Source: Leucoraja ocellata (lineage: Eukaryota). From it: a stretch of DNA of 64,000 nt. Below the pieces are notes generated by a model. The model searched no databases and was not told where the DNA came from. It saw only the letters and a list, made by a program, of their open reading frames with translations. The stretch is taken from positions 2,666,001-2,730,000 of the forward strand of contig JAWMAR010000252.1 of the NCBI GenBank assembly GCA_036785375.1, in the 5' to 3' direction. A program made the translations under genes and the position numbers. Positions 1 to 64,000 of the stretch are shown here, piece by piece (within the stretch, counting starts at the first letter, position 1; each line of letters opens with the position of its first letter).

Positions 1-166
1 AATACTTAAAACTGTATATTAAATAATTTATGTTGTGTACATCATAACGCTCTTTCCTTATTTCACAAATGTCGTGGATCAAAAATCTGCTACTATCCTC
101 ATTTATCAGCTTCCTAAAGATTTCTTTTTTTTGATGATGAATTCATCTCTTTCTGCATTTATCAAG

Positions 167-535
167 ATGCTGCAAGGGCCAAGAAGCGAGCGGGTAAGAG
201 CATCTCTTACCCCTCTCACCCTGGCCACAAACTCTTTGAATCACTTCCCTCTGGAAGGTGACTCCGGACTGTCAAAGCTGCCGCAGCCAGACATAAAAAC
301 AGGTTTTTTTCCATGGGAAGTAGCTCTACTCAATAACCAAAAATCTGTAGCAAAGGGGGCTACAGGTAGTTAATTTATTTCACATGTTTAATCGATAATG
401 TTTTATTATTAATGTTTAATGTTTTATGCGTCATTCTTAATTGTCACGGTATGTCATGTCACTGGCGAGTGGAGCACCAAGGCATATTCCTTGTATGTGA
501 GCATACTTGGCCAATAAACATATTCACTCATCATT
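167..535 (+). mobile_element. LINE 3' fragment, Rex1/Babar-like
   Basis: Decayed ..HP...LF..LPSG.R..SFFP RT C-terminus followed by a catacttggccaataaa tail. Similar fragments at 935-1405(+), 2255-2560(-), 15320-15640(-), 32118-32480(-), 57945-58345(-), 60165-60480(+). Confidence 0.6.
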
Positions 536-3500
536 ACCATAATTCATAATTTTGATCTTTCTGTTACAGTCCATGACATTTTGTACACCTCATCCCCCAC
601 CCCCATTCAAAATAAACAAACTTTCATACTTGAAATCCTTCATGGGTCACCTCTGTGTTTATAACTTTTATTGGTTTTGAAATTATCTTTAGTCTTTGTC
701 CTTCGCCATCAAATAGAAATAATATTTCACAAATGACCCTTTCAAATATCTTGTAAACCTTGCTATCTTCTCTTCACATTCTGTATTTCATCAGAAAACA
801 AAACAATTAAGACATTCTTGCCATAAATAACTGTCATTGTCATAGATTCCATTAAGCAATATCTAAACCACCGTAGTAGAAAAATCCTTTGATGTTTTGT
901 GGAGGTTGCAGAGGTAGCGGACTCAGTCTGGTCCATCGCAGGCATGGCTTTCACCTCCAGAAACAAACATTTACATGAGGCGCTGCCTTAAGAAGCCAGT
1001 ATATATCATCAAGGATTCCTCCTCCCCCCCCCCTCCATTTGTGCTATGCTCTCTTCTCACTGCTAGTATCGGGCAGGAGGTACGGAATCCTGAAGTCCCA
1101 CACCAACAGGTTCAGGAACACCAACTTTCCTACAGCAATCAGGTTTTTACCTGGGAACACACTTATCTACCTCAGCAATGTAACAGTATGGATCATCTCT
1201 TCCACTGAAGATGTTTTCTTCTAATTATATTTTTATACTTGCATCTTGTGTTTTTGCCTTTCTTTCTTTGAGACATTTTATGTGTGACTTCTGCATAATT
1301 TATGTATGATTTGCTTTTACATGTTCGTCTGATTTTATGAACCTGTGGGCTGCAGCAAGCAAGATTTTCCATTGTACCTGTGATAATGGACTTGACTTGA
1401 CTTTTGATCTCGGTTAAATCTTTATTTACCATGTAATAATTATAAAGCTAAGTTCGTCTGGCAGGGAGTGACAGAGATGCATGTCACAGATGGTCAAAAT
1501 ATCATGTTGGCGACTGTGTGCCATTTGTTTTGAAGATGAAACATTCCTGCATTCAGAGGCACCAAGTGCATTGGGGATGTTTTTCCTTTGCTCTGGATCT
1601 GAACAAATGGCATTCCCCACATACCAAGCAGAGACCAAAAGTAATGGAATTTATTATATTCGATCTCCACCTTTGCTCCGTTAGCCCAGCAATCCTGGCA
1701 TCATTACTTGCCTCCTGTACCAACCAGTATTGTTTTTCCCTGGCTGGGCTGATAATGTTTACATCATTGTAATGATATGTAGTAAACTTTTTTAAGCTTA
1801 GGTAGAATGTAGATTAAAGCCTCTTCTTATACTCAATGCGCTGAACTCGAAAACATTTTATGTATATTAAAAGATGTGACATTGGAGTTACCTTGAGGTG
1901 GTTGCTCGGTGGTTTGGAAATCTTATGTTGTGAGCAATGGGAGACAGTAAAAGGGTGAGCTGGAACATGCAGTAATCCATGGTGTGACACGTGTGAAGGC
2001 CTGAGGGTGGGTGAATTATGTTACAGAAATCACCAGTTAGATAGGCTTTGCATATTTCATGAGATAAAAGTACGGTTATTTCCTTGGCTTTCTACCAACG
2101 TCATTAAGTATCAATTCAAGCAGAAGTTCTCTGAGATGACTTCACTTGCGATGCAGTTCTTTTCAATAATGTACGGTTTGTCAAAGGTACGTAACCCTGC
2201 ATCCAGTAGATTTTGGAAAAGCCGTCATTGTCTCTTTAAGTAAATAGATGCTATGTTTGGGTTGGACTTATTATTGACACGTGTACCGAGGTACAGTGAA
2301 AATAATAGTTTTGCAATCTATCCCAACAGATAGACTTTACATAAATGCAATCAAGTAAAGCTCAAGTACAATAGATGGAGCAAATGCAAAGGTACAGATT
2401 ACAGAATATAGTTCTCAGCATTGCGGTGCATCACTTCCACAGCCAAAGTCCAATATCCACAATAGGATAGAGATTAATTGAACATTACTCCAGCGCCTGA
2501 AAGAACTGAGCCTGGTTACAGAGGGGCAGAAGCTCTTCCTTATTCTGGTGGTGTGCGCTTTCATTCGTTAAAAGTTATATCTAATTTTGCTCTTAATGAT
2601 GGAGAAAATTATGGGGACAATTGTATGCATATTTCACAGGTGAGATGCAAAAATGAGTGATTTTTCTTGAAGGAAGATTTTCAAACCCAGTTGTTTGCCA
2701 CATTTCCAGGAAATACCCCAGGTCTGTGGTGGATAGTCATTCTTACACAGGCGAACATAGAAATGTTGTATTTACCATCCAACAAGTAACTGACCTTCTC
2801 ACTTCAAACATGAGATTACAGTATCACAGGGACTTGTTCATGGCTAGTTTGTTCATTTTAAGTTATAGACATGGTTAATGCTTCATTTTCCAATTTCTCA
2901 AGGAATCCTCGGGGCCCCTAATCACATTATTTCATTTCTACCCACCCTCACTACCTTACTGCTCTACCCTACAACTTTTTGTTTTTCCACTTGCTGTGTT
3001 TTTCACTCTGGACTTAGTGGCCTCTCTACAATTCCTTAAAAAGAATAACATTGATTGACTATCTGAGTTAAAAGATACTTGTTTACTTTTTCAGTAATAG
3101 AGAAATTGAAAATGTATAATGTGACAATTTTCACATACCAGCTTCTTTCATTTACTGGCCAGGTTAGATCTTGATATCTGCCTTTTTGTCAATCTATAAT
3201 TCTTTTTTCACTCAAGCCTCTTTACATAAAGATAGTTACTGTGGCCCCTTTTTCAGTGATCTTGGAATGAATAGTTGAATAATTGTGAGCAAAACATCAC
3301 TAATTTGCCCATAAAATAATTCACAACGTGCTACCTTGTCATTTTCTCCTCTTGTGCCCTTGTTTTCTATCTGTCCGTAAACTCTTTTTGTTACAGAATC
3401 AGAAGTAAAAGGAAGGTGTTGGAGAAAAGTCTCTGTTGTACTGTATTGCTGAGTGATCGCCCGCAAGTAAACTGCTGAGACTGATAAGCTTTGTTTCACA

Positions 3501-3932
3501 AGAAACAAATAAATAGAGGGGCAAAGTATTAGTCGTAGCCCTTATAATATCTCGCCAGCGAGGTTATCAGTCCTAGTTCTTGTTTTTATTCACTTCGTAA
3601 TTGTCAACAACAAAGTAGCAGTGAGAGGCAGAGAAGAAAAAAAATAATTGAAACTGAGGGTACAACCACATTTGCGGGATGGGGGAATAAGATTTATCTG
3701 AGATTACATTCAGTATCGAGTCCTGAACAGCAGCAACCTGCCCAGGTGGAAAATGTGACGCATTTCCTCAAACTTTAGTCAGACATTGTAGTAGCAACAT
3801 GGGAGAGTGGGTCTTGGATGGAGACCAGAGTATGTCTTGGATGGAGAATTAAAGAGGCAACTTTAGCTTCTATCCTATCCCCTTGTTCACTCCTCTCCTC
3901 TCTCTTTCTAAAACTCAAAGCATGATTTCGAC

Positions 3933-4228
3933 TTTAGAGATACAGCGCGGAAACAGGCCCTTCAGCCCACCGAGTCTGCACCAAACCAGTGATCACTCTG
4001 TATAATAGCACGATCCTATACACTGGGGACAATTTACAACTTTTATTTTACCGAAGCCTATTAACCTACAAACCTGAAAGTCTTTGGAGTGTGGGAGAAA
4101 ACATGAGCACCCACATAGTCACAGGGATAACGTACAAACTCCGTACAGACAGCACCTATAGTCAGGATGGAACCCGGGTCTCTGGCGCTGAAGGCAGCAG
4201 TTCTACCGCTGCACCAATGTGCCACCCC
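3933..4228 (-). mobile_element. tRNA-derived V-SINE (HE1-like)
   Basis: Minus-strand A box TGGTGCAGCGG, B-box-like GGTTCCATCC, V-domain core (ggagtttgtacgtt...cccacactccaaagac) and CR1-like tail gggcctgtttccgcgctgtatctctaaa. Other copies about 10336-10646, 20265-20547, 22351-22625, 28455-29609 (split by CR1), 36692-36969, 40480-40782. Confidence 0.85.
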
Positions 4229-7200
4229 AATCTTCTTTTTTCCCCTCAGTTTTCTGTTCTTATGAAATCTCCACGCTGATTCTGTCTCTAAGGATGTTAT
4301 GTGTCCTGTTGAATGCTCTGATTATTTTCTGTTTTTATTTCCAGTTTAGTAGCAACTGCAGTTTTTTTGCCGAATGACTGGACAAATTGTAGACTACTTT
4401 AAACTCCCCCTTGTTTAATATATTTTTTGATCTTCCTATTACTGAAATTTTATTTATTTATAAATTTTGCACAAATTTATTCTGTGCCAAGTGTTAAGTA
4501 TCGTATTTTTTTTTACTTTTTAGTAGTCTGCATGGAATCAGATCACCATTTGGGATTGAGCACTGTAATAGATACTCCTGCTCAGCATGAAATGTCACTG
4601 CCACTGTCACAGTAATAGTGGATACCTTTTGCATTCAGAATAGAATCACATCATCTGTAAAACTCAATAGCAGCCATAATTGATAGTTCCTGCAGAGTTT
4701 CAATCAAGTTTGCAGCTGCTATGTTGCTGCACTCTACTTGAAAGCTTACCGTTACCTTTGCAAATTGCAGCATCTGCAACATTATCAAATCCCATTGCAG
4801 GGCTTCATAATGTAATCGGATCTTCCACTTGGATGGATGTTCGAGACTCCCTGATGTTAATTGAATTAAAGTGCAGAGTTCCCATGGAGTCTCAGTTCTT
4901 CTTAACAATTGATGATTGCAGAAATGTTGGTATAGAACATTGATATACTCTAGTTTTCTTTAATTCTCGAAATATGATCACAAATTGTGAATGTACCTGA
5001 GGGCAATGGGTATCGTGGAAAAAGGGGGGCACAACAGGAGTGGCCTGGCACGGATGAATGGGTTCAGTGAGTGGTTGAGCATGAGGTTGCGAGCTGGGAT
5101 TGGTGAGTTTGGAGATCAGTTGACAATGGAAAGGGTCGTACAGTGTGGCGTTAGGCTGTAAAGAAGCCTGAATGATGCATGAACTGTAACTGGCTCATCT
5201 GATAGACATCCCAGTCTGACAGAGTGCACGGAGATAGTCACAAAATACCGGAGTAACTCAGTGGGCCAGGCAACATCAGACTGAAGGGTCTGAAAAAGTG
5301 TCTCAACCCAAAACATCACCTATTCCTTTTCTCCAGAGATGTTGCCTGACCCACTGAGTTACTCCAGCATTTTGTGTCTGTCTTTGGTGTCAATCAGCAT
5401 CTGCAGTTCCTTCCTACACACACTGTGCTGGGAGGGTCTCTTCTTGGACAATATGCCCCATCTCCCCAGCAATAATCCAAACGAACCATTGCATTGGAAA
5501 TAATGTCATTCGGTGGCCTATTGGAAAATTGGGACATTTTCAGGAAATGGGGGAGGATCAATATTCTGGCTAGGAAAGCGTATCTCCATAGGGCAAAGTG
5601 GCTATTTGGTGAGAAACCAGTACGCTGAAGGGGAAATCTTTGTGAGGAGAAAAAATAAATTAAACTGAAAATACACTGTGTCAAAATAAACAATGCTCTG
5701 GCAACTCTCTGTTTCTATTTTTTAAATTTGCTCTGATTAGTATGTGATTCCCAGCAATGCTACATTGATGAATCCTGCAAAGCCTCGTCTCTCTAGAAGA
5801 CTTATCTGGATTTCCATTGAAAAGACGATCATTCCCTGATGATAGGGGAACTTAGATCAATTTAAACGGTCTAATGATGAACACTGTCACAAAAATAGAC
5901 AATAAGCTGCCCAATGGACCAGGAAAATCAAGCAAAACAAAGCAAATGGCTCAGTGGACCAATGTTGCAAAATGGGTGAAAATAAAGCTGGAAACTTCAA
6001 TAGGTCAGGCAGCATATGTGGTAAGAGCGAAGTTGATGTTTCAGGTCAAAAGGCTGTTATTAGAGCTGAGAAAGGGTGGAAATAAGTTGGATTTCTCAAA
6101 GCAGTGAATGTGTGGGATAAAACAAAATGGATATTTCTAGGAGGATGAGACTAAATGAATTGATTTTGGCACCTTTAGTCAGATTGTGCTTCTTTGTGTT
6201 GTGCGTGGCTATTAGCAGGACTGAAGGCTATTGTCTAGTCTGTGAGATCTCTACCTTCTCATTAATACAATCGGGTTGATGGGTATGACTGGCTTTAGGA
6301 TCCTTTGAAACACATCCTATCCCTAGGTCAGAAGATCTCCTGACACACTCGATGTAAACATTAAAACAACTCGGGATAGTTTCATTGCTTCAAAGCCTGA
6401 TATCCTTGTGCTGATGATTGTGTTGTGTAGTATTTTAAGATTTAAAATAATAAATTATATTTGAAAATTATGATTATGCTTGTTCCAGTGATGCTGCTGG
6501 CTGAGCTTTATTCCATTCTGATTCTCCTCCAAATCAAATAAATAAAAAAATGGTATTACTTTCATCAAAAGGAGCCCCTGATAATCCCATCTCATTGTTC
6601 TGATTGTAATAGTTACAACAGATAACAGAAAATTGAATAATCTCCACTTCTGACAAAGATGGTTACTTACATCTGCTGAAAAATGACTGTTCAACAGCTT
6701 TCAGTAATGTAATGTATAGTGAAGGTTTCTCACATCACTGTGGGATAATATTAGAGTCAGTAAGATGATCATCTTTATTTCATGGCACAGTGAATCAATC
6801 AGGTTGTCTGGTGAGTTAGTTCCATGCAACACAACGTGATTGGTCATCTGGCTAATTCCAATCTTTGCAGTTTCAAAAGGCAGCCAGTAATCGATTGATT
6901 TATCAAAATTGGCTCATTGGGCAGGCATGGAGTTATACAGCATTGAAACCATGCCGTCCGCCCCACTTGCCCATGCCAAATAAAAAGTACAATCTACAGA
7001 ACAGCCACCTGCCTGCGTTTGGCCTATATCCTTTTAAACCTATCCTATCCATGTGTTCTTGCATTGTGCTCTCATCTTCCTTAACCATTTAATTCCACCA
7101 AATCATTGGTAACTCAGCATGGGTCCAAGCTACATCTGCCTCTTCGTGGAACAGTTCTATTTTCACTTTTCCAAGCTTCTCCTCTCATTTCTTTTTCAAC

Positions 7201-7655
7201 ACATTTTATCTGTGTTGGTGCTACTTTCTGGTCCCCGTACATAACTTGAGTATTTCATCGCCTCCGCTGATTACTTTCATCCTGCTTTCACTTGCAGTTA
7301 CACCATCTTTGATTCTTGTCTTTCTGGACCACTCTATCTCCATTTCAGGTAACAGATTAGCAACCCTCATACATTACAAGCCCTTGGACTCCCACAGATA
7401 TCATGAGCACATTAATTCCTATAAGGACTTTATTCCATTATCTTGGTTTCCCCAGCTGTGTCATGTTCTGCACTTTGTATCTTTCAACTCACTGGAGCCA
7501 AGGTTTCAGCTCGCCACATCCCGGGTTCCTGCACCACTCCTTCAGCTCTTCAGGGCATGGGTTCTAACACTCTCTTAAATCTCACTGGGGCATTGGCTCC
7601 CAAGCTATCTCCCTGCTCACTGCAGCTTGGGATCCTGGGCTTTCTTTTATCTTTA

Positions 7656-8054
7656 AGCCGTGTCCCACGGTACGAGTTCATTCCAAGAGCTCTCCCCAGT
7701 TTGCCCTGATTCGAACTCGGAGATTTACGGTAATGGCCACTCGTCGGTACTCGGGGCTCTCGTGGAGATTTTTCAACATGTTGAAAATACCTCATGTTGA
7801 AAAACATACCTCATGTTGAAAAATCAACATACCTCATGTTGAAAAATCTTCACGAGTCTTCCTGTGCTTACCTGCAATTAGCGAGTCTTCCCGAGTCTTC
7901 CCGAGTACCTGCCTTGTTAACATTACGAGCTGCTAAGAGACGTCCCCGAGCTCCGATGTACCCGCTACGTTCATTCTCCGTGCTTAGCACGAGTTTGATT
8001 TGTTTTAAACTAGGGAGAGCTCTTGGAATGAACTCGTACCGTGAGACAGGGTTT
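7656..8054. mobile_element. PIF/Harbinger-like MITE
   Basis: Long TIRs (gtcccacggtacgagttcattccaagagctctccc ... gggagagctcttggaatgaactcgtaccgtgagac); TTA on both flanks; internal tandem copies of catacctcatgttgaaaa. Confidence 0.75.
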
Positions 8055-8182
8055 TTACTGAATCTCACTGAAACATTATAATATTTTGTAACCTTGAAAA
8101 GAAGTGCATTAACAGTTTATGTGTGGTAGCAATAGGAAATATAACACAATTGTCTGTCAGTTTGGCATCACCAAAGTCCTAA

Positions 8183-9323
8183 AGGACGACTTCATTTGCG
8201 AGTGCAGGCGACTATCAAGGTCTTGTTGAATCGCCGAAAAAGTGAATGTATCAAACGCATCCTACGACTATGTAGAAGACATCCTATGACTATGTAGGAC
8301 AAGCTACGACTATCTGCAACTTAATCACCGATGCACTCGTGACAATTGGCGACCCAATAGTGGGGACTGAAGACGACCACCTTCGACTTACAGACGACTA
8401 CACCCACGATCACAGAAGCAAGCTACGGCAAGCTAAGACTCTACACCTAAAAAGATCACCTAAAAAAATGACGTTAGATTTTTCAAACATGTTCTTTTAA
8501 ATTCAGTGTATTGCTTGTTTTAGTGTTAGATTTATTGAGATGTATAAAAATAAAATCCTTTTAAATGCAGTGCATTTGAAGTGCTTGTGTCTGTTTTCTT
8601 CATCAAAATAAATGTGAAACTTTAAATACAGTGCATTCCTTACTTGTGTTTGTGTGTGTTTCAATTATCTAAATATATGAGAAATGAAATATGAAATTTA
8701 AGTGATGATATTAAGGGACTGCTATGAAAAAGAATGATATTCATACATCAATTTGAGGTTAAAAAGTCAGGGATTTCCTTTATTGGTAATGAAACACACA
8801 AAAGTCTTATAAACAAACAATGTTGATAACAGCCTGGTGGGTGGTGTTGAGGGTTGTGCCCTGCCCCTGCGCTGAAGCTTTCCCCTCAGAGCCATGTCTC
8901 ACACTGTCTGATCCACTGAAAGAAAAAGTGCGCAATGACAGCGCATCACGTGCTGCTGTTTCCATACCTTTTTTTTCCGCAATGAGCCCATGAAAATGAC
9001 TGGTCAGCAAAGGCGATTAGCTAAGCCTAACTACGACTATCACGACTACCTACAATTACCTACGATAACATGGCGACCCCACTACATCTAGACCTACGAC
9101 TACAAAAGTAGCGATTTTCTCCATGGAGACCAATTTTTGGTTGCAGAAAATGTTTCCACATGTTGAAAATTTTACGGTGACCATACTGAGGCCGCGACTA
9201 GTTCCCGAATGCGGGAACTCCTCCCGACCATGAAGAAGACCACCTGCGACCATGTGGCGATCTTGTGGCGAGCACAGAGTCTCCTGCACTCGCCAAAGAA
9301 GTCGCCTAAGTGGGACAGGCCCT
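8183..9323. mobile_element. PIF/Harbinger-like non-autonomous element
   Basis: Right TIR aagtgggacaggccct + TAA; left TIR partly deleted (TAA agg..cgacttcatttgcgagtgcagg); subterminal (acgact)-like repeats. Confidence 0.65.
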
Positions 9324-11356
9324 TAAGAGTGCCAGGACAAAGTAGTATCACTGTTGTGTATCATCAAACACATGTTAATTGTAGACTTGATGTGTAGCAA
9401 ATGGGCTGTGCAGGAACAGCATCAGGGAAACTGGAAGAATGAAATAGCACCCGATGGTGGGCTTTAAGCCATAGTTTTTATCAATCTCACTGACAGTTTC
9501 CAACACCTCATTCAGATATATATATATATTTCTATATCATTCTATTCCTATTCAACTTTGACACATATTTTGCGTTGCATTCCAAAATCCCAAAGTTAAA
9601 CTGCAAGGTAGTTTCAAAGCATGTTTTCAATTTTTTAGCATTCTAATTGTTTGGCTGAATGAAACGTGACCTTTTTTGGGGAGATAGTCACCCCTACGTA
9701 TAATTTTGCATCAGTAATAATTTGACAGGCTGTGGTCACCAGATTTCACCCTCCACTCTGAAATAAAGAAGTGGCATTTGCAATTTCCTAATCCACTGTA
9801 GAGATGTTTAGAAAATAATTTCTATGGCATCAATAATTCCTTCATTTAATGTATTAATACAGTTTGGAAAGCACTTGAAGATTTGTTTACCCTATGCATT
9901 ATTTATATTATTACCATTTAAATCTTTAAAAAAAATCTCTAAGCTTCTCCCTTGATTTATTCCTCGGTCTACTTGTATTTGGCGATCTTGTCCCCTTTCC
10001 TCTGTGGTCAATGTTGACATAGTGCTTACTGTCTGCATTTTCCTTCCCAACATTATGATTTTATCCTCATCCATCACCAGTAGATCTGTATTTCCCATAC
10101 CAATGATTTATTCTTTATTTAGTTCAAAAAACATTATATTACTATTAATATTTTTTCATATTCTGTTCTTGCATCTTTTGGTAATTTATTTATACCTTTA
10201 TTGTTCTTTTTAAAGCTTTCCATATCTGTTGGACTTTCTTTCATTGCATTTGTGTAAGTCTTTTCTAATAACTTGATACTTATTCTTCCAATCATGTAGC
10301 TTCATTTAAACATCATACATTATTATACAGTTTCTAGTTTAGTTTAGATTCACATTGTGGAAGAAAACCCTTTGGCCCACCAAGTCTGCACTGACCTGCG
10401 ATCCCCATACACTAACACAATCCTACACACTAGGGATAATTTACAATCTTTACCGAAGCACAATTAACCTACGTTTGTAGGTATGTACATCTTTGGAAGT
10501 ATGGGAGGAAATTCAGCAAGTAGCACTCAGAAAAGTCACGGGGAGAATGTACACACTCCATACAGACAACACCTATAGTCAGGATTAAACCCAGGTCTGT
10601 GGCACTGTAAGGGAGCAACTCTCCCGCTGCACAGCTATGCCGGCCCTACTGCACTGTAAGCACCGAGGCACAAGTACTGCTATAAAACGTTATGGATGCA
10701 TTTATTAACCAATGCATATGCATGACCCCATCAAGTGAGTGAAGAATTACATTTTGACTTAACGAGTTATCTATTTATTCAGCAGCTTGTACATGTAAAT
10801 CCTTGAACAATTTGCTGATGTACTTGAATGTTACATCTGTTTTAACAGCCTGCAAGAACTGATATAACAAATAGACATGATCTCATTCATTAACTAGTTC
10901 ATTTCAGTCATAAATTGGCAATCATTCCCAATTTATGATTATGTTCTTCAAAATCAACGAGAGTGTAAAACCTAAATAAAAAATCATTCATCTGAGTGCA
11001 CAACATATATCTTTTAAATTTCTGATCATTTTTTTTAACCAATTCCAAGACCCATCACTGATCCAGTTGCTGTAAGCTGGACTATACCCCTATAGTTGGT
11101 TGGCTAAACACCCACATACTTTGTAACCACTGATATATCTTGCCAGGTTACCAATGTGGTAGTTAGTTTAATGGAGTTATAGAATAACCTATAAATAAGA
11201 AATATTTATTTCTCTTGAATTAGTTTAACACAGTTTAATTTGATATTGATGGAATTTTGTCAGTTTTGAATTATAAATTTATGACATTCTTTGCATTGTA
11301 TACAATGTAATTATCACATTTATGAATGGGATTAGCACTTTTATTTAATCTTCCAG

Positions 11357-11410
11357 GTGTTAAATCCAAAGAAGAAAGCTAAAAAGAAAAAATACATTAA
11401 TTCTGGTACA
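11357..11410 (+). CDS. CPNE8: Copine-8 internal exon (end of C2B: VLNPKKKAKKKKYINSGT)
   Basis: ttccag acceptor and gtaagt donor; 54 nt, phase 0/0; matches copine VVNPKKK..KKKY.NSGT motif. I did not find the upstream exons in this window. Confidence 0.93.
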
Positions 11411-11840
11411 GTAAGTATTTATGTTTTTGCTCAATTCAAAGATATGACTATCCCTGTTGGAGTTATTTGATGCTACTTCAGAATAACAATTTAATGATAT
11501 TTTTACCTATTATGAATAATATGATTTTATATTTGCCTTTTTTTGTTCAAAGTATTTTTGCTGCCGGCACAGTATATTGGTGCAGTTTGTGCGTGTGCAT
11601 TTCACAAGTTAATTCTGGAGTTGGATTGAATGTTTTCTCAAATGTAGCAGTATATGTTATTTATTTATTTATTTATTTATTTATGTTTGTTTTTGCTTGG
11701 TTTCTGCAGTGAAACATTCTTAATGCCTAATTTGACTTGTTGAATATGATGACATTCATGGCTTCCAGAAGACATTCTTTGTTCAATCAAGTGCTCTTAA
11801 ATTCTGGTACATTAACCATAATTGTAGGCCTGACTATTTT

Positions 11841-12139
11841 AATGACGTCGTACGCAGCGTCTTGACGGCGTATGCCTGGCGCGTTGCGTTGCGCGGTGAC
11901 GTCACCGCCCGGCGTGCCGTTGCGTGATGACGTCACCGCCCGACGCCGTGCGACGTCCAAATTCAGTCGGCCCGCCTCCTGCCTAGCTGATTGGGGAGTA
12001 TGATGTCGGGACCAGCCCCACACAACTCCATATGCCTCCGCCGATCGAAGTGGGACCGGCCCCACGAGGTCGTACGCCTCAAGCGACCACGTTTGGTCGC
12101 GCTAGACGCATGCTATCGCATGCTGGTGGGACAGGCACT
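11841..12139. mobile_element. CpG-rich truncated Harbinger-like MITE
   Basis: Right end ggtgggacaggcact + TAA matches the same TIR family; left TIR not found. Confidence 0.55.
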
Positions 12140-12479
12140 TAAAGCATCTCGTAGGATTCCTTTGAGCATCTTGGTTCCCACTAATCACAGATCTCTGCAT
12201 TATCACCTTGTAAACAAGAAACCTGTTGGCCATCTTCCAGACTGAGGAACTAGACCGTGACCTCGGTCAGCGGTTACAGCATCTTTGGTAGTATGGGGAG
12301 ATGCCTGTCTAGTATCTGCCACTTCTTTGAGTGGAGGTTGCCTTGGCCATGAGACTAATATGAATGGGTGGTATCACATCTGTATTATCAGTGTCACTGT
12401 TAATGGTGCATTAACTTGTTATATATTATCCTGATACATTAAATCTATCTGTATAGATTATCTGAACAGTGACACTGAT

Positions 12480-12805
12480 CATATGGTCATAAGTACCAGG
12501 AGCAGAATTAGACCATTCGGCCCATCAAGTCTACTCCACCATTCAATCATGGCTGATCTCTTTCCCTCTCATCTGCATTCTCCTACCTTTTCCCCATGAC
12601 ACTCTTATTGCTCAAGAATCCGCGCCAAAACTATCCTTTGACTTGGCCTCCACAGCTGTCTGTGGTCATGAATTCCGCAGATTCACCACCCTCTTACTAA
12701 ATAAATTCCTCCTCGCCTCCTTTCTAAAGGTACGTCCTTTTATTCTGAGACTATGGCCTCTGGTCCTAGACTCTCCCACTCGTGGAAACATTCTCCCCAC
12801 ATCCA
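12480..12805 (-). mobile_element. CR1 LINE 3' fragment
   Basis: Homologous to the CR1 3' end at 28555-28870. Confidence 0.75.
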
Positions 12806-13031
12806 ACTCTCAGAATCGAGTGGTACACTATTGTGATTGGATCAAATAGCAAACTAAATGGCTTTGATAAAGTGTCAAGACTGAGATCACAGCCTTACAA
12901 AACACATCATTTAAAATTAGAAGTGCTTTCAAAATGTCACTTCGTCGGAGGCTTAGCTCTCTGCAGTGACCTGCTTTTGTTGCTGTCATGCTGTCAGTTT
13001 GTGATTTAGCTTTGACTGCTGTCAGCGGGTA

Positions 13032-14635
13032 CAGTGCCCTACATAATGTTTGGGACAAAGACCCATCATTTATTTATTTGCCTCTGTACTCCACAATTTA
13101 AAATTTGTAATAGAAAAAAAATCACATGTGGTTAAAGTGCCCTTTGTCAGATTTTATTGCTGCTTGAAGTTTGCGATTCATGGACATCACCAGTTGCTGG
13201 TTTTCTTCTCTGGTGATGCTCTGCCAGGCCTGTATTGCAGCCATCTTTAGCTTGATTGTATTGGGGGCTAGTCCCCTTCAGTTTTCTCTTAATCATATAA
13301 AAGGCATGCCCAATTATGTTCAGATCGGGTGATTGACTTGGCCACTCACAAATTGACAATTTTTTAGCTTTGAAAAACTCCTTTGTTGCTTTTCAGATTC
13401 AGATTCAGATTCAGATTCAATTTTAATTGTCATTGTCAGTGTACAGTACAGAGACAACGAAATGCATTGCAGAGACAACGAAATGCTTTTGCTTTGGGAT
13501 CATTGTCTTGCTGTACAATGAACCAGCGGCCAATGCGTTTTGAAGCGTTTGTTTGAACTTGAGCAGATAGGGTGTGTTGAAACACTTCAAAATTCATTAT
13601 GCTACTACCATCAGCAGTTGTACCATCAGCAGTTGTATCATCAATGATAAGTGAGCCAGTACCATTAGCAGCCATACATTCCCAGGCCATAACACCCACA
13701 CCACTGTGTTTCACAGATTAGGTGGTATGTTTTGGATCTTGGGCAGTTCTTTTCTCTCCTCCATACTTTGCTCTTGCCATCACTCTGATATAAGTTAATC
13801 GTCATCAAGACACGGTTCACAAGACCTTTTTTTTCCCCAGAACTGTGGTTTCTCTTTTAAGTGCTTTTGGCAAAATGTAACCTGGCCATCCTATTTTTGC
13901 TCTAGCCAGTGGTTTGCATCTTGCAGTGTAGCCTTTGTACTTTTGCTGAAGAAGTCTTCTCCGGATAGTGGTCATTGACAAATCCACACTTGACTCCTGA
14001 AAGGTGTTTTTGATCTGTCGGACAGGTGTTTGGGGATTTTTCTTTATTATAATGAGAATTCTTCTGTCATTTATCAGCTATGGAGGTCTTCCTTGCCTGC
14101 CGGTCCCTTTGCGATTAGTATGCTCACCAGTGCTCTCTTTCTTCTTAATGATGTTGCAAACAGTTGATTTTGGTAAGCCTAAGATTTGACTGATGTCCCT
14201 AACAGTTTTATTCTTGTTTCTCAGTCTCATAATGGCTTCTTTGACTTTCATTGGCACAACTTTGGTCCTCATGTTGATAAACAGCAATAAAAGTTTCCAA
14301 AGGTAATGGAAAGACTGGAGGAAAGACTATGTACTGGGAACTCTCTTATACCTGCATTAAGGAGGCATTTAACACACCTGAGCAATTGCAAACACCTGTG
14401 AAACCATGTGTCCCTTACATTATGGTGCCCTGAAATGGGGGGACTATGTATAAACACAGCTGTAATTTCTACATGGTGAAACCAAAATGTATAAAAATGC
14501 TTTATACAACAATAAAATCTGACAATGTGCACTTGAACCACATGTGATTTTTTCTAGTAGAAATCTCAATTTGTGGAGTATAGAGGCAAATAAATAAATG
14601 ATGGGTCTTTGTCCCAACCATTATGGAGGGCACTG
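13032..14635 (-). mobile_element. Tc1/mariner transposon, defective (copy 1)
   Basis: TA-CAGTGCCCT...AGGGCACTG-TA termini; transposase motifs KHSGVGVMAW, QQDNDPK, WPSQSPDLN and an N-terminal HTH on the minus strand; frameshifts and a deletion in the left TIR. Confidence 0.92.
13393..13488 (-). mobile_element. Very short LINE 3' tail (Rex1/Babar-like, (TGAATC)n) inserted in Tc1
   Basis: (tcagat)n + ttttaattgtcattgtcagtgtacagtacagagacaacgaaatgc; same sequence as 48993-49053. Confidence 0.75.
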
Positions 14636-14828
14636 TAGCTCCTGTGGATAAACTTTACACATGTGAGTGTGAAATGCATAATTGAAACTGTATTCACCCC
14701 GCTTGCATGAAACATGTTTACCTGCAACACATTATAACAGCCCTTGCATGCAAAGTAACAGGGATAAAGGGAAAACAAATACGCATATTTCAAGTCCAAG
14801 GCATTTAAAACAGAATAAAGGTTAATGT

Positions 14829-15027
14829 TTAAGAAGGAACTGAGATGTTGGAAAATCGAAAATGGACAAAAATGCTGGAGAAACTCAGCGGGTGAGGCAG
14901 CATCTATCGTAATACCTTGAGGAGATTTCACCGTCTGAAGAAGGGTTTCGGCCCGAAACGTTGTCTATTTCCTTCTCTCCATAGATGCTGCCTCACTCGC
15001 TGAGTTTCTCCAGCATATTTGTCGTCC
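14829..15027. mobile_element. Short Penelope-derived inverted-repeat element with hammerhead-like core
   Basis: 12-bp flanking direct repeat AAAGGTTAATGT (14817-14828 / 15028-15039); inverted arms gctggagaaactcagcgggtgaggcagcatctat / atagatgctgcctcactcgctgagtttctccagc; CTGAAGA-AGGG..CCC-GAAAC at 14935-14959. Confidence 0.75.
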
Positions 15028-15924
15028 AAAGGTTAATGTATTTTCTTGTGATAAAGATTATTTTTGTGTTACTGAGTTGGACATGGTGTGCTTGGCTGAA
15101 AGGATATGCTTATGAACTGTTTTCTTGCTGAACATTCAGGTAACCAGACTGACTAATGTTAAATATTCACCTAATTAATATTTATAATGGCGAGGAGACA
15201 TTTTGGATGATGTTCTGTCTAGGTAGATACTTAACAAGGACTACTAATGCAGCAGGGGAGGAATGGAGTGTGTGAATATTTGTCGCCTTATAAATCAGAA
15301 GAATGAACAAAGCAAGTCAGGAGTGCGTCATTGTCTTATGTACTGACAAAGGAACAATGAAATTCTTACTCGCTGTATCCTAACAAGCCCATTAACTCAA
15401 TAGCATATGAATAAATATAAAATAAGCAATAACACAATATGTGCATAATTAATAACACAAGCCAACCATAATGGTGTAAAACTGAAGTCCATAGTGCAAC
15501 CAAAAGCAAAGTCCGCAGAAGATCAGAGCTTCTGAGGTAGTGATTAGTGTAAAAGCCTGATGGTTACTGCCCTAGAACCTGATTATCACTATTTTCCGGC
15601 TCCTGATGGTAACAGTGAAATGAGAGTGTGGCCAGAGTGATCAACAGTCAATTTCATTCCTCGTCTGTTGTTTTTTCTGCTTTGCTTCATTGTTAACGCC
15701 CTGTCAATAATATTATAGAGCCTTAATAGTTCATTCATGCGGACACTTCAGTGCACAACTGAGGGAGTGTTGCACTGTCAGAGATTCTGTCTTTTGGATG
15801 TATATTAAATAAAGACACCTTGATAGTTGCCTGCCATATTATTGATTTTGCCTACGATGACAAACCTTGTAAGTGCTTAACTGACTGCAAAACATTTTGA
15901 GTTATCCTGAGATCATGGAAGGCA

Positions 15925-16057
15925 CTTCTTGTGTGTGGCGTGCACAGCCTAAAGTTGTAGGACAACTTGTTCTATTTGATCTTTTGTTTGCGCACTTCGG
16001 GTTGATTGCAATAGTCGAAACAGGGTGGACCACGTGAAGGTTGCAATCTCCCACCCC
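15925..16057 (-). mobile_element. ~135-bp SINE-like retroposon with GAA tail (RTE-type), copy 1 of 3
   Basis: TSD ATG(G/A)AAGGCA; homologous to 42822-43017(+) and 44321-44466(-). Confidence 0.75.
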
Positions 16058-16437
16058 ATGAAAGGCAGTATGTGAGTGTAAATTTTCTACTTCCCACTGG
16101 TTTCCCTTTCTTTTCCATTTACTTCAATTGAAAAAATATCAGAGTGGTTCCCTCTTCATCATCTCCTGATTAAGGTCCGTTTCAATCTGGCACAAAGAAA
16201 GAATACAACATCCTTAGCCCAAAGTTTTCCACAGAGAAAGGCAGAAGTTCTCAGTCGAATCAAGGTGGAAATCAGGTTGAACCTGGGCAGATGGATAGTG
16301 ACTTTAATGGTGTATAATTCCAAATGAATTCCAGGTAATTGTAATACTGCGTTAGGAACAGCTTATGAAAACTCAAGGTAAATTAGTATTCAAACTCTTC
16401 TTGGAAAAATAGAGTAAAATAAGAACATATCTTAGGT

Positions 16438-17915
16438 AGACAAAAATGCTGGAGAAACTCAGTGGATGAGGCAGCATCTATGGAGCGAAGGAATAGGTGA
16501 CGTTTCTGGTCGAGACCCTTCTACAGACTGATGTGGGGGGGGGGGGGGAGGAAGCAGAAAGGAAGTGGCTGTGACAGCAGGCTGTGGGTGAGCTGGAAAG
16601 GTGAGGGGAAGGGAGGAGAAAGCAAGGACTACCTGAAATTGGAGGTCAATGTTCATATCGTTTGGGTTTAAACTACCCAAGCAAAATATGAGGTGCTGTT
16701 CCTCCAATTTATGGTGGGCCTCACTCTGGCCATGGAGGAGGCCCAGGACAGAAAGGTTGGATTTCGGAATGGGAGGGGGAGTTGAAGTGCTGAGCTACCA
16801 GGAAATCAGGTTGGTTAATGCGAACTGAGCGGAGGTGTTGGGCGAAGCGATTGCCAAACCCGATGTAAAGCAGCTGACACCTAGAACAGCGGACGCAATA
16901 GATGAGGTTGGAGGAGGTGCAGGTGAACCTCTGCCTCACCTGGAAAGACTGCTTGGGTCCTTGGAATCAAGGGGGGAGGTAAAGCGACATGTGTGGCATT
17001 TCCTGCGGTTGCAAGGGAAAGTACCAAGGGAGGGGGTGCTTTGGGTGGGAGGGGACGAATTGACAAAGGAGTTACGGAGAGAGTGGTCTCTGCGGAAAGC
17101 CAAAAGGGGAGGAGATGGGAAGATGTGGCCAGTGGTGGGGTCACGTTGGAGGTGATGAAAATGTTGGAGGATTATCTGTTGTATGTGATGGCTGGTAGGG
17201 TGGAAGGTGAGGACAAGGGGGACTCTGTCCTTGTTATGAGTGTGGGGGATGGGGAGTGAGAGTGGAGCTACAGGGTATAGAAGAGACCCTGGTGAGAGCC
17301 TCATCTGTAGTCGAAGAGGGGAACCCCGTTCCCTAAAGAATGAGAACATCTCCGATGCCCTGGTGCAGATGCAGCATAGACGGAGGAATTGGGAGCAGGG
17401 GATAGAGTCCTTACAGGAGCAGGGTGGGAAGAAGTGTGATCCAAATAGCCATGGGAGTCAGTGGTCAGTCTCAGTAGTCGGTCAGATGTCGGTCAGTAGT
17501 CTGTCACCTGTAATGGAGATAGTGAGGTCTAGAAACGGTAGGGAGATGTCGTAAATGGTCCAGGTGATTTTGAGTGCTGGATGGAAGTTAGTGGTGAAAT
17601 GGATGAAGTCAGTAAATTCTGCATGGGTGCAGGAGGTAGCATCAACGCAGTCGTCAATATAGCGGAGGTAGAGTTCGGGGATAGGGCCACGGTACACCTC
17701 GAACAAGGATTGTTCGACGTACCCTATAAAGAGGCAGGCATAGCTAGGGCTTCCTTTCTTCTTCCTGCCCGCCCCTCCCCCCACATCAATCTGAAGAAGG
17801 ATCTCGACCCGAAACGTCATCTATTCCTTCGCCCCATAGATGCTGCCTCACCCGCTTAGTTTCTCCAGCATTTTTGTCTACCTTCGATTTTTCCAGCATC
17901 TGCAGTTCTTTCTTA
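16438..17915 (-). mobile_element. Penelope-like retroelement (RT C-terminal part + GIY-YIG endonuclease) with inverted terminal repeats
   Basis: RT SPSYACLF...YLRYIDD...FHPALK.TW; GIY-YIG NLIYCVRC..CQLLYIG..NRF.QH; inverted pLTR-like ends; 14-bp direct repeat AACATATCTTAGGT at 16424-16437 / 17916-17929. Confidence 0.9.
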
Positions 17916-18064
17916 AACATATCTTAGGTCATCGCTTTACAATCTTTCTGTATTGTATTAGGAATACATATAAAATTGCTTGTTAAAATTGTTGCCTTGC
18001 TTCATTGAATTATTTTTTGACTTTTTTGTTGAAATAGAACAAATACATCTCTTTTTTTTCCTAG

Positions 18065-18126
18065 GTTACATTGCTCTCCTTTGTAGTTGAAACAGAGAGC
18101 ACTTTCCTTGACTACATCAGAGGAGG
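18065..18126 (+). CDS. CPNE8: Copine-8 exon (VTLLSFVVETESTFLDYIRGG)
   Basis: Poly-T tract + ctag acceptor, gtgagt donor; in frame with the previous exon. Confidence 0.94.
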
Positions 18127-18609
18127 GTGAGTGCTTCTGTTTTTCTGTTTAGATCTGGCATTAAGTGCACGTCTTAAATGTAAAACATGATCATAGTTTT
18201 TGTTTAAATTAGGATAATCCATGAATATCAGATTAATGCCAGTATCAATCATGAATGATCCAACCATTATAAGTTAATCATCCAATTGACCAAATTTACA
18301 TGCCAAGCTTCATCATCTGCCCCTCTCCCTCCTGACTGGCGCATGTCGATTCTGAATTTTGATCAACTGGTGCTTAAACAAGTCAGATGTGAACTTACCC
18401 AATAACAACTGGATCAATAACAAGAGTACTCTGGGATGCAGACCATCAGGCCCAAGTGATTTATCTGCCTTCAGTCCCAACAGTTTACCTAACACCATTT
18501 CCTGGCTAACCTGGATTCCCTTCAGTTCCTCCCTCCTGCTAGATCTTCCCAAGTATTTCTGGGAGATTGTTTGTGTCTTCCTTAGAAGACAGAACCAAAG
18601 TACTTATTC

Positions 18610-19175
18610 CTTTTGGGTAACACATTTTTCGGAGTCGGATAAAGGGTTGGCGGAGCTGCAGGGGGCTGCGACTCGTGAATGAGTGCGCTGCCGCAGGGTG
18701 CAATAAATCCCGGGTTCAGCAATGCCTGTTGCCCTCGCCGTTTAACGTGGGCCTCCGAGAGGAATCGAACGGTACTGGAATGGTCGCTGGGGGACCGAGA
18801 TACCAGCCTCGGAAGTCGGCTCTGGGGACAGATCAGCTGGCTTCGGCGGGGCTGGAGTTCCAGAGCCCCGGCCACAGGGGGAAAATTCAACCCACCAATG
18901 GCAGGGTATCCGGAGATTTAGGAACAATTTTTTTTTCAAGTGGCATTGCCGGTCTCGGAGGCGCAGTCCAGCTGGGGCAGAGGACCGGGTGGGTCAAATA
19001 AGTGCCGGAATGGCAACGGTCGGCAGCTCACAACGCTGAAACATGAGCTGCGGAAACGCGAGCCCACATCAAGATCGGCGACTTCACACGGCCTAGGCAC
19101 CATATTATTAGCGGGACATCTGATCGTAATTTTGTCCAGACTAAATCGGTGGTGTACCTGTACTATGTTAATCCA
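18610..19175. repeat. Unclassified GC/CpG-rich insertion next to a CR1 fragment (18424-18605)
   Basis: Abrupt switch to high GC/CpG inside an AT-rich intron; no convincing ORF or TIR. Confidence 0.4.
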
Positions 19176-21411
19176 GTTTTTCTTTGTGTAAATGGTTGCC
19201 TAGTGCATGTTTTGAATATTTTCTGATTATAAAGTATATTTTACTTTATTTGCCTTTTATGTTTTTTAGATTTATTGTGCTTCGCAAGTTTTGTGTTGTA
19301 TTCCTTTTGCTATGTCTTTTATTTGTCTTTTCATCATGACTTCCCATTGGACTTGGTTGCGCAATTGCCCGGTATATGGACATGACCACTGGTAGTTGAA
19401 ATAGTTATTAAATTGAATGGTTATTGTGGAATAATGTCACCTCCAACCAAGAATTACATTTTTACCAATATTTTTGCCATAATTATACTTTATAGGAAAA
19501 GTATCGGATTAAAATTACCATTAAAATCTTCGTGATTTAAGGAGAAAGTAACATAATTAATCTGGCATGATTTCAAAACCTATTTGATTTCTGATATTAC
19601 TTGGTCTTTTGTTGTTGTTCTTCTCTGACCTATGAGCCAACACTAATAACATGAGGGATTTAGACCGTGAATGTGACATTTTCATGCTTGCCCTCCAGGT
19701 AATTTACTCGGATTTAATGCTTTAAGGCTTAAATCTCATATGGTTTCAGCGCAAGCTGGCCAGAAACCAGCACTGCAACAACTACACATAAGGAACAGCG
19801 GCACAAGAAGCAAATGAGTTGCTGAACATTAAGGATTTTTTTTTCCCAACAATCAATCTGGGCTTAGCACTGCATATAAAATTATTCTTTCATGAATATG
19901 GAGGAACAGCACATGGAATATGCCACTGACTGCATTGCACGTGGGCTGATGGCCAATTCGCATACAACAGAACTCTCGTGATTTTTCTTACTGTTAAATC
20001 CTCAAACAAAATTGGCCATAATTTGAATCAAGATGGTCATTCATTGTTAAATTATTGTATGCATATAGATTTGCTCAATGTGATTATCTGTCGTTCCAGA
20101 ATATTTTCTGATCTCATTTCAGGATTTTCTCCTGACGTCTGTGGGAAGTTCAGCCATGTCTTTTTTTATTTCCCCCTACAATTGTTTTCATATTTATCGT
20201 GCCCTTTTTTTCAAACTCACAGGCTCAAATTTGTCTCCTTTCCATGTTTTGTTAGTGCACTTTTTGTTTAGTTTAGAGATACAGCGCGGAAACAGGCCCT
20301 TCGGCCCACCGAGTCTGCACCGACCAGCACATTAACGCTATCCTACATACACTAGGGACAATTTGACACTTATACCAATCCAATTAACCTACAAACTTGT
20401 ACGTCTTTAGAGTGTAGGAGGAAACCGACGATCTCGGGAAAAACGTCGGAGAGAGCGTACAAGCTGCAGACACCCCCCCGTAGTCGGGATCGAACCCAGG
20501 TGTCCGGCGGTGAAAACTCTGTAAGGCAGCAACTCTGCCGCACTTGCCAGGATGAAGCAGGGAATGGCTGTGACATGCCCTGGAGCTCACATGACATGTA
20601 CTCTGCCTGGCTTCCTCTGTGAATACATGAAAAATGTTTTAAAGATGTCTTAATGCATGCAGCTATTCAATAACAGAAGGCTTTCAAGGCTTTTATCTTT
20701 GGTTTAACGCCATCACGCTGAGTGTTGCTATTTCCCACCTCATACAAAATAGATTAGTTTCTGCAATTTTGTCATTTGTATTCCATTTAAAATTCTGACA
20801 GAAAAGCCTGTAAACAGCAGGAGAATGTGGGCAACTGTTGGAGAGGCTTTTAAGGATTTGCCACCCAAATAAGTTCAAATTATATCGATGAGCAATTGTA
20901 CATGGATAGAAACAAAAGGCCCGCAGACAGGTTTTACACACAAGAGATAAATTTGTGCTCTTATATTATTATGTTGCTTTTATTTTAAACAACAAAGATG
21001 CTGGCAGAAACAACTAATTCCTCATTTTATCGCGCTATTGTGATTTGGTTTTTTTTTTTATCATTATTCAGTGAAATATGAGATTTTCTACATATTTCTC
21101 ACATTATACAAGGTAACAGTTACACCATCTGGTAAAAGTCTAATAATAACATGAAAAATATCACTGAATAATATCAAATGCTGATTACTTTGTTTAGCTT
21201 AAACTATAGAGGTGTGTTTAAAGAATTTATCAAAGTGTTCTTGATAAGTCAAGGGTTATCAGTCCATTAGTTTTTTTTTAAATGTGAATATTATTCATTT
21301 TATTCCTTCACAATTTGTATTATAAAGGTCGCTTAATGAAAAAATGGTTTACTGGGCAATTTTAGCGTAAGAATTTTAATATAATTTAAGAAATGTTTGC
21401 TTTTTTTTTAG

Positions 21412-21458
21412 GACACAAATCAACTTTACAGTGGCCATAGATTTTACTGCATCCAATG
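21412..21458 (+). CDS. CPNE8: Copine-8 exon (TQINFTVAIDFTASN, start of vWA domain, DFTAS MIDAS-like motif)
   Basis: ttttag acceptor, gtaagt donor; phase 2/1 fits neighbouring exons. Confidence 0.95.
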
Positions 21459-21989
21459 GTAAGTCAGATGATCCTGATATTCACTGAATAGTTTTTCTAT
21501 TTAAAAATAAATCGGTCAATTACATATTAGAAAGGTTTATTCTTTAACCTCACCGGCAATGTTGCAATACGCCGACAATGCATGATTAATGTAGTATGAT
21601 AGAAATTATTGTTATTTCAAAAATGATCTAAGCATTTGGTACCAGAGAAGGAATCGTTTTATTGTGGCATTCATTTGCAGTAATGTGATTTTTCTGTTGA
21701 AAGACAATTATTTCTTCAAATATCCCTAAGAGGTAAAAATAGACCGGAGACAACCACTCTGATTATCGCCTAAAAGATTGTAGTTGGAAAGGAATACTTT
21801 GTTGGAGTACGGAGGTGGTGAGAAATGTGTGAAACCCAGGTGCTAAGGTAGTTGTTAATGAGCATGAAGAACCCATAGTTAGATTAGTTTATTTACACGT
21901 GCCGAGTTACAGTGAAAAGCATTTGTTGCATGTTGACCAGTCATCTGCCCCTGCAGTACTTCACATGAATGAAGATCCTGGCAAACTAA

Positions 21990-23160
21990 ATATCACTCAT
22001 GTGCCTGTGCGTCGATGAACCACCAACACATAGATGTTGCGGAGATGGAGTTGGGGATTAGTGCAGGGGTACAAACCTACAACACAATGCTGAGGTCCAT
22101 GTGAGTGCCCATGGCTACTACTTTGAATTGAAGAAAGTGAAAGGAGTCAAAAGAGAAGTTATTAAGAGTGAGGACAGGGTGGAGCAGTGTGCTAATAGAG
22201 GGGAACTGATTGGATCTCTCTTCAAGGAGAAGAAGCCTTCTGGATGTGGAATGGATGTGTAAAAGGTCTGGAGATCCATGGTAAAAATGAGGTGATGAGG
22301 CCAACGAATTAAAAGTCATTAAAGTGTTGTGGCGTGTGAGGTTGTTTCCTTTAGTTTGGCTTTGTCTTTAGTTTGTGGAAATGGGCCCTCTGGACCACTG
22401 AGTCCACATCGGCCAGCAACCACCAGTGCACTAGTTCTATCTTATACACTGGGAACAATTTACAGAAGCCAATTAACCTACACATCTTTGGAATGTGGGA
22501 GGCAACCAGAGCACCCGGAAAAAATCCACCGGTCACAGGGATAACGTACAAACTCCGTACAGACAGCACCCGAGGTCTCATGCGCTGTGAGATAGTAACT
22601 CTACTGCTGTGCCACCATGCCACCCACCTAGGTATTTCAGATATCAGCTGCAAGGCACTGGTTAAGGGGGGATAAGATAGAATCAGGGTATTTGGAGGCA
22701 TTAGGTGGGGCAGGAACAGGCAGAGATAAAGGGTCTGTAAGGGTGTTTTGCTTGAGGATTTTGTGAAGGAGATAGAAACAGGCTGTGCAACTTTGGAGAA
22801 CTACAAGGTTGGAGGCTTTGGAGGGTAGATCGATGGATGCCATGAGATTGGTCACAGTTTGAGAGCTGATGGTTTGGCTTTGATCTATGGGCTCATGTTC
22901 AAGGGATAGTTTTGAGGAGGTACCCAAGGGCTGGCTTCAGCACAGTAGAGGTCAGCCTGCCAGGCTACAAGTGTACATTCCTGGTCAGCGGGTATGATGA
23001 CAATATTAGGATTGTTACTGGGTGAGTGGATAGCTGAGCATACGGTGAGGGTGAGATTGGAATAAATAAGGGGAAAGAAGATATCAAAATGGTTGATGTC
23101 GGCCAGGAGTTAGAAATGAAAAGGTTCAGAGTGGATAGAAGACTGGCAAGGGGAGTCAAT
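21990..23160 (-). mobile_element. Decayed Penelope-like RT fragment (interrupted by a SINE)
   Basis: VLTLNNFSFDS.HFLQ.KVVAMGTHM RT motif on the minus strand. Confidence 0.7.
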
Positions 23161-23437
23161 GAGTAGGAGGAATGTTGGGGAATGGAGACGGGTGCGCCAT
23201 TGGGGGTTGTGGACTCATGGAGTCATACAGCATGGAAACAGGCCCTCTGACCCAACTTGCCCATGCGACTGACATACCCCATCTACACTTGTCCCACCTG
23301 CCTGCGTTTGGCTCATATCCCCCTAAACCAGTCCTACCTGATACCTTACCAGAGAAATAAGCCTGGATTGGGGCTGGGTTCTGACACGGTTTGAGGAAGG
23401 CAGAGTGGGGTTGGGTCTCTGGGGAGGTACCGTAAGT

Positions 23438-24195
23438 AGGTATGTTGCAAAACCTACCTGAATCGTCATTGAGAATCTGCCCCAGCCCGTGTGTGTGATT
23501 TTGGCGCTGTGTAGAGGGGGCGGGTTTAAAACGCGATTTTTACTAGGCTGTTGCAATCGAAAATGTTCAGCCTAGTAAATCATTAACGAAAAATTGCTGA
23601 AAGACCCCGTCGCAAAAGGTATTATTCGTTTTTATGGCCTTGTATAATAGTTATAGTAGTTTAAAAATCACTCTCTAAACCCGCGACCTCTCGCAGCCCC
23701 AGGGTTTTATAAAGCAAACAATTAAAGGTATGTACCTTATTTTTACATTAAAAAGGGCTTCTTTAGAACCCTTTATGCAAAGTTACTATTGCGAGTAGCT
23801 AATTTTGGGCTCTTTATATCCCGCAGTATTTTTCTGGGCATTTGAGGGCACTAATCTAGCGCAATGTGAACGTTCTAAACCAGCGCGTTCACAGGAACCC
23901 ACTAGAAAACGTAGAATGGTTCAATCTACGATAACTGAAAATTTCATTCAGTTCTCTTAATTTTTAAGAAGGTTATGGCCTTTTGACAGCACACGATCAC
24001 AGCTTTTTTGTTATGTCCATAGAAAATCAATAGGGAACAAGATGCTAATTTCCGAGTATGAAAATGGCCATAACTTTTTAAATACTTGAGATATGAAAGT
24101 GAATTAGGTGTCAAATTAAACTTCTTTTTATGCTTTATCTGGTGGAATAAATTACAGACTTGATTTTTTTAATCTCAAAATTTTGTAACATTGCT
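23438..24195. mobile_element. Non-autonomous DNA transposon with 9-bp TSD (Merlin/MULE-like)
   Basis: TSD ACCGTAAGT at 23429-23437 / 24196-24204; imperfect TIRs AGGTATGTTGCAAAA vs (reverse complement) AGCAATGTTACAAAA. Confidence 0.7.
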
Positions 24196-24249
24196 ACCGT
24201 AAGTTGAGGATGGGGGCTCAGAGGAGAGATGGGTGTGCAGGGTGGTGTA

Positions 24250-24860
24250 GGAGGTCAAACGTAAGGCGCAGGTATATAGTTGGCAGGATCTTTAACAATA
24301 CTGATGTTCAGAGGGATCCATAACTCCCTGAAAGTAACAACGCAAGTAGGTAACGTGGTAAAGAAGGCGTAAGATTCTTCAGTCGGAACATTGAGTATAA
24401 GAGTAGGGAAGTCACGTCGCAGCTTTATTGAATTTTGTTTAGGCTTATTTTTGAGTTCCATGTTCAGTTCTGGTCACCCTATTCCAGGAAGGGAGTAAAG
24501 GCTTTAGAGAGTGTGCAGTTGATCAGGATGCTGTCTGGATTCGAGGGTATTAACTACAAGGAGAGGTTGGACAATCTTGGATTGTTTTCTCTAGAACGTC
24601 GAAGGCTGAGGGAAGACCTGATGGAAGTTTATTAAATGATGAGAGGCAAAGATAGGGTAAACAGTAAGAACCTTTATTCCAGGGTGGAAATCAAAGACCA
24701 GAGGGCATAGCTTTAAAGTGAGAGAGAGAAAGTTTAAGGGAGATGCACTGGGCATAATATTTTACACATATAGCAATGGCTGCTTGGTATGCGCTGCCAG
24801 AGGTGCTGAAGGTGGTGGTAAATAATACTGTTCAAGAGGCTTTTAGATATGTAGTAAAGA
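24250..24860 (+). mobile_element. Decayed CR1 RT 3' fragment
   Basis: VQFWSPY...YKERLDNLGLFSLERRRLREDL. Further decayed CR1 pieces at 27090-27900(+), 30150-31230(-), 33690-33990(+), 40880-41740(+), 58935-60130(+). Confidence 0.8.
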
Positions 24861-26637
24861 GGTGTAACATTTAGTTTAGATGGCATAACTATTAAATCAT
24901 GACAAGGTAAAATTCTCTGTATGTATTCAGCACCTGGCAATAATGTGCAAACCCAGGCTTCTCACCAGCAATATTTGAAATCTTAATTGTTCCATTTCTG
25001 CCACTGACATCTGCAGACGAGATTGAAAATATTGAAGCTGCGTGATCTCATCTATGCAAGGCAGTGGAAGGAATCTATGCAAGGCAGTGGAAGGAATTAC
25101 TCTGTAAAACTAGGTCCATTGTTGTGTATGAATGAAAGAGTGCATGAGTCTTTTAAAAAAAAAAATGGAATTTTAATTAAAAACTATACTATCCATTTTG
25201 CATAAAAATAGGAAATACTGAAAACATTCAGTGTGCCAGTCAGCATTTGTGGAAAATAAAATAACATTAACATACAAGGTTGAGGACCATTCTTGTTTAA
25301 TTTGACCCATTGCTATTCTCTGCCTGAATACCGCCTGAGTGTTTCCAGCATCAGCAGTTTGTTGGAGTGTCAGTCACACATTTTTATTTATGCAATGAAG
25401 CACAAACAATTTCCTTACCCCCTCAATAAGTCCAATTGGTTGAAACATTTCTTCAAACTTAAAATAACAAATTATAGGGAAAAAATCACCTCTCTTCATA
25501 TAACCATTGATTCATGCACTGGAAAATACTGTCTTGGAACGGAAACATGCTCCGTTTTGTCTGCCATTGGCCTGCTTGAGTCCTCAGAGCATGTTTCCCT
25601 TCTGGGAGTGGATGGAAATTCTTGTATTCTGGAAATTGGAAATTCCTGTGATAGGTGATTCTTTAGTTAAGGGTGAAAATAGGAGATTCTGTGACAGTAT
25701 TAGAGACTCCAGGATGATGTGTTGGCTCCCTTGTGCCAGGAACAAACTGCTGGAGGAGTAGTTGAGGCAAGTACTATCACAATGTTTAAAAAAACATTTG
25801 GACAGGTACATGGATAGGATAGGTTTAGAGGGATATTGGCCAAATGCAGGCAGGTGGGACCAGTGTAGATTGGACAAGTTGGTCGTTGTGGGCAAGTAGT
25901 GTTGAAGGGCCTGTTTCCATGCTGTATGTCTCAATGACTCTAACAAATTCAATTCTTGCCAGTAAAGACAACATTGTACTAATGAAGATTAAAAATATAT
26001 AAACCAAAATATCTTTTAACTGGAAAGTTTTTATTGGTTTATATTCACAAATTCATTCTGCCTCAGGTTATTATTGCAGGAAACTTGGAATACTTCTAGC
26101 CTCTAACTCCTCCCGCAACGTCTTTTTTATTTTCTCATCCTTACCGGAATTGATCTCTTTATGTTGTCCTTTTATACAAAGACTAGAGATAACAATCGCA
26201 GCATTTCTGTATCAGATGTTGCCACCTTCAATCTCTGGGTCAATCAAGCTGCTTCATGCGCCGCACTGCATCGTTTAACATTTCCCTTGTATAAATATTT
26301 CCCTGTCACCCATCTGAATTTCCTCATGACGAGAATTTTACATTCTATTTCCACCTCTCTCTTTCCCTTGCCTCCATGGAAGACTGTATGGTTTGCCACA
26401 GAGAGGGTACCTTAACCTGATGGACTTGTCTTTCAGTGGACTGCATGAGGGTGGTCCATAAGGTACGATTCCAGGCAATAACTGGATTGTAAATGTGGCT
26501 TCCAACTCAAATATAGGGAAATCTTAACTTAACACATTTTTAGATGATTCTCGGCATTGAGCAGCACCAATTTGGTGCAGTTGAGATTGTTGAAATTCAA
26601 TTTTGCTTTGATTACTTTGGTATCACTTTTGATGTGA

Positions 26638-26910
<273 letters not shown>

Positions 26911-28554
26911 TAACACAATAATTGGCCTAAATTGTTTTTATGAATGTTATGTGGGTTTTTTTTACACTTGTTCACAGTTATCTGTAAAGTTTTGATTAGA
27001 CTAACAAAACTTAATGTTGATTCAATGTCATTTGTCTGAAAATGAATATGATAATCCATTGGATTGCCTACAGTGCAAATTTAAACAAAGCTTAAAAAAA
27101 TCCCAAAGCTTTTCATACGTATAAAAATAAGAAGATAACTAGGGAGAAGGTAGGACTGTTCAAGGATAAAGGCGGGAATTTGTGCTTGGAGTCTGGGGAT
27201 GTAGGCAAGGTACTAAATGAGTACTTTACTTCAGTTTTCACCAAGGTGTAGGACACGGAGGACGGTGAGGTCAGTGAGGAGAATACTAATATGCAAGGGC
27301 ACTTTGAGATTAAGAAGGAGGTGTTGGCTCCTTGAAGAGTATTAAGGTAGCTAAATCCCCAGGACCTGATGGGATCTATCCCAGATCATTGAGAGAGGCA
27401 AAGGAGGAGATTCCAGAAGACTTGACAATGATCTTTGCATCTTCTCTAGTAACAGGCAATGTCCCAGAGGACTGAATAGTAGCTAATGTTTTTGTGTAGG
27501 AAGGAACTGCAGATGCTGGTTTAAAATGAACACAAAAAGCTGGAATAACTCAGCAGGCCAGGCAGCATCTCTGGAAAAAAGGAATAGGTGGTGGTTTGGG
27601 TTATGTTATTCCTTTGTTTTCGAAGGGATGTAGAGAGAAATAAGAAATTATAGCCTGGTGATCCCTGGTGAGTGTTGGGGAACAAAAGGGTTAATTAGAG
27701 GCAGTTGTGCCTTTGTCTACAGCAGGTTGTGTCACTAACTTGATCAAGGTTTTTGAGGAGGTGATAGAGGTGATTGATGAAGGTACGGCAGTGGATGTTG
27801 GCATTTGATAAAGTCCCCCATGGTAAGTGAAGACAGAGGGCTGTGGAGGGTTGTGGTGAGACGACCATATTCAGGCTGGAGGTCTGTGACCAATGGAGCA
27901 CTTCTCCCAGGATTGAATTACATTTCAAAATCGTCATCGATATAATTGCAAGATTTAAAATTCATGTGATTTTTGTATTGGAGATTTTCGTTTGAACTAT
28001 GAATATTTGCCGCAGTATCTGCTAAAAACAATCACCTTGATGGATAGCATGGATTCGATGGGCTGAAGGACCTTGTTCTGTGTTTTATGACACTGAGTAA
28101 ACTTCACAGTTCAGGATCTGCATGGGAAAAATATTATATTCTCCCATGTGTTAATGAAAATTCTTTGCTGAAATTCAATAGCAAGCAGAGCAGGTGATTT
28201 AAACTCGCAAAGGCCTGTGGTTCACTTCCCATAACTGAACACGATCGAGTTAATTGAGGTTCTGTAGAATTGAAACATCACTTCCTGTGCATCGCCCTCA
28301 GGTTTAAGCTCATCGCATCTACTGCTTCAAACTTGGCACAGTGAAGACTTTATTCTGATTTGACTTTCTCTAAATGAAAACACATGATCTCACCACTTCA
28401 CAAGTTCAACATTATTGACTGTGTCTATCCATCCACACTGTCATTCTTAGTAATTTAGTTTAGTTTAGATATACAGCATAGAAACAGGCCCTTCGGCCCA
28501 CCGATTCTATGCCGACTAGCAATCCTCGCACACTAACACTATCCAAACATATTA

Positions 28555-29397
28555 GAAACATAGAAAATAGGTGCAGGAGTAGGCCATTCGGCCCTTCGAG
28601 CCTGCACTGCCATTCAATATGATCATGGCTAATCATCCAACTCAGTATCCTGTACCTGCCTTCTCTCCATACCCCCTGATCCCTTTAGCCACAAGGGCCA
28701 CATCTAACTTCCTCTTAAATATAGCCAATGAACTGGCCTCAACTACCTTCTGCGGCAGAGAATTCCAGAGATTCACCACTCTCTGTGTGAAAAAAGTTTT
28801 CCTCATCTCGGTCCTAAAAGATTTTCCCCTTATCCTTAAACTGTGACCCCTTGTTCTGGACTTCCCCAACATCGGGAACAATCTTCCTGCATCTAGCCTG
28901 TCCAACCCCTTAAGAATTTTGTAAGTTTCTATAAGATCCCCCCTCAATCTTCGAAATTCTAGCGAGTACAAACCGAGTCTATCCAGTCTTTCTTCATATG
29001 AAAGTCCTGACATCCCCGGAATCAGTCTGGTGAACCTTCTCTGTACTCCCTCTATGGCAAGAATGTCTTTCCTCAGATTAGGAGACCAAAACTGTACACA
29101 ATACTCCAGGTGTGGTCTCACCAAGACCCTGTACAACTGCAGTAGAACCTCCCTGCTCCTATACTCAAATCCTTTTGCTATGAATGCTAAAATACCATTT
29201 GCCTTCTTCACTGCCTGCTGCACCTGCATGCCTACTTTTAATGACTGGTGTACCATGACACCCAGGTCTCGTTGCATCTCCCCCTTTCCTAATCGGCCAC
29301 CATTCAGATAATAATCTACTTTCCTGTTTTTGCCACCCAAGTGGATAACCTCACATTTATCCACATTATACTGCATCTGCCTTGCATTTGCCCACTC
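28555..29397 (-). mobile_element. Young 5'-truncated CR1 LINE nested in a V-SINE
   Basis: Open 244-aa RT C-terminus (LVRPHLEYCVQFWSP, LGLYSLEFRRLRGDLIE, RTRGH, FFTQRVVNLWNSLP); tttctatgtttct tail. A near-identical 3' copy lies at 59312-59700(+). Confidence 0.93.
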
Positions 29398-31293
29398 TTA
29401 GGGACACCTTACAATTTTCCCAAAGCCAATTAACCTACAAATCTGTAAGTCTTTGGAGTGTGGAAGGAAACTGGAGCATCCGGAGAAAACCCACATGATC
29501 ACAGGCAGAATGCACAAACTCTGTACAGACAGCACCCTTAGTCAGGATCGAACCCAGGTCTCTGATGCTGTATGGCAGCAACTCTACCGCTGCGCCACTG
29601 TGCCGCCCCAAATGTTGTAGATTTCTATTCCTTTCCCACACCTTTCTGTGTCTTTGGCACCATGTTCAAACTTAAAGAGGCATAAAGCGAGGAATGTATA
29701 AACAGAAAATATTCCCTATATTTCTCTTCACTGCCTTCTACCTTTTCAGATAATTATCGAATCAAAATGTTTTGCCTTTTTTTAACCTTGTTAAAAAAGT
29801 ACCTGTTTGGAGATATTTATTTTGGGAAGTGAATACTGTTGTATTTGCTTAAAATAGTCATCGACTTTAGATCATCATCCTAGATATTAGATACTAATTC
29901 ATGTTTGACTTGGGATATGCTCATCAAACAAACAAGTCCAAGCATCTTGGAAATTTTCTCACCCAATTGCCAATGTGGGAGGACTGAAAGAAAAGGCCAG
30001 TCTTGAGGTGCTGGAAATGTTTATGAAGATCCCATACTTTAGTACCTACTAAGGTACTATTAGCAGTTTAATTTTCAACACAAGTATTGGGACAGATAAT
30101 TATGTCAAGAATTTTCTATGCATTGTAATTCTTTGCCTCAGTCTTGTTGGTCTATGTCCTGATGGCTACGGTGTGCTTATGTTATAGTCTTGTAGTCGTT
30201 TAACTTGTGAGAGATGATTTTCTTCTCACAAGGCCATGCTGACTGCCCTAATCAGTCCATGCCTATCCAAATGTCAGTAGATTCTGTTCCTAAGAATTCC
30301 CTCCAACAACTTACCCACCACTAAAGGCAGGCTCACCAGCCTGCTGTAGTTCTCTTGCTTGGCCTTACTGCCCTTCTTCAATAATGATGCAACATTAGCC
30401 ACCCTCCAGTTTCCCAGAACTTCACCTGTGGCTAAATATCTCTGCAAAGGCCTCCGTAATTTCCTCCTTGGCTTCCCATGAGGTCTGAGGATGTACTTTG
30501 GGGATTTATCCACCATACTTCTCTTTAAAACTACCATCACCTACTCGCTGGTAATTTGTTGGTGATCAAAGACATCACACCTGTGCCTCAATTCTTTAGC
30601 TTCCTTGATCTTCTCTATTTTCTAAAAAGTAGACAAGTATTTATTTACTATCTCCCCATTTCTTGTGGTTCTTCACAACAATGGCTGTGTAGATCATTAA
30701 GGGGATATATTATTTCCCCAGTGACCCTTTAACTCTTAATATACCTGTAGTATACTGGGAGTTTTGTCGACACAAGGAACTGCAGATGCTGGTTTACAAA
30801 AGAAGAGCCACAAACTGCTGCAGTAACTCAACGGGTCAGGCAGCATCTCTGGAGAAAATTCTGCAGAGATGCTGCCTGACCCATTAATTTATTCCAACAA
30901 TATGTGTCTCTTTGGAGTTTTATTCATCTTGCTTGCCAGCTCCAAGGGTATCGGCCTGAAACGTTGCCTATTTCCTTCGCTCCATAGATGCATAGATGCT
31001 GCTGCAACAAGAGTTTATCCAGTACTTTTGTCTATCTCCACTCCATGTCCACTCTTTGCCTTCCTAATTGCATTCCTAAATGTACTCCAACATGTCTTGT
31101 CAAGCAGGTTTCTCTAACATTGTCAGCCTTGCCCTTCACCCGTAACAGGTAAATGCTGTCCCTGTACTCTTGCTGTCTCACTTGTTAAAGCCTCAGAGTT
31201 GCCAATGGCCTCCTTACGAACAACAACACTCGTCTAATGCCGGCAAAATCAGCTATGTGCCAATTTAGGGCCTTTCTCTCTCTTGCATGGTCT

Positions 31294-31432
31294 CCCCCTC
31301 TCTCTCCTCTCTCTCCTCTCTCCCCTCTCTCCCCTCTCTCTCCCCCTCTCTCCCCCTCTCCCCCCTCTCCCCCCCTCTCCCCCCTCTCCCCCCCTCTCCC
31401 CCCTCTCCCCCCTCTCCCCCCTCTCCCCCCTC
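31294..31432 (+). repeat. (CTCTCCCC)n-type polypyrimidine microsatellite
   Basis: Directly visible pure C/T tract. Confidence 0.95.
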
Positions 31433-31535
31433 AAAATACATGTTTTTCTGAATGTATTGCAACATAAAATTGTAACTAATCAGTAATTCATTACCTGTAA
31501 TGTTTTTTAATTTCCTCACTTATTTTTTTTAACAG

Positions 31536-31663
31536 AATGGAAACCCTCATAACCCATATTGCCAAGGAATTGAAGGGGTCATGGAAGCTTACTACCAGAG
31601 CCTAAAGTCTGTGCAACTATACGGACCAACCAACTTTGCTCCAGTAATTAATCACGTAGCAAG
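31536..31663 (+). CDS. CPNE8: Copine-8 exon ([14 protein letters not shown]...[15 protein letters not shown])
   Basis: aacag acceptor, gtac donor; hallmark LYGPTNFAP. Confidence 0.96.
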
Positions 31664-32509
31664 GTACTTCAGGCATTTATACATAAAGGATAACATGTCA
31701 ACATTACTGGGAGTAAATTGCAAGGTGTGTTCACAAGTGTATTTAATCATGGTTGACTAAATTTCACAATATGTATTGTTAATCTTCCTACTCCCTTGTT
31801 CTTTCATGGGGTGTTTGCGGAATGATGAAATTCATCTTTAATATGTAAGAATGCCACAGGTATTGTAATTTTGATGATGATAGTTTCAGATCGCTCTGAG
31901 ATATCTTCTTCCTTTTGTAATTGTGGCTCTAGAGCTATTAACAAATACTCCAAGTAGCGATCTCCAACAAGTTTATTAGCATATAATAAAGTTACACTAC
32001 AAGTTGTCACCACTGTGACTACATCCCGACTAACCGCTAGTGTCTGGAATCGTTAGTTAATATATGGTGACTGTATGGTAAAACCCGGACTGGGTTATCT
32101 ATCCAAATGGTGTGTATTCAAGATTCAAGAGAATTCATTGTCATGTGCCCCAGATAGGACAATGAAATTCTTGCTTTGCTTCAGCACAACAGAATATTGC
32201 AGGCATAAATAATACAGAACAGATCAGTGTGTCCATATACCATTGAATATATATATATATATACACACATAAATAAGCATATAAAGTGCACTAGGCTAAT
32301 TAAAGTTCAGATTTTGTTTGAGTTGAGTTTAATAGTCTGATGGCTGTGGGGAAGTGGCTATTCCTGAACCTGGTTGTTGCAGATTTCATGCTCCTGTACC
32401 TTTTACCTGAAGGCAGCGGAGAGATGAGTGTGTGACCAGGATGATGTGGGTCCTTGATGATGCTACCAGCCTTTTTGAGGCTGTGTATTTGCTCGAGCAG
32501 ATCCACAGT

Positions 32510-33598
32510 GGCCACCCCTCAGCTGTCATAGATGTATCCCTCACCCACGTCTTCTGTGTCCCATAATTCTCTCACTCGCCTTCCTCCCCAGAAGGGACAA
32601 GAATAGAGTTCCCCGATTCTTCACCTTTCACCCCATCAGCCTCCGCACCCCTGTTCCCATGTATCTCTAAACTTCGATATGTAAATTGTTTTTCCAAGGC
32701 CTATTCTAGGCTTGATCTCACTGATATTCAGCAAAGCGATTGCAGAATCTGCATTTGGTTTTGCTGATATTTCATCCAGGGATCGCAGCTGCCCTTCCGG
32801 GTGATACAGAGGTTTACGTACATTTCCTATAACCTTGTCTACTGCATCTGGCGTTCCCAATGTAGCCACCTGTACATCAGCGAGACCAAGCGTAGACTCA
32901 GCCACTGTTTTGCTGAAAACTTGTGCTTGGTTTGCCAAGGCCTGCTGGATCTCCCAGTTGCAAACCATATTAAATCCTCTTCCCATTCCCATCCTGACCT
33001 TTCTGTCCTGAGCCTCCTCCATTGCCAGTGAGGCCACATGCAAACTGGTGGAGCAGCACCTCATATTCTGCTTTGGAAGCTTACAACCCAATGGTATGAA
33101 CATTGAACTCTCCAATTTTAAGTAATTAATCCACAAACGCCCCCCCCCCCCCCTCCCACACCCCCCTGCCTCCCCTTTCTCCCCCAAGAACTCCCTTTCT
33201 TTCCCCACATTCCCCCCTTCCCCACTCCCTTCCCCTGAACCCTGGCAGACCTTGCACCGGTTTCTCACCTCCCTCTCCACCTGCATCTCTTCCACCATCT
33301 ACATTATTTTTCTTTGCTAGAGTTTCACAATTCCCAACTCTTTTTTATCCTTTTAGACTTGCACTTGTCTTTCATCTCTGTCCTTGGTCCAATAATCTGC
33401 CATGCAAATAAACCTTCACCTGTGTTCATCTATTATCAGCCATGCTCTGTCCTGCCTCTCCCCTCTTCCCGCTTCTTTCCTAACCCCCCCGGTAATCATT
33501 CTGAGGAAGGGTCTCGACCCAAAACATCATCTATCCATGTTCTCCAGAGATGCTGCCTGAAACACTGAGCTACTCCAGCATGTTGTGTCTACCTTTTG
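32510..33598 (+). mobile_element. Penelope-like GIY-YIG fragment plus terminal repeat
   Basis: QRFTYISYNLVYCIW.SQCSHLYISETKRRL; ends in ctgaggaagggtctcgacccaaaac..gatgctgcc repeat. Related pieces at 7115-7470, 36180-36680, 36975-37360. Confidence 0.8.
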
Positions 33599-34125
33599 TC
33601 CTCAGTTATATTATGGATGTTTACTTTCAAGTTATGATTCATTTCCTAAAAATGACATTTCATGTTATTAATTATGTATGATAAGTGTTTAAATTCATGA
33701 GGTGGAAAAAATGGGGTGAGTGCAGAGTATTTTACCCAGTGTAGGGAAATCAACAATAGACCAAATGAGAGGGACACGATTTAATACAATTTTGAGGGGC
33801 AACCTTTTTACTCCAAGCAGGGTGGGTATTTGGAACGAGCTGCCAGAGGAGGATTTAGAGGCAAATACTATAACAGTATATAAAAGACACTTGGACAAGT
33901 ACATGGATATTAAAGGTTTAGAAAGATAAGGGCCAAACTTGGGCAAATGGGACTGGCTTAAATGGAGCATCTTGGTCGGCATGGACGAGTTGGGCTGAAG
34001 TTGTGTTGCTACTTAGAAGGAGCTATGGACTTGGACCCCAAGATCTGTACATCCTGTTGTTAAGCATCTTGCCATTGACTATATACTATCGTGTTACCTT
34101 TGATCTCCCAAAGTGCAACATCTAA

Positions 34126-34673
34126 AGGGGGTGTCCCACTTGGGCGACCTAATTGGAGAGTTTAAAAGAGTTTAGGAGAGCCAAAAAATGACATGTTAAA
34201 GATCTCCTTTGACTATGTAGAAGACCTCCTTTGACCTCCTTCGACTATGTTGAAGACTAGCTTCGACTAATTTCGGGAAAATTGTACACCAAATAGTAGA
34301 AAGTGAAGATGACCTATGACCTCCTTCGATCTCCTTCAACCTCCCTTCGACTATGATGAAGACTATCTAAGACTACCTTTGACTACTCTCGATTACCTAC
34401 GACTAACATGCCGACCTACTCCGACTATACCTATGAGTAAAAAAACTATCGATTTTTTTCCATGACGACCTTTTTTTACTCGCGGGCATTTTTCAACTTG
34501 TTGTAAACTACGCCGCGACCTAGCTGAGGCCTCGAGTACACGGGGACCACTCTCGAGCATGAAGGAGACTTACAAAGACCTCCTACGACCCCATGTCGAC
34601 CATGCAGTGGGTATGAGTTAAGGGGAAACTCACCAGAACTCGCGGATTAGGTCGCCCAAGTGGGACAGCCCCT
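34126..34673. mobile_element. PIF/Harbinger-like MITE
   Basis: TAA TSD (34123-34125 / 34674-34676); TIRs AGGGGGTGTCCCACTTGGGCGACCTAAT / ATTAGGTCGCCCAAGTGGGACAGCCCCT. Confidence 0.85.
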
Positions 34674-35368
34674 TAACATTTCACAAGGGTGGTGGAGAGG
34701 TGGTAGAAGCAGATCCAATTGCAACATTTCAAAGGCATTTGTATAGTTGGGAATAGTGGGATAAGAACCATATGCAGGAGGATGGGATTAGTTTAGATTG
34801 ACATCATATTCAAAGTTTACGTGGGAGGTGGGGTGCTAAAGGGCTAGTTTAATTTCTGGACTCATCTATGAATTTCAACAGCATTCTTTAATTATTTACT
34901 GACATTGATGCGGCATAGCAATTTACGATGGATTTAGCTTTTAACTCAATTTAGATTTTCGGGATTTAATGGGAGTGAAATATTATCATTTCATATCTCT
35001 TAAAGCTGTACAAAACATGTCTGCAGTTTCCATATTTTTGCAGTCTGGTATACACACACAAGAAAAAAACAGGCAACAATAACTACTGCAGTTTGAATTG
35101 AACGCCTTCTGAAGTGAAAGGCAAAGAATATGAAATATCACAAATGTGTTAATGCTACCAACTAAAATCTCACATTCTCAGTATTTGAAAGTGCAAGTAA
35201 TATATCTATTGTTAGCTTATAATATATAATCTCTTGGTTTCAAATTGTTAATATGACATATAGAATATCATTAGAAACATACATTGCATGCATTTAATTT
35301 AAAATGGCATTTTCTTTGCACCAAATAAAATCTTTATTGATAGTTATTTTTTTCTGGTTCTCCATCTA

Positions 35369-36115
35369 ATCAGAATCAGAATCGCACTTTATTCACCAAG
35401 TATGTTTTGCAACATACGAGGAATTTCATTGGCCAGGTCAGTCGTACAATTAAAAGCATCAGATCACTCAAAAACACATATTAACATGAACATCCACCAC
35501 AGTGACTGCTACACATTCCTCACTGTGATGGAAGGCGAAATAAAGTTCAAGTCCCTTCCCTTAGTTCTTCCTCGGTCGTGGGCCTCGAGCCCCCTTTGAC
35601 GGGACGATCTTGACTCCCGTAGCCGGCGGCGTTCGGGTCCTTTGCGTCGAGGCGTTCAGCTCCCGCATCGAGAGGATGTCAGCTCCCCCGCGCTGGACGA
35701 TCCAACCTCGCGTCAGGGCTGGTCGAACCTTCTGCGACGTTGGAGCTCCCGACTCAGCCTCTCCTAACTGCGAGCATGATGGTAAGTCAGCAGGCCGCGG
35801 TGGGAGCGATCTCAGGCCAGGGATCAGCTCTGATGTTAAGTCCGCGCCCCACGGTGGGGCTCACGACAGTCCGAGGAGGCTTCCAGCTCCATCGATGGAA
35901 GGCCGTAGAGCGCCCGGAGAATGGGATCCAAAAATTAATCACATCTCCGGCAAGGTAAGAACCTGAAAAAAAAAGTTTCCCCCGATCCCCTCCCCCCTAC
36001 CCCACATAAAACAAACCGGAGAACATTAAAACAAACTTTTAACACACTAAAATATAACAAAAGAATGTAAAAACTAACAGACTGCCGGCAGGGCAGCCAT
36101 CGCCCCGGCGCCCCT
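35369..36115 (-). mobile_element. Non-coding GC-rich retroposon with Rex1/Babar-like tail
   Basis: Head gatggctgccctgccggcagtctgt; tail catacttggtgaataaa..(gattct)n; head region homologous to 41840-42460(+). Confidence 0.65.
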
Positions 36116-37447
36116 GGTGGAAATCTTGCATTTATCACAATTCTGGGGTTTGGTTGTCTATCCAAAGTTGCAGGGATATATTAAAAGCAAAAAAAAAAAG
36201 AGCTGTTGGAGAAACTCAGTGGGTCAAGCAACATCTGTAGAGATTAATGGGCAATCATTGTCTTGGATTTCAATCCCTCTTTTGGACTGAGAGAATGGAG
36301 AGGAGCTGGCTGGTATAAAGATGTGAGGGGAAGTGCTGGGACAAGAGCTGGCAAGTGATAGGTGGATCCAGGTGAGGAATTGTAGAATTGGTCCTTGTCT
36401 TTGGCGATGGCACGATGTTGATGCAAATGTAGATGATGTTGATGAATCCCACCAGGTGTTCAGAATTTCCAGTGACTGCAATAGTCTGTTGGAAACAGCA
36501 AAGCCTACACCATGTTCCCTGTAGCCATTAGCGCTCTTGCCATGCCATTTAGAAATTACAGTTGATCTTGAGGATGGATCTTATGTTGGGAAGTCTGGTT
36601 CCTTGGATAGTAATTGGAGGAGGTACATGCGTTTCCCTGCCTTACCTGGAAGGGCTTTGTAGATTGCTGGATGGTGGTGAAGAAGGAGGTATAGTTTACA
36701 TACAGCGTAGAAACAGACCATTTGGTCCACCTCATCATGCTGACCAGCGAACCCCACACACTAATATGTTCCTATACACACTATGGACAATTTACAATTA
36801 TACCAAGCCAATACCCGACAAGCCTGTACGTCTTTGGAGTGTGAGAGGAAACTGGAGATCCACGCAGGTCACAGGGAGAATGTACAAACTTCATACAGAC
36901 AACCAGTCGTAGTCAGAATCGAACCCAGGTCTCTGGTGCTGTAAGGCAGCAACTCTACCACTGTGCCACTTGGTGTTACACCTTCTACATTGCAAGGAGA
37001 ATGTGCCTGGGGAAGGAGGGATGAGCAAACCTGGGAATCACGAAGAGAGTAATCGGTGCAGAGATCTGAGGGGACAACATGACTGTTGGTGGGATTACAT
37101 TGTAGCTGGTGGAAACGACGAAGATTGATGTGTTGGCTCCGGAGCCTGGTGGGATGAAAGCTAAGGACGTGGGGAGCTCTGTCCCTTTTCTGCCTGGGGG
37201 ACACAGGGTGAAAGCAGAAGTGCTGGAAATAACGGAGGCCCAGTAGTGGTCCCTATAACCTGTTCACTGTGCATTTTCCTCTGCTGATGCCGCTCAGCCT
37301 ACTGAGTTATGTTAGCAGCTTTGAATTTGATCCAGATTCCAACACCTGCATTCTCTTGTCTCCAGAATAATTTAGAGGTTTTTCTTTGTCATATTTGCAG
37401 TGGGCCTGTTGTACTTAGTTGCATAATTTGGAACCTATTTTGTTCCA

Positions 37448-39258
37448 GATTGATACAAATACATCGATAGATGCTCCTGAACACATCATCAGTGATGTAA
37501 CCTGGGGTCATTGGGTGCTTTGGGTCTTTCAACAGCAGACACCCTCACCCAGGAAACCCAGCCGTGGTTGATCAGACCACGACGTGTTCAGGTGGCATTC
37601 GCTCCTCCCTATGGACCTCCTCTCCTGATCCAGAGCCATCTCGAGGCCTTCTCCGCTGCCTCAGTGGTGTTCTTGATGGCCCTTCTCCTTGCCACTCTGT
37701 TGATGCCCAGTGCACTCAAGGCTTTGTAGAGCGATTGCCCTGCAAAACCTCTGCAGCCAACCTCGATGGGCATACACCTTGCCTTCCAGCCTTGCTTGCG
37801 GCAGTCTATGACCAGTTCTTCATATTTGGCCATCTTCCTCTCGTGGGCCTCCTCCAGACGGTCCTCCCACGGCACTGTCAGTTCCAACAAGACTATGTTT
37901 TTGGTCGCCTCTGAGACCAGGAGGATGTCTGACCTCAGGGTGGTCGTGGCAATGTGCTGTGGGAACTTCAGCTGTTTCACCAGGTCTACGGAAAGCTGCC
38001 AGTCCTGCGCAGTTGCCAGGATTCCCGATGGACTCCTGGCTGCTGTGGTTAAAGGTGTTCTGGCCGGCTTCCTCTCCACTTCTCCAAACCTTTGCACAGC
38101 TAGCTGATGATGATTGTCGTCATCGTCTGCAACCTTCAGTCCACGTCTCCCTTCACAGTTGCATCTAGCACCTTGTCGACGTCCTCGTCGAACTGATGCC
38201 AGACTGCCGTCTTGCAGGCCTGAGGCCATTTGACTCGAACCTTCTCCGGAGAACTGTTCCGAGGGATTAGTTGTGCCACTTGGAGGCTTCGGGCTGTATG
38301 GGGTGATTCCGGGCCCAGCTCCTCCTGCGTCTCACCAGGTAAAATACCTGTGCGGTGTGACACTCCCTGTCCCTCCAAACACTTCATCCGGGTCGGGTGA
38401 ATCTTCAGGCCTCGGCTGTTCTTGCAAACCTTACCACATCTGCATTTGATACTCATAGTTGGTTGTCCATTGCCATTAGTCGTTAACTTTGATCTGTCCA
38501 ATTGAGGTGCTCATCCTCCCCCCTCTCGGGCACCCCTGGGGGTATTTTTCCATGTGTTTTTCTGTAGCGTGATTTGGGTCTTCTCTTCTCAGAGGATGCG
38601 GTTTGGGCTGCCAACCCATATAACCATATAACAATTACAGCACGGAAACAGGCCATCTCGACCCTTCTAGTCCGTGCCGAACACATAATCTCCCCTAGTC
38701 CCATATACCTGCACTCAGACCATAACCCTCCATTCCCTTCCCATCCATATAACTATCCAATTTATTTTTAAATGATAAAAACGAACCTGCCTCCACCACC
38801 TTCACTGGAAGCTCATTCCACACAGCTACCACTCTCTGAGTAAAGAAGTTCCCCCTCATGTTACCCCTAAACCTCAGTCCCTTAATTCTCATGTCATGTC
38901 CCCTTGTTTGAATCTTCCCTACTCTCAGTGGGAAAAGCTTTTCCACGTCAACTCTGTCTATCCCTCTCATCATTTTAAAAACCTCTATCAAGTCCCCCCT
39001 TAACCTTCTGTGCTCCAAAGAATAAAGCCCTAACTTGTTCAACCTTTCTCTGTAACTCTAGGCAACCCGCCCCGCCCCGGTTGCTGTCTTTCCGAGCTGT
39101 CCACTGTCTCCCCAGTCGTCACCACCCTATTCTTGGTTGTCAACCAGTCTATTCCTAGTCGCCACTGGTTTCACCAGCACAGTGATTGATACAAATACAC
39201 CGATAGATGCTCCTGAACACATCATCAGTGATGTAACCTGGGGTCATTGGGTGTTTCA
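37448..39258 (-). mobile_element. Internally deleted HERO/R2-group non-LTR retrotransposon (N-terminal Zn finger + restriction-like endonuclease, no RT)
   Basis: N-terminal CRCGKVCKN.RGLKIH...C; C-terminal LRSDILL...LLELTVPWED..EEAHERK..KY..L...GW....PIEVGCRGF (PD-(D/E)xK RLE); a CR1 is inserted at 38618-39062. Confidence 0.85.
38618..39062 (-). mobile_element. CR1 3' fragment nested in the HERO-like element
   Basis: LGLYSLEHRRLRGDLIE...FFTQRVVAVWNELP; TSD CAACCC at 38612-38617 / 39063-39068. Confidence 0.88.
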
Positions 39259-39357
39259 GATTTCACATACATGTTATGAGCAATTTACAGTAATGACAAA
39301 TAAGTCTAAGATTTCTCAGCAATCTAAAACAACAATTGTGAGCTGAAATGTCTTTGA

Positions 39358-39570
<213 letters not shown>

Positions 39571-41029
39571 TGAAAGGTCTGATTCAATTTGAAAAGCAGT
39601 CTTTTCACTGCAGAATATGCATGGCAGGATATTTTAAACATGTTATGTGACTTAAGGGAAACCCCCACATTTTGCAGCTGTCCCAAATGCAGATTAGAGT
39701 GTAAGATAATGTTAATTTGGTGTAAAGATAATGTTAACATGAACATTCATTATAAACGCACCTCATCAAAATCTTATGTCATTTCATTAATTATTTAGAT
39801 CATTAGAACTTGCACATATCATTTCTGACACCACATTTTTACAATTTTTACAGTATGGTTTATCTTGCTTTCAAAAAGATATTGCAGTTTTTTTTCCAAA
39901 GTCAGAAAGTGGCAAGGGTGATGCTTGGGTAGATCAACTATGCCCATTATGTGAAGAATGAGAGTTCACGGATCTGTGAGGTGAAATTAGAGTAACAAAT
40001 CAAAAGCACTCGAAAATCTGAAAAAATGCTGAAAATGCCGAACAGTTCTATCTGTATTCAGGGAGAGGGAAACAGTAGTTGAGAGAGGATATAAGGTTTT
40101 AGAGTGTGACAGATCTGTTCGGGGATCTTTGAAACACGTGTGAGAACAATAGTTTTGGGACAAATGCGAAGAGTTCTGGAAAACACATGATAATGATTAT
40201 GTTAGATGTGGAACAATCTGATGTTTTTGCTTCCACATGAGAATAGACAAGGTAATGCTTGTAAGCTTCACTGATGAGCTAAAAGTAATAGGAGCTAAGA
40301 AGGTTTTATAATGCAAAACCAAGGAGTATAAATGACTCAGTGCAGAGAAAGGACTGGGCAAGGGAAGGTAAAGCCTATAAATTCCTCAAATGGACACTAC
40401 AAGATCAGAAAAGAAGCTCTGATAATTAACATATGAAGAACAACCCTATTGATCCACATGAGAAGGAGGTGACATTTTTGTTTGAGATAGAGCATGGAAA
40501 CAGGCCCTTCGGCCCATCGAATCCACGTTGACCATTGATCACCCGTTCACACTAGTTCTGTGTTATCCCACTTTCTCAGCCACTCCCTACACATTAGGGG
40601 CAATTTTATAGAGGCCAATTGACCTACAAACCTGCAAATCCTTGGGATGTACGAGGAAACTGGAGCACCCGGAGGAAACCCACATCGTCATGGAGAGAAC
40701 GTGCAAATAGCACACAGATTGGACCCGAGGTCCGGATCGAACCTGTGTCTCTGGTGCTGTGAGGCAGCAGCTACCAGCTGCATCATTGGAGGGTAGTGAT
40801 AGTGTATGGGGTGATTGCTGGTTGGTGTGAACTTGGTTGGCTGCAGCACCTGTTTCCGCTCTGTATCTCTAACGTCTAAAGTCAGGAACTCGTGCAACTG
40901 TATGAAACGTTTGTGTGGCCACATTTGTAGTAGTGTCTGCTGTTCTGATTGCCCCATTACAGAAATAATGTGGAGGCTTTAGAAAAGGTGCAATCGAGAT
41001 TCACTAGAATGCAGCCTGGATCAGACAGT

Positions 41030-41397
41030 GTGTTCAAATTAATTTTTTTTAATGAGGGGATGAGGGCCAGGAGAATAGAATGCGCGGAGGCGGCGGAGAG
41101 TGTCTGAGGTGTCTTGAACATAGGAAGGGATTTGACCAAGGGGGATAGGATGGAGTCAAGGTATGTGGAGATGAGTTCGGTGGGGCACGAACAGGCAGAG
41201 ACAATGTGTCTACCGGGACAGTCAGGTTCGTGGATTTTGGGGAGAAGGTAAAAACGGGCCGTGCGGGGCTGGGGAACGATGAGGTTGGATTGTCTGAGGG
41301 TCAGTCTGAAGAAGGGTTTCGGCCCAAAACGTTACCTATTTCCTTCGCTCCATAGATGCTGCTGCACCCGCTGAGTTTCTCCAGCATTTTTGTGTAC
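41030..41397. mobile_element. Penelope-derived insertion in an old CR1
   Basis: 15-bp TSD CCTGGATCAGACAGT (41015-41029 / 41398-41412); inverted RT scrap + terminal repeat with ctgaagaagggtttcggcccaaaac. Confidence 0.75.
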
Positions 41398-41839
41398 CCT
41401 GGATCAGACAGTATTGGCCATAAGGAGAGGTGTGACATTTTTTCTCTGGACCGTTGGAGGCTGAGGGGAGATGTGACAGGAACATATAAAATTAGGAGAA
41501 GCATAGATTGGGTAAATTATAGGATTTTTTTCTCACGGTGAAAATGTCAAATACCAGAATACATAGCTTTAAATTGAGAGGGGAAAATTTTACCCCTACA
41601 TGTTTGATTTTACACAGAATGCTGGGTGCCTGGAATGCACTGCCAAGGGTGATGGGGAAAGCAATAAGTGGCATTTACGCAGCATTTAGACAGGTACATG
41701 AACATGCAGTGAATGAAGGGATATGGATCAGATATCAATGATATGGATCATATAACATCCCTGTGATATCATATGAATCATATGAGGATCGCTCATGTGT
41801 TCCTCATGGATCAAGAGGGATATGGATCATATGATCATA

Positions 41840-42460
41840 TATGGCTGCCTCGCCAACAGTCTGTCCCTTCTCTTTATAGTGTGTCTTAAATGTATGTTCT
41901 AGTGTTCTTTAGCTGGTTTTATGTGGGTGAGGAGGGTTGGGGGAAACTTAAAAAAAATCTCTTGCCTCGACGGAGACGCAATTTTTTTCCCATATCGTAT
42001 CGCCGTCCGCCCTGCGGCCTAACATCGTGGAGTTGGCGGCCTTTGCTGGAGGCCGACTTCGGGAGCTCCAACCGTGGAGCCTGCGGGACTTAACATTATA
42101 ACATCACTGGTCCCTGGTTAGAGACTGACTTCAGGAGCTCCAAACTACGGGAGCATCGACCGCCCCGACGTGGGAGCTTCGACCACCCCGATGCGGAGGT
42201 TTCAATCGCCGACTGCAGTAGCTTTGATCACCTCGACTGCGGATGGTTCGACTGCTACGACCATGGGAGAAAAATGAGGGAAGAAGATTAGACCTTATTT
42301 CCTTCCATTACAGTGAGGAATGTGGGGAATTGTCTGTGATGGATGCTTTTGTTAACTTTTATGTAGTTGTGCGTCTTGTTGCTTTTTTTTAGTATGGCTA
42401 TATGGTAATACGAATATCACTGTACCTTAATTGGTACAATAAAATACCTTTGAAACTTGT
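41840..42460 (+). mobile_element. Non-coding GC-rich retroposon (same head family as 35369-36115)
   Basis: atggctgcctcgccaacagtctgt head; internal ~22-bp repeats cgaccgccccgacgtgggagctt; tacaataaa tail. Confidence 0.65.
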
Positions 42461-42821
42461 GACCATATAAGGATCATATTAGATACCTCATATTAATGAT
42501 CATATGAGGTATCATTAAACAGATATCATTTAATAATGTCTGTTATTATCATTAAACAGATGGAGTTAGTTTAATTTGGCATTGTGGATGGCAAAAGCAT
42601 AGTAGGCCAAAGGCCCTGCCACTCTGCTTTAATCTTCTATCTGCTTGGAACAGCAAGGTGGCAGGATTTGCCAGAAGGATTTAAATCTATCAAAAGTATT
42701 GAGTGGATTGACTGATAAAAAAACATAGATTCCATCAGCAGAGCAGTTTAGAATGAGAGGATAAAGTTGATTAATGTTAGTGAGGACAAACTTTTACAAG
42801 GTGATTGATTGGGATATGGAA

Positions 42822-43017
42822 GGGGTGGGAGATTACAACCTTCACGTGGTCCGCCCTGTTTCCACGAATAAGGAATAAGTAAGTAAGTAAGTTTATTGGC
42901 CAAGTATTCACATACAAGGAATTTTATTGCAGTCAACCTGGCGTGTACAATCAAATAAGATCAAATAGAACAAGTTGTCCTACAACTTTAGACTGTGCAT
43001 GTCATACGCAAGGAGAA
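42822..43017 (+). mobile_element. ~135-bp GAA-tailed SINE-like element, copy 2, with a nested LINE tail
   Basis: TSD GGATATGGAA (42812-42821 / 43018-43027); (taag)n-tttattggccaagtat insert at about 42870-42927. Confidence 0.75.
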
Positions 43018-43743
43018 GGATATGGAATACATTGCCTGCGTTACAGCGGATACAGATTTGGTTGTGGCATTGAACATGTACGTGGATAAATATCTGAAAG
43101 AATTAACAGAACTATGGATGAGGCAAGGGAAATAAGGTTTCATGTTGAGTGGCCTCCTGTGCTGTAACCATTCTGTGGTTTTACATTTCATAATTATATC
43201 TATTCCATTGTGGTTACGGCTGTGCCTAGGGATTGGTGGTAAAGACGGGAATTTTTAAGACTTCTTAGTCCTGACATTCCTTTAATGTACAGTGCCCTCC
43301 ATAGTGTTTTGGACAAAAAACGATCATTTATTTATTTGCCTCTGTACTCCGTAATTTGAGATTTGAAATAGAAAAAAAAATCACATGTGGTTAAAGTGCA
43401 CATTGTCAGATTTTATTAAAGGCCATTTTTATACATTTTGGCGTCACCATGTAGAAATTACAGCTGTGTTTACACATAGTCCCCCATTTCAGGACACCAT
43501 AATGTTTGGGACACATGGCTTCACAGGTGTTTGTAATTGCTCAGGTATGTTCAAATACCTCCTAAATGCAGGTACAAGAGAGCTCTCAGCACCTAGTCTT
43601 TCCTCCAGTCTTTCCCTCACCTTTGGAAACTTTTATTGCTGTTTATCAACAGGAGGACAAAAGTTGTGCCAATGAAAGTCAAAGAAGCCATTATGAGACT
43701 GAGAAACAAGAATAAAACTGTTAGAGACATCAGTCAAACCTTA

Positions 43744-43959
43744 CGCCCCTGTCCCAATTAGGAAACCTGAACGGAAACCTCTGGAGACTTTGCGGCTCAC
43801 CCAAGGTTTCCGTGCGGTTGCAGGTGGTTGCCGGAGGTTGCAGGTAGTGGAAGCAGGTAGGGAGACTGACAAAAACCTCCGGGAACCGCGTGGAAACCTT
43901 GGATGGGGCGCAAAGTCTCCAGAGGTTTCCGTTCAGGTTTCCTAAATGGGACAGGGGCA
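43744..43959. mobile_element. Palindromic Harbinger-like MITE nested in Tc1
   Basis: gcccctgtcccaattaggaaacctgaacggaaacctctggagactttgcg ... and its reverse complement; TTA/TAA flanks at a site reading caaaccttaggc in the uninterrupted Tc1. Confidence 0.85.
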
Positions 43960-44320
43960 TAAGGCTTACCAAACTCAACTGTTTGGGGCATCATTACGAA
44001 GAAAGAGATGGTGAGCTTACTAATCGCAAAGGGACTGGCAGGTCAAGGAAGACCTCCACCTCACGCTGATGACAGAAGAATTATCTCTATAATAATGAAA
44101 AATCCCCAAACACCTGTCCGACAGATCAGAAACACTCTTAAGGAGGTAGGTGTAGATTTGTCAATGACCACTGTCTGCAGAAACAGAAATATAGAGGCTA
44201 CACTGCAAGATGCAAACCACTGGTTAGCCGCAAAAATAGGATGGCCAGGTTACGGTTTGCCAAGAAGTACTTAAAAGAGCAACCACAGTTCTGGAAAAAG
44301 GTCTTGTGGCCAGATGAGAC

Positions 44321-44466
44321 TTCTTCTTCTTCTTCTTGCGTATGGCGTGCACAGCCTAAAGTTGTAGAACAACTTGTTCTATATGATCTTATTTGATTTT
44401 GCATGCCGGGTTGATTGCATTCGTCGAAATAGGGCGGACCACGTGAAGGTTGCAATCTTCCACCCC
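44321..44466 (-). mobile_element. GAA-tailed SINE-like element, copy 3, nested in Tc1
   Basis: (ttc)n tail; duplication of cagatg(a/g)gac on both sides. Confidence 0.78.
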
Positions 44467-46519
44467 AGACAGATGGGACGAAGATTAACTTATATCAAAG
44501 TTATGGCACGAGCGAAGTATGGAGGAGAGAAAGAGCCCAAGATCCAAAGATTACCACCTCATCTGTAAAACACAGTGGTGGGAGTGTTATGGCCTGGGCA
44601 TGTTTGGCGATTTAAGGAATTCGCTCACTTATCTTCATTGATGATACAACTGCTAATGAATTCTTAAGTGTTTCGACACATCCTATCTGCTCAAGTTCAA
44701 ACAAATGCCTCAAACTCGTTGGCTGGCAGGTCATTCTACAGCAAGACCATGATCCCAAATATACTGCTAAAGCAACAAAGGAGTTTTTCAAAGCTAAAAA
44801 ATGGTAAATTCTTGAGTGGCCAAGTCAATCACCTGATCTGAACCCAATTGAGCATGCCTTTTATACGCTGAAGAGAAAACTGAAGGGGACTAGCCCCCAG
44901 AACAAGCATAAGTTAAAGATGGCTGCAATACAGGTCTGGCAAAGCATCACCTGAGAAGACACCCAGCAACTGGTGATGTCCATGAATCGCAGACTTCAAG
45001 CAGTCATTACGTGCAAAGGATATGCAACAAAATACTAAACATGACTACTTTCATTGACATGACATTACTGTGTCCCAAACATTATGGTGTCCTGAAATGG
45101 GGGACTATGTGTAAACACAGCTGTAAATTCTACATGGTGATACCAAAATGTATAAAAATGGCTTTTAATAAAATCTGACAATGTGCACTTTAACCATATG
45201 TGATTTTTTTTCTATTACAAATCTCAAATTGTGGAGTACAGAGGCATATAAATAAATGATGGGTCTTTGTCCCAAACATAATGGAGGGCACTGTATGTTA
45301 TGCCTGATGTCTATGTGGGTGGTTATCTATGCAGGTGGATAAGAACACCCTTGGGGAGGGTCCCTGAGTCCCATCGGAAATTCTGTGATTTGGGTTGAGT
45401 TAGTTATTTTGGATAGGTATCCATTGCTATCAAGCAACTAAGGAGTTCAACTCCACTGTATGAAAGAGCCATATTGCCGGATAGTTGGATTCATCTTGCC
45501 TGTTGAAGTTCCCTGCAGAAATGTGAACAATCTTGAGTTTTAAAACACACTGAAAACTGAAGACGTGTTCCGACCCGAAACGTCACCCATCCTTTTTCTT
45601 CAGAGATGCTGCCGGACGCGCTGAGTTTCTACAACACTTTGTGTCTATCTTGAGTTTTACATTTCTTGCTTTCCCAAGGGCAGCTGATTGCTCTGAAATA
45701 TTTACAACTTGCCTTATGTCAGCCTCTTTAACATTGAAACAAATGGCACTTCAGAGATGTACCAAAAGAAAGCAATTATCAGCTAAAGGACAGCTTCCTA
45801 AATGATTAGGCATTCCATCATCATCCTGTTTTCAGGTTAATTGAAATCCTATTGAAAATATGACAACAGTCTCCTTTTGTAATATTTTAGGTATGATTGA
45901 CTTTGAAAGGAACAGTTTGCAGCAATAGTAAATTTACTCAAATAAAAATATTAACAATGTAAAAACTAGTGCTTGGTTACATTTTTATTCCTACATTAGC
46001 AATGTAGAAATTAATAGTTTCATTTTCATTTTAGATTCTCTTTGTAAGCCACACTTGTTGCTGCAATTATCTTTAAACAAAGAAAGTACCGATTTCAGAT
46101 TTCGTTGGTGGGACCTTTTGTGCATTTTGTGACATGTTGTACTTTTTGGTGTGAACTGTTTCAGTTCAGAAGGGGGGGGGGGGGGGGGGTGGCCAACACA
46201 ACAATTAATTAATTACATACGCACAACAATTAAGCACAACCTTGTCAGTCGTGCATTCACAGGGGTTGAAAATGCAGAAGCCACTGCCAGTTGAACACAG
46301 ACACAGTCCATACTACTGGGATCAGATGTTGGAGGAGACTGTACCAGGTGCTACTATGACACCAACTGCCGTGAAGATTGAAGATTACTCCTGTTGGAGA
46401 CATCTGATACTGTAAATGGAGGAGAACCAAGAAAGGACAATGGGGCTATTGACCCTACTTTTTATCATGTGGTTGGCCCATGATGGGCTGGACTTGGGGA
46501 ACCACCCCTGCACCAAAAC

Positions 46520-46573
46520 ATCCTGAATAAGGTTGACAACTGTCCTTACGTTTATAACAATGACAAAGATGGA
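46520..46573 (+). pseudogene. Thrombospondin type-3 repeat fragment ([18 protein letters not shown])
   Basis: Matches the THBS1/2 DNCPYVYN.D repeat that lies upstream of the part found at 51274; short. Confidence 0.6.
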
Positions 46574-46594
46574 TCCATTGCCACAGGTTCTTGA

Positions 46595-46742
46595 AACAAC
46601 CATGAAAAGATGGCAGCTTATCCTGGAGCTACAGACCGAGCTGAAACAGAGGAGAAATGTGCTCACCAATGCCCAGTCTGAAAATGACCATCTTGTTTCC
46701 ATCACACAGCAGCTGAAGGAGAGCAATCAGGTTGTTGAGTTG
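46595..46742 (+). pseudogene. BICD2: BICD2 processed fragment (NHEKMAA / [40 protein letters not shown])
   Basis: Close match to recalled BICD2 NHKKVAA...[40 protein letters not shown], with an internal deletion. Confidence 0.85.
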
Positions 46743-46926
46743 AAAAACCTTGATTTTGGAGTGCAACTCAGTCACAGAACTGGATGGAGGTAATTCCCAG
46801 CCGGGATCAAAGTGAGGAGCTGAGTTGGGATGGATCAGACAACCAGTTGGCATTGATGGAGAAGTAAGAAAAATGCTGGTTTCACACGCTGATGGACAAC
46901 TTGGGAGGAAGAACAACTTGATTTGT

Positions 46927-47300
46927 GAAAAGCAACTACATTAGTGATGAATGTGGACAGACTTTCAAACAGCAGAAACACTTGTCAGTTCAACAAATGA
47001 GCCATACTGGAGCAAAACCTTTGCAGTGTGAAGTTTGTGGTTCCCAGTGCAGGCAGAGAGCATCCTTGAAATACCATATGACCAAGCACAAGGCAGAAGC
47101 CAAACTTGAATTTGCTTGTGACCAATGTGAGTAGCGGTTCGAGAAAGCTCACAATTTGAATGTTCATATGTCCATGGTTCATCCCTTGACCCAGAATACA
47201 GATAAAAACAAACCTATTGAAATTGAATCGTCAGCTAAGTATAGAAACATTAATTAAGCAGGAACCCAGTTAATAGTTATTCAACGGCTAAATGATGAGT
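46927..47300 (+). pseudogene. ZNF276: ZNF276 processed fragment, C-terminal zinc fingers
   Basis: NYISDECGQTFKQQKHL...GAKPLQCEVCG.QCRQRASLKYHMTKHKAE..LEFACDQCE*RFEKAHNLNVHMSMVHPLTQ; in-frame stop at 47131; no introns. Confidence 0.9.
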
Positions 47301-47543
47301 AAAGAATCTTGCACCCTTTTTCAATGTCAGCAAGACACAAAGGATTAGCATGAATAAATGCAATCAAGCCCGGCTCATCTCAAATAGGTAGAGCAATGGA
47401 AAGGTTAGTGTGGAGAATATAGTTCTGAGTATTATAACACACCAGTTAGAGAGACAAAGTCCAATGTCTGCAATAGGATAGAGGTGAATCAGGCAGAATC
47501 CTCGCAATTGGAAGGACTGTTCAGAACTCTGATAACAGAGGGC

Positions 47544-48348
47544 CAGTTACATCCTGGACATGCATTCAAGTCGCAGCATTGTTTTGAATGAGGGACAGTG
47601 CCCATCCAGTAGAATTAAGGACTCAATGGATGGTTCAATAACCCTTTCACCTTGGAATGGAACAGTGAGTTAAAATGGTGATGGTGATAATGTTGCGAAG
47701 CATCACCCTGTCCCAGTGTTAGCAGACTTTCAGTCTTGTACATAGAGTGGAGCCACTTCGCAGTCAGTGGATGTGGACAACTGGGAATCCCCATTGAAAA
47801 AGGATATGTTCTTGTGCTCAGATCCTGAATATACAGAGTATTCTTGAGAAAAAGTTCAGGTACAAGATGCAATTCAACCATTAAATGTGAAAAAAACAGT
47901 TAACTGCAATGAAGCAACTTTTCTATAAGAAACGATGTTATAGACAGATTGGAGTCCAGTGATCTTTCTGAAAGGTATTTATCAAGTGAAGATGACAGAG
48001 AAATAAAAGTTAAGAATGGCTCATCAGATGAGTCTTTTCAACCATATTGGAAGAAGAAGATTAAGTTACCAGTTAAGAAGTGCAATATTAAGGATGTGAA
48101 GATACAATCTGGACAAAAACGTGGCTGGAAACCAAAGTCAAACTTGGAAAGGGAAGATTTCCCCACCGTGTATCGATGTCAGTATAAGGGTTGCTGTGCT
48201 GTTTACAGAGGAGTTGACGGGCTTATGAAACGCATAAAAGAGCAGCAGGAAGAGGTGCGTGAAAGACCTTGCCCCACCCAGGATGTAACAAGGTGTTTCT
48301 GATTGATCGCTACCTGCAGCGCCATGTAAAGCTGATCCATACAGAAGA
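47544..48348 (+). pseudogene. ZNF276: ZNF276 processed fragment, middle region and first zinc fingers
   Basis: SDLSE...SSDESFQPY...EREDFPTVYRCQYKGCCAVYRGVDG...EEVRERPCP/HPGCNKVFLIDRYLQRHVKLIHTE with frameshifts; left edge approximate. Confidence 0.88.
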
Positions 48349-48432
48349 AAGAACATCTTTGCAGATCAGGAGGAAGTGCAAAGTTTTTGGTCACAACTTT
48401 GGAAAGACAAACCACATTTGATCAACAATCTT

Positions 48433-51149
48433 TATTTAAATCTTTTTATTTGAATTTCACAGCAATTTGCATACATACAATGATAACAGACAGTGACAGT
48501 CAAGGCATAATTGTGCAACAGTATGTAAGCGACCCTCAAAGCCCTTACCCTTGCCCACCTTCAACCCACCCGAATCGGGTCGGAACGAAACGGGGACAAA
48601 CAACACTCACATACGTACACATCCACACAAATATGGTAAGATAAACGAAACAAAAAGTACTAAAGAAAAAAAAAAAGAAAAAAAGGGGGGTCACTAATAA
48701 CAGCAAATAAGTAAGTAATTAAATTAATAAGGGTGGGGAGGGGGGGGGTTAAAGGGAGAGCAGCTGCAGTAGAGCAGAACAATGGTGGAGAGCACTGAGT
48801 TCTCTTCCGAGTCCGGGGACAAGTTGAGAGAGTTAACAAGTTCCAAGAAAGGGTTCCATGTATCTAGGAATGTCTTGGTAGAGCCTTTGAGAGAGAACCT
48901 AAGTTTTTCAAGCTTTAAATTGTAAAGCACCTCCTTCATCCAGCGGGCGTGTGTCGGGGGACAGGTGAGCCTCCAGTTAAGCAAGATCAGATGATTCAGA
49001 TTCAATTTTAATTGTCATTGTCAGTGTACAGTACAGAGACAACGAAATGCATTTTTCAATGTTTCCCATCTCTTCTTCAGTGATCCAAAATGCAAAGCTT
49101 TGGTCTGGGGTGTGTTTCTCGGAGATCTGCACCAGCTCTGATTTGTAAATCAACTTCTTCAACTCTTCTGTCGAAATCTTATCTGACTGTCCTTTAGCTT
49201 CCACCTTGAAGGATGACATTAAGTATCCAGTGTTGACTTTCTTGGTTTCACTGAAGTTTGGTTCAATCTCCACTCCATCAGAATCAAACTTTCTTTTGTG
49301 GATTTTCGTTGGCTTAATATACAGAATGAAGTAACGGTACTTACTGTCGGTCTCGTCCTCGATCTGATGCCGGGTCACCAGCAGTAGTTCCCCTTCCAGC
49401 ACCGCACCAGGACCACATGGTGTCCGTGTGGCGGTGGCGGTGGCCGGGGTCCAGCAGCCGGGGAGGCGGTGTCGATGCACCGGGTCGACCCGCAGCCGCT
49501 CGTCGCTGGGTTAACAAGGTTGTAAAAGCTAGGACCCGTTTCACCGCAACAGAGAGGTTGGTGTTGGGAGGGGTACCGGAAATGGCTGACAGTGGGTTTG
49601 GAGGAATAGCCTGGCCATAGGCTCTGCTTATCAAGTCGAAAGCACTCCTCCAAAAGGCTGCTAGCATCTGTTGCAGGTGTCCCTAACAGCGGGGTAAATT
49701 CTAGATAATCTTGCATTTGTGTAGTGGACTTTGTGAAGGACTTTGCATTGGATTAGGCCATGACGGGCACATATGGAGGAAGAATGGATCAAATCCAAGG
49801 CAGATTCCCATTGCTGGTCTGTTAGTTTCGTATTCAGCTCACCCTCCCACACAGCTTTTAATGAGGTATGAGGTTTCAATATAACCGACCCTAACAAGTT
49901 ATACAAAACAGAGATGCATTTCTTCCGGTTGGGATCTAGAGCTAACATGGTATTGGTCAGGGTTTCAGGGGGGCGATTTGGGAAATGGGGGAATGTCTTC
50001 TTCACAAAATCCCTAATCTGGAAAAAACGAAAAAGGTGGGAGTTTGGGAGGCTGTAGTTGGACGAGAGCTCCGCAAAGGACGAAAAGATGTCATCCTTGT
50101 ATAGGTTTTTGATACTACTGATACCGTTGCTGTGCCAGGTTTTGAATGCGGGGTCTGTACTTGAAGGTTTAAAGATGTGGTTTTTAAGCAGTGGGGTCAA
50201 GATGGAAGGGCCTTGTAAACCAAAGTTTTTCCTGAGTTGACTCCATATCTTGAGCGAGAGGGACGCAATTGGGCCTGCACCCACAGATGTTATAGGAAGG
50301 GGGAGTTGGGAGCATAGGACAGACCGCAACGGAAGACGTGAACTCGCCTTTTCCATGTGTACCCAGGTCGGTAGGTGGTCGCAATCATCATTCATCCAAT
50401 ACAGGAGTTTTTGCAAGTTAACTGCCCAATAGTATCGCCTAAAGTCAGGAAGTGCCAAACCGCCGTCACTCTTAGGAGACTGCAGTATCGCCTTTCGGAT
50501 TCTAGCCGGTTTGCTACCCCATAAAAATTTAGATATTGTCCTTTCTAATTTATCAAAAAAAAGATTTAGTGATAAGTATAGGGACGTGCTGGAAAAGATA
50601 CAGGAATTTGGGTAGGACAACCATCTTGACCAGATTTATCCGGCCCACGAGGGATAGCGGTAAAACTGACCGGCGGTCAAAATCTCTTTCGGCTTTCTCA
50701 ACCAGAGGCAGAAAGTTTGTGCGGAACATATCAGATAAGGGTGTTGTGATAAAAACGCCGAGGTAGCAAAACCCGTCCTCTGCCCATTTGAATGAGGTTA
50801 AAGAGCGAGGGAGCTGCTTAGCCAATGAGTTAATCGGTAATAGCTCACTCTTTTGGTAGTTCCAGTTTGGTGAACGCTGCATTGAATTCTGCCAGTAGCG
50901 ATATCTTGTGCTCTGTTAACATGGCTGCTAGCGTGGCCACGCCGGTGCTGGTCGTCGGGTGTTCCGTCTTTTGCTCCTCTTTCTTTCCTCTGCCTGGCAT
51001 CTTTATGGCGTGGAGAGGTGCTGTCAATAGTGTTTAAATATTTATGGGTAGTTATAAAACTTAGGCTGAGCTATAATAAAAGTTGGAGGTGAACAGGTCG
51101 GGAGCGTGGAAAAGTGCGACTGCTCCAACATGTCGCCCCCAGCGGGTCT
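48433..51149 (-). mobile_element. Internally deleted L1-clade LINE (5'UTR + ORF1 start fused to the C-terminal half of ORF2 + 3'UTR)
   Basis: 16-bp TSD TTTGATCAACAATCTT (48417-48432 / 51150-51165); ORF2 motifs YLGV, LSLVGRINLVKMVVLPKFLYLFQ, GGLALPDF..YYWA, C..C; AATAAA near the 3' end. Confidence 0.92.
49055..49508 (-). pseudogene. ARPIN: ARPIN processed cDNA fragment (about residues 6-150), fused 3' to a LINE tail
   Basis: RLPGCW.PA...GAVLEGELL.VTRH...RYFILYIKP..IHKRKFDSDGVEIEPNFSETKKVNTGYLMSSFKVEAKGQSD...FAFW matches recalled Arpin; open frame, no introns. Confidence 0.92.
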
Positions 51150-51273
51150 TTTGATCAACAATCTTGAAGCATTTTGAGCTCTATCGTATGATCAAGGGTC
51201 TAGAAAGAGAGAAGCTGAACATTTTGAAACAGATGGACCTCTTGAAAGAGATTCCAGGAAGATAATCTCAAAG

Positions 51274-52027
51274 CTGGTGGGGAATCAGTGTGATGACATT
51301 CAGCACATTGATGAGGATGGCAATGATGGTGTTTCTGATGAGAAGGACTATTGCCGTTTTGTTCCCAACCCTGACCAGATCGATGCCGATGGTAACAGCA
51401 GAGGAGACAACTGCAAGGACGACTTTGACAACAACATCCCAGATATCTATGACGTGTGCCCCGAGAACAGCGCCATCAGTGAGACTGATCTGAGGATGTT
51501 TCAAAGGGGACGATGCAGATCGTTCCTAACTGGGTAGTGCCCAACAAGGGCAGGGAGTAACTGCAGACCGCCAACTCTGACCCTGGCCTTGCTGTCGGAT
51601 TTGAGGAGTTCAACGCTATCAACTTCAGTGGCACCTTCTAGATCAACACAGACTACAATCTACGCTGGCTTTGTCTTTGGCTTCCAGTCCAGCAGAGGCT
51701 TCTACGTGGTGATGTGGAAACAGGCCATCCAAACCTACTAGGAGAAACTGTCCAAACTCCTGGATATGCTAGCGTCTAGATCAAGGTGATGAACCCCACC
51801 ACAGGAGGAAAGTGGAGTGGAGGGGAGGGGAGTGGAGAGGGGGGGGGGGGGGGGGTGGAGTGGAGAGCACCTCACCTGTGCAACGATCTATGAAGAGAAT
51901 AGCAACACCCTCGGACAGGTGCAAACTTTATGGCACAACCCCTTTCGGCTGAAAGGATTACACCCCCTACAGGTGGCACCTGATCCATTGACCCTAAACA
52001 AGCTTCATCGGGATGGTTGTCAATGAA
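51274..52027 (+). pseudogene. THBS2: Thrombospondin-2-like (subgroup A) processed fragment: type-3 repeats + C-terminal L-lectin domain
   Basis: LVGNQCD...[90 protein letters not shown]; stops and deletions; no introns; THBS1 vs THBS2 not certain. Confidence 0.85.
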
Positions 52028-52154
52028 GAGAATGAGAACTGGTTGCCATACCATTGGTTTGATGGACTTTGGGGTACTGTGATACATTATGGCTCTATCA
52101 TTCAGCTAATCATTTCTCTAATACTTGCGACCAGTGTGTGTACCTACCGAGGAC
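52028..52154 (+). mobile_element. Candidate retroviral env TM-subunit remnant + PPT remnant
   Basis: ENENWLPYHWFDGLWGTVIHYGSIIQLIISLILATSVC: Trp-rich juxtamembrane segment plus hydrophobic anchor; GAGGAC immediately before the TG of the candidate LTR. Confidence 0.5.
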
Positions 52155-52725
52155 TGTGAATGTTATCATTTTTGATAAAAATGAGGGCATGAAAGAGCTA
52201 ATAGTCAAATCTAAAATGGAGTCGTTCTTCTACAAACGCATGGTCTAGCAAAACAAAAGAATTGCTCGGTGCCAAGTCTGAATGACATTGTAAATTATGT
52301 GGAACACAATATGGAGGACGTTGTCTTTTTAATAAAGAAATTAAGATGGGATCCTGCAGTAATAACATGTGCTTCTTCAAGGCCATAAAGAAGCCAAGAT
52401 TGAAAAAAATAGCTGACGCCCTAGAGATAAGTAATAACTTGTTATTGGATGAGCTGATTTAGACCCAGCTTTACTATATTGTGAAAGGCTACAGAATCTT
52501 TCAGTCATGCCATATTCAGACTTGGTCGGTGTTTTACTGATAAAAAAAATGTATAATTGTGCTCACTCGCCTTTGTTTTTTGAGTGGGAGCACGAGAAGC
52601 ACTGAGCACTGTATTTGCTCATTGTAATCTTGCCACTTCCGTCTGACGAATCAATTAAAGATTGCCAATTCTTTCAAACCTTCAACGTTTGTTGCTATCT
52701 GCTTTTTAAGAAACAAACTTTCACA
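52155..52725 (+). mobile_element. Candidate 3' LTR (571 bp)
   Basis: TGTGAATGTT...AACTTTCACA termini (9/10 inverted match, TG..CA); TATAA at 52552, hairpin 52559-52593, ATTAAA at 52654, in U3-R-U5 order; no partner LTR found. Confidence 0.55.
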
Positions 52726-53096
52726 TAAAGCTTTGTAGGTTAATTGGCTTCAGTAAAAATAGTAAATTGTCCCTAGTGTGTAGGAGAGTGCTAGAGCACA
52801 GGGTGGTCGCTGGTCCGAATGGAATCGGTTTATTTTAATTATTTCAATTCTGCAATTAAACTATCATATTTGAAACAATGCTTGAAAGTGTAATAAATAT
52901 TGAATTATGATTAACATTATCATTCAACCAACGACAAAGGTGCTGTGAATGATCGTCCTGTAAAAGGATCTATTTAAATGCAAGGTCGTGTTGTTGACAT
53001 ATTTCTAAAATACAACTACAGGCATCACCCGTAATAAATATATATATATCAACTCTTTCTTTTGTTTCAAATTATTGATTTACTTCATCATTCTAG

Positions 53097-53154
53097 GCAG
53101 CTTGTTTGCCGATGTCGATAATTATTGTTGGCGTTGGGCCTGCAGAATTTAATG
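53097..53154 (+). CDS. CPNE8: Copine-8 exon (AACLPMSIIIVGVGPAEFN)
   Basis: ttctag acceptor, gtaag donor; LPMSIIIVGVG motif. Confidence 0.95.
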
Positions 53155-53955
53155 GTAAGAAATATCAAGTTTGTATGTCAAAGATGAGAATGGCATTAAT
53201 GTTATTCGATATGAGAGGGATTTAAATTGAATGAAGTAGAAGGCAACATTTTTAGTAGAATTGTGCAGAGAAGTACTGTTCTAGTTCAGAAATATAAATA
53301 TAGTTATTAAAATTGCTGTAAAATAACACATCCAATAACTTTTATGTCATTTAATTATGTTAGTTGCTGACAAGCATAGAACTTACTCTCCAGAAGTTAC
53401 CGAACTAAGGAGAAAATAGGATTAGGTTTTTGTTTGAACAGATATTTTTTTTAAAATTAGGCTTTCTTCCTGTGATGAAATTGCCTTGTCCAATATAACC
53501 AAATATGTATGTACAACTCTTATGGTTAATTTACGTAAATTAATTTTCAAAGAACTAACTTGATTGATTTGTTACTTCTTTCTTCATGTTTATTCACTCG
53601 GGTGGAAATCAAACTATTCTGTTTATTAAACGTTTTGGATAATACATTTTAACTTGCCCATATCCAGGCCTTACACATCTGGCCCAGGATTTCCGATGTT
53701 AAAGTCTAGACCAAAAGGAACATTTATGTTTACTTCTAATAATCAACATATTCTCTATTATTACCTAAAGCCACCATTTCAAGCAACTGTCCCTCCCCAA
53801 TAATGGAAAAGCCAGAAAATGAATCTGTTATGTATCACCATGGAAAACAGATACAGCCATTATGTTTAAACCAGTTCCATATTTGCTGTTCTTTGCTCTA
53901 TCAGAATGATGCAACAATATGTTTTACATATTCATTGATTCTTCTTTGTTTGCAG

Positions 53956-54029
53956 CAATGGAAGAATTAGATGGAGATGAGATCCGGATATCATCAAGAG
54001 GAAGATATGCCGAGAGAGATATTGTTCAG
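53956..54029 (+). CDS. CPNE8: Copine-8 exon ([24 protein letters not shown])
   Basis: ttgcag acceptor, gtaag donor; LDGD...RDIVQ motif. Confidence 0.96.
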
Positions 54030-54227
54030 GTAAGATGTGGAAGGATGTAGTCTTGAATCACCCACTGATACAAAAGGATGTAAAAACTGCATCTAAATTC
54101 ATTTGAAAAATATTACAGGAGATTTTATTACTTGTTGAAATGAATAGAATTTTCTAATGTAAAGAAAAAATATGCCATCTTAATTAAAACTTTATTAAAA
54201 TGTTGTGAACACTTTTATATATTCATG

Positions 54228-56860
54228 TCATTAGAGCAGAAATAGGCCATTCAGCCCATCGAGTCTACTCCGCCATTCAATTATGGCTGATCTGTCTATA
54301 TCTCTCAACCCCATTCTTCTGCTTTCTCCCATAACCCTTGATGCCCGTGCTAATCAAGTATCTGTCAATTTCTGCCTTAAAAATACCCAATGCCCTGGCC
54401 TTCACAGCCAGCAGTGGCAATGAATTTCACAGATTCATTACCCTCTGACTAAAGAAATTCCTCCTCATCTCCTTTCTAAAGATCTCCACCCCCTCCATAA
54501 TTTTCTAAATTCCAGCTAGTACAAGCCTAATGCCATGAAACGTTCGCCGTGTGTTACCCCAATTATCCTCGTAAACCCCCTCTGGACCCTGTCCAATGCC
54601 TTCCTCAGATATGTGGCCCAAAACTGCTCACAAATGCAGTCTGACTAGTGCCTTATAAAGCCTCAGCATTATATCCCTGTTTTTATATTCTATTCTCTCA
54701 AAATAAATACTGACATTGCATTTGCCTTTCTTGCTAGCAATTCAACTTACAAATTAATCTTTTGGAAATCCTGCACCAGCACTCCCAAGTCTCTTTGCAC
54801 CTCCAATTTCTGATTCCTCTCCCTATTTAGAAAATAGTGTATGCCTTTATTCCTACTACCAAAATCCATTACTGCATGCTGCATTGTATTCCATCTGCCT
54901 CTTCTTTGTCCATCCTCCCAACCTGTCTGAGTCCTCCTGCAGAGTCCCTGCTTCCACCACACTACCTGCCCCTTCACCTATCTTCATATCAGTAGCAAAC
55001 TTGGCCACAAAGCCATCAATTCCATCATCCAAATCATTGATATGCAACGTGAAGAATTGTGGCCCCAGCATCGACCCTTTTGGAACACCACTAGTCACTG
55101 GCAGCCAACCAGAAAAAGCCCCCTTTATTCACACTCTTTGCCTTTGCCAATCATCCAGCCTTCTATCGCTGCTAGTATCTTCCCCCTCCTACCATGTGCT
55201 CTCATCCTCTTTAGCAGTCTCACAGGTGACACCTAATCGAAGGCCTTCTGAAAATACAGATAAACAATATCTAATGAATTTCCTTTGCCTATTCTATTAA
55301 CTTCCTCAAAGAAATCCAATAGATTTGTCAGGCAAGATTTTCCCTTCACTTAACCATGCTGTCATCAGCCTTTTTTATCATGTGTTTCTAAGTACTCGGA
55401 AACCTCATTCTTAATAATGGACTCTAAATCTTACCAAACACTGAAGTCAGGCTAACCGGTCTATAATTTCCCCTCTTTTGCTTCACTCCTGTCTTGAACA
55501 ACAGAGTACCATTTGCAATTTTCCCATCCTCTGGAACCATTCCTGACTCGTGATTCTTGAAAGATCACCACTAATGCCTCCAGTCTCTAAAGTCATCTAT
55601 TTCAGAACCCTGGCGTATAGTCCATTTGGTCCAGGTGACTTATCCACTTTCAGATCTTTCAGCTTTCCAAGCACCTTCTCCTTAATAATAGCTACTCCAC
55701 TAACTTCTGCTCACTGTTAAATTTCATGCACGTTGCTGGTGTCTTCCAGAGTGAAGACTGACATAAAAAAACATATTAAATTCCTCTATTTCCATATTCC
55801 CCATTATCACTTCTCCAGTATCATTTTCCAGCGGTCCAATGTCCACTCTTGCCTCTCCCTTACTTTTTATATATCTGAAGAAACTCTTGCTATCCTCTTT
55901 TATATTATTTGATAACTTACCTTCATATTTAACTTTTTTGCCTTTTTGGTTACCTTCTGGTGGTTTTTAAAAGCTTCCCAATACTCCTTGCAATATTATA
56001 GGCCCTCTCCTTTAGTGTTGTGCTGTCTTCGACTTCCCTTGACAGCCACGGTCACCTCATTCTCCTCTTAGTATATTTCTTCCTCTATTTGGGATGAAAA
56101 GATCCTGTGAATTATTTCTGGAAAATTCTGCCATTGCTGCTCCACCATCATTCCTGCTGAAGTCCCTTCCCAATCCACCAGCCATCTCCTCCCTCATGCC
56201 TCTGTAGTCACATTTCCTCAACGGTATTACCAACACATCCAATTTCATCTTTTCCCTCTCAAACTGCAGGTTGAGTTTTATATTATAGTCACTACCTCTG
56301 AGGGGTTCCTTTACATTAAGATGCCTAATGAAATCCACTTTATTACACAATACCAAATCCAGAATTGCCTTTTCCCTTGTAAGCTCGACTACAAGCTGCC
56401 CTAAGAAGCTATCTCCTAGGCACTCTACAAATTCATTTTCTTGGGATCCAGTGCCGACCTGATTTTCCCAGTCTGCCTGCATATTGAATCCCCAATGATC
56501 ACTGTAACATTGCCTTTCTTACATATTTGTTCCTTACATCTTGGCTACTGTTTGGAGGCCTGTATATAACTTCCATCCGGGTCTTTTTACTCTTGCAGTT
56601 TCTTAGCACTACCCACAAGGATTCTACATTTTTATTTAAATCCTATGTCACCCCTTGTTCATGATTGAATTTATTTCCTTAACAGCAGAGCTACCCCACC
56701 CCCTCTGCCCACCTGTCTGTCTTTTTGAGAGACCTTCGATATTCAGCACCCTGCTCCGATCCTCTTTTAGCCATGTCTCCGTGAAGCCCACATTGCACCT
56801 ACTAATTTCTAACTGATCTATAAGTTCAACCACTTTGTTCCGTATATTGCGTGCATTTAA
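54228..56860 (-). mobile_element. Large decayed CR1 (APE endonuclease + RT + 3'UTR)
   Basis: YLNARNIRNK..TETW, AILDLVL, SGVPKGSMLGP..F..HINDL, KFA.D.K; many disablements. Confidence 0.88.
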
Positions 56861-58892
56861 ATAAAACACATTTTGTTCAGTTTTCACCACATTGGTCCCA
56901 ATTTAGCTTGACCTTAATCTCTATACCTTCTTAAATTTTCTGTCCTATTACATCTGGAAACTACTCCTGCACTCCCAATCCCTTTACCTTTATCCAGCCA
57001 TTTCCAATTCATTGACCCCTCCCTCCCATTATTTCATTTAAAGCCCTGGGTATGTGATTTGCCAGGACCCTGGTCCCAACCAGGTTCAACTGGAGTCCAT
57101 CTGTAGGAACAGCTCCCTTCTTCCCCAATATTGATGCCAATGCCCCGCAAATTCAAACCCACTTAGAAACATAGAAACATAGAAATTAGGTGCAGGAGTA
57201 GGCCATTCGGCCCTTCGAGCCACACCAGTGTTTGAGCCAGACGTTCAACTCTTTAATCTTCTCAACCCTATGCCAATTTGCTCGTGGCTCAGCTAGCAAT
57301 TCAGAGATTATTACCTTTTTGGTTCTGCTTTTCAATTTAGACCCTAGCTACTCAGTTTCCCTGAGCAGAAACTCTGTCTTGACAAGCTTTACAGTTCTCT
57401 AGGGCATTTAGTTGGAACTGTTGATTTTTTTTTTAATTGACCAACCATGTTCAATTTAGTCAACCATGTAGATTTCTACCATCTTTCAAACAGATAATTA
57501 GCCAATTTATTTTAAAAAATCCCATGAACCAGTTTAAGAGTACACAAGACATTTATATATATATATTTTTCCATTGGGTTCATTTCACAATTTCTAAAAT
57601 ATGTGTCTTCTCATTTTGAAGTGAAACTGTTCTACAGGCAGCAGAATATTGTGTTACTTTAGTCTAAATATAGATATGCCTTAATTAAAATTTCACAAAG
57701 ATGTAAAACCATAGATGAAGGAAATTATAATTTTCAAATGGTAAAAAATAAAGTTGATTTCCTTTTGCTAATTTACAAAATCTGCAGGTGTGCTGTGCAT
57801 TTTCTTCCTTCAGGAGAGAGGTGAAGCTATTCAGTGGACACATTTCTCTGCCAAAGTATGCTAATTTGACGATTGGCGTTTCAGCCGTAGCACAGAAATC
57901 CTGACTAAATAAGATACACGAGATAAGGACAGATGTACTAGAGATTGGAAGTCGAGTGTTTTATTGTCATATGTCCTGAAATGGCACAATGAAATTCTTA
58001 CTTGCAGCAGAACAACAGATATGTAAACGTACTACTCTGTAAAACGCATAATAAACAACAAAAAGTTCAATATATATTAAGAAAATACAAATAAATAGAT
58101 AATAGTAATGCAGTCAAGAATAACATCCCCAAGTCCAAATAGTTTTAAGCTTATTTGTAGATTGTAGATGGTCATAGGGAAGAAGCTGCTCCTGAATCTG
58201 CACGTTAGTTTTCTTGCTACTGTACCATCTTCCCTATGGCTGGATTGAAATGGGAGCGTGGCCAGGGTGTTGTGGGTCTCTGATGCTGGCTGCCGTAGAT
58301 CCCTTCGATGGTGGGGAAGTGGTGGCAGTGCTCACCACTTTTTGCAAATATTTGAAAGCAGCCAGTAAAATATAGTTCATGTGTTGAAAAGTATTACCGC
58401 TTTTACATTGTAGGCTAGACTCAGCATTTTTATTGGAAATATTCTTACTGAAATATCTGGTTACAGTCATGGTGTTGGTAAAATGTTGTTTCAGTAGCTT
58501 TTGATCTATGCAGATATTAAAGTTTGCCTCAGAAATATCACCAAATTTTGAATATTCATTCAAACTATCTTTTGAATTTTCTTAAGCAGCGAAAGTAGAG
58601 CATCAGAGCAAACAGGTCTTGTTTGTAAAAGATTAGAGAAGGACTGCTGCAAAGGTTACACATTAAAATTCTGCAAGCATAGCATCAAGTACAATATAAG
58701 TGGTAATATCCTGTATTTCCACCGAACAGCTTTATGTTGGAAGTAAAGTGTTATTATTTATAACCCATAGAAACCACAACTCGGTTGGACTCAGAATTGC
58801 CTTTCTCATAAAGTCAATGACTAGTGGTGGAAAGGTGTTATTCTGGCCTCAGGTCTGTGACAGCAAAAAACTGCTGGGACCTCTGTAGTTGA

Positions 58893-58894
<2 letters not shown>

Positions 58895-58933
<39 letters not shown>
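58895..58933. repeat. (AT)n microsatellite
   Basis: Directly visible. Confidence 0.95.
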
Positions 58934-58936
<3 letters not shown>

Positions 58937-61212
58937 TATAAATGACTTGGATATAAATGTAGATGGGTTTGTCAGTAAGTAAGGAGCCAACAACAAAATA
59001 TATGGTTGATGTGACAGCGAGGAAGGCTGTCTATGGATACAGTAGGGAAATAGATCAGTGACAGATAGAGGCAGAGAAATGACAGATGGAATTTAATCCA
59101 AGCAAGTCTCGGGTCACTTTGGGAGGTGAAATGTGTCGAGTTCATTGCAAGATTCTCAATAGCATTAATGTCTAGAGGAATCTTGGGTTCCAAGTCCTAA
59201 AAGTGTCAACACAAGTAGATAAAGTGTAAAGATGATGCATGATATGCTTGCTTTCACATGTCCAATGAATTGAGTATAAGAGTCATGTTGCTGCTTTATA
59301 ACATTTTGGTTACAAAAACTTACAAAATTCTTAAGGGGTTGGACAGGCTAGATGCAGGAAGATTGTTCCCGATGTTGGGGAAGTCCAGGACAAGGGGTCA
59401 CAGCTTAAGGATAAGGGGAAAATCCTTTAAAACCGAGATGAGGAGAACTTTTTTCACACAGAGAGTGGTGAATCTCTGGAACTCTCTGCCACAGAGGGTA
59501 GTTGAGGCCAGTTCATTGGCTATATTTAAGAGGGAGTTAGATGTGGCCCTTGTGGCCAAGGGGATCAGAGGGTATGGAGAGAAGGCAGGTACGGGATACT
59601 GAGTTGGATGATCAGCCATGATCATATTAAATGGCGGTGCAGGCTCGAAGGGCCGAATGGCCTACTCCTGCACCTAATTTCTATGTTTCTATGTTTCTAT
59701 GTTAGGCCATTTTTGGAGTACTATGTGCATTCCTGGTTGCCACAGTACAAGAATTTGAAAGCTTTGGAAAGGATGGAGAAGGGGTTTACCAGAATGCTGT
59801 CTGGATTAGAGGGTACTAACTTTAAGAAGAGATTGACAAACGTGGATTGTTTTCGCTGGTGCGTCGGAGGTTGAGGGTAGACCTGATACAAGTATATAAA
59901 ATCATGAGAGGCATATTTAGGGTAGATTGTTACAAGCTTTTTCTCATAGTGGAAACGTCAAAGACAAGAGGGCATAGCTTAATGGTCAAAATGCAGAGGG
60001 GATGTGCAGGTCAGGTTCTTTACAGTTATTGGTGGGTGATGGAATGTGCTGTCAGAGGTGGCGTTGAAAGCAGCCATGATAGCTGTGTTTAAGAGACTTT
60101 TAGATAGACACATGGATTTGCAATGAATGGAGGGGATGGCACTCCCTTTTGCACTGGACCACTTGATCAATAACTACAGCTCGGGTTCAACACCAGCATC
60201 CCCTACAAACCTTTTAATGGTGCCTTAAAAACATCAGCAAGCCAAAGAGCTGATTATTGACTTTAGAAGAGGGAAACCGAGGATCCACAAGCTTGTCTTC
60301 ATCGACGGGTTGGCGGTGGAGTCAACAACGTCGAGATCCTAGGTGTGCATATCTCTGATGATGTGTCCTGGGCCCAGCACATTGATGTAATCTTAAAGAA
60401 AGTCCATCAATGTGTCTACCTTTTTAAAAGACTGCAGATTTGCCATGTTGACGTATACTCTCTTGAATCTCAACAGGTGGACAGATGGGAGATGTTCAGG
60501 TAACATAAAATGCTAGGTCATGGAATAGAATAACCTTCATTCCTGGGTATTCAAGTTGCCAAACTAGACGCGATGTAACCAGTCAATACGCTCTCTACTG
60601 TACACCTGTAAAGGTTTAAGAGGTTGTTTTCCACTCTGGGAATGTGTTTTCCACCCTTTCCAGTTCTATCTCTACGTCTTTCTACCCCCACCTCCAGTTG
60701 TACTTTTACACCTTAGAATGCTGTCCTGCAAATCAGTTTCCATATTCCCTAATTCTATGGCATTTAAAAAAAATTGAAGTCGTAGGAAGTCACTTGAAGC
60801 TTCTTTGAGAAGAGTTTGTCATGGTGATATCATTTCAATAGATATAGATTTTATCTGCATTGGCAGTTTACTCAAAGAATATGGAATTATAAATAACTGC
60901 CAAGAGTTGACTGCCGGACATCATGCTTCTTGATCTAAATATTCAAATAATAGATCTGACAGCATGTTTGCCTTTATAAACAATGTGATATTTCAATAAT
61001 TGAGAGAATGAAATCATTGGTTTATTTTTCTGACTAGAATATGTTCTATTGATGTGAATTATTGGCTTTGGAAAAAATAATCATAAAAATATATGGTTAT
61101 AAGCCTAACATTAACCAACTTGCTTAGCCTTTACTATTTTAAAATATATTTGTATGTTTCTTTCTCTGTGCCTTTGCATGATAATTGATCACAATTTAAA
61201 ATTTGTTTTTAG

Positions 61213-61401
61213 TTTGTGCCTTTTCGGGACTATGTTGACAGGACTGGAAACCACGTACTGAGTATGGCTCGACTTGCAAAGGATGTTTTAGCTGAAATTC
61301 CAGAACAGTTTCTTTCATACATGAAAGCAAGAGGAATTAAGCCTTCCCCTGCTCCTCCCCCATATACTCCCCCAGGTTATCCTTTGCAGACACAGCTTTA
61401 A
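61213..61401 (+). CDS. CPNE8: Copine-8 last coding exon ([33 protein letters not shown]...[15 protein letters not shown])
   Basis: ttttag acceptor, TAA stop; C-terminal [15 protein letters not shown] tail is what I recall for CPNE8 among copines. Confidence 0.94.
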
Positions 61402-61696
61402 CAGAGTAATTCCATCCCACTTAATATTGCTGACCTGAACTGATTCCACTGAATGTGCCAGCTGAATTTTTATCGGGATTTTATCGGGATGCACTACAAA
61501 GACTTATGGATGTTGTCAGCATTCTACAACATTTTTTACTGGGTTTTCAATTGCATGGTGCCAAGAACATGTGGTAAATCACACAGAGAGGCTGCATGAA
61601 AACAAAAGAACTGAGCTTTGTGGTTGGGAGTTGTGGTACAGCCCAATCCTTATCCTCTTACCTGAATTAGCCCCTTTGGAATTGAAACCTTTTTTT

Positions 61697-61702
61697 AATA
61701 AA
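61697..61702 (+). promoter_or_regulatory. Candidate polyadenylation signal AATAAA (another at 62779-62784)
   Basis: Hexamer about 300 nt after the CPNE8 stop; usage cannot be shown from sequence. Confidence 0.4.
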
Positions 61703-64000
61703 GATATGATCACGGGGAATGCCAAAATTTACAACCTAATCGGAATTTAAGTATTTAACTGTTGTAAATAACTGAGAATATGCAGTTCTTTTTTTAACGT
61801 TTACATGTAGATTCTTTTTTATAATTAAATCCTTTTTATAACCATATCCTTCATGTAAACACAGTTTTAAATATTGAAATTGTTGTGTTCTGTTAGTTGG
61901 ATACACTTCCATTTGTTGCTGACTAATTCATATGGAGATGCCTGCTCTAGCACATCTGTGATTTTCAAACACCAGGGCACACAATCTGTCCAGTAGCAAG
62001 TATAACTCTTCAACAATGACTGCTTTCTACGAAAAACAACCTAGCGCTTCCAATTGTAATGCATAATCACTGGGTGATCTTTTCCACCTGCTCACCATTC
62101 ACACTTACTATCCATTTCTAATTGTGCAATTACTTCAAAACTTTGCGGAAGGAACAAGGCAAAGAAGAAAACTGAGTGAAAAATACAAAAAAATGGAGAT
62201 CGAAGAGCTGCAAAGATGTGGTTGGAAAATAGCAAAAATATTGACAATGTAAGCTTTGCAGTCTGACCCGTAGCCTCTTGTGGAGCCGGAAACTACTTAT
62301 AGTTTGATTAGCTGAGGCATGAAATTAATTTGAGATATGCTGCACTACATTTATACGAACTGCGTGCAAATCTGTACCTGAATGTGCCAGAAAACTGCGC
62401 AATTTTGTTTCTACATGTGGTCTTGTACTTCTGATTTTTGTGTTTTAAAATGTGAAATAATTTTTTAAGTATTTGTTTAGTTCTTTCAACATATGCTCTA
62501 ACATTCACCGTTAGTTTTTGAAGAGAAATACACTTTTTTTTTTAAAAAGGTTGTGTGCTTGGTAAAAAATTGCCTTAAATTCTCATAACCAACATGTCTT
62601 TTGATGATTGAAACATGGTTTCAAAACTTTTTTTGCTAGCACTGTAGTAGCTTTTTAATTTTTCCATTGGTGTCAAAAGTTAATGCTGTTTATTTACTAT
62701 TTTGTATTGATATCAACATTTTGCACATACTTTAAATAACAAATGAAATTTCCATTGTGGTTTTCTGAGGGATGCTTGAATAAAGGGTAAATATTATTCT
62801 GCAATTGTAAATCTCTGGATTATTAACAGGAAACACCTACCTTTCTTAATATGTTGTGAAAATTTAAGAATATATTTAAATGTTTAATACCAAAACAAAT
62901 ACAAGTACATTTGAAAAATAATTATTAGGAATAGGAAAAAAACAAAAAAATGCTCTCAAAACAAGGAAGCATTTTTTTGGATTTTTTAAATACAGTATCC
63001 TGTCACTAAATTATATTTGTGCAATGTAGGGCGGGCCAAATTCCTTATATATAACATTAAGCCAAATCATTTTTTTAAAACTGGAATTAATGACAATACA
63101 ACCTATTTATTCTCGCCTACTAGCAAAGGTGGGACGAAGTGTACTTTTCATTTGAGCAGCCACAAAAAAATTGCTCTATAACAAATTGTGCACTTTACAG
63201 GCTAGCACATTGGTGGAACTACTTCATCAGATGGTACATTTTTGCCAAGAAGAAAAATTAAAGCACACAATCAGTTTCAAACTTGATGTATAAAGAACCT
63301 AAAGAGCATTATATTTTGTGTTTATAGAATATAGAGTACATGTGATTCTGGGATTTGCTGAGAGATAATCCTCACTGCCCATTATGTAGAAGTATAATTC
63401 TAGCTTGAGATATTAGTTCCTGCATTTTCGCTTCTTATCCCATTTTGGACACCAATTTGAAAGCAAGCCTACTAATTTAGTTGGTCTGTTTATTTGTGTT
63501 GCTACAGCTTTTACTTTTACATGTTTGGGTTTATCTTACATAATCAAACTTTTGTAATCAATTGGGATTTCAGTACCTTTGAAATTATCAAAATATTTTA
63601 TGATGTTCTTTATATTTTTGAAAAAGTAATTTTTTGAACAGTTGTAACAGTTACTAGTAAATTACTAAAGTGTTTATGTTAGAGGCATGTAACAATTCAA
63701 GCTTATAGTGAAGTAGAGTTTGTAAAAAGTCTTATTGAGATACGATTTTTCAGAATTGTGCTCTGAATGTTAACACCAAATATATTGCTATACACTTTTT
63801 TTACATGCTATCATTACAGATTGTATTCATGAACTATTACTTTGTTTACTTAAAGTACTGTGTGTGATTATTTTCATTTTGAGTAAAACTGCAAATTGGA
63901 TACTGTTACTTTCTGACATTATTAGAAGTAGACAAACCACTGACACTAACAATGTTACTCAACAATTAACTTAAGGGTTGCTAACACCCAGTAATTATAT

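Follow-up and report, generated by a model that had tools for sequence, protein, structure and literature searches.

The cassette described here was confirmed to belong to a retrovirus-like, non-autonomous LTR family present in many copies, of which it is one that is truncated at the 5' end; it lies in a window of 64,000 nucleotides (the whole stretch of skate DNA that was analysed, to which the coordinates refer). It carries pieces of at least four mRNAs, as an earlier sequence-only reading had proposed: THBS2, a BICD-family gene, a putative CRACR2-like gene and ZNF276. The cargo is nested and not a simple string, i.e., THBS2[BICD + CRACR2-like[ZNF276]], and the ZNF276 piece is circularly permuted, opening and closing at codon ~518 within an 8-bp repeat. 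The features are collected in Table 1; the order of the blocks and their sense orientation along the + strand were found as described earlier (Pfam, tblastn, genome matches).

Table 1: Features of the cassette and of the insertion within it (positions in the window).
Feature	Position	Strand	Remarks
G-run and short linker	46172..46196		break point: 5' LTR, leader and gag-like part of this copy lost
Putative broken retroviral integrase C-terminus (..TPTAVK..)	46197..46410	+	weak tblastx to PF18697-positive ERV of the same genome
Stub past pol, env start expected	46411..46517	+	by position only; common to other copies
THBS2 piece 1, aa ~811–833	46518..46573	+	opens at parent exon start; 89% to C76:1448009; tblastn
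BICD-family mRNA piece, internally deleted	46590..46746	+	two exons joined; matches C249 exons
CRACR2-like piece, 5' half	46747..46916	+	ends in 8-bp repeat; fused to 48346 in C227, C836
ZNF276 3' part, aa ~518 to stop and 3' UTR	46929..47542	+	parent exons C242:709100, 718433
ZNF276 middle part, aa ~242–518	47536..48353	+	six parent exons joined, a few nt into the seventh
CRACR2-like piece, resumed past second 8-bp repeat	48346..48432	+	ZNF276-less copies C227, C836
L1-like insertion, internally deleted	48433..51149	-	foreign to the family; 16-bp target duplication
Arpin mRNA piece (49056–49508) and repeat tail (48987–49054)	48987..49508	-	inside the L1-like insertion; PF10574, E 3e-52
Last CRACR2-like piece	51166..51253	+	common to other copies; same fusion in P0121
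THBS2 piece 2, aa ~847–1132, internally deleted	51254..52027	+	intronless; 87%, 91% to C76:1449525
Trp-rich and hydrophobic tail	52028..52156	+	env-like by position only
Polypurine tract	52177..52189	+	purine run immediately 5' of the LTR in 3' LTR copies
3' LTR, 536 bp, TGAAAG...TTTCACA	52190..52725	+	repeated LTR; solo copies with 4-bp target duplication

The searched assembly comprised 3.44 Gb in 5847 contigs. The terminal unit (52155–52725), taken earlier for a 571-bp LTR, gave 932 candidates, and 40 out of 40 scored matched at 86–100%; it does contain a repeated LTR, the start of which was moved to 52190, past the polypurine tract. In fuller copies two LTRs, a tRNA-Ser primer site, the putative integrase tail, the polypurine tract and a 4-bp target duplication were found. 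The 5' and 3' LTRs of the complete C90 copy are direct, 92.4% alike, have TG...CA ends, and identical 4 bp (target duplication) stand outside both of them. Solo LTRs (29 loci examined, 5 unparsed; three 3' LTRs mislabelled as solo left out) showed the 4-bp target duplication as follows: perfect, 9 of 12; one base off, 2; two bases off, 1. The same genome contains a tRNA-Ser(AGA) gene, and the sequence past three 5' LTRs is complementary to its 3' end with 1–3 differences. Past the LTR, the flanks of different copies are unrelated. The window copy has the 3' LTR and no 5' LTR; since other copies extend upstream of 46197 with common sequence, it lacks the 5' half. A contig of the independent run X3 covers 45700–46321 with 10 differences, across the 5' break of this locus. 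A copine exon was seen downstream (~53957–54029, same strand; Pfam E 0.001; one exon checked), which probably places the insertion within an intron of a copine gene.

Copies were counted by union of match lists at no fewer than 133 distinct loci on 103 contigs, a total that includes haplotype duplicates and in which some single-gene matches may be plain retrocopies; given the near-identical pairs in the assembly, independent insertions may amount to perhaps about half of it. Two or more captured genes or the 5' half were seen at 72 or more of the 133 loci, the same short BICD piece was present at 49 at least, and both halves of the cassette matched many loci collinearly. Of the 30 best-matching loci, 24, 26, 30 and 28 span the respective four cassette junctions that were tested; recurrence of the chimeric joints elsewhere had been named earlier as a check, and it came out in favour of that reading. 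The tree of 30 copies (unrooted, no outgroup) was star-like with a median end branch of 0.038, as would be expected from spread in a burst. The cassette was covered by four independent public runs, coded as four organisms; the NCBI protein P0121 (Leucoraja erinacea, 'thrombospondin-2-like') carries this fusion, with THBS2 internally deleted in the same way. C668 and C74, considered as copies holding Gypsy gag-pol, were rejected, both matching the Gypsy part only.

Parent genes were assigned piece by piece. THBS2 was located by tblastn (aa 811–833 at 46520–46573; aa 854–1132 at 51268–52027), TSP_3 and TSP_C were matched by Pfam in the cassette, and piece 2 extends over exon boundaries of the parent gene on C76. 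The BICD piece is 94% and 93% alike to two C249 exons ~6 kb apart and 73% to a C234 paralogue; BicD was matched by Pfam at 46527–46790 (E 1.5e-11), a PDB search for BICD was blank, and the gene is presumably BICD2. The split piece (three CRACR2-like rows of Table 1) is tentatively taken to belong to a CRACR2-like gene (CRACR2A); this label, used already in the sequence-only reading, drew no database match (Atlas, nothing usable; PDB, weak chance matches only). Introns of three parent genes (ZNF276, BICD and THBS2) are absent from the captured pieces, which cross parent exon junctions; the fragments had been called intronless and free of poly(A), and this holds for these three as to introns and for the cargo as to poly(A). 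Seventeen copies were compared with the large THBS2 exon of the parent: differences of 5.4, 6.7 and 7.8% were obtained at codon positions 1, 2 and 3, and 184 replacement, 89 silent and 10 stop changes were counted (changes common to copies counted repeatedly). The decay of the THBS2 cargo looks near-neutral, and with such decay the term 'gene-shuffling vehicle', applied earlier, finds no support in the sense of a maker of functional genes.

The nesting was read from the parents and from shorter copies. In parental THBS2 the end of piece 1 and the start of piece 2 are separated by a gap of ~28 nt, thus everything between both pieces lies inside THBS2. In the C227 and C836 copies 46914 is joined straight to 48346, without ZNF276; hence the segment 46745–46925, previously left unassigned, and the block called CRACR2A-like are one gene piece, the 5' half of which is split off by ZNF276. 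The 8-bp repeat, present on both sides of ZNF276, is single in these two copies. The clean join is confined to C227 and C836, since in the C71/C45 lineage the ZNF276 region is replaced by ~280 unrelated bases. At a diagnostic THBS2 dinucleotide the parent letters stand in all four ZNF276-less records and in none of the 28 informative ZNF276-bearing ones; the dinucleotide is deleted in two further records and in the window, and one unclassified record is derived. This one dinucleotide, in four ZNF276-less records which look like two lineages, favours addition of ZNF276 last, to an element already moving, and serial rounds of capture, proposed earlier, gain support from the ancestral letters at this one site. 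The ZNF276-less pair is not basal in the tree (unrooted, no outgroup). An uninterrupted THBS2 copy was absent among the 60 matches listed; the joint 46564→51267 (run X19) was not counted as an intermediate, as it may be plain THBS2 mRNA.

The closest proteins to the ZNF276 piece are skate ZNF276 (87%), with aa 519–618 at 46934–47233 followed by aa 245–~518 at 47545–48350. In the 3' part the last intron is gone, two exons 9 kb apart are joined and ~127 nt of UTR are deleted; 47536–48344 corresponds to six exons, the introns of the C242 parent being ~1–5 kb. The piece opens just inside the exon beginning at aa ~516, a few bases from its start, and continues past the stop codon into the UTR; in longer copies it then jumps to aa 105, and it ends back at the same exon start with an overlap of a few bases. 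In longer copies the middle part begins at aa 105, and 12 of the 40 matches listed span the UTR/aa 105 seam; aa ~106–241 were lost later in most copies, including the window. At the UTR/aa 105 seam there is a microhomology of 7 nt, and at both ends of ZNF276 one of 7–8 nt (microhomology was checked against both parents at some of the seams).

The L1-like insertion is later and private to the window locus, as follows from its 16-bp duplication (48417–48432/51150–51165) and from the empty site in 25 out of 25 informative other copies (29 examined); in run X3 the joint 48416→51150 lacks it. The earlier description of a later L1 stands as to age; the insertion also carries a piece of Arpin mRNA, for which runs X3 and X19 show the joints 48989/48990→49508, and the name L1 was given by resemblance, Pfam on the insertion yielding no match for this label.

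The segment 46230–46519, also unassigned before, opens with a weak resemblance to a retroviral integrase C-terminus, possibly of the MLV type (tblastx, 46197–46410). The tblastx target was a single PF18697-positive ERV (E 2e-5 to 3e-3 overall, weak; window, 0.002; two other copies, 2e-5 and 5e-4); Pfam on this remnant (window and seven other copies) gave no match, and a homologue search with it was blank. The tail before the purine tract is a hydrophobic stretch of 43 codons (19-aa Kyte–Doolittle mean 1.76). A phmmer search against 1.84 billion representatives gave one match, a repetitive, bacterial-looking protein that was judged spurious; Pfam was blank, and tblastx against one other ERV stretch gave no match. 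The env identity assigned to this tail earlier thus has no homologue in the databases behind it, and the tail is env-like by position and hydrophobicity. Pfam on the backbone of ordinary copies matched no family, none of the copies examined has its own RT, and no helper provirus with the same LTR was identified. With the Pfam and homologue searches unconfirming and the tail without a homologue, a class I (gamma/epsilon-like) ERV is a likely and not a proven source of the backbone, as judged from weak tblastx, LTR ends, primer site and 4-bp duplications. The origin from a 'defective env-bearing ERV' is likely as to the ERV (LTRs, 4-bp duplications, primer site) and putative as to env.

The whole is probably explained by microhomology-guided switching of RT among co-packaged RNAs over successive rounds, followed by helper-driven spread. 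The LTR family, its integration marks, the recurring junctions, the loss of introns, the nesting, the permutation and the microhomologies at the ZNF276 seams are observed, whereas the template switching, the order of captures, the RNase H step, the helper and an env origin of the tail are deduced. Of a defective class-I-like ERV the cis signals (LTRs, tRNA-Ser primer site, leader, polypurine tract) would have survived and the genes would not; in helper-made particles the polymerase would have hopped from the element to spliced mRNAs packaged along with it, and then back, by way of short microhomologies. Most of env would have been replaced by THBS2, BICD and CRACR2-like RNA would have entered inside THBS2, and ZNF276 last, within the CRACR2-like piece; the four-gene form would then have spread in a burst. 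For the ZNF276 step, re-entry of one mRNA at an RNase H gap is given an about even chance: one molecule would have been entered twice, RT, copying 3'→5', going first from codon ~518 to codon 105, jumping via the 7-nt microhomology to the 3' UTR of the same molecule and continuing from there as far as codon ~518, a point at which the template would already have been cut by RNase H, and returning to the element at the repeat it had left. Re-entry and the gap would together explain the exact one-lap length without coincidence.

Capture at the DNA level is improbable. In this case cDNAs or cDNA circles, products of LINE or ERV reverse transcriptase, would have been patched into provirus breaks through microhomology-mediated repair; a circle of ZNF276 cDNA with its closure at the 7-nt seam would have recombined at 7–8 nt with duplication of the repeat, and the ERV machinery would merely have amplified the product. 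A single crossover between circle and target does yield an insert that is permuted and has a short repeat on either side, and break repair by captured reverse-transcribed spliced mRNA is reported (PMC4516963); on the other hand, the four gene pieces that were checked all have the orientation of the element, whereas break repair should favour neither orientation, and repeated captures by one small element are easier via co-packaging. Even less probable is a covalently closed circular ZNF276 RNA, packaged and traversed once. It would account for exactly one lap with start equal to end, and packaging of circRNAs by retroviral particles has been reported (10.64898/2026.01.21.700838), but aa 105 lies mid-exon, the UTR has no GT donor and 7 nt are in common at the seam; on these grounds a canonical back-splice was rejected, and only a non-canonical circle is left. 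Successive L1-driven retrocopies in an old provirus with later segmental duplication, or an assembly chimera (an objection raised in advance), for which the L1-type insertions in copies, window included, and the near-identical pairs in the assembly could speak, are very improbable in view of copies on more than 100 contigs with unrelated post-LTR flanks and 4-bp duplications, cargo without poly(A), the four independent runs that cover the cassette, the X3 contig that crosses the 5' junction of the locus, and the same fusion in P0121 of a named skate assembly.

A broader picture is put forward tentatively, at slightly less than an even chance: a vertebrate retrovirus-like family would have captured host mRNAs stepwise, with stages still in the genome; it would have fixed a single mRNA in circularly permuted form, one lap long, as the fossil either of a non-canonical RNA circle that had been packaged or of an RT that went back into one co-packaged molecule until the RNase H gap of its own making forced it off; and it would then have placed antisense-competent copies of four host genes at more than 100 loci in several skate species.

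Retroviral capture of cellular RNA is the basis of oncogene transduction, and natural intermediates are rarely preserved; in acutely transforming retroviruses own genes are replaced by spliced host mRNA. Pack-MULE, Pack-TIR and Helitron elements are DNA transposons carrying several gene fragments; they resemble the skate family in multi-gene cargo, from which it differs by spliced cargo and LTRs. In HERV-K, capture of FAM8A1 put a spliced host mRNA in place of retroviral genes at microsimilarity (PMC5131818, in part); this case and the transforming viruses concern one gene each without nesting, in contrast to four nested genes here. The same source, as far as it was available, describes LTR-mediated retroposition in animals: partial, intronless, poly(A)-less mRNA pieces in LTR elements; microsimilarity at the switches; multi-gene chimeras, among them the mouse 'Super' retrocopy of four genes and an Alu; re-transposition of such retrocopies as non-autonomous elements; 18 insertion sites for nine fly retrocopies. 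Intronless partial mRNA, absence of poly(A), microsimilarity and multi-gene chimerism are common to these and to the skate family; the mouse four-gene case is one locus, whereas the skate family has dozens to more than 100 loci, nested and permuted, with a candidate earlier stage. The word 'circular' is absent from the main text of PMC5131818. Maize Bs1 (PMC13317346, PMC5131818, both in part) is an LTR element with pieces of three unlinked host genes, switch points identical in all copies, 1–5 copies and a translated chimeric ORF; the skate family is like it in carrying pieces of several host genes with common switch points, but it is a vertebrate element of far higher copy number with decaying cargo. 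Because LTR-mediated retroposition, multi-gene chimeras, re-transposition and Bs1 are published, to judge from these parts of the sources, the skate family is not a new category. The literature searched (subscription journals thinly covered) showed no description of the skate family itself, and no vertebrate family this large with nested cargo, a permuted mRNA and an earlier stage still present.

Many copies, a candidate earlier stage and seams at base level stand together in one genome, so that serial and single-round capture can be compared across copies, and the permuted ZNF276 gives a specific prediction on RNase H-forced switching that is testable in the tube. Annotation is polluted: P0121, filed as a thrombospondin, is really a copy of the fusion, and the family will make gene-family counts and RNA-seq mapping of the captured genes too high in skates; putatively, it could also yield small RNAs against the parent genes.

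Two-LTR copy with a Gypsy-type segment: in the copy on contig C90, a broken Gypsy-type gag-pol occupies the place of the leader end, the gag-like part and the integrase core, and meets the element at the position equivalent to window 46244; this segment, seen in one copy only, is possibly a further capture.

Variant cargo: in copy L071, ZNF276 (aa ~106–502) abuts the first ~60 nt of an LTR, the joint lying at a motif common to both; this copy is a deletion derivative. In two ZNF276-less copies (L042 and L056), the cargo middle was found to be swapped for ~280 unassigned bases (window-equivalent 46708 to 48368). A Pfam search of the leader-to-integrase interval in the fuller copies gave no match; the interval may be degraded gag or additional host cargo.

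Features of element copies and of the window
Feature	Location	Strand	Characteristics
Two-LTR element copy with Gypsy-type segment	L019/L068, C90:5316800-5321850		Pfam RVT_1, RNase H, rve
LTR/ZNF276 direct joint	L071, C468:1361350		short common motif at joint
Leader-to-integrase interval, ~1.7 kb	L082:1100-2800; also L069/L064		fuller element copies
Arpin mRNA piece and short repeat tail	window 48987-49508	-	Pfam PF10574, E 3e-52
DNA transposon-like element, copy	window 43283-45300		long inverted repeats, transposase-like frames
DNA transposon-like element, copy	window 13023-14644		long inverted repeats, transposase-like frames

Annotation and parent genes: P0121, the NCBI "thrombospondin-2-like" protein of Leucoraja erinacea, is an element-fusion copy, not the THBS2 gene. 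The parent BICD exon (L076, C249:3156980-3157330) has a one-base gap relative to the element copies, possibly an assembly error.

Other mobile elements: the Arpin piece, joined to its repeat tail, sits inside the L1-like insertion of the window copy; in two independent public sequencing runs (X3 and X19) this L1 was present without the Arpin insert. The fusion appears to have arisen separately, as a chimeric retrocopy produced by LINE machinery. The skate genome is rich in class-I-like ERVs: searching it for the MLV-type integrase C-terminal family gave 1852 candidates and 150 scored matches. Both DNA transposon-like copies in the window are presumably Tc1/mariner.

Follow-up and report, generated by a model that had tools for sequence, protein, structure and literature searches.

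Introduction

Transducing retroviruses replace env by cellular mRNA. Such viruses were introduced in PMC5131818, and fish ERVs with cellular genes are mentioned in PMC8672886. LTR-mediated chimeric retrocopies, such as maize Bs1 and the mouse four-gene “Super” retrocopy, are composed of partial mRNAs from several genes without poly(A), and they are characterised by microsimilarity at the switch points, retroelement sequence on the outside, switch points common to different copies and repeated cycles (PMC5131818). CircRNA-derived pseudogenes are non-colinear, intron-free and without poly(A), and lie in a retroviral neighbourhood (PMC4897178). Duplications that pass through circular DNA show an order swap with a single break and short scars at the closing and insertion junctions (PMC7188851, PMC7450558). 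The locus described here is similar to each of these three systems in the respects listed, with the outer retroelement sequence, the common switch points and the repeated cycles being putative for it, and similar to the transducing retroviruses in that cellular sequence is placed between a pol end and a putative env end with an LTR.

The analysis covered a window of 64,000 nucleotides from Leucoraja ocellata (GCA_036785375.1, contig JAWMAR010000252.1, positions 2,666,001 to 2,730,000 of the forward strand), in which a ZNF276 retrocopy circularly permuted at one breakpoint had been predicted. All positions below are those of the window.

Results

Circular permutation of the ZNF276 copy

Alignment with Amblyraja ZNF276 (P0003) by tblastn and by a frameshift-aware method revealed that the upstream block, 46934-47270, encoded residues 519-631 and was followed directly by the stop codon at 47271-47273, and that the middle block encoded residues 245-518 (Table 1). 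The back half preceded the front half, both on the plus strand, with a closing junction between them and a single opening point. One block ended at R518 and the other started at N519, with a residue gap of 0 and an overlap of at most about two codons, which was concealed by the purine-rich junction. No further ZNF276 pieces were scored by tblastn in the 64-kb window. These results agreed with the original prediction that the halves are complementary and in swapped order, one of them starting at the residues next to the end of the other at the HTE/ERNY break; its coordinates were shifted, since the upstream block started at 46934 instead of 46927 and the ZNF276 similarity of the middle block extended back to about 47537.

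Table 1. Positions of the features around the permuted ZNF276 copy
Feature	Position	Strand	Remarks
Probable decayed integrase C-terminal end	46342-46376	+	Two adjacent motifs in different frames; gene broken
Short frame with hydrophobic core, candidate env leader	46416-46515	+	Position after pol; Kyte-Doolittle 2.58 over 11 residues, 46446-46478
THBS2 cDNA piece, residues 811-833 (Mobula numbering)	46520-46573	+	15/18 aligned residues identical
Linker, 46 nt	46574-46619	.	Between THBS2 and BicD pieces; without match in searches
Bicaudal-D family cDNA piece	46620-46748	+	Pfam BicD E 1.7e-11, above curated cut-off; family level only
Left flank of permuted block	46749-46908	+	Presumed CRACR2/RAB44-type mRNA
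Left copy of 11-nt target duplication	46909-46919	+	10/11 identical to 48349-48359
Junction filler	46915-46933	+	Imperfect repeat of first ZNF276 codons; overlaps duplication
ZNF276 processed copy, residues 519-631 and stop	46934-47273	+	1 frameshift, 1 premature stop
43 nt after stop codon	47274-47316	.	Outside repeat match
Antisense 3' tail, presumably LINE-type	47317-47546	-	71% identity to 2309-2529
Closing junction	47537-47546	+	About 10 nt common to repeat and ZNF276 codons 241-244
ZNF276 processed copy, residues 245-518	47545-48352	+	2 frameshifts, 3 stops, 4-codon deletion
Right copy of 11-nt duplication (48349-48359) and right flank	48349-48432	+	
Later insertion, internally deleted L1-like element	48433-51149	-	No Pfam hit for L1 class
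Flank mRNA piece, continued	51166-51253	+	Last 7 codons open little-skate model P0121; no PDB hit
THBS2 cDNA piece, about residues 850-1132	51255-52027	+	33-codon deletion, several frameshifts and stops
Possible env membrane anchor and tail	52031-52200	+	By inspection; hydrophobicity modest, 1.76 over 19 residues
Possible 3' LTR, 375 nt	52350-52724	+	A/T-rich, TATA-like at about 52540; ATTAAA at 52654; ends ACA
Copine exons	53094-53153, 53958-54029, 61207-61344	+	Pfam Copine

The in-frame ZNF276 stretches were identical to the Leucoraja and Amblyraja proteins at 105/129, 107/117, 26/26, 93/100 and 12/12 residues. For the frame 47913-48299, the closest relatives among 263 hits out of 396 candidates were the Amblyraja and Leucoraja proteins (87%), followed by Rhinoraja (85%). 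Trees of 11 named proteins from cartilaginous fishes, out of a list of 120, placed the two informative stretches among skates (100/99) and one of these stretches next to Amblyraja and Leucoraja (94/88). The copy carried four stops and three frameshifts in total, with both kinds of damage in both halves; it is dead as a gene, and no function was evident. Changes at sites conserved in three batoids amounted to 16/209 and 7/104 for the two blocks (Fisher p=1.0), as expected for one parent and one event, and differing ages for the two halves were ruled out by this equal decay. An origin from different paralogs, or a large gap or overlap, had been named as the outcome that would speak against a single permuted copy; instead, the halves shared the same parent lineage and decay and had no sizeable gap or overlap. 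The circular permutation of the ZNF276 copy is real.

Introns and junctions

Intron positions were deduced from an alignment of 26 named ZNF276 isoforms and orthologues rather than from the skate gene itself, and were placed after residues 184, 340, 364, 515 and 549. The middle block crossed the positions after S340, K364 and T515 without an intron, and the 3' block did the same after Q549. The absence of these four isoform-inferred introns indicates a processed copy, whose donor was spliced and not genomic DNA. The copy started (residues 241-245; S245/P241) inside the exon spanning residues 185-340, and the R518/N519 break was about 8 nt beyond the T515 intron position, where no isoform-inferred exon edge occurs. 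The terminal exon with the stop codon was included in the block. No run of at least six A was found as a poly(A) remnant at any ZNF276 junction in 46900-48460.

The spacer between the two blocks matched a second repeat copy at 2309-2529, with 155 of 217 aligned bases identical. We take it to be an old 3' tail, presumably of LINE type, in antisense orientation; a Pfam search of 47317-47546 gave no match. A reading of the same stretch as L1 reverse transcriptase coding sequence was dropped after alignment with its other copy. Across 47274-47316, which is probably the start of the 3'UTR, the repeat alignment could not be extended to the stop codon above shuffles (457/1000). At the closing junction, the other copy of the repeat paired at 12 of the last 14 bases through 47546, and the same bases at 47537-47546 read as E242-G243 of Amblyraja P0003. 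Because about 10 nt belonged to both the repeat and ZNF276, this junction is a microhomology joint and not a splice. A back-splice at this place, considered in the original prediction, was not supported: with respect to the isoform-inferred exon edges the junction lies in mid-exon, the terminal exon is included, and the joint is formed by microhomology with the repeat.

On the outside, AAGAACAACTT at 46909 and AAGAACATCTT at 48349 formed an 11-nt near-duplication around the block, with 10 of 11 bases identical. A match of 11 nt with one mismatch was reached by 0 of 194 random same-size window pairs and a match of 10 by five of them, for a search area that was picked after inspection. The junction filler was identical to 46934-46952 at 12 of 19 bases and matched the codon pattern of residues 519-523 at 12 of 14; across the roughly 64,000 positions of the window, this score was attained at 10. 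Microsimilarity was present at all three ZNF276 junctions. Judged from these sequences, the permuted block is one discrete insertion in a formerly continuous sequence that resembled ZNF276 at its opening point.

The surrounding mosaic

The ZNF276 block was surrounded by a multi-gene mosaic bounded by retrovirus-like sequence, which had been missed in the earlier reading. As a layer of such a mosaic, the block points to a different enzyme than it would alone. On the sense strand the order was THBS2, BicD, an unconfirmed gene, ZNF276 and THBS2 again. The two THBS2 pieces on either side of the others were colinear, about 10 codons having been lost. The first THBS2 piece was detected by tblastn with P0125 (E 3e-4) and by Pfam TSP_3 (E 0.065). 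The linker between the THBS2 and BicD pieces is possibly another captured fragment. The left flank, the right flank and 51166-51253 are presumably consecutive parts of a CRACR2/RAB44-type mRNA; Pfam, sequence-atlas, homologue and PDB searches of the flanks gave no name, and a search of representatives gave two weak unnamed matches, which were not used. The three mRNAs identified by tools (THBS2, BicD and ZNF276) were on the same strand as the integrase motifs. Around the whole mosaic, no terminal repeat or target duplication was found above shuffles. The second THBS2 piece also contained an expanded G-rich microsatellite at 51800-51860.

The Leucoraja erinacea model P0121 (thrombospondin-2-like, 223 aa) started with the same seven flank residues, and comparison with 51233-51942 of the window showed a common flank-THBS2 junction, 33-codon deletion and frameshifts. 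Going by this resemblance, the P0121 “gene” is very probably no genuine thrombospondin but a decayed part of this mosaic. The shared junction, deletion and frameshifts show that the mosaic exists in a second assembly, as an orthologue or as a second copy.

The later L1-like insertion was flanked by 16-nt target duplications at 48417-48432 and 51150-51165, which were identical at 16/16 bases. It held an ARPIN piece at 49055-49504 (Pfam E 3e-52) and a young 67-nt repeat tail at 48987-49053, which was 95.7% identical to 13399-13468. The ARPIN piece, joined to this tail, interrupted the last reading frame of the element, and it represents another route, distinct from the first, by which mRNA was captured here.

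In a search that reached upstream to 42000, the first copine exon was detected some 4.7 kb downstream of the ZNF276 block and in the same orientation, and the mosaic presumably lies within a copine intron. The final copine exon reads like CPNE8. Other elements of the window were a Tc1-like DNA transposon at 43288-45295, with terminal inverted repeats 93% identical between 43288-43515 and 45069-45295, and a second Tc1-like copy at about 13029-14637 in the opposite orientation; Pfam gave transposase hits. Frames at 37609-38510 on the minus strand resemble an R2/NeSL-type non-LTR retrotransposon endonuclease and zinc finger. An Rfam search of 44000-55000 gave 0 matches.

Putative retroviral frame

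The mosaic looks like it sits inside a decayed retrovirus, whose candidate env and LTR ends were recognised by inspection. At its left edge, the integrase motifs at 46342-46356 and 46359-46376 each occurred once in the six frames of the window, with a joint chance of about 2e-8 before allowing for recognition of the motifs after the fact. The same two motifs adjoin at Pol C-termini, with 6 and 3 occurrences, in supplementary file 6 of PMC1224870, a source in which the GPY/F region is tied mainly to gamma- and epsilon-like retroviruses. In the window, the residues beside the GPY/F-type motif matched the published Pol ends and the motif core was decayed; the region gave no Pfam or PDB hit, and a literature full-text search of the two motifs returned unrelated papers only. 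At 46172-46189, where the putative provirus lacks its 5' part, its left edge carried an 18-G run.

From its position, we take the short frame after pol as a candidate env leader; it had no database match. The candidate anchor had no significant hit in Pfam, PDB or the atlas. The features of the possible 3' LTR were compared with those in PMC3601003. No second LTR copy or LTR pair was found in the window, no purine run of at least 11 was present upstream of the putative 3' LTR, and of the parts that characterise a class I endogenous retrovirus, a 5' LTR, a primer-binding site, gag and RT went undetected in the window.

Relative age of the layers

THBS2 was more decayed overall than ZNF276, with 47/178 against 10/166 changed sites (p=2e-7). 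Once changes that a single C>T or G>A substitution can produce were set aside, together with the poorly aligned residues 1076-1090 and site 904, 21 changes were left in THBS2 and 8 in ZNF276 (p=0.011-0.021). Among 74 conserved THBS2 sites comparable with P0121, 2 changes were shared, 9 were private to the window and 8 were private to P0121, with one site counted on both sides. The window-private rate (9/74) was not significantly above the 10/166 of ZNF276 (p=0.12-0.24), a result that would fit capture at about the same time as integration. Of the two layers ZNF276 is probably the younger, and both capture in a later cycle and insertion in place agree with the data.

Discussion

The reading that we favour, at about an even chance, is that a retroviral-type reverse transcriptase switched templates during the copying of a defective ERV RNA and in this way took up the ZNF276 fragment, from one mRNA in two passes. 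Most of env in the ERV RNA would already have been replaced by pieces of other mRNAs. Moving along the RNA in reverse, the enzyme would have left the viral RNA at a purine-rich stretch resembling ZNF276 codons 516-523, copied ZNF276 from R518 back to P241, and then used the 10-nt match to jump to a point beyond the stop codon, in the antisense LINE tail. From there it may have copied back to N519 and run out of template, since the portion first copied would by then have been removed by RNase H. Removal of copied template by RNase H is established retroviral biochemistry, and it is its use at this locus that is proposed here. After a short stutter, the enzyme would have rejoined the viral RNA some 11 nt behind the point where it had left, and the outcome would be an exact permutation without a covalent circle. 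Two-pass copy choice accounts for the exact break, the sense orientation, the missing poly(A), the long junction matches and the neighbouring mRNA pieces. We counted in favour of capture the integrase motifs at the left edge of the mosaic, the strand that these motifs share with the three tool-identified mRNAs, the colinear split of THBS2, the closing and outer junctions with their matches of 10-11 nt and without A runs, and the flank-THBS2 junction, deletion and frameshifts shared with P0121; against it were counted the missing 5' LTR, gag, RT and LTR pair, the env and LTR candidates without database support, and the unconfirmed flank gene. The original prediction had proposed a circular RNA or cDNA, or a cleaved mRNA copied by a jumping reverse transcriptase. 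Its single template opened at one point was upheld, a back-spliced circle was not, and the jumping enzyme comes nearest to our best reading. More tentatively, and with more doubt than belief, a skate family of defective retroviruses may have taken up host mRNA pieces in successive nested rounds, this copy being one linear mRNA taken up in two passes and permuted at a point that depended on what RNase H had removed of the part copied first.

A later insertion in place, by target-primed reverse transcription with a LINE enzyme on a looped or non-spliced circular ZNF276 RNA, seems to us rather unlikely, and several observations fit it. The nicked target would prime internally at the purine-rich R518-N519 stretch, which accounts for the missing poly(A), and one full turn would leave the 11-nt duplication, itself also a product of target-primed insertion, with filler at the far junction. 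The stronger decay of THBS2 fits such an insertion just as well as capture, and the unrelated L1-like insertion about 60 nt away shows that in-place insertions do strike this spot. Non-colinear pseudogenes can also form from linear RNAs with close ends (PMC4897178). However, the implied nick, TCTT/CC, is unlike the TCTT/GA of the neighbouring insertion, and a rare retrocopy would need to have hit, in sense orientation, a mosaic of other mRNA pieces that is 3 kb long. Jumps downstream on the same strand are moreover the rarest class (3 cases) of L1 rearrangements in the available part of 10.1101/2024.08.27.596794. Compared with an L1-type processed pseudogene, the skate block has a target duplication, of 11 nt with one mismatch and an atypical nick context, and lacks the 3' poly(A).

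If microhomology had joined the ends of a ZNF276 cDNA to form a DNA circle, and this circle had been opened at R518/N519 before its insertion at a chromosome break, the product would have the swapped order that is the defining signature of such circles (PMC7188851, PMC7450558), and cDNA capture at breaks is reported (PMC6368560). The published junction homologies are 1-2 bp and 1-4 bp (PMC7450558, PMC6368560), as against 10-11 nt here, and the opening at the very place where the circle resembles the target is left unexplained; we consider this route improbable. Two independent ZNF276 captures, or an assembly artefact, are very improbable. The locus is indeed a mosaic of many pieces, but the halves are exactly complementary, equally decayed and bracketed by one duplication, both carry stops and frameshifts, and part of the mosaic is present in another assembly, in P0121. 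A canonical pseudogene of a back-spliced circRNA is hardly credible: non-colinear order, missing poly(A) and LTR-rich flanks are all described for this class (PMC4897178), but here the junctions do not coincide with exon edges as deduced from isoforms, the block contains the terminal exon, and it is closed through a microhomology joint.

Swapped-order retrocopies are usually taken as proof of back-spliced circular RNA, and the skate copy has the order without the splice junction. It is consequently a worked case of permutation by microhomology, with three junctions that are each legible to the base. Provided that the retroviral reading is true, nested multi-gene capture reaches the cartilaginous fishes and offers a route to permuted coding sequences; if the two-pass reading is true, a vertebrate coding sequence can undergo exact circular permutation in the germ line without splicing and without a circle. 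In the literature covered, mostly without subscription papers, no splice-free, fully permuted retrocopy in an LTR chimera and nothing on this locus was found.

Each of the known systems differs from the skate copy in some respect. Duplications by circular DNA involve kilobase genomic segments, whereas the skate block is a 1.4-kb spliced cDNA with matches of 10-11 nt (PMC7188851, PMC7450558). Transducing retroviruses carry one reading frame, and several short dead fragments are present here. In contrast to circRNA-derived pseudogenes (PMC4897178), the skate copy is without a back-splice junction, has the stop-codon exon and makes one complete turn inside the duplication. Among the LTR-mediated chimeric retrocopies in the available part of PMC5131818 no permuted case was met, and the skate copy differs from them by one permuted mRNA with an exact break and by nested pieces; an LTR pair was not detected here. 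The ZNF276 block would extend these known LTR-mediated chimeric retrocopies, and it imitates a circRNA pseudogene.

Follow-up and report, generated by a model that had tools for sequence, protein, structure and literature searches.

A spliced ARPIN mRNA fragment joined to the 3' tail of a non-L1, probably Rex1/Babar-like LINE within an L1 copy of Leucoraja ocellata

The window analysed here is a 64,000-nucleotide stretch of the Leucoraja ocellata genome (GenBank assembly GCA_036785375.1, contig JAWMAR010000252.1, positions 2,666,001 to 2,730,000), and its minus strand encodes ARPIN at 49508-49056 (Pfam PF10574, E 3e-52). Both the Pfam match and alignment to the parent gene identify this 453-nt copy as a fragment of spliced mRNA, consisting of part of exon 1, exons 2 and 3, and the first 151 nt of exon 4 (joined pieces of 93, 76, 133 and 151 nt), from which the three GT-AG introns of the parent (858, 594 and 2714 nt) are missing. 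Searching the 3.44-Gb assembly at the DNA level, we obtained nine ARPIN matches: the window copy, which is the only intronless one among them, and four exons each at C421 and C780, which are probably two haplotypes of the ARPIN parent. The copy has three mismatches to C421 and six to C780, and two of its changes are private. The original prediction for this DNA, made from the letters alone, had described an open, intronless ARPIN segment lacking its 3' end. The intronless structure and the 3' truncation are borne out, as the copy ends in the middle of exon 4, 56 nt short of the donor and at no splice site, but the 5' end is truncated as well, starting 14 nt past the A of the parent ATG, and there is neither a 3' UTR nor a poly(A). 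The segment is open in the ARPIN frame, but this frame lacks its own start codon and does not continue the reading frame of L1 ORF2, which has a break further upstream. The ARPIN copy is a dead pseudogene with no evident function.

The host of this fragment is an L1 copy on the same strand (48420..51165, minus), which served as a passive target. In it, a 5' stub is followed directly by the RT/C-terminal part of ORF2 and an A-rich end; the copy is bounded by its own TSD of ~15 bp and is 96-99% like other copies. Within it, the 5' UTR/ORF1 stub runs straight into the RT region and there is a further deletion of ~48 bp (~50861 and ~49660), the latter seen in none of the 19 other L1 copies that were fetched. 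At the 5' junction of the insert (49509..49520, minus) the L1 target reads ...CCTTGTTAACC, with about 1 nt of microhomology, and the empty L1 site, in register in 7 of the 19 copies, reads CCTTGTTAGCCCGGAGACTGATCTTG. Because the left flank ends in ...TTAACC and the right flank restarts with CTGATC, 5 bp (GGAGA) have been lost and no TSD was made; the same five letters bridge the gap in reads of other L1 copies. The insert therefore interrupts the L1 without a TSD, as had been predicted, with 5 bp replaced relative to the empty site. There is no TSD that encloses ARPIN and tail together, and the hallmarks of L1 insertion (poly(A), a TSD of 7-20 bp, TT/AAAA target) are absent from this GC-rich target. 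We also considered that the insert might be common to an L1 subfamily, and rejected this: none of the 19 fetched copies carries ARPIN and the genome holds one retrocopy, so the check that the prediction had proposed leaves the retrocopy unique.

Between ARPIN and the resumed L1 lies a mini-tail of about 60 nt (48993..49053, minus), which starts at the motif AATGCAT, contains a predicted stem-loop (z -2.5) and ends in a (GAATCT)n terminal repeat. It is joined to ARPIN by a linker of one or two A residues (49054..49055, minus): by comparison with the parent and with the native LINE context GATGCTAAATGCAT, one A is absent from both templates, and the other is either native to the LINE or added. 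From 49054/49053 to 48993 the tail matches the 3' terminus of a LINE base for base, in agreement with the predicted direct join to a ~60-nt tail. At the 3' junction (48987..48992, minus) the tail terminates as GAATC-ATCTGA, in which ATCTGA is a slipped tail repeat; its CTGA is common to the L1 target, and L1 resumes at 48990. Such sharing is expected for priming on a terminal repeat and is established for L2 in the relevant passages of PMC4476161.

Read data bear on whether this arrangement is real. Contigs from run X1 cross the L1-ARPIN junction (depth 9.5 versus ~20 on exons) and the exon junctions, with the proviso that X1 is possibly the assembly's own source and hence not independent. Run X9, from another sample in the study of X1, covers the junction of exons 3 and 4, though at a low relative depth. 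Long contigs of X18 (organism B) pass unbroken from single exons into introns, so that no retrocopy is seen in that run; an RNA run from organism B has parent-type ARPIN reads only and is uninformative on the retrocopy. Together the read data fit a single-copy, young, probably polymorphic insertion. No contig among the pieces shown crosses the ARPIN-tail junction, as might be expected if that junction were an assembly error, but the X1 contigs across the L1-ARPIN and exon junctions and the X9 contig across an exon junction speak against this. An exonised tail, spliced into an ARPIN transcript, fares no better: the tail has no match in 30 kb of both parent loci, the break in exon 4 lacks a donor and the tail start lacks an acceptor. 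We regard either of these readings as very improbable. The prediction had itself named beforehand, as findings that would overturn it, an exonised tail and a segment drawn from a single parent exon; both fail, because the segment spans four exons with their introns removed and the parents lack the tail.

What kind of element donated the tail? An RT frame lies upstream of the tail in other copies of the LINE, and 7 of the first 30 tail loci extend upstream into it. One longer copy has a 759-aa frame with RVT_1 and PF09004, a domain we take to be associated with Rex/Babar, and with an endonuclease part read by eye. The RT has 24-28% identity to L1- and CR1-like RT pieces of the fetched loci and 49-55% to other members of its type. 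Its best named relatives (76-83%) are in ray-finned fish, and no match among its relatives is named Rex1. As DNA, the published Rex1 primers match the LINE no better than chance, but as peptides their sites are recognisable (FSSAFNT/YSSAFNT and SRLFLLR/QRLFFLR) and lie ~570 bp apart, compared with a published amplicon of ~550 bp. The 3' UTR is followed by (GAATCT)n, a 6-nt tandem repeat, as Rex1 3' UTRs are followed by 5-7-nt tandem repeats (PMC4635592); published descriptions of Rex1/Babar give a remnant of AP endonuclease plus RT, a 6-nt tandem repeat end and frequent 5' truncation (parts of PMC6274825 and PMC4635592). The predicted origin of the tail from a non-L1 LINE with Rex1/Babar features is thus upheld by the RT, PF09004 and the 6-nt repeat. 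Because the case rests on relatives, the terminal repeat and primer sites that match as peptides but not as DNA, we call the donor likely Rex1/Babar-like, short of proof against reference elements.

The exact 45-mer of the tail occurs 15,743 times genome-wide, and an Rfam search of the LINE 3' UTR for a ribozyme gave no match. By eye, a SINE ending in the LINE tail accounts for 15 of 18 hits. The SINE copies (L164-L169 and L173-L181) have a tRNA-like head, a core that is presumably V-SINE-like, and a LINE tail with (TTTCA)n repeats; this is likely the partner SINE of a sister LINE subfamily. A stem-loop and a tail-sharing SINE are marks of a tail-recognising (stringent) LINE, and on these sequence features we predict that the donor is one.

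The point at which the tail starts is not arbitrary. Nine of 30 unselected tails (the first 30, on contig C1) are 54-61 nt long and the others range from 162 to >1,500 nt, an excess with p 1.5e-14 against uniform truncation and 4e-6 against a 5% prior. With one partial pattern we count 4,202 mini-tail copies with non-native upstream sequence. Exactly one native base precedes ATGCAT in 52 of 70 pattern-selected copies, a figure that is conditional because the pattern leaves out shorter tails. The ARPIN junction falls on AATGCAT, the commonest mini-tail start, and the base preceding it is mildly skewed across loci (T24, C17, A15, G11). The sequence around this hotspot is predicted to form a hairpin, GAGAUGC-UAAAU-GCAUUUC, immediately before the stem-loop, with the hotspot in its loop; the hairpin is a weak prediction, since shuffled sequences fold as well as the whole 116-nt 3' region does (z -0.8). 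Mini-tails have TSDs of 4-9 nt, and many bear extra sequence copied from their flanks. At 29 of 126 distinct loci an extra copy of the tail's first 12-19 nt stands in front, and tandem copies of the first 16-17 nt are found four times at L163 (C2:23484179) and twice at L161, which reflects iterative re-copying of one short template. The window itself holds a second mini-tail (13408-13468, minus), placed in a Tc1-like transposon and with a ~17-nt head duplicate in front. At L132 and L172, paired tails are inverted, back to back or head to head.

A second RNA has been fused to the same tail. Locus L193 (C132:1496818-1496922, plus) consists of a near full-length U6, a 17-nt tail duplicate and a mini-tail, all enclosed by a 6-bp TSD (AAATCT), and is an independent tripartite chimera of the LINE that supplied the ARPIN tail. 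With RNA-derived parts on both sides of the duplicate, the order of events is most simply that of first-strand synthesis: tail, jump, fragment, jump, U6. L193 is the only match genome-wide to the exact U6-tail junction pattern. By eye, ~27 of 40 U6 loci (40 of the 48 scored matches) have A-rich tails of L1 type, and given these copies L1 is active in this genome.

We consider it fairly probable that the ARPIN chimera arose in one LINE-driven event, by priming on the tail followed by serial first-strand template jumps. The LINE protein would have nicked the L1 copy, and, judging from the 3' junction, the (GAATCT)n end of the LINE's own RNA would have primed through the CTGA microhomology. About 60 nt would then have been copied up to AATGCAT, where copying of this LINE appears to end very often (seen here as a length mode only), perhaps at a cut RNA end or at a hard RT stop imposed by the upstream hairpin. 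After addition of one or two T to the cDNA, the RT may have jumped onto an ARPIN mRNA that had been spliced and was already broken, taking up its free 3' end (…UUGA); once 453 nt of ARPIN had been copied, end-joining would have attached the cDNA end to the target at the cost of 5 bp. The product would be a processed pseudogene made without poly(A) recognition and probably still polymorphic. What we observe directly is the spliced cargo, the sense fusion, the tail identity, the hotspot, the target deletion and the second chimera. In favour of a single event, ARPIN is spliced, in sense, flush with the tail and broken away from any splice site, and both parts appear very young, the tail matching its family and ARPIN having two private changes. 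The prediction that a tail-primed RT jumped onto ARPIN mRNA thus gains an independent U6 chimera with the same 5' junction, while the jump itself is what we infer. R2 RT in vitro makes serial jumps onto RNA 3' ends and jumps with a +1T overhang onto a 3'-A, as parts of a preprint report (bioRxiv 10.1101/2021.04.30.442027). Against a single event, the mRNA case is single and so is the U6-tail junction for the exact pattern. RTs favour purine addition to cDNA, and the linker is A in sense (T on the cDNA), which also counts against it.

Another difficulty for a single event is that TGA closes the ARPIN segment and the L1 sequence restarts with CTGA, which allows TGA to be taken for a 3-nt TSD left by a tail that inserted later. 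An ARPIN cDNA truncated at both ends might have entered L1 through TGA microhomology, with entry by L1 internal priming or RNA-templated break repair both possible, and a mini-tail might later have hit that very junction and duplicated the TGA. TGA does stand on both sides of the tail, mini-tails number in the thousands and have 4-9-nt TSDs, L1 is active as judged from the A-rich U6 loci, and the ARPIN 5' end resembles the target (CAGCGAC versus CGGAGAC). However, the probability of finding a tail in the same sense at any one base is 2.3e-6 (for each orientation), and even a 10-base window with an assumed 30-fold site preference leaves it below 1e-3 per retrocopy. ARPIN and tail look equally young, and the U6 chimera shows that one-step fusion happens. 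Two separate insertions therefore seem quite improbable to us.

We give similarly little credence to a single event completed by repair, in which copying at the nick produced the tail, and a separate ARPIN cDNA, or copying by polymerase theta, patched the 5' gap as a 5' extra of unusual length. Many mini-tails here do bear flank-copied extras, and stringent LINEs commonly leave extra nucleotides at their 5' ends and delete target bases (passages of PMC4245944 and PMC4760211), but repair of this kind requires a free sense ARPIN cDNA without a priming site. Twin priming would predict antisense cargo, and ARPIN and U6 are both in the same sense as the tail.

It is also conceivable, if unlikely, that the two RNAs were ligated first, a cut ARPIN fragment being joined by RtcB-type ligation to a LINE tail RNA cut in its loop and the product then retrotransposed as one template. 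RtcB-type ligation has reportedly been proposed for U6/L1. A fixed tail start within a predicted hairpin loop is what a nuclease cut would leave, but the fold is no better than that of shuffles, and one A or more at the ARPIN-tail junction is untemplated. Two ligations would be required at L193 and four at L163, and the tandem duplicates would go unexplained. For sense chimeras in general, ligation is a recognised route (according to parts of PMC13174262).

Returning to serial template jumping, we speculate, more tentatively, that the LINE may routinely carry a processed tail RNA of ~60 nt, which is cleaved within the hairpin loop, protected by the bound RT, and acts as a portable priming adapter; having copied it, the RT would pass end-to-end onto whatever free RNA 3' ends are close by. 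The acceptors would be the LINE's own 12-19-nt fragments, U6, and mRNA decay intermediates. If so, the mini-tails, in their thousands, would be a mobile class of their own, and the genome would hold tens to low hundreds of gene fragments that lack poly(A) and carry this tail.

Having one mRNA chimera, we asked how many others there are. We took 141 mini-tail loci (23 query-like, 9 unbiased, 70 of 100 from a first pattern, and 40 of 90 from a second pattern that were coding-like by eye, less naming overlaps), of which 7 went unparsed and 126 are distinct, and scanned 66 plus 23 frames abutting mini-tail junctions with Pfam. This check of tail-adjacent sequence for host coding sequence, proposed with the original prediction, turned up no second mRNA chimera among the 126 distinct loci, in a screen blind to cargo that is UTR-only, shorter than ~50 codons or without a Pfam domain. 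Zero of 126 is compatible with up to roughly 2-3% of several thousand mini-tails. Three candidates were set aside as genomic exons beside an ordinary insertion: Ion_trans at L107 and a CD20-like frame at L299, which have acceptor sites, and HLH at L133, which has collinear flanks. At L299 (C91:6208370-6208960) the mini-tail lies ~20 nt past the stop codon of the CD20-family gene, presumably sarcospan-like, and so in its 3' UTR. None of 18 hits with an A-run plus tail is a poly(A) mRNA joined to the tail. With GTP_EFTU as retrocopy bait we obtained 53 exon-sized matches (78 of 107 candidates scored), none of them a long intronless elongation-factor copy, and found no tail at 30 loci; the missing intronless copy hints that mRNA retrocopies are scarce, though poly(A) copies of U6 are common. 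The LINE-tail route to mRNA copies looks rare and clearly minor beside L1.

Several of these features have precedents. U6-L2, U6-Mon1 and U6-RTE chimeras have been described in platypus and Anolis and attributed to proposed template switching (Doucet et al. 2015, PMC4476161), and 27.5% of the platypus U6-L2 chimeras are without a TSD in the parts of that paper drawn on here. The ARPIN copy resembles them in placing a sense cellular RNA 5' of a short piece of a (predicted) stringent non-L1 LINE, with small or no TSD and apparent priming on a simple terminal repeat. Unlike them, its cargo is a spliced protein-coding mRNA broken at both ends, its LINE is Rex1/Babar-like, and its start base is fixed and common to thousands of solo mini-tails. 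It is also no textbook member of the 5'-RNA/3'-LINE class, because no TSD encloses both parts. Human mRNA/LINE-1 5' chimeras, of which 17 cases are given, the majority of the sense ones terminating at a splice site (Law and Burns 2026, PMC13174262), likewise have mRNA exons 5' of a LINE in one insertion, but as far as the accessible parts of that paper go they involve long L1s and cis or trans splicing, whereas ARPIN has a mid-exon break and a 60-nt non-L1 tail. The Magnaporthe MINE and tripartite chimeras show switch hotspots, double jumps and hairpins that precede the sites of switching (Gogvadze et al. 2007, PMC2104539). They share with our element a non-L1 LINE with hotspots and double jumps, but in the portions of that report considered here their cargo is non-coding RNA or SINE and their LINE pieces span 230-5461 nt over 28 sites, in contrast to one dominant ~60-nt end. 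Compared with processed pseudogenes made by L1, the ARPIN copy is similarly intronless and 5'-truncated, but it has no poly(A), 3' UTR or TSD, and has a target deletion and a LINE tail at its 3' end.

U6 template switching by stringent LINEs (PMC4476161, in part) and mRNA/L1 chimeras are thus already known; the protein-coding cargo, the Rex1/Babar-like driver, the fixed 60-nt adapter-like tail and the hotspot are new. We found neither a spliced-mRNA chimera with a non-L1 LINE nor a Rex1 mini-tail class in the open-access literature, and supplements, Repbase reports and subscription papers could hold cases. The portions of the Rex1/Babar papers cited here (PMC6274825, PMC4635592) do not mention mini-tails as a discrete class that shows tandem duplication of the head and bears RNA cargo. 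Few or no mRNA retrocopies are expected from LINEs that recognise their tail, CR1 among them, and the makers of retrocopies outside mammals are described as an open question in reviews (PMC5470649, PMC4476161 and PMC3747384, each in part). In that setting, the ARPIN locus offers a clean, very young spliced mRNA carried by what we predict to be a tail-recognising LINE, and a signature, an mRNA fragment followed by an AATGCAT mini-tail, that can be searched for elsewhere. With its fixed start, tandem head duplications and tripartite U6 copy, this genome may be read as a natural record of serial template jumping, a step that has been proposed for the birth of SINEs and that is biochemically testable.

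The neighbourhood of the locus contains other gene pieces. The host L1 is surrounded (window ~46200-52400) by a dispersed element found in at least 40 places at 87-92% identity, whose copies (L229-L239) contain scrambled, intronless pieces of zinc-finger, BicD and thrombospondin-repeat sequence, which we take to be ZNF276, BICD and THBS. Copies of this element reach further upstream, where an integrase-like stretch can be made out by eye, and LTR-type mRNA capture is a possible origin for it.
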